From Octopus vulgaris (Eukaryota), in NCBI GenBank assembly GCA_951406725.2, contig OX597820.1, forward strand, positions 47,988,001-48,052,000: a stretch of 64,000 nucleotides of DNA. Reading direction: 5' to 3'. This document shows, one piece after another, positions 1-64,000 of this stretch (within the stretch, counting starts at the first letter, position 1; the number at the start of each line of letters is the position of its first letter). The notes beneath the pieces are model-generated. The model searched no databases, was not told the DNA's origin, and worked only from the letters and a program-made list of their open reading frames with translations. A program made the position numbers and the translations under genes.

Positions 1-1155
1 TAAACATGTCGAATATCGTGAAGTCCATGCCTGGTTATAGATTGTAGATTACAGTCGGTTTGGTATTCGAATTTCACGAGCAAAAAGAAATACTTGCATG
101 CTTGAAGTGCATGTCTTTTAGCATGTAAGTGCGACATTCCTACAACTTATGCCAACACGAGAAAATTTGAGGATTTATGTTTTCAGTCGAACACATATAA
201 ACTAGTATATTCCTTTATACTTGTGACATAGCTCCATTTCGTACAAACGTTGCTACTTCCTATACTTTTCAAAATCTATATACAGTTCAAATGGAATTTT
301 ATACTGTACTTGATTCGGGATCTAAATGAAATATTGGTATGTGTGAATCTTATCTTAGAGATGTTTTCCAGCAGATTGCTACAGGTTTCTACTCTAGGAT
401 AATCAGACATTTAACTACTACATATATATCGACAACTATTTGCTATTCAATATACAGCCAGCTGAAATTAGTAGACTCCTTGTAAGAATTCGAGAATTGT
501 GATTCTGCAGGATTTCAAAGCTCTTGTTGGACATCTTGAAATATACATTGGAAGTAGGATAATATGTATTGATTATTACAGGGAGGGTTCTACTGATTTT
601 TGTGGATACATTTAGGAGTTGAAGAGGAATAAGCCAGATAACTGTTGAGAGTTGTTCTATGTAACTTCTGTAGTAGATACAAAAGAGGGCAAATTTACTT
701 GCAATTCATCATATTGCTAGATGACATTCGGTTTAGCTCTACTGCAGTGTAGAATACCTGCATTATGTATTTTTCTATTCCTCAATAGTTTACATATATG
801 CTTGTCACTATTGACTGTAAAATGCCAACAACCAAATGAAGATAACTATCATCTATCCGTTGAATTGAGCATTTCCCTTGCTCGTTATACTGAGTGAGAG
901 TATATACCTTCCTATGTATCATTCTATGTATACATTCTTAAGTACACCATTTCGTCAATCGCAGCAGCTTCCAAGCTTCACCAATTCAATTCTCGACTAA
1001 ATTAAAAACAACAGTTTTAAAGAGGATACCTCCTGCTACACTTTGGCATAAATAGTTTGAGATTTGTTTCAGTAATAAAAAAGTTACATCAAAATATCTG
1101 AAACCTCAGCGGGGGTAGTAAGGCACCTATTCATCTTCAATTAACATATTTTTTT

Positions 1156-1352
1156 CAGTTCTATATTTAAGAGATGAGGAATCATATACATTATTTATAT
1201 TTTTTTACAATTGACGGATATTTGTCCTCATCTTGTTTGTTGTTAACACAACGTTTCGGCTGATATACCCTCCAGCCTTCATCAGGTTTCTTGGGGAAAT
1301 TTTGAACCTAGGTTCTCTTCCTAAGGTATTTTTCGATGTTTTTGTTATTATT
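1156..1352 (-). mobile_element. Family A short repeat (Penelope terminal-repeat-like, hammerhead-bearing), 3' part
   Basis: Reverse complement matches 9826-10012 and 36370-36524 (ends ...CTTAAATATAGAACTG); contains the hammerhead motif. Confidence 0.85.
1245..1290 (-). ncRNA. Minimal type I hammerhead ribozyme motif (family A)
   Basis: Minus strand: GAAAC-CUGAUGA-A-GGCUG-(10 nt loop)-CAGCC-GAAA-CG-UU-GUGUU; palindromic ACGU helix III; one mismatch in stem I. Confidence 0.75.
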
Positions 1353-2020
1353 ATGTTTTCCCTTCTTTCTCCAAATTTTCTTCCAATTCTCACCGAGTGT
1401 TTTCCCTACACCTAGGGCAGAGAAGCTTATTGTATGCATTCCCAGATTACACAAGCAAATTAACAGGTAAAAATATGTATTTAAAAAATAAATAAATAAA
1501 TTCATGAATGGATGTTTGTTTTCACAGCGACAATGCTCTTCGCAGTTCTTGAGTCGTTCCAGTTAACACAATTTTTTGCACTTCCTGTAGGAATGGTAAG
1601 TCTGGTATCATTTATAAGTTTCAGTACCTTTTTTATCATTCCTAGAGATCCTACAATCACTGGTACTATGGTCGCCTTGAGATGCCACATTTTTTTCAAT
1701 TTCTATTAGCAGGCCTTTATATTTACTAATCTTGTCAAATTCTTTCGCCGCTATATTGTGATCGCAAGGAATACTCATATCAATTAATAAACACACCTTT
1801 TTGTTTGATCTTTTATAATAATATCCGGTTTATTAGTTTTGTCGGTATGTACGGAGAAGTCCCAGAGAATCGACACATTTTCTCCCTCAGTCACAGCTTC
1901 AGGATGTTGTTTATACCATTTGTCAGCGGTTATAATGCCGACATATTGTCCAGTGTAAATACTGACCGACTCTGTCATGTCTTGCTTTATATTCTACAGG
2001 TGCTAAGACTCTACACCCTG
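1353..2020 (-). mobile_element. Decayed 3' end of an R4/Dong-like (restriction-like endonuclease) non-LTR retrotransposon
   Basis: Frameshifted translation EYKARHDRVGQYLHW...ILWDFSVHTDK..KPDIII...LIDMSIP...KISKY..L..EIEKMW..ATIVPVIVGSLG...QKIVLTGT..LRRAL*; the 3' UTR recurs at 59799-59995. Confidence 0.85.
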
Positions 2021-2065
2021 AGATGAGGATAAATATCCGTCAATTGTAAATAATGTAAATAATAT
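2021..2065 (+). repeat. Family A fragment
   Basis: GATGAGGATAAATATCCGTCAATTGTAAATAATGTAAATAAT matches 9937-9980. Confidence 0.7.
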
Positions 2066-2297
2066 ATATATATTTTTTAATTTTAAAATAAAAGTATACT
2101 TTTCTTAGGCTTAAATAATAGAAAAGTGCATGCGGAATTCAGAATCGCCAGTCACATTGAACAAAATTACTAGAAAAAAGTCATGATGTGAAATGTAATG
2201 AAATTTATTGTCAGTATATGAAGAAGTAAGAAGTAATGCCCCAATCTATAATGTTAAGATAAGACTATATTTCTAAAATGAATGCTTTAATTCTGTC

Positions 2298-2402
2298 GCG
2301 ACGATTTGGCAGAAACGTTAACGCGCAGGGCGAAATGCTTAGTGGTATTTCGTCTATCTTTTCGTTCTGAGTTCAAATTCTATCGAGGTCGACTTTACCT
2401 TC
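2298..2402 (+). mobile_element. SINE family C, 5' fragment
   Basis: TGGCAGAAACGTTA...GAGTTCAAATTC..CGAGGTCGACTTT; A/B-box-like; matches copies at 33722-34524 and 36862-37076. Confidence 0.7.
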
Positions 2403-3214
2403 CGTGTATTTTGTTTTGTTTAATAAAGTTATTTTTAATATGCTGTTGAATTTAGTTAAGTTTAACTTTTATTATTAATTTTCTCTTTCTTATTTAATTA
2501 ACTTGCTTTCTGCTTTTTTTTTTTTTTTTGCTTTTCCTTTTTAGTTGCTTTCCTTTTCTTTTTAGTTAATTATTTAATCAGGCTAGTTCATTATTGTGTT
2601 ATATGCTTCAGACATGTGCATCTAAATTTATTGAAGCAGGAATATAGTCATTTTTGGTCAGACGCGAAGGCATGTAGTAAGGCTGTCCAGAAAAGACATT
2701 TGTTAAAAGTGCTTATATTCTAAATTTACTTTTTAAATTTCAAAATTAATTAAAAGGGATTTTTCATAAATCAAATTTATATTAATGGGATGTAGGTAAT
2801 TTTAACTTGTGTATATCTGATATGCTTTTATAATTACTGTTTTATTGAATAATTATTGATAGATCTAGATTAACAGCAGTCAGTGCTATTATCCCCAACT
2901 CAAGATCTAGGTGACTTAAGGTGAGCCTGGTAACTGATGGTTTTGGTGTTTTATTGTTTGTAACTTTTGGTGAGCTATGGTGCAACCAATAAGATGGTAA
3001 AATTCCCTGCCATAAATTTGTTGTGGATGTGTAATATTAAATAATTCAATCACAACATATATTTAAATTAAACATGAAAAAAATTGAAATATTATCATCA
3101 TTTATATGGAAAAATTGAAATATTATCTTTCAGTATATCATAAATTAAAATCTTAAATTATTGACACATTATTAATTATCTTATAACAACAATGTCTGGA
3201 AAAATCATGGATTA

Positions 3215-3698
3215 CATGGTAAAATGCGAGCAAGAGAAATAATATTCTTAAGATTATAAACCTGGAAAAGTATAGGACAAGCTATTACTTCTAGTAAAGT
3301 AAAGAATATGAAACTTTTTACTTAAAATATTGCTGCTAAAATTAAAATTTGAATATTAAAAAATATTTTATTATAGTTTACAAATAACACTATACCTATT
3401 TAAGTAGAATTTGGCTAATTTACTATCTTAAATACAGTAAAAATTGACTGATTTGACAAACTTACAAATTAGCTGAACAGTTTTATACAATAAATTTAAA
3501 AGATGAGAACTGTAGAGAATCATTAATTAGAAGAACTGGCATTCTTTGCTGCAATATCTTAAGTAAAAAGTTTCTTATTCTTTACTTTACTAGAAGTAAT
3601 AGCTTGTCCTATACTTTTCCAGGTGTAATAACTTGTCCTGTACTTTTCCAGGTTTATAATCTTAAGAATATTTCTTTTGATGCTCGCACTTTTCCATG
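3215..3698. mobile_element. MITE-like element with ~110-bp terminal inverted repeats
   Basis: 3211-3324 is the reverse complement of 3559-3702 (right arm has a ~29-bp internal duplication); TA on both flanks. Confidence 0.75.
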
Positions 3699-4002
3699 TA
3701 ATATGTAAGTGTGAATGTGTGTGTAATGTGTGTGTAATGTGGGCTTGCCGGATAGCGTAGAAATAGGGGGGGGGGCATAGATGTGTAGTTGGGTGTATAT
3801 ATATATGTAGAAATGAATGCGCGCATACGCACACACACATCACACATGCACACACACACACACACATATATGCATAGAAATGCATATATTCACTCGTGTA
3901 TTTTTGATACCTATGTTGATAGATTCATGGTTGTTTATAGGTGGATGCATGTATATACTTACATGTAACTTGTAATATTCTATCTATGTCTCTCTCTCGC
4001 TC

Positions 4003-4050
<48 letters not shown>

Positions 4051-4075
4051 CCTATCTATCAATCTGTATACGTGT

Positions 4076-4134
<59 letters not shown>

Positions 4135-4168
4135 TACATATATATACACACATATATACATGGATATA

Positions 4169-4373
4169 CAGGGTTGGCCAAGAGTCACCTGCCAGTAAAT
4201 CAAAACCATTTATTTCCAAGATTTACTTATGTTTAGCAAGAAAAAGAATTTAATAAAAGGATCTAAATATGAAACACCTTCTTGTAAACATCTATAATTG
4301 GAATGAATAAATAAAATTGAATATTAAGTATTTATGGAATTTTCATTTACTGTCAGGTGACTAGCCAACGCTG
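4169..4373. mobile_element. Tc1/mariner-type MITE
   Basis: TA|CAGGGTTGGCCAAGAGTCACCTGCCAGTAAAT ... ATTTACTGTCAGGTGACTAGCCAACGCTG|TA; imperfect TIRs with TA target duplication. Confidence 0.8.
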
Positions 4374-4505
4374 TATATCTATGTATAAGTAAGTATTCGC
4401 ATTTTTCAGAACGGTTCTTGCAATTATGTTCAAATAAATGTTACAAGTATATGTCTATACAGTATTCAAATTTTTATATCATTTTCCCCATTTATATAAA
4501 AGCAT

Positions 4506-4841
<336 letters not shown>

Positions 4842-5384
4842 ATCTTTCTGTTTGCCTTTCTATTAATAAAACGAAGTAGAAATCAATGAAAATACAATAC
4901 AAGAAACTCTGAAACCACTCTTTTCCCGTTATTTACTAACCAATTAAATTACTAAACAACGTTGCTATTTCTGTCACTGTTTTGAACTCATATGCCCTAG
5001 TTCCATACGGCGCTTTTATTGGAAGACAGCAAAGCTCACAGTTTGTAAGAATGTATTTCTTTCTGTCTTATGTATTTGTTTCTTATATGTATTTGTACAT
5101 ACATATATACTTATGTGTGCGTGAATGTGTATTTGTGCGCGTGTGTGCGTGTGTGCGTGTGTGTGTTGTGTATGTGTGTTGCATATGTATGTATATATGT
5201 ATGAATACATATAGAAAAGTATGTACGTTTGAATACCTGTATAAACATACGTGAGGACAAACACATATACATAATTACTTACATAAGCGCACACACACAC
5301 GTATTGCGAACTTATCTACAAGCAAGAAATAAACATTCTCCTCCTATTTTTTTTACTTGTTTCAATCATTAGACCGCGGCCAGT

Positions 5385-5640
5385 TACTGGTTACGGAGTT
5401 GCACACACGATAGGGAGATCGTGGTTTCGATTCCCGGACCGTATGGTGCGATGTGTTCTTAAGCAAAACACGTCACATCACGTTGCTGTGCAATTACTTT
5501 CACATCCGACCTATAGCTCACTGCTCTGTGACGGGAGTAACCTAATGATCAACACAAACATATGGTCATTTAAACTACAGGCTATCTCTTCCCGCTGTTC
5601 ATCGTGAAATTGCCGAAGGTTGTTTACGACGGGAAAGTCA
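5385..5640 (+). mobile_element. Degenerate tRNA-derived SINE-like sequence
   Basis: TGGTTACGGAGTTGCAC...GGTTTCGATTCCCGG B-box-like head followed by GTGTTCTTAAGCAAAACAC. Confidence 0.45.
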
Positions 5641-5705
5641 GCCACAGCCACACACACATATAATTCGTTTTTTGTATCTGGTTTGCAAGATTCTTCATGT
5701 GAAGT

Positions 5706-5738
<33 letters not shown>

Positions 5739-7772
5739 CTTCGTCTTGCAAAATTTGATTGAAGTGCAGGTTACACTACAGTATTTGACTATTCTATTAA
5801 GATTTGAGATTTAAGATTGATAGAATAAGAGATGAATGTCCATACAATTACTAATAATAATTGTAATGATAGTTTTTATGGCCTAAAGGGCTCATTCATT
5901 GAGAGGATTCTAAAAAGCGGAATTAGAACATCCTGTTGTAGGGATTTACATTGAGGGGAATATGCAAAATCAATAATGTTTATGAAGTTACACTCATAAT
6001 AATGACCCAAATAATACATATAAAGGTGGATCCTAAAAATTGTAGGCAACCACAAAATGTGTGCGGGACACGCCACACAAAATGGCGTATTGACCTGACC
6101 TACCAAAAATAAGTACTAGGTTTTCTCGCTCGACTTAAACCGTGTAAGTAGCCTAATTGCTACACTGATCCACCGTTCACAAAATTACTGTGGTACTGAA
6201 ACGTCTCTATCCATAGCTTTGAAGAAATTGATGGTGACTTGACCCGAGAGGAAAAGTTCTGCCCTAACATTTTTCGATTGCACCCCACCCACACTTACTT
6301 TGTTTTTCAGAATCATCGGCCATAGAAAGTAATTTCCTTCAGTTTTGTTTCCTTTTCCCCACTTCCCGAAAATGATTTTTTTTTGTCAGTCCCATTTGCC
6401 TTATTTTATTAATTAATGTAGCTGTGATTGATTTCTCGAAGGTTTACAACACAATTGTCCATTAGGATGGACTCTTGTAATTGATATTTGCTATTTTATA
6501 TAAACACTCTCATTTGTAACCCATTATATATGATAAATTTTACATAATGTAAGTTTCCACACAGGAGGAAGTACTGGGGCCAGTAAATATTTTCAGGACC
6601 TCCATGACTGATGACTAAAATGGAAGAAATTACCCTGAAACCAGAAAACAATTTTGAGTGTCCGCAGCAAAATTCACACTGTAAAACCTAGCGAAAATTA
6701 AATATATAGCCCAATAATATGACGACCATTCCGATGGGCTTTCACACAGATTACGCTCAGAAATCTTTGGTAGACGTAAGACTACAGTAGTAGACAACAA
6801 AACAAGATGAATGCCATACAGTAAGATGGCATCAAAAAGTTATATAAATTAAAATCAAACTTTTTAACCTCGCAGTTACGTCGATGTCAGTGGTTTCATT
6901 GTTGATTGGCCACATGATATAAGAGAAATTATTTCATTCAAATGTGATCATCCCGATCTTTATTCTTCAAATGCAGACATATTCCATTCACTGGTGTCTT
7001 CTTTCTTTCTTAATGCAGTGCAGAAGAGTGATGTATACTTTTTAAGAGACTTGACTTATTCAACATTGAATAGTAATTAAATAAAATTATTAAATGCCTT
7101 AATCTGATGTTGAAAGATTGGGAAGTATACAAAACCATTACAGAAAGTTGTGGAGATAATTCATGGATACCCTTTATATATGTATGCATACACACATATC
7201 CATACTCATACATTAATACGTATATAAGTATTTGTGTATCTATTTGTGATCTACTCAAGAACGTTGAGTAGATCAACTAAGAAACCTCTCATATTTATTG
7301 AAAATTTGATGTTTTAACTGAGTATTAAACGTTGACATGCTATAAGTACAGTTAGAGAATAACATATCCAGACATAATTCCTACTCCTGAAGGAAGGAGT
7401 TGAAACATACTGCATTGTAAAAAAAAGGGGGAGATTCTAGATAATAAAATCTTTTATCAATGCAAACTTCTCTAACACGGATCTATAGTGTAACAATATA
7501 AATATTTAATATCTAATACTTGTTCGACAGAATTATCAAATATTAAAAGAAATAATAAAAAAGGATCTATTTGAAATGAATTCGCAATTTTCTTTTTAGT
7601 GTTTTTTTTGTATACACACATCGATTTTTTTGAATGTGTAAGTTATATTATATTATAAAATGTAAAATAAAATGATTTATTACATATTTTGTAAAAAACC
7701 CCAACTTTTTTAATTACAATCTTGACATTTAATAAGTTATCGATATATTTATACGTATACATGAATATATAT

Positions 7773-7876
<104 letters not shown>

Positions 7877-8630
7877 GGACCACAAGCAAAGGGAGACACA
7901 CACACACATTCATTCCTTTATATTGTCTTGAGAAGTATTCTGTGGACAAAAACGCCGTTGCTTAGAGGCTATTAACGGAAGTGCTTGTAAAATTTATGAT
8001 TGCAAGTGTCACAGGGAGAACTTGTGGCACTCATGCAGTTCAAGCATGACAAGGTATATATATTCACCTATTTTAACATAATCCTTCGTGGATGTACAAC
8101 GAAAGACACACAACCACGTTTACACTCACGTTTCCAGTCTTGTTTGCGCACACATACGCACACACACATACACGCACACACATGCTCACACACACGCATA
8201 CACACACACAGAGATACGCATAAAAAAACATTCATGCACACACATACATACATACATACACACATACATACATACACACATACATACATACATACATACA
8301 TACATACATACATACATACATGCATACATGCATACATGCATAGGTACATGCGTATGTATATAATTCTGGTTTACTCAATTGGTTAAGAAGTTCGTTTCGC
8401 AATCACATCCCGAAGTTGCATCTCATCATGCAACTTCAAATCGACCAAGGCTTGTGAAAGAAATTTAATACATACACACATGCATACATACTCGGTTTTA
8501 TGGAAAAAGCGCTAAAGAAATTAGCGATTCTTCAAATCAAATTTATTAGTGCCTCAGTGAAGATATGTAAGACATTCCAAAAATTCCCCATCTGAGATTC
8601 TTACGTAAATAGATGAACACTTTTGGGTGA

Positions 8631-8956
<326 letters not shown>

Positions 8957-9036
8957 CATATGGCGTAGTGGCTAAGATCTCGAGCTACAAATCCCCACGA
9001 TTCCGAGTTCGATTTCAGGTAGTGACCTGAATAATG

Positions 9037-9106
<70 letters not shown>

Positions 9107-9121
9107 GTAAATCTTTAAAAA

Positions 9122-9816
9122 AAACGAGGTAAATAAAACGTTCGAACAGAGATAGTCAGAAGCGACACCTACTGGGTCTGACTACGCTACATTGACAAAG
9201 GGCAAATACCCTGAAATGCGTCTGTAGCTGTCGGTCAAGTAGTGTGGAGAGACTGACCTCCCTTGTTCGAAGGTTATATGGATACAGTTTGTGTATCGAA
9301 TAGCTAACTTAAGGCGATGGCCTCATGGAGCTAATAAGCGGACAGCTTTTTTCTTATTTTTATAAGAATGCCATATTAGTATGGCGATAACTATTAATTT
9401 CCAGGAACGCTGCCGTAATCTCTTTTAGAGAGACTTAGTAATTTTAATATTTCTATTATTGAAACCAAGTGGATGTATTCCACCGAAACTAGGTAAATAA
9501 AACCTTCGAACAGAGATAGTCAGAAGCGACACCTACTGGGTCTGACTACGCTACATTGACAAAGGGCAAATACCCTGAAAAACGTCTGTAGCTGTCGGTC
9601 AAGTAGTGTGGAGCGATTGACCTCCCTTGTTCGAAGGTTATATGGATACAGTTTGTGTATCGAATAGCTGACTTAAGGCGATGGCCTCATGGACCTAATA
9701 AGCGGACAGCTTTTTTCTTATTTTTATAAGAATGCCATATTAGTATGGCGATAACTATTAATTTCCAGGAACGCTGCCGTAATCTCTTTTAGAGAGACTT
9801 AGTAATTTTAATATTT
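9122..9816 (+). repeat. Tandem duplication, 364-bp period, ~1.9 copies, highly self-complementary
   Basis: AGGTAAATAAAAC at 9127 and 9491; near-identical copies with only scattered substitutions. Confidence 0.95.
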
Positions 9817-9877
9817 GTATAATATCAACATCGAAAAATACCTTAGGAGTAAGAACCCGGGTTTGAAATTTCCCCAA

Positions 9878-9924
9878 GACACCTGATGAAGGCTGTAGGG
9901 TAAATCAGCCGAAACGTATGTGTT
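9878..9924 (+). ncRNA. Minimal type I hammerhead ribozyme motif (family A)
   Basis: GACAC-CUGAUGA-A-GGCUG-UAGGGUAAAU-CAGCC-GAAA-CG-UA-(U)-GUGUU; one extra base relative to the other copies. Confidence 0.7.
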
Positions 9925-10239
9925 AACAACAAACAAGATGAGAACAAATATCCGTCAAATGTAAATAATGTAAATAATGTACATAATTCCTCATCTCTTA
10001 AATATAGAACTGAAAAAAGAAATGTTGAAAATTGAACGACATTTGGGTGAATGCATCGAGAGTTCAACCAATACACCAACTCGACCACATATTTACAAAC
10101 ACCGGAAACACTTAACTCAAATAGCCTTATGACTTCCGTAGAGACTGGCTTCAACTCTCTTCAGGAGAACTTAAGTAAATCTAAAAAAAATTAAAAAAAT
10201 ACGCACATATATACATGCATGCTTACATACATACCTACT

Positions 10240-10656
10240 TTTATTTTTTTATGTGTTTCCGTCAGTTGACTGCAGACATGCTGGAGCACCGCATTTAGTC
10301 GAACAAATCGACCCCAGGACTTGATTTTTATAAGTTTAGAACTTATTCGATCCGTCTCTTTTTGCCGAACCACTAAGATACGGGGACGTAAACACACCAG
10401 CATCTGCTGCCAAGCAATGGTGGGGGTACAAATACAGACGCACAAAGACACACACACGCACACACATACACACACACATACACACACATACACAGCGGGC
10501 TTCTTTCAGTTTCTGTTCACCAAATCCACTCACAAAGCTTTGGTCGGCACGAGGCTATAGTAGAAGACACTTACCCAAGGTGCCACGCAGTGGGACTGAA
10601 CCTGTAACCATGTGGTTGGGAAGTAAGCTACTTACTACACAGCCTCTCCTACGCCT
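10240..10656 (-). mobile_element. tRNA-derived SINE family B (internal CA/TA microsatellite)
   Basis: Minus strand begins AGGCGTAGGAGAGGCTGTGTAGTAAG...GGTTCAGTCCCACTGCGTGGCACCTTGGG; more than 10 copies in the window. Confidence 0.9.
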
Positions 10657-11419
10657 ACATACATATCTAATACTATAAATGATCACATTATCTGGGACTA
10701 TAACAAGTTTGCAAGATCTTAAGATTTATATGCATATATATTATATATGTATGTATTCACGTGTGTGTATGTGATGTGTGTATGTGTGTGTGTGTGTATG
10801 CGCGTTTGTGTGTTATGTTATAACATAACAGATACGTAAATTGGAATTCACAATGCCTTTGTTTTGGCACTATGCTTGTTGGGAGGACAACTGTTGAAAG
10901 AATAAGAAGCATTCTAAAGATTTATGCCAAGTCGTACTGATGGATATGTGTGCGTGTGTGTGCGCGCTTGTGTATATATTTATACATATAGATACGCCCG
11001 CGCGCACACATACACACCATGCGGATGCATATCGTTGCTATTATGTTAAACTATCGTATATCCTAATTTGGCCAAAAACTTTGTTTTCAATATTTAATTT
11101 TGCTTTCAATAGCCGGTCCTTTTGGTCAAACTATCGTATCTCCAGCTGCTTCAGATGAAAATTGTCGAAGTGTAGTACAACGGTTTAGCATTTTTCAAAA
11201 GTGTAGTAAGCCCCACATACAACAGTTTTGCAAAAAATATTTCTGACTGAAAATATCATACATGCATGGACTTACGATCTTACGCACCCAACAAAGTATT
11301 ATTGTTAAGCTGAAACTGTTGCTTAAATGGAATGGTGGAACTATCTTTTCGTTTTCTGAAAGAGCAACGTTTTGGACTTACGACACTTTTGCATAAGAGT
11401 AACGATGTACATCTATTAA

Positions 11420-11860
11420 TCTTTTATTTCTCTCAGTCATTGTAGTACGGCTATGCTGGGGCAGCAGCTTGAAGGGATTTCATCCAAAAATTAGACTACA
11501 CAACTTATTTTTTTAAGCTTGGTGTCTCGTAAACCCAACCGCCACATTACGGGGACATAAACAAACCACTATCGGTTGACAAGCAGGAGCAAGAGACAAA
11601 CCCTAACCCAAACACAGACATTGATACATACAGACATACAATATATACATACATACCTACATACATACATACACATACATAAACTCATATATACATACAA
11701 TGGGCTTCTTTCAGTTTCTCTCCAGCAAATCCACCCACAAGACATTGTTCGGCCAGTGGTTATAACAGAGAAAACTTGCCCAAGTTATCCCGCAGGGAGA
11801 CTGAACCCGGAAGCTTGTAATTGGGAAGCAATCTCCTTCCCAAACAGCCATGCCTGAGCC
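11420..11860 (-). mobile_element. SINE family B, diverged copy
   Basis: GGGCTTCTTTCAGTTTC, ACTTGCCCAAG and ACTGAACCCGGA blocks in family order. Confidence 0.75.
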
Positions 11861-11896
11861 GAATGCAGAGGGTAGATTAAAATTTCCCATAAACTA

Positions 11897-11994
11897 TCTG
11901 CGTGGAATCTTGGGCACGTATCTTCTATAAAAATAGCCTCGTCCCGACTAAAGCTTTCTGTGTGCATTTAGTGGACGAAAACTGAAAGAAGCCC
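11897..11994 (+). mobile_element. SINE family B fragment
   Basis: CTGCGTGGAATCTTGGGCA...ACTGAAAGAAGCCC. Confidence 0.7.
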
Positions 11995-12566
11995 AACATA
12001 TACATACATACATACATACATACATACATACATACATACTAAATACATACATACATACATACATGCATATATATAGAGAGAGAGAGAAAGAGAGAGAGAG
12101 TGAGATAGATAGATAGATATATGTATATATAAATATCTATATATATATATGTATGTATATATTTATAACATATATACATGTATATATATATATATATCTA
12201 TATATATATGTATACCTTTATAAATATATATATATATATATATTTATATTTGTATGAATACGTAAATATGTATATACATAAATATATCTGTGTACAGATA
12301 TGTTGTATATGTATATGTACATTGTTATACATATATATATATATATACATATACTAATATATAATAAATGCACTGACATGTACACACACACAAACACACA
12401 CGCACACATACATATACACACGCTCACACACTCATAGATGCACATGCCTACTAATGCCAGTGTTCGTGTGAGGGAGTATGTGCGATGCAAAATGATTTAA
12501 CGAAAAGGAAAAGTAGATAATGATTATTATCTTTCAATTTTCGGGACAGAATTTGATTATAGTTTT

Positions 12567-12888
12567 GATGATGATAATGATGGTGGTAATGGTGGTAGAG
12601 GTGGTGGTGGTGGTGGTGGTGGTGGTGGTGGTGATGTGAAATGTGATGGTGAAGATAATGAAAATCTAGGTGGCTATGACGGTGCTAAACATCATGCTGC
12701 TAGTGACGATGGTGTTCTGTGTTTATTGTTCGTGGTTGTGGCAAAGAAAGATGTTAAGATGGCGTCGGGTGCGAGAGGGAAGCATTTGATGTCTTTTGGT
12801 ATGACTGAAAGAAATAAGCGGCTATTTTTGATGTGGCTTTTGTCGTTATGTGCTTGACGACGACGACGACGACGAGGACGAAGATGGC

Positions 12889-12927
<39 letters not shown>

Positions 12928-12930
12928 GGC

Positions 12931-12979
<49 letters not shown>

Positions 12980-13445
12980 GCGATGACGATGATGACGATG
13001 TTGATGATGATAACGATTAAGAAGGATAAGAATAAGAAGATGCAGGAGAAAGAGATGAAGAAGAGAAAGGAGAAGAGAGAAAAAGGAAGAAGAAAGGACG
13101 AAGATAAGGAAGATAATGATGAAGATGATGATGATGAAGAAGAAGAAGCAGAAGAAAGGAAGAAGAGAAAGAAAGAAGAAAAAGAAGAAAGGAAGAAAAG
13201 GTAGTAGAAGAAAGTGATCAGAGCGATGATGGTAATGTGATCATGCTGATGATGTCAATGATGATGATGATAATGATCATGATGACGAGTACGATGATGA
13301 CGATGGAGATGAAGGCGAGGACGGCTACGAAGGTGATGATGATGTCAATGAAAATGATGATGGCGATGATAAAGATGATGATGGCGATGATGAAGAGGAT
13401 GATAATGTTGGTGAAGATGATGAAGATGATGATGATGATGATAGT
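12567..13445. repeat. Low-complexity trinucleotide tract (GGT/GAT/GAC/GAA)
   Basis: Direct reading; source of the spurious poly-M/I/K ORFs. Confidence 0.9.
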
Positions 13446-14227
13446 ACTCAATTTATGAAAGAGGTTGAAGACGGCGGCGAGTGATGGAAATGGTGGCGAT
13501 TGTCTGTATGTTTATAGCGGCAGAGAAACTTGCAAAAGAGGAGCGCCCTCAGCCACACGCCCTGCCAACCCCCAGCCCCATACACACCGTAACCCTCCAT
13601 CCTAACGATAACAAAGCAAAAGCTGAAAAGTTGATTAATTTCACAGATATGAAGTAATTTTGTTTTGTGTTTACAGAGATTCGCTTGATTTATAGTAAAT
13701 GGACTTCCATTGTGATTCATGGACGCCCCACATCACTACCTAGAGGCAACCAGTGCCACACATGCGAACACGCACACACAAACACACACACACACGCAGT
13801 CACACATACAAACACACTCACACACACACACAAACACACACACACGCACATACTAATACGCAAACAAAAAGATAGGCTTGTACATAATTTTACATGTATT
13901 TACTTCAATATATATTTGTGCTGTGTGCGTGCGTGTGTAAGCGCATGTATGCATATATATATAAATGTGTATGTGTGTGTGTGCGTGTGTGTTTTTGTGT
14001 ATACAATTATACATATATGTCTATATACGCACACATATATATTGATATATATCTATATTGGATTTTAATGTATGAATATGCACATATATATATATATTTG
14101 TTTATGTGTGTTGTATAAACATGTATACACACATACATACACACACACACATACACACACACACGCACACACATATATATGCATTTGAATGCATGCATAT
14201 ATGTATACATTTAAATGTATGCTGTGA

Positions 14228-14261
<34 letters not shown>

Positions 14262-14361
14262 TATATATATTTATACATATATATTCATACAAACACATAT
14301 TTATATATATTCAGATGCACAAACATTCATACTTACATACTTATTTAACCCCTCCCATATG

Positions 14362-14405
<44 letters not shown>

Positions 14406-14713
14406 CATGTATATGCATATATTCAATAATTCATACGTCAGCAACATGTACACATATATCATTACAACGATCATTGGCATACCTACGCAATCACACACAT
14501 AATTACTCTTGCACAGGCAACGACACACTATCACATACGAGTAAAAGTGTATACATGTGTATATATCTGTGCGTATTTCAATATGTATATCTCTTTCGCC
14601 TCCTCTCTCTCCCCCTATCTCTGTGTATATATATCATATATACATATGTGTACATATATTTGTATATTATAATTATATATCATATATGTATATATTTCTA
14701 TATGTATGTATCA

Positions 14714-14756
<43 letters not shown>

Positions 14757-15345
14757 TTATTGGATGTGTACATATATGGGCATAAATAAAACAGACAGAC
14801 GGTGTATAATTTTTTAAACCGGTATGTTTTAAGAAGATTATTCATTTTGTTTCATTCTCATTCATATGTACATTTGCATGTTGCTATGGAGGAATGGAGT
14901 ACATGCGCATGTGATTGTATTTATATGAACAGAGAAGCACGTGTCATATAAACGTGTGTGCATGCATGCACACACGCTCGCACATACATTCACACACACA
15001 CACACACGTACATGTAAACAGAGAGAGGGATTGATCGATCGATCTATTGATTGTTTGATGGATGGATTGATGAATTGATGGATGTCTGAACGGGGAAGTG
15101 TGAAGGAGAGACTGGTTGTAAGCTTTAGGTCAGTTCAGTTATAGTTGGGATATTTTTCAACTTCTAAAGGCTATTTCAGCGCAGATTACCGTAGTAAAAA
15201 AATCTAAGAAACATCATTGTCATTTTAAAGTACACTCTGGGGACTGATATATGCATTTATAACTAATTAACTATCTTCAATGTCAGATACCTATTGAAAC
15301 GACTCTGAGCTTACAAGAAAAGCTCTAGTTTCGCATTGAAGTCTG

Positions 15346-15387
<42 letters not shown>

Positions 15388-16174
15388 GTGTACATTTAAA
15401 TACAAGAGAAAACTGCCTTCAAGAAGTAGTCAAAACGACCAAAACCACATTTAAGAGCAATCTTCAAAAGGAATGAAAAATATAAACTTTTACCTTGTTA
15501 CTCTATTCCGGTCAGAGCTAGGTTTCTAAATTTTTTTAGCAAATAAAATAATTTGCTAGGCGACATTTTTTATCAGTGACCGCGCCATAACACTAAATTA
15601 TAATTAAGAGACGATTGATACGTATCTCTTCGTTTTGACTACTAAAATGACAGTATCTATAAAATAGTAGAAATATACTAACTTGTTCAACTGATGTTAT
15701 TTATGAGAAAAAAATAATTATTACAGTTAATTATTGCATAACGAAAGAGAACGGCAAGTTTCTTAATTCTTATCCGTCAACAATAGAGTGAGACCTGTTC
15801 ATTTACTCATAACATTCAAATTGTTTATTGTAATTTGTTTATTATAAAAGTTCATCGGATTTTGCAAGCACTCTGTATAGTCGGACACCCTCAAACACCT
15901 TAAGCAATAGAGCGTGGAGAATCACTGTACTGGAATTATTAGCCTGGATGCATTTAGCACGGAACCTAAGGAAATGCAGGACCCATGCAATTATTATCCT
16001 GTACGCATTTAAAACGAGACCCAAGGTATTATAGAACCATGCAATGTGTTATCGTGCCAACGTGGTCTATCCAGCACCTCTTTCCCCTCTCCTCCACGAG
16101 AGCCACTGCCTGGTACTGCAGGCAGTGGCTCTCGTGGTTTCTGATCTTAACTGATTGGAAATGTTATCATGTAC

Positions 16175-16584
16175 ATTGTTTTATAAAAGATGGGCTACAG
16201 CAAATATTCAGATTTGCTTGTTAGTTGTTTAACCTTAACCAGCTTAGCATGTGCTTTTGTGGCTGACTCTAAATGTATCTGTCATCACGAGCAGAAGTAG
16301 TAGGCGAACATATTGCCATGTGTTAAGAGGAATTCTTTGCAGTTTGAATAATTCGCCTCTGGAAACATGGGTGTTTCGTTCAACATCCTTAAACAACCCT
16401 TATTCAAGGACCTTTTGAGTTGGATGTGCTACTCGACCTGATCAAAATTCTGCGCTCCACCTGCAAGTTCATGCGCTGTTTATCTGGATATGAGATTACA
16501 AAGTCGCGTACATATGGTTGTAATGCATAAGCCTAGTATATCTTTATCAGACCGGTATTCATGATGGCTATACTGGGCTTCGTA

Positions 16585-16585
<1 letters not shown>
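16175..16585. repeat. Unclassified dispersed repeat (second copy at 61795-61985)
   Basis: Shared blocks CAAATATTC..CAGATTTGC..AGTTG..AGCATG..GAGCAG(A/G)AGTAGT..GTTTGAATAATT. Confidence 0.6.
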
Positions 16586-17035
<450 letters not shown>

Positions 17036-17607
17036 ACACACTTCCTGAATCACATCAATGTATATAGTTCTGATGTATATACACATACTTCTTTATGTGT
17101 GTATACACATTCAAAGTGGGTTACATCGTAATTATCGCTTAAATTATGATACATCATATGCACTTGTTAATGCCAATAGTATACATATATATGTCTGCGC
17201 ATTGAAGATCATTATTATTACTTCTTCCTTTTTTTTTGGTTTGCAAATCCTTTAAACTACCTAGAATGTTCTCTTTTCTCTGTGATTTTCGCGTATGAAA
17301 TATTTCGATATCTACCTACTTATGAAGAACCAATTTGGACTATCTTCCTGCTTTCTGCTTAATTGTTTTACATTTTTGCATAACATATTTACAAATGCTT
17401 TGATGTAAAAAATAACTACAGTCCTTCGTTTATTTTACCGTTATTTTCTTTAGCTCGGCCGGTGAATTTCCAATACCTAAGTCTTATTTATCTGGATTTC
17501 GTGGCCCATCATTTGATGTTGGATTTTAGGTACTCGATCTTGTCTGAACACTAGTCTGCTAGTCAGTCTGTATGTATTCTTCGCCGCAGTTTGACGAACT
17601 CTTATCC

Positions 17608-17665
<58 letters not shown>

Positions 17666-17695
17666 TGTATGTATGTATGTATGTATTTATGTATG

Positions 17696-17759
<64 letters not shown>

Positions 17760-18543
17760 TTGAAACGAATACGATTAATGGGATATACTGCTTATACATA
17801 ATTCTGCTTGTCTATTGATCAATGATTTTATATCGAAGACTTACAGAGTATAGCAACAAACAATCTATTGAAGTAAAACAAATATGAAATATGAAATATG
17901 AAATATTAAGAATATGACGTTTAGAATCACTTGTTTATAAAGATAATTTAAGAAAACGAAAATATTTTCACGTGCTTTCCTTCCTTAGAAAAGAAAAGGA
18001 TGAACCAATTCTCAAATTGCATATGATGTATCGATTTTAGTGATTCAACCATTTTAGTGACAGGCTTTCACATACTCAACGATGTTTGTAGCTATTAGTA
18101 TCCGCAGACGTTGGTTCTGTAAACAACACTGGTATACCACTTGTTCGTGACTAACTTGCCATTTCGATACATATACATAAACACATATGCAGAAAATCAC
18201 ACACTCAAAAATACATAGACAACGAACACATGAAAGATGGCTGATATTAAAGAAAAGGCTGTTGATGTAGAATTTATATGCCGTAAATATACCGGCGTGT
18301 AAGATCCACTCGCGCATAAGACACACCTGTATTTTACAAATTTCTATTGTAGAAAAACAAATTCAGTATAGTTCGTCATACATTTACTGAAAGGTATCTT
18401 AAAGTGGTTTTATTTGAAAAATACATGATTCTCTCCATGTTGTACTGTGACTAGCTATAGTATGAAATAATAAATTCGTCATAAATATGCTATTTTTGGG
18501 TCTATAGTATCTCAGAATTCTTTTCCTTGAGACCTACTCTATA

Positions 18544-18856
18544 CAGTCGTGGCCAAAAGTTTGGAACATTTGTTTAAAAATTAGAATTGTTATGCACGAG
18601 TACAATTTGATTTATATATAGCTTTGAGTATTTAATATAAAAATTTTAATATTCAGACCTGTTTCAAACTTTTGACCAAGTAATAATATACTCAAATTAA
18701 ATATAACTTAGAACATTTAATGTAAATATTCTAATATTCAGACCTATTTCAAATTTTTGACCAAGTAATAATATACTGCAAATTAAATATCACTTACGAC
18801 ATTTAATATAAAAATTCTAATATTCATACCTATGTTCCAAACTTTTGGCACGACTG
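18544..18856. mobile_element. Tc1-like MITE with internal ~85-bp tandem repeats
   Basis: TA|CAGTCGTGGCCAAAAGTTTGGAACAT ... ATGTTCCAAACTTTTGGCACGACTG|TA. Confidence 0.88.
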
Positions 18857-20202
18857 TAGTTGTTTATATTTTGGTAAAGAGAATTATGACACAGGTTGGA
18901 AAACCTAGTATTTCTAGCTGTGATGTTTTATGAAACCGCTATTGATCACTAGGGTGGCGCATCAACGCAAATAGCTGACAGGTTTGTGAAAATTTGTTTG
19001 CATTCTATTCATCTAACTATGATAATTTTTCATTTAGATAATTAAGAAATATTTCTTAACTGTAACACAGTCAGTAAATAATGTAAGATATAGATCACTT
19101 GCTGGCTATATACAGGACAAAGAAGTATAATGAGATGATGTAACATCCCCACATATCAGCTGATGAACTTTAAGCTGTTATTCCTAAGATTTTGGTAACA
19201 GACAGTGATAGTTTGGTAGGTTTTCACTATTTTTATCTTTAGTAACCTCTAATATACCTAGGAGACATATGATCATCCGGCTCACTAGCCGATGACACTC
19301 AGTCTCCCATTCGTAACACTTCTGCAATAGAAGCAGAGTAATGCTTTGATATTTCTAAAAATAAATGAAACGCGTCTTGTACATACGCCGGCAAATATGG
19401 TATCTAAATATGAAATGAAACAATAAAAAGAACTGAATTCCAAATTATTTCTACGTACTTGTTTAACTATCCTTTTCTGTGGTTCTGAATTGGTATGAAG
19501 GTAATTATCTAAATACTTCGCATTTAAGCAACATAATTAATTGAGTCTCTATTGTTAGAATAGATGTAATAATAGCACTATTGTTCTTTTATTAGAACTA
19601 TTGTTATCTTGCAGTAGACTGTCGACGTAAAGTCAGGGAAAAAGCCAGTATATAAATACAGAGTAAACGTGAAACAGCCACTTGCTTATAACATCTAATT
19701 TGGTTACGTCTTTAAATGTGCATGGTGGGAGTAAACACACTGGGTATGTGAGGTACGGTGGAAGCGGGAATGTATTTAAATTTCGCGGGTTCTTTTCCAG
19801 AGTTTTTTGTATAAAAGTCATGTGAGTTTAATATGACGAAAAAAGTGGGATTATAATCGGCAAAAAGGGGCATCATAATTTATGATGAAGCAGAATAGTG
19901 GAAGTAGATACATTAGCCTTCACGCAATCTTGTCGGCTGTTATGGGCTGATTTACATACTTTTATACCCACAACTTATTGGCATTTCGTAAAAGATTACT
20001 TTAACTTACAGAACTGTCCAAGAATTATGATTTAAAAACATAGTCCATTCACAATCATTACAGTTGTTTGGGACATTTTATCTAAGTGTACCTTATTGAG
20101 AGATTAGGAGACGATAAGGATTTCTAGTTAGCTGTGAGACTGCTTGTTGGATTCCTGATTAATGCACTGGTAGAATCAGCGTGCGATTCTTAAAGAATAT
20201 GC

Positions 20203-20420
20203 GTAGTGAAGATCTGACAGAACAGTTAGCACTCCGGACGAAATTGTTAAAGACATTTCGTCCGTCACTGAGTTCTGAATTCAAAGTTCCGCGAGGTTAA
20301 TTTTGACTTTTATCCTTTCAGTGCTTATATAAAAAGAACATCAGCTGAGCACTGGGGTCGATGTAAGAGACATACCCTCTGCCCCGAAAATGATGGCTTT
20401 GTCCCAAAATTTGAAAGCAA
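20203..20420 (+). mobile_element. SINE family C, diverged
   Basis: GTTAGCACTCCGGACGAAAT..CATTTCGTC..TTCTGAATTCAAA..ACTGGGGTCGATGTAA. Confidence 0.65.
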
Positions 20421-21126
20421 TATGAATAGGGAATTTCATGGTCCAAAATGGCTCCATGAGTACCCATAATGCTCATAGCTGAAGGTTCGGACGTCAAAGA
20501 ATACTACTATGTATAACCATACCCTGCTGTTTTATATTGAAATCGTATTCAATCATGTCATCACTCCATCTTTAAACTTCGTTGCCTACGACTCCTATTT
20601 CCGTCCATCCAACGCCGGAAGATATAGTTACAGAAATAATGTGACCAAAATATTGAAGCCCTCACAGTTGGCCATCCTCACCGACTTCCATTGCGCTCCC
20701 TTCTCTTTCCTTATTGAGTCATTTGTTCTACGGGCCAAACCGATCGGCAAGTGTCCTCTGTAGCATATCATCATGAACGATCTCAGTCGCTGAATATCGG
20801 CAACTCTTAAGGTTCAGTCTTTGTCCTCGTACAACACTACTGGTCAAATCAAGGTATTGACTGGTATCAAAATGTTTATATTAAATAGTAAAGTATACAT
20901 GTCACTAAAGGAGATCTCCAGCTGCCCTTCCCAAAATTTATTTGATATTTAATTTCTATACCTACTTTTATTACTCAAATTAATTGTTAATGTTTCTTCC
21001 ATTTAAGTTAATCAGAGACGATATGTCATTTGTATATTTCTCCGCAATTTCGTTCATACTAGTCGTGACACTCTTCCCCACATTTTCGCCTACACAAACG
21101 CACACAGACACACGCACACATACACT

Positions 21127-21159
<33 letters not shown>

Positions 21160-21169
21160 ACACACACAT

Positions 21170-21225
<56 letters not shown>

Positions 21226-21800
21226 ACAGACTCACACACATCTAAACACACGCGCACATATGTTTATGCTTGGATTTTAAAATATATATATATATACGTG
21301 CATGTGTGTACGTGTGTATGTGTGTGGTGTGCATGTGTGTGTGTGTGTGTCTGTCTGTATGTGTGCATAATTTATGTTTCCTGTTTACAAATTAAATGTT
21401 TATATTCGATAGGTCACCTGTTCGAAAGTAAGATTGCAAAATATCAAAAGAAAATTCTCATACTTATTTGAAAACATGGCAAAGCAGGAACATACAACTA
21501 TTAAGTTGCAAAACGTGACATACTTTATAAAAAAAAAGGTTAATGTAAACTAACAATTAATAAACATGCAAACTTAAGAACATGCAAACTAAACTAAATT
21601 AATAGATTGGGACATGCAAACTTAGTTAAAATTGACTGAATGCAAAATATGTTAGCGGTAAAAAAGAGAAAAATTTGAGTATAACCGAGGGAATAAGAAG
21701 GGAATAAGGAAAATAGTTTACTGGCATTCCTAATTGTCTGTGTGTTTGTACATACACACGCACACACATACACACACATGACTATGTGCATATATATATA

Positions 21801-22336
21801 ATAACAAAGGGTGAAATTAATTAATTAAGAAGTAATCAGTAATTTCACCAAGTAGAATTTGGTATGTATAAGACCAATTCATGGTAAGTTTAAGTAATAC
21901 TAAATAATTAGGGTTCAGCAACGATCTGCCTCACCACACACCGAATTTAGAAATAGCAGTCAAAAAGTCTTGGCTATTCCTTCTACTTTAAAGGGAGATC
22001 TCAGTAGAACCAAAGCACTCAAGAACAAACCACGCAAGTAAAAGAGAAAGAAATGACGAAAATCATTCTATATTAAGTTGCCTACGGACGCGCGTTTCGG
22101 AATTAAGCCGGTATAGAGCATAAAAAATAAATAATTATACCTTACCCGACTATTTTCCTCATCAGCGTAGGATTCTTCAATTATAAATAATTGCGTCTCA
22201 ATTATTAATTATTGTGTATTAAATTTGAAGGCACTAGAAAATATCATTTCACCTCACGGTATCACGGTTAATGACTGCTATTTCTAAATTCGGTGTGTGG
22301 TGAGGCAGATCGTTGCTGAACCCTAATTATTTAGTA
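21801..22336 (-). mobile_element. Short hammerhead-bearing element with 65-bp perfect inverted repeat, bounded by (TA)n
   Basis: 21898-21962 is the exact reverse complement of 22272-22336; canonical hammerhead inside; (TA)n on both sides. Confidence 0.75.
22081..22171 (-). ncRNA. Canonical type I hammerhead ribozyme
   Basis: CCUACG-CUGAUGA-GGAA...(extended stem II incl. AGUCGG/CCGGCU)...UUCC-GAAA-CGCGCG-UC-CGUAGG; complete core, 6-bp stem I, GUC triplet. Confidence 0.9.
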
Positions 22337-22357
22337 TATATATATATATATATATAA

Positions 22358-22764
22358 ACTCTTTTACTCTTTTACTTGTTTCAGTCATTTGACCGCGGCC
22401 ATGCGGGAGCACCGCCTTTAATCGAGCAACTCGACCCCGGGACTTATTCTTTTGTAAGCCCAGTACTTATTCTATCGGTCTCTTTTGCCGAACCGCTAAG
22501 TAACGGGGACGTAAACACACCAGCATCGGTTGTCAAGCAATGCTAGGGGGACAAACACAGACACAAACATACACGCACACACACATATATATATACATAT
22601 ATACGACGGGCTTCTTTCAGTTTCCGTCTACCAAATCCACTCACAAGGCATTGGTCGGCCCGGGGCTATAGCAGAAGACACTTTCCCAAGGTGCCACGCA
22701 GTGGGACTGAACCCGGAGCCATGTGGTTGGTTAGCAAGCTACTTACCACACAGCCACTCCTGCG

Positions 22765-22767
<3 letters not shown>
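22358..22767 (-). mobile_element. SINE family B, full-length young copy
   Basis: CpG-rich and complete from the AGGCGCAGGAGTGGCTGTGTGG head to the (GTAAAAGA) tail. Confidence 0.92.
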
Positions 22768-22818
<51 letters not shown>

Positions 22819-23994
22819 CATATGTTAATATATTGTTATACATTCTCAAACATAAATAAACACGTGTGTAATCTATGCCATTATGCTTATCACCTACTTT
22901 GGCATGAATAAATTTCAGAGATCTGAATAAATAACCTAGACTCTTCTGATGGGTTTCATCTAAGTGTGGGTTGTTTGTTTTATATAGTTTAAAACAATAT
23001 TAATAAAATTTGAAAGAAATTCATTGTCTCAATCTAGACATAGTATAATGACAGTTCTGTTCAGCTGTCTAGAAATATATATATATATACATATATATAT
23101 TTATATATGTAGTTGAACGTTTTGTGTTGATCCGAGCAACTGGTAGGATGAATGCAAGGCAGTGAACCAGCTATTCTGGAATCCATGAACCACGGCTGTC
23201 AACGAGTGAAATAAGATCAAGTGGAGTTAATGAATGTAGTGACCATTGTATAAAGGAGTAGAAAATAAACGTTTATTTAAACCCGTCAGTACCACGGTTT
23301 GAGTTTGAATAGGAAGCGTTTTTTTTTCTTTTGTGTCTTTAAGTGCACAAGTCCATAACGTGCAGAAACGTCATACATTGATAAATGGAAGAGGGAATAC
23401 CACTTTGAAGCGGGTGTCAATGGGTTGGCCTATCATACAGTGTAGCGTGTTTCGAATGTTTTCGCGAAAGTGATCGGCAAGACAACGATATGATTCACTA
23501 TATAATGCTGAAAGACGTGCAGTAGAGTTATTGGGTAATGTGTTACTGAGACATAGGTTTCGCAGGGATTGTAAGATTGCTGCTGCAGAGGCAGTTATTC
23601 CATCGGCTGCGAGTGCAATTAATACAAGTCTTATCGATCCAAACCAACACCAATCTTCTTAGTTTCGGTTTTCGCTAATCTGTGCTATGTATCTGTGAGA
23701 GGAAGAGACCACTTGTCTTTATTTAGACATTTCACTTGAAGAAGGAAAACTCCAATATAGCATAACAGATCTTCTTTGGAAGCAAATGCATACGTTGTTA
23801 AATGGTCGGGATTGTCCCTGTGCTAGGCATTTCCTCACTGCTGATCATTGAGAAGTGTTGTCGTATTTCTGACGCGAATTGGCTTCCACAACCTCTTGCG
23901 TATGTGTGTGAACTGCGATGTTATTCACACCAATTTGGGATATAAATGAAACGCAATCACACCCTGAATATTGATTCCTTAACCACTGTACTAA

Positions 23995-24260
23995 ATCTTT
24001 TATTCTCTTTATTCTTTCACATGTTTCAGTAATTTGACTTCGGGTATGCAGGAGCGCCACATTAAAAGGCTTTTTATTTGAAGAAAGTGACCCCAAGGAC
24101 TTATTCTTTGTAAACTATAGGTCTCTAATGCCCAGCCACTACGTTACGAGGATGTAAACACACCAACATCGGTTGTCAAGCGGTGGTGTGAGGGACACAC
24201 ACACACGACGGTCTTCTTGGAAAAAACTTACCTAAGGTGACACAGTGGGACTGAACTTAA
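23995..24260 (-). mobile_element. SINE family B, internally deleted
   Basis: GTTTCAGT..GGACTTATTCTTTGTAA..CACCAACATCGGTTGTCAAGCG..CAGTGGGACTGAAC. Confidence 0.75.
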
Positions 24261-24289
24261 TATTTCCTTCTTTATCATTTATTGAAATA

Positions 24290-24650
24290 AAAGCGACGGA
24301 GTGGCACACTGAAGAAAATGCTTCAAATAACGCAGAGGTCAAATTTACCTTTTATCATTTTGGGTCGATTAAATGAGTACCAGTTGATGTAATCAGTTTC
24401 ACCGCAATTCACATTTGCTGGGCTTGAACCAAAATAAGAAAGAATTATTTATTCAGAGGAAGACTTCGAGCTGAGAAAATCGTTAAGCACATTGGATAAA
24501 ATGTGTAACCACATCTGTACGTCCTGCGTTCAAATTTCGCCGAGATTGACAATACTTTTCATTCATTCAGCATCGATAAGCTAAGTACCAGTTGAGTAAA
24601 AGGGACAGTGTAACTGACACACTCACTCCCTTTAAAACTGCTAGTTTGAA
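24290..24650 (+). mobile_element. Two adjacent degenerate SINE family C copies
   Basis: GAGGTCAAATTTACCTTT..GGGTCGATTAAATGAGTACCAGTTG and GTTCAAATTTCGCCGAG..AAGTACCAGTTGAG. Confidence 0.55.
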
Positions 24651-25614
24651 GCCATTAATTATTCAGGTATCTCGTTGTATATTTATTGCATTATATGCGA
24701 TGATTTGGTCTATGACATGTTCTCAGTAAGATAATGGATTTGATATCAAGTGCTCACCTCCTCAGTAACTAAAAGCATGGTCAACACCATTATATGGCTT
24801 TGAGAATTATTGTGAAGCGTAATTTACTTGTTGATGTTATTGTTCGTATCTTCGCAGTTCCCACTGCGCAGGTAGTCTAAAATACGTGTCTTTTGTTTTC
24901 AAAGATCGTAAGGTGAACTTAAGGGAGCTTTGTGTGCTATTTTGAGCAAATAAAATAGATTTATGTAATCCAGATATAATATTTTTGTTATATTAAGTCT
25001 GGTTCTGACACAAATAGTCTATTCACATTTCAAAATTATTGATGCGCCTTCAACTTCATTTGTTCATATATAAATAGTTCTCATTTAATTATAATAAACC
25101 TATATTAAATATGATTCTTTGAAATACATCTAGCTCCCTATTGAACATTATTGTATAGTAACGGGTTCTATTCTTTCATACAGAGGTAGCTTTAATTTCA
25201 ATATCATTGTCGTGATATTATGTCTCATATCACCTTCGTAACATACCCCAGCTATTTCTATAATACTGCCTTTATAGAAGAGCAAGCATTATACAAATTT
25301 TCATTTTAAGATTTCTTGTCCAATTGTCTACTTTACATTACCACATTCTTAAAAGGTAGATAATTTCATAAAAGAAAACAATGTTACGAATATTGAAAAA
25401 TGAAAGATAAAACTAAGAAATAAATACGAATCGAATTGATATTGTACATTTTTTTAGAAATGCCATTCGAATGCTAAGCTGATGAAATCCAATGAAAATA
25501 TAAAACTTCTCATTTAATTTTAAAAATTAATACGAGAAAGAACTTTTGGCTTATGAAAATATGACTAAATACTTATATGGCTCTCTCATTAAGTAAGTAT
25601 TTTTGTTTCAACAG

Positions 25615-25708
25615 GCAATTTCAGATCAAGTCACTTGCTAGACAACTCCAAATGCATGACTGTTTTACCGATTTAATGCTGGAAAGAAGAAAACAGAAAG
25701 AAATATGA
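25615..25708 (+). CDS. Candidate terminal coding exon of an unidentified host gene
   Basis: Strong acceptor TTTTTGTTTCAACAG|G then 30 open non-repetitive codons QFQIKSLARQLQMHDCFTDLMLERRKQKEI*; homology not recognised. Confidence 0.3.
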
Positions 25709-25891
25709 AATAATTTCAACATGGTCCCTTCCCTTACAGAAAGAAGAGTAAAGAAGCCAAAGAAAACGAAAATGATGAAGATATAATTAAACACTTGAGT
25801 TGTTTTAATAAAATACATCCTGTTGAGTGAAGAAATGTTTGTGGCTCTGTGTGTGGGCGTATATGCATATATATGTGTATGTCTATATATA

Positions 25892-25932
<41 letters not shown>

Positions 25933-25989
25933 GTGTGTGTGTGCGTGCATGTGTGTATGTGCATGTGTGTATATGCGTGTGTGTGTGTG

Positions 25990-26096
<107 letters not shown>

Positions 26097-26322
26097 GCAT
26101 ATATATGTATGCACACACACACACACATATATACATAGATACTTATACACATGTTCATATGGTGATGCAGAGCTAAGTTTCACGATGCGTTGCCCCAGAT
26201 TATGAACCACAGGCATTACAAACACTGTAGTTGGTAGATAAACGTCTTGGTTGACACAAAGACCCGGGCTAATCTACACCTCCTTGATTCCTACCCTAGG
26301 TGTTAGTTGGCATATATATATG

Positions 26323-26358
<36 letters not shown>

Positions 26359-26761
26359 GAGGAGAAAGAGAAAGGAAGAGAGAGAGAGAGAATACAGATA
26401 CAAAAAAAAATTCACGAGATTCTTTATTCAAAACCAAAACATTTGCTTCGAATCATAAGTAAGATGCTGTGCAATCAATTGTCTGGACCCTCAGGTGTAG
26501 AATGCTTGGTTAAATATAAGTCATATAGCGATAAAATATAGATGGAGTCAAAATAAAAAAAAGAAAACAGATAAGACATACATGAAATTAAAATAAAGGT
26601 ATACATATATAAAGATATAAAATAAGTATTTCTAAAGGGTTTCTTTGGCAATAAATTTCCATTAGATCGATTATGGGGAAGAAAGAATTAGATTCACTAG
26701 GAAATAAATTTAGAAAGATGTGTGTGTGAGTATGTTTATATATATAAGTATGTATATAAAT

Positions 26762-26793
<32 letters not shown>

Positions 26794-26812
26794 ACAGACA
26801 CACACATATTAC

Positions 26813-26880
<68 letters not shown>

Positions 26881-26883
<3 letters not shown>

Positions 26884-27178
26884 AAATGGGACAAGAACGC
26901 AGCACTTTGAAATAGACAATACAAAAAACACGGACGAGTCATTCGAAGCCTCTAATCTTCAATCAAGAACCGGATCATCCTCGCAATTTCGGCTGATTAA
27001 TCTTGAGATTGCTCCAATCTGGCCAGAACCAAGGAAAATCTAAGCTACGAGCATTAGATTTCTTGGTAAAAGGATCGAACGTATACGAAACAAGGACAGA
27101 AAAACGAACGATGTTACACGTATATAAATGCAAAAAACAATAAATATTATGAATATAAATACAAAAAACAACAACAAC

Positions 27179-27215
<37 letters not shown>

Positions 27216-27232
27216 GGACATAACAACAGGCG
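26881..27232. mobile_element. ~350-bp structured insert between (TA)n tracts
   Basis: Sharp boundaries with TA microsatellite on both sides; internal hairpin 27028-27067 and an (AAC)(AAT)n tract. Confidence 0.5.
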
Positions 27233-27376
27233 TATGTATGTATGTATATATATATGTATATATGTATATTTATATATATATATATGTACATATACATATA
27301 TACATATATATATATATGATTATATATGTATATGTATATATACATATATGTATATATATATATACATATATATACA

Positions 27377-27428
<52 letters not shown>

Positions 27429-27511
27429 TATACTTACATATATATATATATATATAGATACATATATGTATACATATATTTATAAATATACATGTATATA
27501 TATATATATAA

Positions 27512-27591
<80 letters not shown>

Positions 27592-27857
27592 GAGAGAGAG
27601 AGAGAGAGAGAGTATGGGGTGTGGTGTACAGAAACTGAATATTGAGAAAAAGGTCGTCAGAATTTTGGAAAAAAAATCTTTTTATTTCCTTATTATTATT
27701 AGCGCTTTCATTCAATTCTCGAACTTGTCAACTAGAATTTTGTGAATGTACAAACAGCTTGTTTATATATATATAACAGATATTTTGTGTAAGTTTTGTT
27801 TAGAAGAGAAGAACATTGATTTTGTTTTGTTTTTTGAGTGAGGTTCCATGATAATGG

Positions 27858-27915
<58 letters not shown>

Positions 27916-27917
27916 AG

Positions 27918-27964
<47 letters not shown>

Positions 27965-28273
27965 AATATAGGTAGGTAGATAGGCTAATAGATAGGTAGA
28001 TAAATAGATAGTCAGACAGATAGACAGACAGATTGGTAGAGAGAGGTAGAGAAAGAAGGGTGATCTCATTTCTTATTCACCATTCATTTATTTATTTAGT
28101 CTTTTTTGATTTTTTCTCTCTTCCCATTTTTCTTCCCTTCTTTCTTTTCCCTTTTCTTCCTTTTTTCTTATTTTTTCCCCTGTCTTTCTTTTTCTCCTCT
28201 ATGAGTTATATTTAGAATACAAATTGTACTCTCTCCACTTTTTTTTCAAACATTCAATTTTGGAGAGAATATT

Positions 28274-28342
<69 letters not shown>

Positions 28343-28440
28343 AGATTAGCTCGTATACGAGTGGGTATATATTTGTAAAAAATGAAGTTTGAAAATGCTG
28401 CTATATTAGACAAATTTTAATTTTTATATATACATTATTT

Positions 28441-28485
28441 ATTTAACATGTTTCGGTTCTTGAAATGACGAACCTTATCAAAAAA
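28441..28485 (-). ncRNA. Degenerate hammerhead motif
   Basis: UUGAUAA (2 changes from CUGAUGA)-GGUUC-loop-GAACC-GAAA-CAUG-UU; palindromic ACAUGU. Confidence 0.5.
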
Positions 28486-28799
28486 AATTATATATAAAAA
28501 AGATAGTTCATGCTATCAAATATAAAAAATTCATATATAATATTTAATAGAGTCAAACATATATACATATACATATAGGTGAGTGAATTTAGAGGTTATA
28601 ATCGTCTAAGTGATACTTGTATCCACTAATTCCACTGGTGTATTACTTATATTTAATCATAAGCATTGGTGTTAATGCTCATAAATGTAGGTAATGACAA
28701 GAATAAAATGCAGTTTATTAATATTCAATGAATTGATGAATAAGAATTGATTTACATCAATCTTTAAGGATTGCTTTACTAAGCTTACCTAAGTCTGAT

Positions 28800-30000
28800 T
28801 TATTGGGGTAAATCAGTCTAACTTGTGTTACGTAAGTAATTGTCCGTATGGTCCTTCATTGTTAATCGGGGTTTAATGCGTGTAAAAGCTCCTGTTCTAT
28901 CATCTATATTATACTCAAACATAGTTTCTTGACCTTAAAAATTGCTTTACTATTCTAAGACTTAAAGATAAAGATACCAGATTCGTTTTAGAATGGAAAA
29001 TCCTAGCCTCCGCACCTTTGTACAATGTAAAAAATAAGAAATGCTATCTTTGCATCAATGCAAAATTCTTCATACTAGCGGCACAACACCCATTACTTAA
29101 GTTGAAGAGAGAGAGAAACTTAGCCTGTCTGTACAAGGGTAAGTTTACCTTCGCTATATATAAATAGCATTAGAGACCCTTTGCACCGTCCCCAAAAATA
29201 GCAACCAGAGCCCATGACCACAGAAATAACAGTTCTCGATATTAAATCTAGGCATATATTAACACCTAAATTAAAGCTAGTTAAATAGTATTACACACCT
29301 GAGTCCCTTTAGGTGATTCACGAGAAATATCCCTTCACCAACATATCTGAGTTTAAATTCCGCCAACTCCCGACCATAATAACTAAATACATGATAGATT
29401 TATTAAGATATTTCTCTTTATATAACCTCCTCACCCACTTTAGAAAATCAGCTCTTTCAACTATGATCCTAATTTAGCATAGAGAGGGCATTAGTACTTA
29501 ACCCCCCACAAATTAACCACCCCCTATGAGAGCCTGTACCCGTCATCTCAGCTAAGGCTGTACTTGCAACTAATTTTACTTAACTGAACCTTCTACACCA
29601 TGGGTTAGTTTGTTTTAATTAGCTTCATTTCTATCTGTACTAATTTCAGCCACCATACTGGTCTACTTTCATTTAATGTGGACCCCGTTAGACTTACCCA
29701 TTTAGGACACCACGTCGTATAACATAACTTAGTTTAACAACTTAATATTAATTGCACACCTATCGAGATTGTATTGGTTTGTACTTGGTACTGCAGTAGA
29801 CGCTTTTTCTATGAGCTATTATTACCCTTAAGCGTGTTGTGTATGAATGGAAGTGAAATTTTCTGGTAGACCCCATATGGTTGCACCCAAGCAAGGGTTA
29901 ATATAATTACAAGTTTAGTAATAAGAACGATATAACATTAATATTAATATATATTAAGTAGGATTTAGTAAACTATAGTGGTACCCTGAATTTGTAACCA
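28800..30000 (-). mobile_element. Possible very old Penelope-like RT remnant
   Basis: Faint frameshifted motifs on minus (G..MGS near 29875; RPVWWLK near 29650) upstream of the degenerate hammerhead. Confidence 0.25.
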
Positions 30001-30832
30001 TGTTAGTAATTAGCAAGTGATTTAACTTGTAATCGTTTAATTATTTGGGATTTTCGTGCTTTTGCCTTATCATTTGTCTACCAAGCAGAATGTACTCAGG
30101 AACAATTAGACAATTACTGTTTGTCTAGTATAACCACCACTTGGGACTGTGCGGGCTATTTAAGAAGATAGGCTTAATATTATAATTTGAATGTAAATAC
30201 CCAAGTAACTACCTCCCCTAACTGTAGTCTCCCCTTAACTATTAGTTATTTACCGTCGTACGGTTGCTCGTTTTCATGGTGGGTTGCTTTATAATGACAC
30301 AAGCGGCTTTGGGCCACTTATGATATAGGCTAGTCTACACACTGTTTATTGGCTTTTTTATTTTCTTGTTTATTTATATTTGCCCCCATAACAGTCTAAG
30401 CTTGCCCTTGGTTTTAAATTTAACTGACCAATTATTGGGACGGATGGACTTTGGTTAATTCCATTACAAACAACAGGTGATTGGTCTTTAGAATATATCA
30501 GTAAGTACATTATTGTAACAAATTTGCAGCTATGCTTTTGGAAAAAAATTAATTAACACTATTTACGAAATCATGAGTACTGTACTTTTTCAGACCTATT
30601 GGCGAATCCTGTTATACTTAAGTACTAATATTATTTCATTATTATTTATACACTGTGGTTCCCCTAAAGAAAGATCGACCCACCAATTATTTTTCTAGTT
30701 TATGCATTTGCTCATCGACTTTTGCTTTACAGTGCAAAATGGTATGACTGTAATTTATTAAGCTTTCTTTCCTCATCTCGAGGCCCTGTTCTTTACTCTT
30801 CTCTCTTCTCTTTTATTTTATGTATTTGTATT

Positions 30833-30953
30833 CATTCTGATGAAAGCTCCATGTATCAGGTCCGATGTGCTATAAAAGATGACGAATATTATGATCATAA
30901 GTTTCTATGGAGACACTGACTGCCACATGCATCAGAAACGGCTGTTGGCAATG
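30833..30953 (+). ncRNA. Possible hammerhead with long branched stem II
   Basis: CUGAUGA at 30837; CUCCAUG/UAUGGAG pairing; GAAA-CGGCUG-UU near-palindrome; weak stem I. Confidence 0.4.
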
Positions 30954-31074
30954 TTAAGTTTTGTATTAAAAAACAATAACCGACGGTAGTCAATTTTTTT
31001 GTTCATCAAATGTTTTCTCCATTTTCTGCATATTACACATACACACACACACACACGCACGCACACACACACAG

Positions 31075-31107
<33 letters not shown>

Positions 31108-31394
31108 CTTACACATACACACATATATATATATATACTTACACATACACACTGACACAGATACACGTATACACACACGCAGGCACAGATACATTGCTGG
31201 GATGGATCAAATGGCTGAGCAGATGAAGTATTCGAACAGAGGAACCTTGGTATTAAGATCAAAGCCATTATTGTCTTTAAGATCTTAGTTCAAATTTTAT
31301 ACATCAGACACTTACCCCTAAACATCAGTCTTCCTCATACATACATGCATACGCACACACACATAAATGAAAACCTATAGGCACACTTATATAT

Positions 31395-31630
31395 TTATGT
31401 GTGTGTGTGTGTGTGTGTCTTTGTGTCCGTATCTTTTCCCTACACCACCACTTGACAATCGGTGATGGTGTGTTTACATCCTCGTAATTTAGCAGTTCAG
31501 CGTAATAGATCGATATAACATGTACCTGGTTTATGAGAAATATAAGCATTGGTGTCGATTACATTCCACTAAAATTTCATACCCCAGCATGGTCCTGTGT
31601 AGAAACTGAAACAAGTAAAGGATAAAAGAT
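31395..31630 (+). mobile_element. SINE family B, 3' half, diverged
   Basis: CTTGACAATCGGTGATGGTGTGTTTACATCC...ACTGAAACAAGTAAAG. Confidence 0.7.
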
Positions 31631-31659
31631 AAATTATAAACTATTATAAACTATAAAGA

Positions 31660-32005
31660 ATTAAACGAGACTATTCAGAAAGGTAAAAACAATTATGTCA
31701 CCGAGTCGTGCGAAATCCTGAAGAGCAAGCAAAACGCAATATTCTGGAAGATCTTTTCCAGCAGGTGAAGGAGTTGAAAGGAGAATACACTGCAAAGACG
31801 GACAGAATGAAAGCACGAGCTGGAATAGTCCGAACAGTACCATAACAGGAAAGCAAAACTGGTACACCGAAAAGTTGTTGGGAAATGGTGCAAAGGTCAC
31901 CATGGGTTACACAGATTTAGGGTTTGAGAAAGAACCTGAACTACTAAGTGAATTACAAAGAGCTCTGGAAAAGATAAAAAACGTTGAAAGCATCAGGTCT
32001 AGATC
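31660..32005 (+). mobile_element. Decayed RTE-like LINE fragment (upstream of the RT core)
   Basis: Frameshifted EPELLSELQRALEKIKN.KASGLD, resembling EPxxxxxEVxxALxxxxxxKAxGxD. Confidence 0.5.
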
Positions 32006-32522
32006 TAGTGTCAGGCAAAAAGGTGGATGGCAAATATCAAGAGCTGGTTGAACAAAGGTAACAAGGCGGCTGGGGAACTCGTGTTTAATCGGGAAGACTT
32101 TCGTTGTAGATTATCAATGCTTCGCTGGGGTACGATATATGACAACGGTGATGCATACATACATACATACATACATACATACATACATACATACATACAT
32201 ACATACATACATACATACATACATACACTAAAACACAAATCTGTACGTATATACATTCATACATACATACGTACATACATACATACAAACAAAATACCCT
32301 GTTGTTGATTTTGAAATTCCAATGAAAAAGACTTTTATCTAGGTTAGAAACCGGTTCTTTCTCTATTGGCAAGAAATCTTGAAATAAACTGAATATATGA
32401 AACGTAAAAGAAATATCAAAACAATATTGTCCATTCAAATCTGAGAGATCTGAGCCTCTTGTCAGAGTTTCTCATTTCCGGTCAGCAGACAAAAGCAGAA
32501 ATGAATGCGAAGGCTTGTATGT

Positions 32523-32588
<66 letters not shown>

Positions 32589-32707
32589 TTGTGTAAGTAA
32601 ATGTACGCATTTATATGTCATGTGGATGCGTACAGGTATACAATACGTCCATTAAAAGCACATTCACATATACGTAACCCAATGTATTCGTTTGTGTGAG
32701 TGTGCGA

Positions 32708-32753
<46 letters not shown>

Positions 32754-33080
32754 GCACACACACATTCACTCATCACACATACATGGAAGTATGTATATGT
32801 TTATAGACATATATTGTTATATCTAAAATTAAGTAGTGTGCCAACTGGAGTGTGACAAAGTGTACGAAATTCCTCACAAAAACAGAATCCAACATTGGTT
32901 ACTTTTCAATTCTACATCCATCACTGAAAACAAACAGTGCATAGTCATTTCCTCTCCTTCTCTCTCCGTCTCCCACTCTCTGACCCTGTCTCTCCTCTTT
33001 CTTTTCTCTCTCTTCCTATATGTCTGTGTGACTAAGTGTATGTGTTTATATATATATACATACACACATAATATATAAAC

Positions 33081-33144
<64 letters not shown>

Positions 33145-33721
33145 CTGTGAGTGTGTGTGAGCATGTATGCATATGATAAACTACGCAGTATGTATTTGTG
33201 TATATTGAAAGCAAAGGCTAAAACAAAGGTTCTCCACTCAGCGGGATACTCTGCTCTAAATTACTTCTAATTTCACGCCTTACCAAAATCATTTCGCTAA
33301 GCAGCTGGTAATGTAAATGGCCAACACTGTTCAGAACAGCGTGGTGCCTTGTTGGCATTATGTGTACGTTGTTCTTAATGTGTGCTAAAACTGTGTGCTT
33401 CAGTATATGTGAGAGGGTGTAGTTGTCGGCTTTTATTATTGGGTTGTTTGTTCTTGTTGCAAATAAACTCAAACCGCTAAATTGTAACAAAATAACCAGC
33501 CGCCGAGACGTGTAAATGTCGGCAGCGAGTTGATACGGTTTCGAATTTTCAAGGCACCAATTTTCAAGCTACTTAATTTTTCGTCACATATCATTATTCA
33601 CTTTGGAATTGCATGAAGATCATAACCTCACATTTTAGCCTTGCTTAACAGCGTATGAATTTTAAGTACTGATTTACTTTATATTCTGATAATGCTTTCA
33701 AAAAGTGAATGAAATTATATT

Positions 33722-34524
33722 GGCTTCAAATGTTGGCTCAAGACCAGCATGTTCGAGGTAAGTCGATTACATCAAACCCGGTGCTCAACTGGTAATTATT
33801 TTATCGACACCCAGGGTATGAAAGGCAAATTCGGTCTCGGTGGAATTAGAACTCAAAGCATAAACACGGACGAAATGCCGCTAAGCATTATGCCAGGCGT
33901 GCTAACGATTCTGCCAACTCGCCGCTTTATTGAATGAAATTACATTGCTTTCAAATTTGGGCACAAGGCCCGCAAGTTCGGGGGAGGAGATAAGTCAATT
34001 ACATCGATCTCAGTGCGTAACTGGTACTTATTTTATCCACACTGAAAGGGATGGATGGCAAAGTCGATGTCGGTGAAATTTTTAACTTAGGACGTAAAGA
34101 CGGATGATATGCCATTAAGCGTTTTGCTCAACGTGTTAAAAATTATATTCGTATCTATTCTAGACACAAGGCCCGAAATTTTGGGGGCGGTGGGGGGTTT
34201 GGCAGTCGATTAGATCGACCGACCACAGTACAGAACTGGTACTTAATTTATCGACTCCGAAAGGATGAAATGCGAAGTCGACGCGGTGGTATTTGAACTC
34301 AGAACGTAAAGACAGACGAAATACTGCTAATTATTTCGCCCATCGTGCTAATGTTTCTGCCAACTCGCCGCCTTGCATATACTTTTCTACTCTAGACACA
34401 AGGCCCGAATTTTTTGTTGAGGGGGCCAGGCGATTAGATCGACCCCAGTACGCAACTGCTACTTAAATTATCGACCCCGAAAGGATAAAATGGAAAGTCG
34501 ACCTCAGCGGAATTTGAACTCAGA
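33722..34524 (-). mobile_element. Four head-to-tail SINE family C copies; the last is truncated by the Penelope element
   Basis: Units ~33722-33927, 33945-34138, 34155-34375, 34383-34524 each with CACAAGGCC..GTCGATT..GGTACTT..AAGTCGAC..GAACTCAG blocks. Confidence 0.85.
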
Positions 34525-36524
34525 AAGATACCATCCTTGTAAATCTTAGGAAGACCGTACATGTGTGGTAGTTTACAGTGGTGTTGAGTCAGTTGTCTGT
34601 ACCTCATTGGTGTAAAATAATCCTTGTTCTTGATCAAGATCTGTGATAACTTCCTCTCTGTTTTCAATGTAGTGTCTTTCTTTACTCTGCTGTAGTAATA
34701 TCAAAAATTCTGACTAAACTGAAAAGTTGGCAAGTCTTATAAGTGATGGTAGCTACAGCAAAGTTAAGAAATATCCTACTTTGAAAACAGAAAGGAAGTT
34801 GTCATCGATCTTGATCAAGAACAAGGATCACTTTGCACCAATGAAGTACAGACAACTGACTCAATACTATAGTAAACTACCACACATGTCTTCCTCAGAT
34901 TCACAAGGTTGGTATTCCATTAAGACCTATAGTGAGCTGTAGAGATTCAGCATGTCATCCATTGAGCCGCTTCCTTTCCATTAGCAGGAAAGTCAACATC
35001 GTACGTGAAGAATTCCACCCACTTCACAGAATTGATCAAGAATACCACCATTGAATCCAACCAGATGGCGAGTCTAGATGTGATAAACCTATTCACCAAA
35101 GTTCCAACTGGTGAAGCACTATCGGTGATTCAAGAAAATTAGTGACAGATACCCATCTAAAAGAACGCACTAGTATATCAATAAGTAACTTGATGGAAAT
35201 GTTGACCTTCTGTGGAGAAACTACCGACTTCGGTATGGACACTGATATATATCGACAAGAGGAGTGTTTAGCTATGGTTTCGCTATTATAACCGGTAATA
35301 GCCAAGATATACATGGAATACTTTGAGAATTTGTCTTTAGGGTCAACACCATTAAAACCAATACTATGGCTACGATATGTTGATGACACCTTTATACTCT
35401 GGCCCCACTAAGATGTCCAAATGCTGTTAGATCATGTGAACTCAATAAAGCCATCCATACAGTTCACAATGGAAAAGGAAAAAGACAATCAGCTGGCATT
35501 CCTGGACGTATTAATAACTCGCACAAAGTATGGATTCAGGATATCCGTACACCGCAAGCCGACGTCTACTGGACGAGACCCCAACTTCAATTTCCATCAT
35601 CCATAGTGTAAAGAGAGGGATTTCTCAGTGTCTAAAACATCGTGCAAAGAATATAAGTAGCGATCGTGATACACACCACGAAGAAATGATCAAGCTCAAT
35701 AACGATCTGGTAAGCAATAACTACCACAAAAGTATAATATCCACTCCAATTATGAAGAAGAGAGAAGATGAGGCAAATAAACCGTCCACCCTATGTGAAA
35801 GGCCTCTCCGAAAAGATACAAAAGATATGCGTCCCATATGACATCAGGACAGTATTCAAGAGTATTACAACACTTCGCAAATATTTTCTTCGAGTAAAAC
35901 CACAATTAGAAGTGAATATGCCCAAAGACTGTGTGTACACCATCCCATGCACCTGTGGTAGGCTATACAGGGCGAAACATGCCACCCCCTCAAAATAAGG
36001 GAAGACGAACATCGTAAAGCTGGGACACAAGAAGATATTGATAAATCGGGTATAGCTGATCGTGTACGCAAAAATGGAGACCACCTCTCCCTGTGGGATG
36101 AAGTTGAAATAATAGACAGAGAACACCCCTGGAAAATACAAAAAGTAAAAGAAGCAGCACATGTACTAGAACACAACACCTCCTAAGCAGACCAAGTGCA
36201 GATATGAACAGCATATGGGAACTGGTATTAAGCAAGGATAGAAAAACGTTAGATTTATAAGCCCTAAAATTGCCCACGGGAATATGGCATAGTGGTTAAG
36301 AGCGCGGGCTACTAACCCCAAGATTCCGAGTTCGATTCCAAGCAATACTTAATAATACTTAATAATAATAACATAGAACCTAGGTTCAAAATTTCCCCAA
36401 GACACCTGAAGAAGGCTGGAGGGTATATCAGCCATAACAACAAACAAGATGAGGACAAATATCCGTCAATATATAAATAATGTAAATATTGTACATAATT
36501 CCCCATCTCTTAAATATAGAACTG
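34525..36524 (+). mobile_element. 5'-truncated decayed Penelope-like element (RT + GIY-YIG) with inverted 5' segment and family A 3' terminal repeat
   Basis: SLDVINLFTKVP (35071), YRQEECLAM..LSPVIA, WLRYVDDTF (35366), FTMEKE..LAFLDV, CVYTIPCTCGRLY (~35930), KVKEAAH; 34525-34696 is an inverted copy of 34753-34917; 36280-36524 is family A. Confidence 0.92.
36284..36345 (+). promoter_or_regulatory. tRNA-like internal Pol III promoter (A and B boxes) in family A
   Basis: TGGCATAGTGG, anticodon-like arm GGG-CTACTAA-CCC, GAGTTCGATTCC. Confidence 0.65.
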
Positions 36525-36861
36525 TAGCTCTGAGCAAATAAGCTCTATCCTGCATTTAAAATGATATTATCTTTAATTAGCTACTATTCTAACGTGTTGA
36601 ACGGTCTTGTAAGGCACGGTGGAGACCTATTTCAGTATCAGATACAAAATTACACAACAGAAATTATGAGAACCTGTGAGTGGTGGTGTGGGGAGCATTT
36701 ATGTTGTTGAAAATAACGACGACTCTTTAATTTTACTAACTTATGGGAAATTACTGTTTCTCTCTTTAAGTTTATAACCACAATTTCATGTGGAGTTTCA
36801 AATCTGAGTGCAGATAGACTTTTATCCGTGGTGAGGAGTTCAACACGCCAGCCATAGATAT

Positions 36862-37076
36862 TGATTTCAACTTTTGACACAAGGCTTGTAGCTTTGTGGG
36901 TTGGGTTAAGTTGATTACATCGACTCTAATGCTCAAATGATACTTATTTTAGTAACCCCGAAAGGATGAAAGGCAAAGTCGACTTCGGCGGAATTTGAAC
37001 TCAGAACGTAAAGATGGACGAAATGTTGCTAAGCATTTTTCCAAGGGTGCTAACGATGCTACTAGCTCGCCGCCTT
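36862..37076 (-). mobile_element. SINE family C, full length
   Basis: Minus begins AAGGCGGCGAGCTAGTAG...GAGTTCAAATTCCGCCGAAGTCGACTTTGCC. Confidence 0.85.
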
Positions 37077-37870
37077 ACGTCAGCCATAGCTATTTTCTAC
37101 TTGTTTTTTAGTAGAATAGTATAGATTCGCGTAGAGAAGTCATGCGAATGCAGGGTAGAGTAAGAAATTGTGTAAAGAAGAAATATTGCGAATGAAAGTG
37201 ATATAAAGAGCGGTTTTAATGTGATATGATATGCTATGACCATGATGTATGGCGTGGATGATGGTAGTGATGTTACGATTATTGCAAGTCGTTAGCTGTT
37301 GTGACACGGGAAAATGTCCGAAAGGTAAGTTCTGCCTAAAGAAGTTATAGGTAACTTCACTCCATCATAAATGATGTCTGCCATAACGTCCAGCCATTCT
37401 TGCAGCATTGTGGCTTACGGGCGTCAATTACTCTGAAATTTCTAACATTGGAGCACATGCTCCTTGTAGGGAATCTCATACTGGACAAGTCAATGGATAG
37501 AACTCAGATTAATATGGAATACCTTTTCTCAGAGGTGTAGGGGCAACTACTTTAACTAGAGGAAAGCAAATTTACAAAAGCACCGATGGCAATACAAGGC
37601 CAATTTAGACCTGGGAGAGAACTTCCCAGAGTCGGAAACAGTGGAGAAAAGTTGTCGATAGTTTATGATCACGTGGAGCGAAGGGCTTAAAAAGAATAAG
37701 ACAAAAATATGGAACGTGGTGCGTCGATGTAATGTTTTAGCAACTTAAATTATAGCCGTAATGAGAAAAACATTTCCTAGCGTCATTACTCTGACATTAT
37801 TAAAGGTAAAGAATAATGACAAAATAAGTTTGCCATCAATTTGAAGATGAGTACAATACATGATATTATT

Positions 37871-37910
37871 TCAAGACGCGTTTCGTTCTCATTGGATCTC
37901 CTCGGAAGTA
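37871..37910 (-). ncRNA. Degenerate hammerhead motif
   Basis: CCGAGGA-GAUC..GAAC-GAAA-CGCG-UC; palindromic ACGCGU and GUC; core and stems mutated. Confidence 0.35.
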
Positions 37911-38080
37911 TAATCAACTCATAGGTAGTGCTCTGAAAAACAAATCATATAATGCTAATGAAACAAAAATCTTTCTTAGAGTGCAGCTTAGCTAAGCACA
38001 TAAGCGTGTGCATGGAAAAACGCATCTCTCTCTCTCTCTTTCCCTCTCACTTTCTCTGTATACCTCTTTCTGTTTATTTC

Positions 38081-38115
38081 CTTTCTGATGAAGAGCGTAG
38101 GCTCGAAACATAAAA
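38081..38115 (+). ncRNA. Minimal type I hammerhead motif
   Basis: CUUU-CUGAUGA-A-GAGC-GUAG-GCUC-GAAA-CA-UA-AAAU; ACAU could be CpG-decayed ACGU. Confidence 0.65.
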
Positions 38116-38530
38116 TACTTTATCATTTTCCCGAGCATCAAACTAATACACTTGCTTGCTGCTCATACACCTGTCTTCGTCTTTTGTTTTTCGATAAATT
38201 TCAATTATATTTATGCACGCGTACAAAGAAGCTACGGAAATTTGAACTGTTTCCGTTGAATCAGTTGTAGAAGACACTTTCCCTTAAAGGGAATGAACTC
38301 GAAACAATATGGGGATCCAGTGAAATCCTTACCCCTTTATGTGTTTACCTAAGCACACACACACACATACACACACACCCATACGCGCATACACGCACAC
38401 ATACACTCACACTTCCCCCACTCACACACGAAACACTTATACTCACATCCATCCACATACACACACACATGCCAATATAGAAATAGGTAAATGGATGTGT
38501 GGGTGTATATCTGTTTTTCTCGCTCTCTCT

Positions 38531-38594
<64 letters not shown>

Positions 38595-38629
38595 ATCTCT
38601 CTCTGTACCAACCTTCCCCACTCTCTCTA

Positions 38630-38698
<69 letters not shown>

Positions 38699-39890
38699 AT
38701 ACACACACTTGTTACACTGTCTGTGTATCTCTTCCACATGTATGGTATAAGGCTACAAACAGTCACAAAAATATACACACACACATATGAGTGGCGTGAA
38801 TACGCACGCCACACACACACACACATACACATACACACACGTATATATACACATATATGTATATGCATGTATGTTTGTGTGTATTCGTGTATGTGATGCA
38901 GACGGTCATTTCTCACATGATAAATGCCGCCATCATCCACAGTCCAGTGCTCAAAGTAATTTTCTCAGCCAAGCGGCCATATTGCTGTATAATATCAAAC
39001 CATTTAGTTACCACTGAGCAATTAAACTGCTTCCGCTTCCGTCTCAGTGCCGTTGATCTGATCAGACACGCCACTCATTGCTATTCACGCATGTCCAATC
39101 GGCCGAATCATTTCTTTCTTCCACTTCCGGTTTTGTTTGTTTAATGTATTGTTTGTTGATAAATATATATTTGTGGTTATTGATTTTGTTAGTGTATAGT
39201 TTCTTGTTTCTTTCACTACCTTGTGGTTATCGTTGTTGCTGTGGTAGTTAATGTTGTTAGTGTGTTCACTGTTGATCATTAACGTATTTCTATGATTGCC
39301 TTTTTTCTCTTTTTAGTAAATTGGTTTTAATGACCACAGTGTTGTTGCTGTTCTTGTTCTTGTTGTTGGTGGTATTACTACTACTACTACTACTAATGGT
39401 GATGTAGCCATAATTTTCACTTAAGCAAACACTTTCCGTCTGTTTGAGTACCGGTCATTAATATCTACATGTTTGTTTATGCCTTTTGTTTGCTATTTTA
39501 GTTCTAACATGAATATTCTCCTCTTCCTCCTTCTTCATTTCCTCCTTCTTCTCCTTCTCCTCCTCTCTCTCCATCTCATCGTTGTTCTCTATCTCCTCCT
39601 CCACTATTTCATCATCGCCATTGAAGATCGTTACGTTGAAAATGATGATGGTTGTTGTTGACGAAGGAAACAAATACAACCATGTTCATGATCTTACTGA
39701 TGCTTCTAATGGTAATGATGATGGTCCAGAGAGACAGGAAGATAAAAATGACGACGGCGACGATAATGATGCTGATGATGATGATGACGATAATTGTGAT
39801 ACTGAAGATTACAGTACTGTATATCGAGGACCACTCATTTAATGATTTCCAGATTTAACCAACAAATTATATATATATTATAATGAGATA

Positions 39891-39996
<106 letters not shown>

Positions 39997-40091
39997 GTGT
40001 GTGAGTGTGACTGCTCTGACTGGACGTCAATCACATTAGCTTTTTCCCTTAACACACCTCATTTCATTAAGTGTCTACCTATCTACCTGTT

Positions 40092-40131
<40 letters not shown>

Positions 40132-40285
40132 CTATCTATCTATACATACCTAAACATGTACAACATACATATATGCGTACGTATATATACATATACATAC
40201 ATATATATACATACATAGACACATGCATAAATACAGGCATATATTCATACACACATATACATACACAATTGTATGTATGTGTATG

Positions 40286-40316
<31 letters not shown>

Positions 40317-40874
40317 ACTGATGAATATTTCTACTTTATCACGATTTACGGTATCGTATTTAATAAAATACGTCTCATACGTGGGTGAATGATATCAAGT
40401 ATCTTTTTCGAAAACAAACTTCTAAATGTATCCCATCCACCTAAAAATACGTACCTAACATAAAATTTAAAGTCTTGGAGAAATAACTATATTCCTGACA
40501 TGTGTCTATGTTGTTATAATCGGGTTCTCAGGCGCCAATGGATAGAAGTTGATGAGCCAGATAAACTGCCCTATGTGTTGCTGGTCTAGGCACAGTGGCA
40601 AAGCTTATAATTACTGATGCTCGTAGAGTTTACTCTGACCCTGCAATCATGCTAGTCACAGAAAGTCATGTGTAAACATAATACTTTCAAATCTGTCACA
40701 TTACCACATGGAAACTGCTGTCGCTGAATTTGAATATCCCGTCGGAATTCCCACTGATACCAGCATCATCTCTTCTCTATCACGTGGATTTGACGTAAAA
40801 GAAAAAAAATGCGTGACTTGAACTGAGCTATGGCAACCTAAATATTCTCTCCTAGAACCCATTTGTTATGTTAT

Positions 40875-41105
40875 TCTTTTACATATTTCAGTCATTTGAC
40901 TGCGGCCACGTTAGAGCACCACGTTTAGTCGAACAGATTGGCTGCAGGACTTATACTTTCTAACTTTGTTACTTATTCTCTCGTTGTCTTTTGCCGAACC
41001 GCTAAGTTAGCGGGCATATAAACACACCAGCATTGGTTGTCAAGCGATGGTGGTGGTGGTGGCGGCGGAGGGACAAATACACACACACACACACAAATAT
41101 ATGTA

Positions 41106-41156
<51 letters not shown>

Positions 41157-41280
41157 GACGGGTCTCTTTCATTTTCCGTCTACCAAATCTACTCACAAGG
41201 CATAGGGCATTAATCGGCCCGAGGCTATAGTACTATAGTAGAAGACAATTGCCCAAGGTGCCACGAGGTGGAACTGAAAA
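40875..41280 (-). mobile_element. SINE family B
   Basis: Family blocks in order with an internal (TA)n. Confidence 0.88.
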
Positions 41281-41342
41281 CAGATCCATTCAGCATTATC
41301 AGCCACAAGACGTGTTCAGGCAGAAGTGAACTTCAAGTTTAG

Positions 41343-41598
41343 TTAAAATGTTTGTGACATATTTCAACCCCTAAAGGCAAATTCACTGCAGTTGCAACGG
41401 GGAAAAATTTGTCTCGTATTGTAAAAGTTGTAAAAACGTTTACCATAAAATGCTAGAAACACGTCTAGAAATCAGACAGGGGGAAGCACTGGATAGATAT
41501 GGTGTTTTTACGCCATAAGAGAGAATCTTTTTATCCATGGTAACTGTAGTGAATTTGCTTTCAGGAGTTCAAATATGTCACAAATATATTTTAAATAA
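41343..41598. mobile_element. MITE-like element with ~60-bp imperfect TIRs
   Basis: TTTGTGACATATTTCAACCCCTAAAGGCAAATTCACTGCAGTT vs reverse complement of AACTGTAGTGAATTTGCTTTCAGGAGTTCAAATATGTCACAAA. Confidence 0.75.
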
Positions 41599-41669
41599 TC
41601 TAGTTGCTAGTTCGTTCGAATCCATCATTCTTCTTGAGACTTCGTTTTGTTAATCTCGACTGATGCTGA

Positions 41670-42000
41670 TTAATATTCATGGAAGCAATAATTATGTCTC
41701 CATGCATCCAGTTCACTCTGACAGTTCAAATTTGGCCTCTGATTCTTAATAAAATGGTTTTCTATTAATCTGAGTTTGACTACATACACCCACCTCGCTA
41801 GCGTGGTGCAAAATTCTCCTTTGGAATGTTGGCGGTGCTTGAATACTGTGCTGGATGGTGTGGCTGTGAAGAAGTGTTTCTTCACTCTGTTGTGAAGTTG
41901 TTTTCTAGGAGATTCGATGTACTTAGCTTTACAAGAATAAGATAGTTGGTAGGAAGCGTTTGATTTCAAACACTGCTAGACGTTTTCCGTTGGTTAAATC
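41670..42000 (-). mobile_element. Penelope-like GIY-YIG endonuclease remnant
   Basis: SNASYQLSYSCKAKYIES..KQLHNRVKKH...VFKH...KLRLIENHFIKNQRPNLN matches the GIY-YIG layout. Confidence 0.7.
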
Positions 42001-42346
42001 TTTCTAATCGTGCAGAGGTGTAGGGAACAAAAATTTCGTGTGTTATTGCTGATAATATGGTTGTTGTAATTGTTGCTGCTTTTGTTGCAGCTACTGAGAG
42101 GTGGTTTCTGAGCGTCTGGCCCCGTTTCGTGATTCAAATAGGGTTGTCAGGTCTGGTGCTGTTTTTTTCAACTTAATTGCGATCGTTTCTCTGTAATAGA
42201 GTAGATTCAAGTATACTAAATGTTCATTTGATTCTTTTCTCTCCATTTCTTTCCGTCTTCATTGTTACTTCTGTTGCCATTGATGTTGTAGGCACACACG
42301 CACGCACGCACACACGCTCATAGATTGCGCCACTGAGTCTAACAAA

Positions 42347-42516
42347 CTAGAAATGGCGAGTTTAAATTCCTGTTCGAAATATGTAATTTTCAAAGTGATA
42401 CATAATCACTGATCTTATAAAGAGAAGAATTATTATTACTATTTATGAGATCAGTGTTTGTATGTCACTTTGAAAAGTATATACTTTGAACAGGAATTTA
42501 GTGACGCCATCTCTAG
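42347..42516. repeat. Foldback hairpin with ~75-bp arms and ~20-nt spacer
   Basis: CTAGAAATGGCG..AAATTCCTGTTC..TTTTCAAAGTGA..CACTGATCTTATAAA mirrored by TTTATGAGATCAGTG..TCACTTTGAAAA..GAACAGGAATTT..CGCCATCTCTAG. Confidence 0.85.
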
Positions 42517-42774
42517 CCGAGCAGTTATTTTGTGCTGATGAAGAGAAAAATCCCGAAACCATTGGTACACAGATATTGGTCTGAGGTGAGTGGGGACACT
42601 GAGCTCCCTTGATCGAAAATATAAGGACGCAGATAGTTCATCAATATCCAATAGAAAACGATGTTTTCTGGGGCTAAATAACGGTAACATTCGTCATAAT
42701 CAGGACTGCCACATTATGTTGGCAAATAATCTTTACTCTCTCTCTCACTCTTTCTCTCTGTATATATATGTATA

Positions 42775-42957
42775 TTCTTTTGTCTTTTTATTTGTTTCAG
42801 TTATTTAACTGCGGCCATGTGGAGCACTGCCTTTAGTCAAGCAAATCAACCCCAGGATTTATTCTTTGTAATCCTAGTACTTATTCTATCGGTCTGTTTT
42901 GCCGAACCGGTAAGTAAACACATCAACATCGGTTGTCAAGCGATGTTGGGGGGACAA

Positions 42958-42992
<35 letters not shown>

Positions 42993-43115
42993 CGACGGGC
43001 TTCTTTCAGTCTCCGTCTATCAAATCCACTCACAAGGCTTTAGTCGGGCCAAGGCTATAGTAGATGACACTTGCCAAAGGTGTCACGCAGTGGAACTGAA
43101 CCATGTGGTTGGTAA
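42775..43115 (-). mobile_element. SINE family B (head truncated next to the Penelope element)
   Basis: Family blocks in order. Confidence 0.88.
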
Positions 43116-43126
43116 TCAAGGAGAAT

Positions 43127-45820
43127 GTAGAAAAGTAATACGCGTGTTGATATGTATAAGGAAAATAGGAGAAGGTAGAAAATGCTAAAATAAGTTTAGC
43201 ATGAAGTACATGTTAGTGCCCGTTTCCGTCTTTTAGACAGTTTGAACTAAGAGAAAAATAAGAAAAACAATTAAAGAAGAGAAAATAAATGAAATGAAAT
43301 GTTTTGTAAATATTTCCATAGTCCTCAAGTAGTGTGTCTCTCTCTCTCTCTCTCTCTCTTCCTTTGTGAATGTTTGGTCGGTAGGTATATAGCAAATCTG
43401 AAGAAATAGTTTTATGAATACAGGGAATTGATGGCTTAAAAAGGAGCAGCCGAGTGAGGAGAAGAAGATGGAGAAGAAGAAGAAGGAGGAGAAGAAGGAG
43501 GAGAAGAAGGAGGAGAAGAAGGAGAAGAAGAAGAAGGAGGAGAAGAAGGAGGAGAAGATGAAGAAGGAAGAGAAGTGGGAGTAGTGAAAGAAGAGGAAGG
43601 AGCAGAAAGAAAAGAAAAAATACAGGAGTGGTGTTACACAGTAGATTCTTCATGGAATCTTTTTTAATGGTAAAATTACCTAAAAGTGACCTGGTGTGGT
43701 CGTAGCCGTAGTGGTTGGAATTGTCCTAACTTTTTGTAGTAGTTTCATCTGTGGCGGAAGCATTCAAAAGATGATTACATTTTGCGATAAAATATGCTTC
43801 ATTGCTAATGCGCTTATTATAGGTTGCATTGCCCCTGAATTTATAGAGGGGAAAAATTCTGAACTCGGGTTCTTCGTTTGTAGCGCAAATATCGATGTGC
43901 TCGCTCAATCCTATTCTTTTGTATTCCCATATTTTAATCTGGAATCTATGTACCTTCATCCTCTGGCGTAGACTATTTTTAGTTTGACCAATATATTGTT
44001 CTCGACACCCTGAGCAAGTTAATACAAATATTAGATTTTCCGAATCAAATGTGAAGTAGTTTTTCATTGTAAAACTTGACCCTGTTTGCAGGAGAATTCC
44101 GATCCCTCATTTAGGTTGACACATATACCACAGTTAGGTCTTCCGCATTTTTTACTGTTGCTCAATGCCATTGACGTGTGTTCTTGGGCCTGTGGTAGAA
44201 TACTTTCATTGACTTGGGTTGTCTTTTACTCTTTACGTTCTGGTGTACGTTCTGAGGATTTGATCAACTCTAGGGTCCCTGTTTAGTAAAGGGATGTTCT
44301 GGAGGATGGTGTCGAAGTCCTCATTGTTTATGGGATTGTGTTGGATATGTATGGTAGGGCTTTTGGTTGTAAATTCCTCTTTAGTTTGGGGTGTCTGAGT
44401 TCGTGGATGAGTTGTAGGGCATGTTGAAAGGCTATATCAGTTAGTGATGGTGGGGTAGTTCCTGCTGATGAATGTATCCTTTTGTCCTTGTCGTGTGTCC
44501 CTAGTTCTTGTGTCATATAGTATAGTGCAAATTATTTTTGCCAGGTAGTAAGAGATATTCATTCTAGTGTGTCTGGAGTGGCATGTGTTGAATGGCAGGT
44601 ATTGCTTGGAGTCCGTGGGCTTATAATATATATCTGTTTCTATTTTGCTGTTGGATTTTCTTAATGAGGATTGCGGGGAATGGAAGTTGTTGATGGCTAT
44701 ATTCCAGTCTAAATTTAATGTTTATGTCAGCTACATTTATAAGTACTTGAAATTCTTTAAGTCTCTCTATACTTTCGTGCCAAAGAGTAAAACGTCATCT
44801 AGAAATCTTTTCCAGTTATTTTCTTTGTACAGGGAGAATGGGTTTCCATATTTTCCTAGTACTATACGATAAAGATTGATTTCTAGGTACTCCATGACTA
44901 GGTTACCAAAATAAGGGGCCATTCGCGTGCTCATCACAGTCCCTGATCTGTCGATTGAAGTTGTCATTAAATACGAAGGAGTTATTCTCCAAGACGAATT
45001 TTAGCCCTTCTATTACGAATTTTATTTCGATGCTCTGTGTGAGTTCATTGCAGAATAGAGGTTGACTACATCAAAAGATACTAGTATGTTGTTTTTATCT
45101 ATTGTTTCAGGGAGGTGATTGAGCATATCTAGGTCGTCTCTTATGTAACTTTTGATATGCTTCAGGAATAGTTTTAAGAGGATGTCTAAAATGTTACTGA
45201 GGCGGTGAAATTCGCATGCGGAGCCTGCTATTATGGGTCTTAATTCGAGGTCATTAAGAGTAGGTACCTTGACTGTTATATCTGTGGCTCCGCTGCAGGC
45301 GTCACTTATTTTTTCCCTTTAGTGTATCTTAAGAATACCGTAGATTTTGACTGGATTTATTATTAAAGTTAGTCATATAATCGTATTTCTTGTCGGTGAG
45401 ACCTTTTCCGTATAGGTCTAACATTGTTATTAGGCTTATTATTTTCTGTTGACTGTAGTGTTGTACCTTTTCATAATATGTTGTGCCTTCTAAAATAGAT
45501 AGTACTAGGGCTAAATAATATACCGTGTACATTAAGACTACTGCACTCCCTTTACCAGCCTTTTCGATTGGTATTGTTTTATTATGCTTTAATCTGTTCA
45601 GCTCAGCCCATTAATTTTTGCTGAAGTTTGACTTGTGTTTTTGTTTGTGTATATGCTGATATGGATAATTCGTGATGTGTTCACAGAAATGTATCTCGTG
45701 TGGGAGTATGATATATAGAAGGTAGAAAAGTAACACACGAGTCGATATGTATAAGGAAAATAAGACAAGGTAGAAAATGCTAAAATAAGTTTATCAGGAA
45801 GTATATTTTAGTACCGGTTC
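43127..45820 (-). mobile_element. Decayed Penelope-like element, Neptune-type (RT, Cys-rich linker, GIY-YIG), with ~95-bp terminal direct repeats
   Basis: LELRPIIAG, LVSFDVVNLYS, SGTVMSTRMAPYFGNL, WKRFLDDV, KCGRPNCGICV, NLIFVLTCSGCREQYIGQT..LRQRM..H; direct repeat 43127-43226 / 45722-45820. Confidence 0.9.
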
Positions 45821-46020
45821 TCTAATATGGGGCATTTTTTCAATAAGGGAGTTTAATATCACTGCCCGCATTTGCGCGTCCAGTTTTTTTTTTTTTTTGA
45901 AAACACCTATATCCACTTTGTTTAAGTCTCTGAGATTCTTTGAGAGCATATTAAAAAGCTGTGGGCCCTTGTCATTTCTGTAGCTTTCAATGCCAAAATA
46001 GTTTGGTACAATCCTCTCTA
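45821..46020 (-). mobile_element. CR1/L2-group LINE 3' fragment
   Basis: KGPQLFNMLSKNLRDL...VFKK..LD, typical C-terminal motif. Confidence 0.6.
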
Positions 46021-47117
46021 GGATCTTGCAGATGTATATTACTGCATATCTCTCCCGCCTATATATGAATACATACGTGTGCTCGCGCACACATGCACGA
46101 ACACTATATGCATGCAAATGTGTTTACGCGTGTGTGGTGCACGTATTTTGGATATGTGTCTGTATTTGTTTCGTAAATTTTGACGACACTCCGAAACTTT
46201 ATAGAAATGATATAACATGTATGTAACTGTACATGTATGTTTTAATTCCCCAAAATGGCTCTTCCACGACATGGTTGTTCAGAACACAATCTCAGATCCA
46301 AAGACAATCTCAAATTAAGTCACTAACCAAGCGAGTGCGACACCGATATCTCAAACGGAATCTATACAAATTGGAATCAATTACCGAGGAAATTTCTTCT
46401 ATCAAGCAAAGAAAGGCAATTGATTTGAAATGTGTGCGTTCGTCCATGCAGGGAATATACTCAAATAAGGTATTCATGGAGATAGAAATAATATTAAATT
46501 TGAAACGGTTTTCTCACGTTCTAAGTTACAAGTACAATCGTTGGCCAACAGAAGTATAAGAATTATAAATATCGTCAAGTAAGATTTGAAACGAAAACCT
46601 CAGTCACCCTAGGTCTAAATGCTTCGGCGTCAGTAAGTTGGTTATGACCGGATATATCAATATGGCCGGATATTATGACCGGACGTACGAAGTATAACAT
46701 GATATAAACAGATGTACAATGTGCAGTTACATCGGCTCAGTGTATACGTGTTAAATGCAGAGTGATTGAGAAACAGCGAGCTTATGTAGTAGGCAGGTTT
46801 AGGTCTAGAGACAACCTGTCTGAATACTCATCTAATAGAGTTAATGAAGCTTGACAGACAATGGTGTAGGTGTTGAAATTGTATGAAGTAGTATTGTGTT
46901 ATAGATGGCAGGTGATAGAGGGAATGTACTTCAGAGCAAGGTTTATGTAAATATATATGTAATTTATCTGTGTCCAAAGGCAATAAAGCTAACACTCACT
47001 AAGGCATGTAGAATTTATATTATATTAAATTATTGATAAAACATAAAATTCAAAAGAGAAAGTCAATGGTTGGCATGAAATAAACAAGTAGATTTCAATG
47101 ATCAATTCACACACACA

Positions 47118-47221
<104 letters not shown>

Positions 47222-47435
47222 TTCTCTCTCTCTCTCACTCTGTCACTCACTTACTCACTCGGTCATTCACACACTCTCTCTTCTTACTCGCTCACAGGCG
47301 CACGCACATATTCTAATGTTGTGTTGAATGAAACTTAAAGCTACGATTGACTGATTATTTAACAATTAATTTATATATATATAATAATAATTGATGAAGA
47401 AACCAGAAGATACATTTGGCAAAAGTCTTTATTCC

Positions 47436-47540
47436 GTACGACGATCGTTTCGACTCATCTTGCTACCGTCCGTTACCGGTAGGCTTTTGTGCATCTAACT
47501 GTGATGCATCAATCTATGCAGTTTGTGTCACATCAGGTAT
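47436..47540 (-). ncRNA. Hammerhead motif with branched stem II (A9 mutated)
   Basis: UAC-CUGAUG(U)-GAC...[hairpins UGCAUC/GAUGCA and CUACCG/CGGUAG]...GUC-GAAA-CGAUCG-UC-GUA; palindromic ACGAUCGU and GUC. Confidence 0.6.
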
Positions 47541-47675
47541 ATACATTAATAAAGAGGATATCCCGTTAGATAAATTGAGATGTCCTAGGCATGTTTGTAC
47601 CTGCTGTATCTTGGTTATGACCGGCTAGTGATGTCCGTACTTTGTCACACGTGTGTGTCTGTACCTGAGTATGTC

Positions 47676-47809
<134 letters not shown>

Positions 47810-47856
47810 GTATCTGTGTATGTGCGTCTGTCTGTCTGCACACATACAAAGTGCAC

Positions 47857-47905
<49 letters not shown>

Positions 47906-48049
47906 TGTATTTAATTATATGTATACATGCGTGTATGCGTGTGTATGTGCGCTTGTGCTCGTGTGAGTGGATGTGTATGTGTATGTGTGCGTGTGTATAC
48001 ATACATATATATATATATATGCGCGTGTGTGTATATACACACATACATA

Positions 48050-48245
48050 TTCTTTTATCATTTTTATTCATTTACGTGTTTCAGTCATTTGACTGCAGCC
48101 ATGCTGGAGCACCACCTTTAGTCGAGCAAATCGAACCCGGGAGTTATTCTGTGTAAGCCTAGTACTTATTCCATTGGTCACTTTTGTCTAACCGCAAGAT
48201 TACGGGGAAACAACAATATCGGTTGGGGAACAAACACAGACGCAC
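48050..48245 (-). mobile_element. SINE family B, 3' half
   Basis: GTTTCAGTCATTTGACTGCAGCCATGCTGGAGCACC... Confidence 0.85.
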
Positions 48246-48279
48246 ACATACATACATACATAGATACATACATACATAA

Positions 48280-48383
48280 GCGAAGTCGACCCCAGTAGCG
48301 TTTGAACTCAGAACGTAAAGGCAGACGAAATGCCGCTAAGAATTTTGCCCGGTGTGATAACGATCCTGTCTGCTCGGCGCCTT
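48280..48383 (-). mobile_element. SINE family C, 5' fragment
   Basis: AAGTCGACC..TTTGAACTCAGAACGTAAAG..GACGAAATGCCGCTAAG. Confidence 0.75.
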
Positions 48384-48939
48384 GGTTCCAAAATCTCCTA
48401 TATGTAGATATGGGGACCTATCGTGAAAACTCGATTAACATTCACTGTCTGTGTATTCAAACAAAAATATGTTCCGGCAAAATAACATTGCTTTTACTTT
48501 TGTTTGTACTCCGACCGCACTGGGAAAATAATTTTCTTTATATTTTCCTTCAGTTTAAAATATAAAACGCGAGCAGGAAGTTACCACAAATCAACACAAT
48601 GTGCATAAATCTGTTGTTATGATTATGACCGTGGTCATGATGATGATGCTGCTGCTACTGCCGTTGATGATGGTGATGGTGATCTTCATGGCTGTTGCAA
48701 TCTTGAATGATATAATCGTAGCGTTATTAATAGCGGGGGCAGAGGTGATAATACTACTATTAATGATATTCGTACTATTAACAATAATAATGATATTATT
48801 AATACTAATATTGTATTAAAACAATCATAATTAAAATTATTATTAATATGAAACAGGATTTTAGAATATTATTCTAAATGAGAGGGAGCATTCCTTAGAT
48901 ATAGAAATGGAAATGGAGAAACGGGAAGAAGTGGAAGAG

Positions 48940-49306
48940 AAGGAAGTGAATGAAGAAAGCAACAGCAACAGCAGCAGCAGCAGCAGTAGTGGTAGTAGTA
49001 GTATTAGTAATCGAAGAAGAAGAAAACGATGATGATGATGATGATGATGATGAGGATGAGGATGATGATGATAGTGATGTGGGTGATGAAGATGACGACG
49101 GCAGTGTTGGTAGTGATGGTGGTAACAACGATAAACAGAACTGAAGCAGTAGTACCCGAAGAAGACGGAAGAAGTACGTGACAGAGTTAAAGGAGGACAA
49201 AAGAAGAGAAAGCCGAAGACGTTGACAATGATGATGACGAAACTCATGAAGTATTCGATGAAGAAAGAATACAGAGAATGGGAAGGAGAAGGAGAAGAAA
49301 ACGAAA

Positions 49307-49339
<33 letters not shown>

Positions 49340-49416
49340 AAGAAGAAGAAGAAGAAGAAGAAGAAGAAGAAGAAAAAGAGAGAAAGTAGATGATGATGAT
49401 TAAGAAGACGGAGAAT

Positions 49417-49449
<33 letters not shown>

Positions 49450-49750
49450 AAAAAGAGGAAGAAGGAGAAGAAGAAGACAATGATGATGTTGATGATGAAG
49501 AAGAAGAAAGAAGAAAAAGAAGAAGAAGAAGGAGATGTAGATAGATGATGAAAGTAGAAGAAGAAGAAGAGGAAGAAGAATAAGGAGATGTAGATAGATG
49601 ATGAAAGTAGAAGAAGAGGAAGAAGAAGAAGAAGAAGGAGAAGAGGAAGAAGAAGTAGAAGAAGAAGAAAGAGAAGAAGAAGAAGAAGAAGAAGAAGGAG
49701 AAGGAGAAGGAGGAGAAGAAGAAGAAGAAGAAGAAGAAGAAGAAGAAGAA
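48940..49750. repeat. Purine-rich low-complexity trinucleotide region (GAT/GAA/TAG)
   Basis: Direct reading. Confidence 0.9.
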
Positions 49751-50267
49751 ACGCAAAGACAGAAAGGAAAAATAAGCGTAAAATAAAAATAAAAATAAAA
49801 AAAAAATATTAGGAAAATGTAGAAGACACGAAAACAGAAGACGAAAATTGTGGTTAGAAATATAATACAAACGCAAGGAATGGTCTCGAGTGTTTACTGG
49901 AAGTAAGAAGCTTACCGAATAATTTCTGGTAGTTAGAAATATCAAATTTCAGAAAATCTGCAGGGAGGCCATAGAATGGATATTAGATATTTTAAATGGA
50001 AAAATTTAATAGTCCCAAGAAAATCTTGTATATACACTGTGTATACTTTTGTGTACAGATATTATTATATACACTGCCTGACTAAACGTTCAAACTCCCT
50101 AATAAGACAGACATATATATGCATACACAGATAGATTTATACATATTTTTACGTCAGTCTCTTCATGTGTACATTATATATATATGTTCGTATGTGAGTC
50201 TGTATGTGTATATATAAATGTAAACAACAAAAACAAATATTGTTAAATATATTTGAATATATACATA

Positions 50268-50359
<92 letters not shown>

Positions 50360-50418
50360 CACATATATATATATATGTATGTGTGTGTGTATAGTCTACA
50401 CACTTGCATAAACAGACA

Positions 50419-50574
<156 letters not shown>

Positions 50575-50739
50575 TGCATACACATAAATACAAATAGTTT
50601 TTAGAAAGGAAAGAAAGAAACTATTTAACACATCTATTTATATTTGAGAGTGCTTATAACAGGTTGTTGAAGACGTACATGTATATAAGATATAAAATGC
50701 ATGTATACAAATAGGCACATATATGAGGAAAGGGGGTGC

Positions 50740-51135
50740 GATCAGCCCTACAATCTGAAGCGTCCCAAGCAGAGAGCCTTCTCTAGGATCGATGTGAAAA
50801 GGTATGGCAGTCAAGGCTTTTCCCATTTTAGGTTGGCTAAATGGGGGATTCCTAGTTCAGTCGATATGGAGGATGTTTAACGGTGTTAGAATGAGAGAAA
50901 ACAAGCTAGAGTGGATATGCGCAAAATTGGAGTAACGGCAGAAAGAGCTTCTTGTTGGTTATGAAGCGGGAGAGAGGAGTTAAGCTGGAAACAAGGAGGA
51001 GATGATGAGCAGTGATTTGGCCACCTCTGCGGATCCACCAACGGAAGGGAGTTATGGTTCAGGGTAGAAACATCCGATGCTCGTCGGATACCGTCTGATG
51101 ATATCAATTCCTCCAAAGACAAAGCTCTATTCACT
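50740..51135 (-). mobile_element. Possible old CR1/L2-group LINE 3' remnant
   Basis: Weak frameshifted similarity to post-RT motifs (RR..DV..Y; LP..F). Confidence 0.25.
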
Positions 51136-51398
51136 TTGATGAGTGGAAAAGAAATGTCGACCGATGAAAATAAGTGCTGTACACCGCATTGGCTGACATA
51201 ATATTTTTATTTGTGACTTAAGGCTATCTTTAGTTTCATCCTGAGAAAAGTAAGAAAATATACTAGTGTTTTAAGTTTCATGCCGATCACATGGAGATAA
51301 GTGTTCGCCTACAATTTCTAAATCACAGCCTCGTTTAGTCCGCGGAGATTCTCGTGAATTCACGTGAAGTCATGTGAATAAAATAAGGGGAACAAAAC

Positions 51399-51451
<53 letters not shown>

Positions 51452-51557
51452 TATTTAGAAATGTAATATTTCTATTTTTGTAATCAGCGGATTCATTTCA
51501 CTAAAATTCTTATATGTTTACAAGGGCTAGTCAGGCTTCTCCAACCAGCAGGTCATG

Positions 51558-51609
51558 CTGCTCGAGTCTGATGACGAGCAAAGACTCAGAAACTAGTCTC
51601 TGGATGCAG
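51558..51609 (+). ncRNA. Type I hammerhead motif, degenerate stems
   Basis: CUGCUCGAGU-CUGAUGA-C-GAG-CAAAGA-CUC-A-GAAA-CUAG-UC-UCUGGAUGCAG; palindromic ACUAGU and GUC. Confidence 0.6.
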
Positions 51610-52592
51610 GCTTAGCTGGGTGTAGGTGCTTGTCTCCCCCTTGTAAACGTAAGGACACAGTAAATGTGTCAAGTCCGACAGGAAGCGTTGATGCTTCCTA
51701 GGGCTAAATAGCAGTGGTGTGATTCCCTTCATGGGACTGGAGCATTAAGTTGACAGTATATAACTACTCTTTCTCTCTCTCTCTGTATATATATATATAG
51801 TGTGTGTGTGTGAACTTTCCAAAGCTTTTTCCCGGATATCGGTGATCAAATGCTATCATACTATCATAGGAAAGGATTTCTGGTACTGGATATGCGTATG
51901 GAAATCCTTAAAGATATGTAGAGTATAAACAAATAATTTTTAATACGAAGACAGGGATCGAACTGGCTTTATTACAAATCACAACAATTGTTTTAATCCA
52001 TCATCATCAGCTCTTAATTGCTGAATGTTACCTAAAATTATAGGCAATACTGTATTAATATCATTGAACAATAACTGTTCATATGAATATCCTTGGGTGG
52101 TCAGACTCAAAGCACTGTTCAAGCCATTTTCTCGTATTAAAATTTGTATGTATATATATATGTGTGTGTGTGTATATATAAATATGTAACTCTCTCTCTC
52201 TATATATATATATATATACACACTCATATATATGTACATACACGTGGATTTGGTTGAAGCGTTAGAGTTTTAGATAAGAATATTTTGAAGCATTTATACC
52301 AGCAATTCAATTTCTAATCTCAAATCACGCTGAGGTCAAAATTGCCTTTCTATGGATGATGAATCACTGTAGATGTTAGAGCGTTTGACACAATTCTTTA
52401 TTCTATTTGTTCCGGTTCAAACTTCTGAGTGCCCAGGCAGGCGTGAATAACTTTTCTTTAATATGAATCTTGTAAAAATTATTAGAAACACGGAAGCAAA
52501 CATACCATATTCTTACATGGACTGTCTGTGAGAAGCACGCACCACACTTGCCAACGAATTGTGAAACGTTTTCCTCAACGTGTCTGTCGGTG

Positions 52593-52656
<64 letters not shown>

Positions 52657-52988
52657 TGCATGTGTGAATAAATTTAAACAAATGGAAAGGTCAACCGGTT
52701 GTCAAGATTTGACAAGGGCATTTAATTGAAATATATAATAAAAATCAAATTTCCTTTTCGAATCTTGACGGTCTGCATTTTCATTTCTATTTTAACCTAT
52801 ACCTATATGCTGAAGGAGAAGCCACTTCTAGCCGCTTCAGAAGAAAGTCAGTCTCAACATGACATGTTCAACTGCTGTTCAAACCGGACTTTAAGAGGCA
52901 TATCAAATTGAGTACTCATGGTGCATACCTATTAGTCTGAGTCACCCTAACGAAAACTACTCGTATACTTTATAAATGTATAAGGATA

Positions 52989-53145
<157 letters not shown>

Positions 53146-53320
53146 TATACATATATATGTATATATATATATATGTATATCTATCTATATATATATAAAT
53201 GTATATATATATATACATATACATATCGAGAAAAAGAAAAAAAGGATGAACGTGAGAGGGGGGACTAAAAGGTAGGGTAAGAGTCGTACAGAATTTAGAG
53301 ACATACCTACAATAATGTGA

Positions 53321-53363
<43 letters not shown>

Positions 53364-54075
53364 CACGTATATATATATATATACATATGTGTGTGTTTGC
53401 GTGTGTGTGTGTGTGTGCGCGCTCACGTGCACATGTGTGTTTATGTGTGTATGTATTATGTATAAAATACAATATAATGCAAATGTGAAATACACAATGT
53501 ATTTAGACACCACAAAATTACAAAAGCGAAACAAAATGTATTAGAGAAGACAGAACTGGTCCTCTTGTCCTGATCCTTTCAACAAATATTGGCGTCGAAA
53601 TGTAAGGGCGGTCTTCAGAGTACCACAAAAAATGAAAGACACCTGGGTACCAGGTGTTCATTTTAAACCGTCCATGTTAAACCGGTTGGCGAGTCGAAAT
53701 TAAATGCATCCATCTAATTACCAGGTGGTTGCTTTAAATTAGTTGGTGTATGAAATTAAACGTAACATTAAAAAATGGAAAAAAGCTCCATGATGTATTA
53801 TTGTGGCACCAGCGATGCTCAGATTTTCTGCCAAAGGAGCAAAATAGGGTACACGAGAGTGACCTATGGATGTACATTGACTGCCGCTGTTGGTGTGTTT
53901 ACGTCCTCGTAACATAGCAGTTCAGCAAAAGAAAATGAGATGACAAAGGAACACGCGATTATCTCATGAACTTACTGAGTAGCTCAGTAAATCCTTATTA
54001 CTTCATCGGAGCCTCGAATATGAAATACACCACCCCACACATATATGTATTTATATACGTATACTTATATGTACA

Positions 54076-54107
<32 letters not shown>

Positions 54108-54124
54108 AATGTACAACATATATA

Positions 54125-54541
54125 TCTTTTACTCTTTTACTCGTTTCAGTCATTTGACTGTGGCCATGTTGGAGCAATACCTTTCTAGTCGAGCAAATCG
54201 ACCCCAGGACTTATTCTTTGGAAGCTTGGTACTTATTCTATCGGTCTCTTTTGCCGAACCGCTAAGTTACGAGGACATAAGCACACCAGCATCAGTTGTC
54301 AATCGATGTTGGGGAGGGGAACAAACACACACACACAAACATATAAAGACCCATACACATATGTACTTACACATATACGACGGGCTTCTTTCAGTTTCCG
54401 TCTACTAAATCCACTCACAAGGCTTTGGTCGGCCCGAGGCTATAGTAGAAGACACTTGCCCAATTTGCCACGCAGTGGGACTGAACTCGGAACCATGTGG
54501 TTGATAAGCAAGCTACTTACCACTCAGCAACTCCAACGCCT
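54125..54541 (-). mobile_element. SINE family B, full length
   Basis: Complete family match. Confidence 0.9.
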
Positions 54542-54662
54542 ATGTATGTATATGTATATATATATAATGTATATGTATGTATATATATGTATATGTATAT
54601 ATGTATATATATATCTATATGTATGTATATATATATATATGTGATGTGTGTGTGTATGTATA

Positions 54663-54701
<39 letters not shown>

Positions 54702-55830
54702 GAGAGAGAGAGAGATAGAGAGCGATAGAGAAAAAGAGTGATGGGGTGAAGAGGACAAAAGAAAAATTCTGTGTCAAAGGTTGTTTATATTCTAAATTTT
54801 TATATGAGTAGAAAACTGTGTTTCAACACTATAAGTTGTGGTTGGTGGAGTCGGGTACGTTCGATAAAGAAACAGTTCTCATGAAAAACCAAAACTTGGC
54901 TTTTTCTATAGTTTTTGCAAGCGGAATTATTAATTCTAAATTGCTGCTTTATTTATTACTGATGAAACGTATCTATGTTAGCAAGATGTAAGTAAAGCAA
55001 CAACGATTTGGTACATACTGGCGCCGTGTAAACTACAGATACATAGACTCACTAAAAACGACCATTCAACTTAAATACATAAAATACACCCCAAACAGAA
55101 GTTATGCAGTAAAGGAGCTCACATACTCCCCCTCCACCACCCCGGATACAACACAGAGAATACACAATCAAATATACATCCATTGAGACTGACAAATACA
55201 TAACATCTAATCATACACGTATATATACAGAGAAAAAAGGATATATAGATATTGCACAAGCACACGCACGAACATACACACACTCACACACACACATATA
55301 CATACAGAGAGGAAATTGGAGGTGGGAGGAAGGAGAACAAAACAATAATAATAATAGTGAGAGAGAGAGGGAGGATGTGAGAGACACAGAAAGATGAGAG
55401 GAAAAATGTTGTGTCAAAGGTTAATTATATTTTAAATGATTTACATCATTCAAATGAAGTTCGCAGCTATTTACCAGTTATAGCTCCACGTTATTTCCCC
55501 GTTAAATGATTCACGTCATTCCTGTGGAGTTTAATGCTATTTCCCCGCCATAGATCTTTTACAAGATTGAGCTAACCTTGAACCATCAAACTACACAATC
55601 TTTTCTTTATATATACCAACACTACCACCACCACCACCACCACCACATACATTCCAATACATTCATTATCAAACATACCACGACTACATACAGATCAAAA
55701 TATAAACTCCACTTAAGCTATTATCTCCAGCGCCACATTCGATCTAAACAGAATAAATACCCGAAACGTACACCACTACACAACCACTACCACATCGTAT
55801 ACAACGTATCTCTATCTATCTATCTATCTT

Positions 55831-55900
<70 letters not shown>

Positions 55901-55901
<1 letters not shown>

Positions 55902-56608
55902 GCGAGTGTCGCGTTGCTCTCAAGCAACTCTGCCATCCTGGGTCGACCTTAAGTGACTTCAACACAACCAAAGTATTCTATAGGGGTTTAGTGGAGGGGA
56001 GGTACGACGACGAGCTCGGGGCGAACCTGGACGTCGACGAGGAGTACCTGACCCGCCTGTTCAGGACGACTTTCGGGCCAGGGCCCATGGACAACTTCCA
56101 GAGATCCCTGGCCTGGCAGTGCTACCGAGAAGCGCTACCCGTTCGGGATAAGCTCTACAGACATGGCTCGAGAAACACGGGGCCGACCTGCCCGAGATGC
56201 GGTCAGAGCGACGAAACCGTTCTGCACGCACTCGTTCAGTGTCCAACAATTTCCGACCTGTGGGCTTATGTCGAACAACTGCTGTCACGTGTGGGACGAG
56301 TCGGTTTATCAGCTGAGTCTATCGTCAATATTGTCACGCCTCCTTCCTTCAAACGGGAAGGAAGAGCTATTTTCATCATCCTTGTGGCTATGGCGAAAGA
56401 ATGTATCTGGTGGACGCGTCTGAAAGGATTGGAGACAAACACTTTCCTCTCTGGTCAATCTCTCATCAACTTCTTCAAGTACCACTTGAAAAGGAAAGTG
56501 AGAGTAGAGAGGCAAGTTTTGTCTAGCGAATGTTTTAAAAAAAGATGGGTGAATGTAGCAAGAATGGTACGTATGAATGACGAAGCCACCTTGAGCATAG
56601 TCCTATGA
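55901..56608 (+). CDS. C-terminal part of LINE ORF2 (zf-RVT / CCHC region), partial
   Basis: Frame open from 55901: TTKVFYRGL...LAWQCYREALPVRDKL...CPRCGQSDETVLHALVQC...AKECIWWTR. Confidence 0.8.
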
Positions 56609-56987
56609 ACCCAGAAATCGAAAACAGAGAGTTGCTTATTTGCAAAAAAAAAAAAAAAGAAATATAAAATGTGACATCATTGACCGAGGTTACCGTGGTC
56701 TTTTCCGTAGGCTTTTCTTTGCACGGGTAAACCTCACCTGTCCTCCCCTTTACACTTCATATTGACATTTCTGTGATAACGATCCCTATTGATCAATTTT
56801 TTTCCTCCCCCCTTTTTTTAAACCCCCCTTTTTTTGTCCTCTTTCTCTCCTTTTACGATCCCTTTTGATCGAAACTCCCCCTTCCTTTTTTTTTTTTTTT
56901 TTTTTTTTTCTTAAACCTTCAAAAGAAAAGCTCTACCTTGTAATTTGTTCTATCTGTGTGCAGCCCTGTGTGGCTAATAAAGAAACA
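55901..56987 (+). mobile_element. Young 5'-truncated Tx1/L1-group LINE inserted in (TATC)n
   Basis: GC/CpG-rich island; uninterrupted ORF end; pyrimidine-rich 3' UTR; AATAAA at 56976; (TATC)n on both sides. Confidence 0.85.
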
Positions 56988-57042
56988 TATCTATCTATCT
57001 ATCTATCTATCTAGCTGTCTGTCTGTCTTTGTACGCATATAT

Positions 57043-57083
57043 TTGTGGGTGGTTTGGTAGACGGAAACTGAAAGAAGCCCGTC

Positions 57084-57117
<34 letters not shown>

Positions 57118-57342
57118 GTGTGTGTGTATGTATGTGTATATGTTTGTGTGTCTGTGTTTATCCCCCAACATCGCTTGACAACCGATGCTGGTGTGTTTAC
57201 GTCCCCGTAACTTAGCGGTTCGGCAAAAGAGACCGGTAGAATAAGTACTAGGCTTACAAAGAATAAGTCCTGGGGTCGATTTTCTCGACTAAAGGCGGTG
57301 GTCCAGCATGGCCACAGTCAAATGACTGAAACATGTAAAAAA
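57043..57342 (+). mobile_element. SINE family B lacking the head
   Basis: TTTGGTAGACGGAAACTGAAAGAAGCCCGTCG...AAATGACTGAAAC. Confidence 0.9.
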
Positions 57343-57735
57343 AATATGTACATACTCCCTGTATACGCGCGAGCCAATGAAAATAAACAACTATACATAT
57401 CAGCAGTGATCCTATTATTTAGTGATGCCAGGGTTTATCAAGATTTTCAAGGCGTTTAGATTGTGATAACAAAGCTGTTTCTGGTCGGCATGTTAGTCCG
57501 GCGCAAGATTAACCTCTAAGTAGAAGAGGTACTAATTTTAAATTGAGTGTAGTGGAGTAATAAGAAGTGATGTCCCTTTCTCAAGGACAAAAAAACACTG
57601 CTCATTCGGAGATGGTAAGTAATCCCAATACTCTAACCACCAGGTCCCACACCTTCAGAAACATTTACACATGAACTTATGAACAGAATACGTGTTTACA
57701 CACACACACACACACACACAAGCACATGTATGTGA

Positions 57736-57777
<42 letters not shown>

Positions 57778-59411
57778 CATGTATATAGAATTGTATTTTC
57801 TGTAATTTGATATTTTTAACTCTGAACTGCCCGACCCCGCTAATTAATATAAGTAATACCTTACTTGCTCTGCGTTGAAAAGAGGTTTTCTGTTTTGTTT
57901 GAGTTTTTCCTTATGCTATACTATACTAAATATTTCGAATTTAATGTCTCTCGCTCTATCCAAACCACAATTTTTCTTCTTCTTTGAACTAAAGTCGCAG
58001 CTGGTGATATACAACGTGCCTTGAGTGTTTTAAACTTGGTGAGCCTATCCTTTTTTAAGTCAAAACACATCCAGTTTCTTCAAAATATATATAAAAAAAG
58101 AGCCACAATACTAGTCTCGTAACGGCCTTGACAGCATAAAATCAGAGTTAAACTCGAGTTGATTTGATCTCAAGGAGCTGGGGTTCATACGGTAATTCTA
58201 CCTCCCGCTGTAGCAACCCCATCAGCTTGTTGCTTTTTTGCAAAGCAATATATTATTATATCATGTAACAGACTAATTCCCTGTAAGATTTTTGTTACAT
58301 ACAAAATGATTAAATGTTTCCCTATTTTTCTCACTTGTAACCTATATAAGGAGGTTATATAAGAAAAATGCCTTCCAATCTTTCTGAGTTCCTTACTCAT
58401 ATTTCTAAAATTCGTTATTGTACGTTAATGATAGAAGACGTTTTACCGGAATCTAAGTTACGGTTTCAGTATTCTTGACGTTTTTTTACGTGTTATTCAA
58501 AGTATTATAGATTTCACACTGACGAGTTTTGTCTTTATCTACTACTAATGCATTTTTTCCTTCGAGATCTTTTCGAGTTTCTCATTCATTTTTTGTGTTT
58601 TTGTTTTAGATTCCATCAGATTTCCTACCATCTACGATTCATTCATCTTCCATTTATTCTAAATTCCTTTCCTTCTTATCCTGTTTTCTGTTCTATAATA
58701 CCAAAACAACTATTACAAAAAACTACAAAAACAACAACAACAAATATGTACGTATGCTAGCAATAACAACACCAACATCGACAGCAACATCTCTAATACC
58801 CTGTGAGGATGACAACTGGACCAGCTGATTGTGGTAACACCACAATTCCCATCATCCTTTGCCACCACTACAGAAGCAACGTTTTTTTCATCATCATCGC
58901 AAACACCGTAAACAAGACAATGCCTTTTGCTAAGGCCTACAACATTGGACGAAACCCTCTTGTAAGTTAAGAGACAGTCAAGCGAAAGCGCATAGCGTGT
59001 ATTTCAGAAGGAAGTCGGTTGTCAGGTTTAGAGATGCTGAGATGCATCTCGCTGTTATTGAGCCAAAAGAGACCCGCATAGGCATATGGTTTTCACATCG
59101 TCATCATAGTCTCAAATATCGCTAGATTTCGAGTTGGTCAGTACTATGCTAAGGGAATATAAAGGAGAAGCAGGAGTATACTTTAACCAGGAGAAGTCGA
59201 TGGGTGTGCAACTATGCGATTAGATACATTAATATACATACATCAGCGTAAACGTTACGCTGTGCAGATAAGATGCATAACGTCTACTGTGATCAGATCT
59301 CCAGAACGACGGAAGACAGGAAGCGGGATATAGTAACGAAAATGGTAGCTAGTGCTTACTTTTAATGGTCATAAAGAGAGTTGTCAGTAAACGTTCAGAT
59401 AAAGGAGAAGA

Positions 59412-59452
<41 letters not shown>

Positions 59453-59702
59453 CTCTGTTATTTATTCTGTTCTGGCGATAATTCCTTTTGAAGTTTTCAT
59501 TTGACTACTGGAGAGTTGTGGAAGTGGCACGTTTCATTGGCCAGAATGCCCTACTGCGAAAAGACTTCTACACGACGTTGGTGATTATGTACACAGTAAA
59601 GATACGACATTGCAGAAATTTCCAGACAGTAAGAATGTGTGATTGCTGCTTAGCAAATATACTTCTCCATAAATTATCCCGTTGAATAGCTACACTTCTG
59701 AA

Positions 59703-59776
<74 letters not shown>

Positions 59777-59798
59777 ATAATAATAATAATAATAATGA

Positions 59799-59995
59799 TG
59801 TACTGAGAAGAGCACTATCGCTGTGAAAATAACATCCATCCATGAATTTATTTATTTATTAATTTTTAAATACATATTTTATCTGTGAATTTGCTCGTGT
59901 AATCTGGGAATGCATACAATGCCCTTCTCTGCCCTAGGTGTATGGAAAACACTCGGCGAGAAACGGAAGAAAATTTGAAGAAAGAAGGAAAAAAC
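59799..59995 (+). mobile_element. Extreme 3' end of R4/Dong-like element (same family as 1353-2020) inside (TAA)n
   Basis: LRRALSL* plus UTR matching the reverse complement of 1353-1545; (TAA)n on both sides. Confidence 0.85.
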
Positions 59996-60643
59996 ATAAT
60001 AATAATAATAATAATATCAGCAGCAGCAGCCTCATCAACATCATCATCATCATCATCAACAACAACAACAACAACGACAACAGCAATAATTCTGGGAGTT
60101 TCAAGAAAAAATTACAAAAACAATGGGCGTTTGCGTTGAATAAATTAAACCATCTCTGTGTAACTTGAGAGTATGCGCCTAAATAGGGGAGTCTCCTTTC
60201 TGGTTAACTCTGTTACTAGAATCTCATAGTAAGAAAGCTTTTGTATTAATTTTAGCGATGCACTCTCGTCTGTTGGCACGTATATTTCGGTTAAGGAGGC
60301 ATTTGATTTCTGGCATCTTCTAGGTTATAGTATAAGTGTAATTTTCTGAAGCCGTTTCTGGTGTGATTGTAGCACCAGCTTTCTGTTAGTATTTTATAAT
60401 ATTAGCCAGTATTGCATTGTATGAATGTTCCAGCTCAATAACGCCTGTAAACATAATATTTCTTTATTAAAACTGGGCTACCAGTAACAAGGTAGCCAAT
60501 TGCTTTTGCACTATCTCCACAAATTCAGTTGTTACTTTACAACCATATTGACTGAGCAAGCAAATGAAATGCAGTGTAATGCTAGTGAAACGATGGAAAA
60601 TGTTAATTCTTTACGGCTAAGTCTTTTTCCCTAGCAATTGAAT

Positions 60644-60680
60644 CAACAACAACGACAACAATAACAACAACAGCAATAAC

Positions 60681-60770
<90 letters not shown>

Positions 60771-60783
60771 GGTGGTGGTGGTG

Positions 60784-60864
<81 letters not shown>

Positions 60865-60876
60865 ATAATAATAATA
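60644..60876. repeat. Compound trinucleotide array (AAC)(AAT)(AGT)(GGT)(AGT)(AAT)
   Basis: Direct reading. Confidence 0.97.
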
Positions 60877-61794
60877 GGAATTTTTTTCTTGTATGCTTCT
60901 GTTTCTCATTTGATTGTGTGTGCATATGTGAGGGGCTTAATAGCCGGATGAATGTAGCGAATGATGTACATACGTATAGATGGATGGCTTTATTTGTGAT
61001 TAGCTGACATTAATTTCTCTTAGCTAATCAGACATTAGTATTCCTGGGATTAATTCTTAGTTTCGTGTGGATTCCCTGAGATCCAATTGTTATTGTTACA
61101 GATCTGTTGCCTAGAGACTAACATCATGTGCATTAATCCACTGATCTAAGATGTCATAATAAATTGAAAAGAATAAAAGCTTCAATAAATTAAATAAAGT
61201 ATTTCCCAATTTTCTTCAGTTCTCGTGAAAAATGATATTTTGTTTATTACATTCGTTGATACAATGAAGACCATAAAATACATCTTGCTTAATTTGAGAA
61301 TTAAATATTTTAACGGAAATTATCAAATTTATCAAATAATTTGATAAATAAAGGAATTTAAGAGTGGTATTTATTTTGGCAGGGAAAAGGAGTTAGTTAA
61401 TGAGTGTTTGTTGTTGCTCCGGTTGTTGTTGATGTTTAACCTCTTATCAGTTCAGTTTGAGCATAGCTTAAGCAAGCAGTCGATCGAATGATCGACGAAT
61501 CCCATTGAAATATTTGTCCATTTGCAAAATAGTAGAGTGGAATTTGAAGGAGATTTGATTTCCTGTTGTAACACAGACGCCTCCAGCTTTGTTTCGTTAT
61601 ACATTGGTAACTGTATTATTGTATATCAGAATTTTAACAAAACTGAAGTTTTTTTGTCTTCAATCAGTAAGTGTTATTTCCAATTTGCCATTATCTAGAA
61701 ATCAAAGGAAATGACCACTATTCCTTACAAACTTTGGTTTTGTGACCTGAACAAAGTTTTTGAAACTGGCCTATTTCATTCAACTCTGAGTTGC

Positions 61795-61985
61795 TGAAGC
61801 AGAACTATCGTTGTAGCAAATATTCTGGTCAATGCCACAGATTTGCCTATCAGTTGCCTGCCTTTACCCACTTGAGCATGCCCTTTGATGGCTAGCAACA
61901 TATGCATCGTTGATCATGAGCAGGAGTAGTGGAGGAGCATCATAGCCTTGTGTTGATAGAGGTTCCTCAGGGTTTGAATAATTGT
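61795..61985. repeat. Unclassified dispersed repeat (partner of 16175-16585)
   Basis: Collinear similarity to ~16195-16355. Confidence 0.6.
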
Positions 61986-62011
61986 AACAAAAGCGAAGCC
62001 TGAAGGAAATA

Positions 62012-62225
62012 TTCTCTTTTCTCTTTTAATTGTTTCAGTCATTTGACTACGCCCATGTTGGAGCAACGCCTTTAGTTGAGCAAATCGACCCCAGGACTTA
62101 TTCTTTGTAAGCCTAGTACTTATTCTATCCGTCTCTTTTGCCGAACCGCTAAGTGACGGAGACGTAAACAGACCAACATCGGTTGTCAAGCGTAGTTGGG
62201 GGGACAAACACAGACACACGCATAT

Positions 62226-62283
<58 letters not shown>

Positions 62284-62440
62284 TGCGGGCTTCTTTCAGT
62301 TTCCGTTTACCGAATCCACTCTCAAGGCTTTGGTCGCGTCGAGGTTATAGTAGAAGACACCCGGCGCCACGCAGTGGGAATTAACCCAGAACCATGTGGT
62401 CGGTAAGCAAGTTACTTACCACACAGCCACTCCTACGCTC
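62012..62440 (-). mobile_element. SINE family B, full length
   Basis: Complete family match. Confidence 0.9.
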
Positions 62441-63069
62441 TAGTGTTAAGCAAATAGAAAATAACTAATGCTACCCGGGACAATGATCGTGTCACATAGT
62501 GTTATCAGAGGTTGTGAGTACATATTCAATGGGTCGCTAAATTTTGCAGATTAGAGATGTGGATAAGATGACACGGGGCAGCAATACATGAACCGCTATA
62601 TGAAAATCATGAATCGAATTGCACAAATACTTTCTCAATGAGTATGACTCCGTATGTCATATCTCAAACGGGGTAAATCTATACATACGTATTTTTTTCT
62701 ATTTCGATGCAGTTCCATATTGCTCACAGTAAAACAAGTATAGTCCATTCGACATGCTCCCCCATAGTTTCAGTTAACAGTTTCATTCTAAATGTAACCC
62801 AGAATACGATAAGAGATAATCAGAAAAGTTGCGAAACCTGATCGAACTGGAGATGTAAATGCATAGCAATCTTCATATACACTGGCTCATACATAGTTGT
62901 ATCAACTACCTCCATCCACTTCTACCTGTCTGTCTCAGACTATTTCTCTCTCTCTCTCTCTCACTCCTTCTTTCACCCGTTTGCACACTTAGAACATACA
63001 AACATAAGCTTATAACACACACACACACGCAAACACAAACACAATCACACATAATAAACACACGCATGT

Positions 63070-63363
63070 GGAGGCACATGGCCTAGTGGTAAGAACAGCG
63101 GACTTGCGGTCAAGGAATCGCGGGTTCGAATCTCAGACCTGGCGAGGTGTGTGTTTATGAGCGAAACACCCATGCTTCACGCGGCTCCGGCAGAAGGTAA
63201 TGGCGAACGTCTGCTGACTCTTTCGCCACAACTTTCTCTCACTCTTTCCTCCTGCATCTTGCAGCTCACCTGCGACGGACCCGGCGTTCTGTCCAGGTGG
63301 GGAATCTATACGCCAAGGAAACCAGGAAACTGGCCCTAATGAGCCAGGCATGGCTCGAGAAGG
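63070..63363 (+). mobile_element. tRNA-derived SINE family D with V/Meta-like central motif
   Basis: TGGCCTAGTGG (A box), GGTTCGAATC (B box), CCTGCGACGGAC..GTCCAGGTGGGG. Confidence 0.75.
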
Positions 63364-63737
63364 CACATACACACACACACCATCGCGTGTTCTAATAGTT
63401 CAGATGATCAGAACAGCTTGCTCTTGAGGTTAATGTGGAAGTGGGCGAGCAGTCCACAGACAGCAATACCCCCAACGTAGTTCTCAGCGAGATCCAACGT
63501 GACACAGATTGTGAAAAGGATAACCGTTTGAATTACAGGTACTACTCATTTTTGTCGCCTAAGTGGACTGAAAACGAATGCAAAAACTTATAATCATGAG
63601 CCAAATAACCCTAACTGCTAAGACACGTGGAGGGAGAGGAATATGTCCATTTAAGATGCGAAACTTTTTCAATAAATAAACTATCGCAATTTTGTAATGT
63701 CACCAAAAGATCTCTACCAAATATATTCACATCATAT

Positions 63738-63768
<31 letters not shown>

Positions 63769-64000
63769 GTATGTCTAAGTATCTACCTATACATCTCTTT
63801 ATTTGTAAATAGAGACAGATACACACACATATGTATATATACTTACGTAAAAACAGGACAACAAAACAAAATTCGCCTCTTAGATATACATGTCCTCTCT
63901 TAATTTTTATATTTATACACATACGAACTTACATACATACATACATATATACGTATATATGCATACATATTTACATACATATATGCATACATATGTATGT

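Follow-up and report, generated by a model that had tools for sequence, protein, structure and literature searches.

A 364-bp tandem unit in the octopus genome, probably a non-LTR retrozyme, with a hammerhead motif built on a U3-A8 pair

What kind of element is a non-coding unit of 364 bp that stands in nearly two head-to-tail copies next to an (AAT)n tract of the octopus genome? A preliminary description, made from the letters of the locus, had taken it for a retrozyme-like copy of a circular or structured RNA of an unrecognised family. The unit was analysed within the stretch of 64 kb in which it lies (the window), and variation of its family was read from contigs of public sequencing runs. 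Each copy bears a type I hammerhead motif in which U3-A8 replaces the usual C3-G8, and the evidence set out below argues with good confidence for a non-LTR retrozyme. The features and their coordinates are collected in Table 1.

The tandem unit

The TRF program reported a repeat at 9122-9820 with a period of 364, 1.9 copies and 97% matches, in agreement with the tandem first proposed, and a direct repeat with a spacing of 364 was also detected in the window. Pairwise comparison of the two copies (9122-9459 against 9486-9823) likewise gave 97%, with differences at 9 places within the first 335 aligned bases. The GC content of the unit is 39%. No ORF of at least 90 amino acids overlaps 9122-9820, which upholds the claim that the unit is non-coding. 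No second copy was found elsewhere in the 64-kb window, a blastn comparison of the unit with phages gave no match, and searches with exact patterns of the unit retrieved nothing from metagenome contigs, prokaryote genomes or viral contigs.

Table 1. Positions of the putative retrozyme unit, its predicted parts and the neighbouring repeats in the window
Feature	Position	Strand	Basis or remark
Putative retrozyme unit, copy 1 (complete, 364 bp), including the linker 9460-9485 to copy 2	9122-9485	+	TRF; direct repeat; contigs from two DNA runs
Putative retrozyme unit, copy 2 (partial)	9486-9823	+	TRF; pairwise comparison; ends at the equivalent of 9459
3' domain: short hairpins and linker	9279-9485	+	z -3.45; family depth
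Predicted monomer between both cut sites, 364 nt	9223-9586	+	Prediction from hammerhead sites
Interrupted rod of 41 bp extending hammerhead helix I, copy 1	9137-9275	+	Computed fold
Equivalent rod of 43 bp, copy 2	9501-9639	+	Computed fold
Type I hammerhead motif, copy 1	9186-9228	+	Relaxed descriptor; pair probabilities; variants
Helix I, copy 1	9186-9191/9223-9228	+	6 bp
Core U3-U4-G5-A6-N7-A8-A9, copy 1	9192-9198	+	Letters T-T-G-A-C-A-A
Helix II, copy 1	9199-9202/9209-9212	+	4 bp; 6-nt loop
G12-A13-A14-A15.1, copy 1	9213-9216	+	Letters G-A-A-A
Helix III and loop, copy 1	9216-9221	+	Two-pair helix; 2-nt loop; short palindrome
GUC triplet, copy 1	9220-9222	+	Predicted cut after 9222
Type I hammerhead motif, copy 2	9550-9592	+	Same core: 9556-9562, 9577-9580, 9585-9586
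GUC site, copy 2	9584-9586	+	Predicted cut after 9586
(AAT)n tract 5' of the insertion	9030-9106	+	TRF; 25.7 units
5' junction repeat, 19 nt	9104-9122 and 10172-10190	+	17 of 19 identical
tRNA-like heads, back to back	8888-8956 (-), 8957-9029 (+)		80% complementary; box A/B-like motifs
Third tRNA-like head	36282-36342		Box A/B-like motifs
Different repeat with a Penelope-type minimal hammerhead, outside the 364-bp unit	9826-10036	+	C3-G8 core at 9883-9914; helix II preceded by an extra base
Mirror copy of the minimal-hammerhead repeat	8628-8784	-	Core 8727-8696; helix II damaged
Further copies of the minimal-hammerhead repeat	1136-1348 (-), 36375-36524 (+)		Sequence comparison
Dispersed (CA)n-bearing repeat copies	10201-10789, 22336-22833, 40871-41289, 42761-43120, 48062-48278, 54095-54659, 57043-57343, 62014-62438

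The family in public sequencing runs

Part of the stretch is contained in 20 of the 24 listed runs (8 studies, 4 organism labels; best share 0.46), none of which is on record as RNA and whose contigs carry no strand, end or level. Four runs were mapped onto 9100-9500: the DNA runs X1 and X4, and the runs X7 and X11, which are RNA by guess. In the DNA runs 2,785 (X1) and 2,065 (X4) contigs were placed on one unit. Summed depth, which is not the same as copy number, amounts to 33-37 for the edge bin that comes first and ranges from 24,000 to 1.6 million inside the unit, and the unit belongs to a highly repeated family. Three further runs guessed to be RNA hold next to none of its words.

The preliminary description had held that confinement to a single locus would count against it, but the family is multi-copy and has head-to-tail joints elsewhere. 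Joints in which 9490 is followed by 9127, a step back of 364, were seen in 2 contigs of X1 and 1 contig of X4, a variant joint was present in 1 contig of each DNA run, and linker letters precede 9122 in contigs of X7 and X11. Depth over the hammerhead is 24,000-277,000, against 0.6-1.6 million over 9338-9491 (about 3-65 times lower in the DNA runs), so most related sequence lacks this hammerhead or has diverged there. Such a drop would mean truncation, divergent subfamilies or relatives with a different 5' domain.

The hammerhead motif

At the tip of a predicted rod, each copy bears a type I hammerhead motif whose U3-A8 pair, at 9192/9197 in copy 1 and 9556/9561 in copy 2, provides the Watson-Crick pairing that positions 3 and 8 require. 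The change from C3-G8 to U3-A8 is a natural covariation, rare but found in several examples and active in vitro (PMC3088659). The rest of the consensus core (U4, G5, A6 and A9; G12, A13, A14 and A15.1; U16.1 and H17), together with an open helix I, is present in both copies. Copy 1 and the family majority have the canonical metazoan sizes (PMC4209133), with a helix I of 6 bp, a helix II of 4 bp, a helix III of 1-2 bp and a small palindromic loop. A long helix II and an extra base that separates position 9 from 10.1 distinguish the minimal form; here the offset is 0 and helix II has 4 bp. One consensus pair is not found, since the base of helix II is A-U (9199/9212 and 9563/9576) instead of G10.1-C11.1, a pair that is highly conserved but not absolute in hammerheads (PMC4209133). 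In the family, 9212 is C at 37% of depth in each of the DNA runs, and one contig of X11 (record 9) has G-C at the base of helix II.

A relaxed descriptor that admits any Watson-Crick 3:8 pair, composed after the motif had been seen yet from the general hammerhead consensus, matches both copies; of 20,000 shuffles of the unit it matches 1, 3 and 9 when helix I is set at 6, 5 and 3 pairs. The five printed pairs of helices I and II have pair probabilities of 0.9-1.0, and the hammerhead-compatible fold, with the core opened, lies 1.5 kcal/mol above the MFE. The complete hammerhead core occurs on one strand only of the unit.

Conventional searches miss this motif because its core has U3-A8 instead of C3-G8. 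Scanning both strands of the unit for CUGANGA...GAAA, with the junction included, gave no match. Rfam returned 0 matches over the whole window at the gathering score, and at E values up to 10 it yielded no hammerhead family and only hairpin-like chance matches. Since Rfam also misses the neighbouring minimal motifs with a C3-G8 core, the test is insensitive here.

Helix III is the weak part of the motif at this locus. In copy 1 it has a U-G wobble, with T at position 15.2 (9217); the family has C there in 96% and 99% of depth in the two DNA runs, and this majority base improves helix III. In copy 2, 9581-9582 are altered and only the A15.1-U16.1 pair is kept. Between copy 1 and copy 2, a dimeric helix III would make 4 of its 6 pairs; metazoan type I motifs of the canonical form are thought to act as dimers through a palindromic helix III (PMC4209133). 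With a wobble in one copy and a broken helix in the other, the hammerhead here is likely weakened, and the locus is likely to be a weakened copy of its family.

Predicted fold

The comparison of the fold with shuffled sequences, set beforehand as a check, came out in favour of structure, with z values of -5 to -7. For copy 2 against dinucleotide shuffles, z was -5.08 for the plus strand as RNA, -6.89 for the minus strand as RNA and -5.46 for the plus strand as DNA, and 0 of 100 shuffles were as good in each of the three settings. Ten control stretches from the window ranged from +1.26 to -3.53. The 5' domain folds as an interrupted rod of 41-43 bp, with a free MFE of -53.2 kcal/mol in copy 1 and -58.6 kcal/mol in copy 2; 9133-9278 folded alone gave a z of -5.0.

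The preliminary description had drawn a cloverleaf here, in which a 12-bp stem (9501-9512/9628-9639) closes three hairpins and further hairpins follow. The stem and all the listed hairpins are present as sequence, but the cloverleaf is not the preferred arrangement: when forced, it reached -42.8 kcal/mol in copy 1 and -49.6 kcal/mol in copy 2, leaving the rod 9-11 kcal/mol more stable. Its first hairpin is also disrupted by the most frequent variant of the family, at 9154, which makes up 51% and 98% of depth in the two DNA runs, and the cloverleaf was rejected. Of the three enclosed hairpins only the middle one was right; GCTACA/TGTAGC with the inner AGGG/CCCT corresponds to helices I and II of the hammerhead.

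A 3x1 internal loop (9183-9185 opposite 9229) adjoins helix I with its 6 bp, and loop 2 is 6 nt long. These two loops are candidates for a tertiary contact, and we take them to resemble those of the Schistosoma motif. The predicted circle of 364 nt has a computed energy of -110.9 kcal/mol with 62% of its bases paired; its z is -5.9, and none of 100 shuffles folded as well.

Variation across the family

Among the variants, 40 of 58 rows were inspected; five second alleles were dropped and 35 were scored. In these 40 rows the 12 core bases are free of variants, and N7 and loop 2 vary. Fifteen of the variants lie in the rod. Judged against the window's own partner base, 7 of them preserve pairing, 5 fall on unpaired bases and 3 disrupt a pair, where 33% disruption is expected of random transitions. 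This sparing of rod pairing, like that of the core, is suggestive and not significant alone. G-U pairs are tolerated in family variants of the rod. In the 3' domain 6 of 20 variants break pairs, so the fold of that domain is without support from variation.

Changes on both sides of a helix were found in one contig, record 9 of X11. Both 9181 and 9231 are changed, and a set of changes at 9196-9212 turns the A-U at the base of helix II into G-C with U3 and A8 retained. Two of the three pair-breaking rod variants are mended in this record by a second change; its double changes were assigned to one contig by their equal depth and their distance from its ends. One loose-end consensus of X7 (2 contigs, agreement 0.65) has A at position 3.

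In X7, read along the hammerhead strand, A-to-G accounts for 17 of the 41 changed places and T-to-C for 3. The corresponding numbers are 7 and 4 of 29 in X1, 5 and 5 of 26 in X4, and 8 and 5 of 42 in X11. The A-to-G excess in X7 has a p of 0.003 against base content and of 0.06-0.18 against the DNA runs, and it is absent in X11. A-to-I editing is strong in cephalopods. The excess may mean that the hammerhead strand is edited, or it may stem from a diverged copy, X7 being a run guessed to be RNA and with no matched DNA.

Ends and insertion site

Beyond the loose ends listed there are 290 more. Among those listed, contigs run into (AT)n behind 9459 in three of the four runs (14 contigs in X4, 5 in X7 and 2 in X11), and also behind 9393-9398 in X7 and X11. 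Copy 2 of the window terminates at the equivalent of 9459 as well; the patch that precedes this end, TAT-T/A-AT, could base-pair with a target rich in AT. The upstream ends differ, only two having been seen: 9122, and 9264 in one contig of X7 with (TA)n ahead of it. One fixed downstream end combined with differing upstream ends is the polarity of target-primed reverse transcription, and the end pattern would fit such a reaction on RNA of the hammerhead strand. Within the predicted monomer, this fixed end is situated about 237 nt past the cut site and beside the AU-rich patch. A circular or multimeric template fits, because the end falls within the monomer and the inserted length is above one unit. 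This recurrent end gives a handle on where and how retrozyme RNA is primed.

That the unit was inserted in an (AAT)n tract, as had been described, holds for the 5' side; the 3' side has just a short degenerate remnant. No target-site duplication was found directly at the unit ends. A repeat of 19 nt spans the 5' junction (9104-9122), and 10172-10190 is its sole other match of 17 or more within the window. This pair is possibly a long target-site duplication or the trace of a template jump; in the former case the retrozyme would have arrived together with the neighbouring repeat.

Along the plus strand the insertion has the order tRNA-like head, (AAT)n, retrozyme and minimal-hammerhead repeat, and a mirror head, microsatellite and repeat lie on the minus strand. 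"tRNA-like" is our reading of box A/B-like motifs; ARAGORN found 0 tRNA genes. The association of tRNA-like head, (AAT)n and minimal-hammerhead repeat occurs three times with the head, twice back to back about 8956/8957 (within 8628-9106 and 9826-10036) and once at 36282-36524, and a further time behind a LINE-like end (1136-1348). It is possibly a hammerhead-tailed SINE, or consists of separate pieces that meet at (AAT)n. A run of six T at 9347-9352 would stop polymerase III once it had passed the first hammerhead, which means that dimer RNA from this locus would have to be made in another way.

Other features of the window

A second U3-A8 hammerhead-like motif, with a 5-bp helix II, a palindromic helix III and 3 helix I pairs, lies on the minus strand at 28481-28445; a (TA)n tract follows about 105 bases downstream. 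Its sequence is unrelated to the 364-bp unit, and neither a Penelope-like ORF nor an ORF family was found upstream of it. A minimal hammerhead-like motif with a C3-G8 core and a weak helix I is found at 38085-38112 (+).

A decayed Penelope-like element occupies 43726-45610 (-), with a GIY-YIG match at E 0.0016, below the Pfam cut-off. The decayed ORF at about 34900-36270 (+) is presumably Penelope-like by its motifs, and the tRNA-like head at 36282 follows directly after its end. A further candidate, 1340-2030 (-), was dropped as a Penelope ORF; its translation resembles a LINE end with a restriction-like endonuclease, which we take by its motif to be an R4/Dong-like end of a non-LTR retrotransposon, and it abuts the minimal-hammerhead repeat at an AAT-rich joint. 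Pfam assigned 0 families in all six read-through frames examined. A piece of a retroelement ORF at 55757-56608 (+), whose relatives carry PF13966, had 7 matches. Argonauta hians and Octopus bimaculoides are named among them, four are without a name, and the last, from a metagenome bin, bears the label Herbaspirillum and is probably host DNA that entered the bin. By these named relatives the window looks like octopod DNA. The window also has at least 8 copies, 70-86% alike, of a dispersed repeat that measures about 300-550 bases and encloses a (CA)n stretch.

Proposed cycle and alternative explanations

The unit has the sequence features that define a non-LTR retrozyme: a tandem of units in the range of about 150-450 bp, GC under 45-50%, no ORF, multiple copies and a self-paired circle. 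A type I hammerhead is found in consecutive units, with helix III damaged in copy 2. The retrozyme part of the preliminary description thus stands, given a hammerhead in each copy, a multi-copy family and head-to-tail joints; the idea of an unrecognised family of structured RNA does not, since the motif is a hammerhead with the published U3-A8 pair and the fold is a rod. Descent from a piece of a larger transposon, which the preliminary description had named among its refutations, keeps some probability.

A cycle of hammerhead cleavage, circle formation and copying by a Penelope-like reverse transcriptase has been proposed for non-LTR retrozymes (PMC7229834). Applied to the octopus unit, RNA transcribed through a tandem array would undergo self-cleavage at every hammerhead, probably as a dimer because helix III in the majority form has two pairs and is palindromic. 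The resulting 364-nt piece would be ligated into the circle whose computed fold is given above. A Penelope-like reverse transcriptase and endonuclease would likely copy this circle, more than once round, into AT-rich microsatellites, with priming at the AU-rich site. The mobiliser would thus likely be a Penelope-like element; decayed Penelope-like elements are present in the window, neither of them linked to the unit by sequence. Against assumed activity stands the observation that 8 of 9 predicted Xenopus dimers were uncut in vitro (bioRxiv 10.64898/2026.07.22.740005).

The unit could instead be a pseudo-LTR that belongs to an autonomous Penelope-like element, such as one of a Neptune type targeting (TA)n, in which case the 1.9 copies would be a 5'-truncated partial tandem formed without a free circle. 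Terminal repeats of Penelope-like elements do bear hammerheads, make partial tandems and favour microsatellites (PMC8557442), the animal U3-A8 pair was first observed in such an element (PMC4209133), and the 3' half of the unit is covered far more deeply than the hammerhead half. The two readings also grade together, as Li et al. derive retrozymes from repeats of this kind (bioRxiv 10.64898/2026.07.22.740005). The end of the unit, however, joins its own start with no ORF between, both here and in the two DNA runs, and it has no similarity to the Penelope-like remnants of the window. Its canonical hammerhead, with helices of 6 bp and 4 bp, is without the additional base ahead of helix II by which such repeats are recognised, and we consider a pseudo-LTR improbable. 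No reverse transcriptase or GIY-YIG ORF adjoins the unit at this locus, though one may do so at others. Growth in place by unequal crossing-over or slippage, which would make the unit a satellite-like repeat with a dead hammerhead spread only by DNA duplication, would account for copies that are 97% alike and for changes in helix III of both hammerheads at the locus; local tandem amplification has been proposed by Li et al. (bioRxiv 10.64898/2026.07.22.740005). Yet the dispersed ends that enter different (AT)n flanks at one recurrent point argue for insertion and not for array growth. The double-sided changes in one contig preserve the ribozyme fold, and the family majority base restores helix III, so that a satellite is very improbable.

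The good fold obtained with DNA parameters (z -5.46) and the degenerate inverted repeat formed by the 5' domain would also be expected if the unit were a non-autonomous DNA transposon of Helitron-like or foldback type, with hairpins that function in the form of single-stranded DNA. Such an element is hardly credible in view of a full hammerhead core on one strand only, insertion ends without terminal inverted repeats, and G-U pairs tolerated in the rod. The recurrent end also lacks what we take to be a Helitron-type terminus.

Non-LTR retrozyme remains our reading of the unit. A broader proposal goes with it as a tentative and rather doubtful extension: that octopods carry a very large retrozyme family built wholly on U3-A8, with abundant 364-nt circles and a rod that serves as a substrate for A-to-I editing, and that surveys keyed to CUGANGA undercount animal retrozymes and maybe mislabel some Penelope-like clades as ribozyme-free. 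At least one survey that reported Penelope-like clades without canonical hammerheads did use CUGANGA for its core search (PMC8557442). In the hammerhead core, one compensatory change is enough to conceal an entire high-copy family: both Rfam and the CUGANGA string are blind to it.

Comparison with known systems

We found no report of a cephalopod retrozyme or of a tandem retrozyme with a U3-A8 core, in literature from which subscription papers were mostly outside and where a family may be listed in a supplementary table. Neither octopus nor cephalopods are mentioned in the main text of PMC7229834. For the giant squid genome 235 Rfam hammerhead matches are given (PMC6962438). The word "ribozyme" does not appear in the main text of an octopus RNA survey, in which circles were annotated by back-splice junctions (PMC9699675). 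Natural hammerheads with U3-A8 have the same covariation as the unit, and the consulted passages of their description name no repeat family based on it (PMC3088659).

The vertebrate retrozymes of Li, Clavereau and Pollet (bioRxiv 10.64898/2026.07.22.740005) are defined as tandem repeats with a type I hammerhead in consecutive units, a definition that fits the octopus unit; their 35 genomes, with no mollusc among them, were searched with descriptors for the canonical and minimal models. The Cercyon Penelope-like elements of Schistosoma mansoni (PMC4209133) have the same U3-A8 covariation in a type I motif with a dimer-type helix III, and these too are missed by the usual descriptor. About 1,300 U3-A8 motifs, mostly single, are described in that species (PMC4209133). 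The Cercyon motifs are minimal, with a helix II of 7-8 bp, a helix I of 4-5 bp and an extra base before helix II, whereas the octopus unit has canonical helix sizes and a motif in every tandem unit.

The closest resemblance is to the metazoan non-LTR retrozymes (PMC7229834), which are likewise non-coding tandem units of a few hundred bases with GC under 45%, a single type I hammerhead per unit, a self-paired predicted circle and no LTR, and which coexist with Penelope-like elements, as here. By size the nearest is the Mytilus galloprovincialis family of 350-390 bp, which the unit also matches in GC content and self-pairing (PMC7229834). The octopus unit differs from the metazoan retrozymes in its U3-A8 core, in the A-U pair at the base of helix II, in the lengthening of helix I into a rod of 41-43 bp and in its probable octopod host. 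With it the non-LTR retrozymes gain a probable member from the cephalopods, and the system itself is of a known kind: the activity of U3-A8 hammerheads and the non-LTR retrozymes of other animals were already known, and what is likely new is a U3-A8 core in a tandem retrozyme.

Follow-up and report, generated by a model that had tools for sequence, protein, structure and literature searches.

Endonuclease-positive (EN+) Penelope-like elements (PLEs), such as Poseidon of the green anole (PAc; PMC11167929, PMC8557442, PMC4209133), are the closest described relatives of the octopus element analyzed here. As described in the excerpted text of these reports, they carry a reverse transcriptase (RT) and a C-terminal domain, and their pseudo-LTR overlaps the start of the open reading frame (ORF). 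In elements of the PAc type, the first codons also contain a minimal type I hammerhead, RT can start at two sites and thereby gives an optional tail, insertions are tandem and inverted, and lone hammerhead copies are numerous. The available part of the anole study reports that the PAc ORF begins in the hammerhead, that RT starts at two internal sites, and that the template must reach ∼55 to 60 nt past the RT start (PMC11167929). The octopus element resembles these PLEs in all of the features of architecture and insertion listed above. It differs in that its pseudo-LTR opens with a tRNA-like head bearing A and B boxes, followed by an (AAT)n tract, and that 5′ ends of copies pile up there; the excerpts on PAc-type PLEs mention no such head.

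Other repeats share single traits with the octopus cassette. Cassandra, Helenus, and Ajax (TRIMp3; PMC10886601) also have, in the terminal repeat, a Pol III promoter derived from a small RNA and attributed to a SINE insertion; in the text available, they are described as LTR elements that have PBS/PPT but are not autonomous, with autonomous partners presumed to rely on Pol II, whereas the octopus head sits in an autonomous element. In schistosome SM-alpha (PMC6765202, PMC8490949), too, a type I hammerhead lies downstream of a Pol III-type promoter, but the SM-alpha units are, according to the excerpts, cleaved from tandem transcripts and have no ORF, whereas the ends of the octopus cassette ignore the cut site and its hammerhead lies within an ORF. 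Non-LTR retrozymes (bioRxiv 10.64898/2026.07.22.740005), MRC1, and non-autonomous Chlamys (PMC8557442) are similar in being short, non-coding hammerhead units that are related to pseudo-LTRs and moved by PLE enzymes. They form head-to-tail arrays, whereas octopus copies are single or head-to-head, and the words Pol III, promoter, and tRNA are absent from the accessible portion of the bioRxiv report. Finally, the octopus tRNA-SINEs OK, OR1, and OR2 (Ohshima and Okada 1994, via PMC4758252 and PMC4824008) have tRNA-derived heads and probably belong to the same animal group; OR1 and OR2 are summarized there as CORE-SINEs, and as the comparison is by description only, the cassette may equal one of the three.

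Several components are therefore already in print. Minimal hammerheads have been described both within pseudo-LTRs and as solitary, truncated copies (PMC4209133), and arms in inverted orientation and tails are likewise documented (PMC8557442). Also published are non-autonomous PLE derivatives, the combination of Pol III and hammerhead in SM-alpha, and Pol III heads in the terminal repeats of non-autonomous TRIMs. A tRNA-type head in the pseudo-LTR of an autonomous Penelope was not found in the literature searched, which included the available text of PMC7761336 and PMC13282606; Repbase, Dfam, SINEBase, the supplements of PMC13282606, and Ohshima and Okada 1994 lay outside this search and may name the family otherwise. 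Here, we assign the octopus cassette to an autonomous Penelope-like retrotransposon, as its pseudo-LTR, and argue, with moderate confidence, that its head is likely an internal Pol III promoter that sets most of the copied RNA 5′ ends.

The cassette is the pseudo-LTR of a Penelope-like family

The window analyzed is a 64-kb stretch of Octopus vulgaris DNA, and all plain coordinates refer to it; signed positions count from the start of the head. A Penelope insertion at 34528 to 36524 opens with a short inverted 5′ arm (34528 to 34695, minus strand), an inverted part of the RT region that was recognized by a self-match (34528 to 34915, 79%) and that maps reversed onto the RT region of other copies. 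Translation of the plus strand then gives a broken, 5′-truncated Penelope ORF (34700 to 36260; stop codon at 36258 to 36260) with the RT followed by a C-terminal endonuclease-like domain. Next on the same strand come a spacer (36261 to 36277), which across the family is a degenerate inverted copy of the head start able to form a hairpin; the tRNA-like head (36278 to 36346; A box, 36285 to 36295; B box, 36329 to 36339); a degenerate (AAT)n tract (36347 to 36372); and the pseudo-LTR body (36373 to 36524), which corresponds to the first codons of the ORF and includes a tail of ∼30 nt ending at 36524. A minimal hammerhead inside the body (36401 to 36433, plus strand) has lost its 3′ half, and in the alignment an 11-nt deletion after it takes out the GAAA and the cut site. 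Two further deletions mark this copy, one of 12 nt in the spacer and one of 7 nt that takes out the ORF start codon. Alignment thus bore out the order given for 36271 to 36524 in the original prediction, from the ORF end through a tRNA-like head and (AAT)n to a half-deleted hammerhead. Nested copies of another abundant short repeat lie on both sides of the insertion (33720 to 34530 and 36870 to 37080).

The ORF matched the Pfam domain RVT_1 in a sister copy (L342; E = 5.8e-8) and in a relative (P0001; E = 1.2e-11). The segment at 35971 to 36180 is 54% identical to the C terminus of the P0001 protein, and the C-terminal domain of the ORF may be a GIY-YIG endonuclease, to judge from the resemblance of its motifs; in L342 and P0001 no Pfam or PDB match to such a domain was obtained. 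Five related proteins, none accompanied by flanking DNA, showed 29 to 63% identity to the ORF, and the metagenome contigs yielded no relatives with DNA context.

To place the cassette within the family, we searched with the 371 nt immediately preceding the head and cut 30 loci from the 40 top matches. In 30/30 the ORF 3′ end continued into the head, once through an insertion, which confirms the cassette as a fixed 3′ part of this Penelope family, as had been proposed. The same linkage rules out chance adjacency of ORF and cassette. At the other end, upstream DNA was taken for 33 of the 40 main matches to the N-terminal part of the ORF, and in 29 of these the cassette tail lay directly ahead of the ORF 5′ start. 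Four of the 29 run back through a head into the end of a previous ORF, and two (L392 and L407) begin at the head; in L342, too, the cassette tail runs on into the N-terminal part of the ORF. An ATG lies ∼30 nt before the hammerhead; this motif is retained in 13 family copies, and in 6 of them it is in frame through the ribozyme and tail into the ORF, such that the hammerhead-bearing body encodes the first ∼55 codons. Within the repeat unit, the ORF and its stop codon are followed by a 30-nt spacer, the head, (AAT)n, the ATG, the hammerhead, the tail, and the rest of the ORF. Its linkage to both ends of the ORF and the shared reading frame identify the cassette as the pseudo-LTR of this autonomous Penelope-like family, a partial tandem overlapping the ORF start.

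The insertions themselves have the form known from EN+ PLEs, with inverted 5′ arms and an optional 30- to 40-bp tail, and two windows in the tail (+215 to +236 and +250 to +257) account for 97 of 109 3′ ends. Contig sets from four organisms cover the ORF end, head, and body, with contigs bridging stop and head in three of the four among those listed. Copies of the family lie about 5 to 7% from the consensus. The commonest variant of the hammerhead core (+142; window position 36410) alters the free N7 position of the ribozyme and, in the ORF that overlaps it, replaces Asp with Glu, so ribozyme and protein alike tolerate it.

Other copies in the window only partly matched the original prediction, which had placed the same cassette at 1156, 8631, and 8957. 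The second is indeed a complete free pseudo-LTR copy, the long arm of its insertion, with head and intact hammerhead core (8628 to 8958, minus strand). The first (1136 to 1348, minus strand) is a body without a head; its hammerhead is intact, and another element follows the AAT tract. The third is the opposite, split arm of the 8628 insertion (8956 to 10014, plus strand), comprising a head (8956 to 9030), (AAT)n, a foreign repeat (9122 to 9823), and a body (9825 to 10014). Because this copy consists of head and (AAT)n with its body displaced to 9825 to 10014, pushed off by two units of a 364-bp repeat inserted in the AAT tract, 8628 to 10014 is a single head-to-head insertion and not two free cassettes. 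The body at 9825 and a tail fragment at 2021 to 2070 (plus strand) had been overlooked, and the latter is probably the opposite arm of the 1136 insertion. Three window copies of the hammerhead have the core and 5-bp stems I and II without stem III, which matches the minimal type I form. More generally, the (AAT)n tract is often split by other elements, including coding retroelement fragments that themselves end in AAT repeats (1339 to 2020, L289, L292, L207, and L217), so that many copies appear headless or bodiless; among 13 head-bearing loci without an adjoining body, 7 had the body elsewhere in the locus and 6 had none.

The pseudo-LTR opens with a tRNA-like head

The head carries consensus-type A and B boxes at +8 and +52. 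It is colinear with host tRNA-Arg(TCT), the best match among six isotypes retrieved, at 50 of 73 identical positions (score, 62; maximum in 2,000 shuffles, 40). ARAGORN made no tRNA call on the head; Rfam gave neither tRNA nor hammerhead among the matches listed (150 of 240) and made no call on copy L025 either. Heads of other abundant SINEs of the genome align to it without gaps and in the same start register, as weak matches (E = 0.02 or worse; 47 of 73 positions to a ten-copy consensus). The direct source of the head may be either a tRNA or a SINE. The earlier suggestion of a tRNA- or SINE-like head that was probably captured is supported. We read the inverted copy of the head start in the spacer as the scar of a capture by Penelope-type inverted insertion.

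Copied 5′ ends pile up at the head

We quantified where insertions end on their 5′ side by pooling 72 rows from position-ordered and random loci and dropping 5 apparent segmental duplicates; 5 rows at −14 or −17 were reclassed by eye as perfect fold-backs. Of the resulting 67 ends, 41 lie within −8 to +3, 8 farther upstream, and 18 downstream, in samples anchored on head or body motifs and including 30 loci anchored at +4 to +25 that were unable to end downstream. Taken by itself, an unselected 1-Mb sample, made up of 100 stretches of 10 kb spaced evenly over the 2.8-Gb genome, has 5 of 11 ends within −8 to +3. Exact 20-mers gave a genome-wide profile of 11849 (+184), 8740 (+143), 8633 (+88), 5581 (+33), 4356 (+4), 1027 (−38), and 394 (−222), counts that take in both arms of inversions and depend on the mutability of each motif. 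They drop four-fold at the head start, where the loss per base is 0.034 versus 0.005 to 0.009 in neighboring intervals. Ends on the ORF side are spread over 42 to 1570 nt without a pile (29 loci), and 122 contigs of one outside DNA run depart from the reference at head position +2.

A pile-up at this position might also arise if the head were a passive, captured SINE fragment in a Pol II-driven pseudo-LTR, with copies stopped by cDNA snap-back on the palindrome at the head start. The degenerate inverted copy of the head in the spacer allows a hairpin to form (−13.4 kcal/mol). Five ends make complete palindromes, and the fold-back base lies before the hairpin in 9/9 ends at −7; in total, folding back on the hairpin is seen at 14 of the 41 clustered ends, as snap-back predicts. 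Heavy 5′ truncation and inverted arms are moreover normal for PLEs (PMC8557442), and single minimal hammerheads have been described as truncated PLEs (PMC4209133), insofar as the excerpts of both papers extend. However, the other 27 clustered ends stop within the hairpin without completing it, and several of these lie in unique flank without inversion (L254, L280, L133, and L284) or are joined to an arm starting 15 to 200 nt away. In addition, the region folds no better than shuffled sequence (z = −0.19), and in free copies the B box has changed less than any other part of the head (2.4% versus 4.1%, as a descriptive comparison). Snap-back as the general cause is therefore a serious possibility but an unlikely one, and we favor a head that sets the RNA 5′ end as a Pol III promoter.

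Free copies are not a separate SINE lineage

The cassette is abundant. From 16 clusters in the 1-Mb sample, two of which are probably one insertion, we estimate roughly 40,000 to 45,000 cassette loci genome-wide. A long ORF piece was present in one of the 16 clusters, and free copies exceed ORF sequence 20- to 30-fold. This excess, together with copies that begin at the head and look like SINEs, fits the two-component system of the original prediction, in which an independent tRNA-SINE with master copies of its own borrows the Penelope enzymes; non-autonomous PLE derivatives are known. In a comparison of 53 ORF-linked and 104 free copies, however, the free class had no private variants. Both subfamily sites were shared at the same frequencies (+64, 26/23 ORF-linked and 52/52 free, P = 0.73; +142, 33/14 and 73/28, P = 0.85), and the three main haplotypes were common to both classes. 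Site +227 differed between classes (P < 0.001), a difference that we attribute to how the short tandem repeat at this site aligns, and a CpG site at +11 gave P = 0.005. The divergence of free copies (4.6% versus 6 to 7%) was not used as evidence, the sets having been chosen differently.

Since variant frequencies are the same in the two classes, and since the body is the ORF's own start, the free copies are not a separate SINE lineage, and the proposal of a distinct second element is not supported. No free SINE joining this head to a different tail was found in the 1 Mb plus the window. Free copies also end at the RT start; if the requirement for template beyond that point, known from the anole element, holds here, they would by analogy be unable to act as masters and would derive from the RNA of tandem elements. 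We consider an independent SINE component improbable. The accompanying idea that Penelope machinery moved the free copies is upheld by their inverted arms and two-site tail, which are those of Penelope insertions. Some near-identical copies share flanks or deletions (L271/L272/L273 at C1 7.9 to 9.05 Mb, L290/L291, L292/L293, and L307/L308), pointing to local segmental duplications.

The head as a candidate Pol III promoter

We infer that the head, probably captured from a tRNA-SINE, likely serves as a Pol III promoter. On this model, an inverted insertion of the Penelope type would have captured a tRNA-SINE head downstream of the stop codon, and in tandem copies that head would drive an RNA running into the ORF. 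The element's own RT would start inside that RNA at the tail, as it does in vitro for the anole element, and would copy back just ∼260 nt to the RNA 5′ end. Tens of thousands of SINE-looking solo copies could result without a separate SINE master. Three RNA-seq runs, with reads cut at the repeat tract and a family that is old, showed strands of about equal depth, with neither a start site nor higher coverage at the head, and a search of sequencing runs listed no RNA run as holding the family.

A bolder version holds that the whole 2.6-kb protein-coding RNA is made by Pol III from the captured head, with the ORF purged of T4 terminators and one promoter yielding both mRNA and the SINE-like solo swarm. 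The sense consensus (∼2.6 kb; depth, 5 to 84) contains no T4 run versus 33 A4 runs; 2.9 to 4.5 T4 runs were expected (P = 0.008 to 0.058 over four nulls, including 0.025 for codon permutation, 0.008 for weighted codons, and 0.058 for a Markov null). A5 runs are also depleted (P = 0.007). T4 runs numbered 176 versus 163 expected in 57 other long ORFs and 10 versus 15 in 12 ORFs of the family, 7 of these 10 falling in two rows that include non-family sequence. Some other A-rich ORFs of the genome are also poor in T4 runs, and other PLE families, the potential matched controls for this test, left only two weak traces in the sampled loci. The absence of T4 runs is thus only suggestive of Pol III transcription of the whole element. 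Kojima 2024 argues that Pol III lacks the processivity that autonomous elements require, which counts against the promoter reading in general. We put the whole-RNA version forward tentatively and regard it as doubtful.

Transcription starting at the head through Pol II, with the A and B boxes merely opening chromatin, would account for the 5′ pile-up, would leave the mRNA capped and translatable, and suits PLEs in that their promoters sit in the pseudo-LTR, but it leaves the lack of T4 runs and the SINE-like start register unexplained and is highly improbable.

A head that does function as a Pol III promoter would represent a type of Penelope promoter absent from the literature searched and would offer a short, defined cis-unit for in vitro assays of PLEs. 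If it also drives the ORF, the product would be a rare case of a Pol III-made mRNA, and the hammerhead in the first codons could gain a testable role. The cassette also illustrates how excessive copying of the front end of a Penelope RNA can generate a SINE-looking family with no SINE master behind it, a point relevant to repeat annotation in genomes rich in unclassified SINEs.

The hammerhead does not define the copied ends

The cassette had also been proposed to be a ribozyme-processed element. Internal starts fell at the hammerhead cut site in 5 of 130 cases, with 5.0 expected, and 20-mer counts on either side of the site differed by the background rate. With no excess at the site and background-rate counts across it, copy ends set by the ribozyme are ruled out, and the hammerhead does not define the copied ends. 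Head-to-tail arrays of the cassette were absent from the 16 clusters of the 1-Mb sample. For the anole element, hammerhead cleavage is not required in vitro, as stated in the excerpted text (PMC11167929).

Two further hammerhead-like features were observed in the window. The repeat at 9122 to 9823 (plus strand) consists of two 364-bp head-to-tail units with 97% identity; both units contain a degenerate hammerhead-like fold (z = −2.25). Close relatives form tandem and inverted arrays in L133 and L128, and the units look like a non-LTR retrozyme or another PLE derivative. A separate hammerhead-like motif at 51558 to 51603 (plus strand) belongs to a different family.
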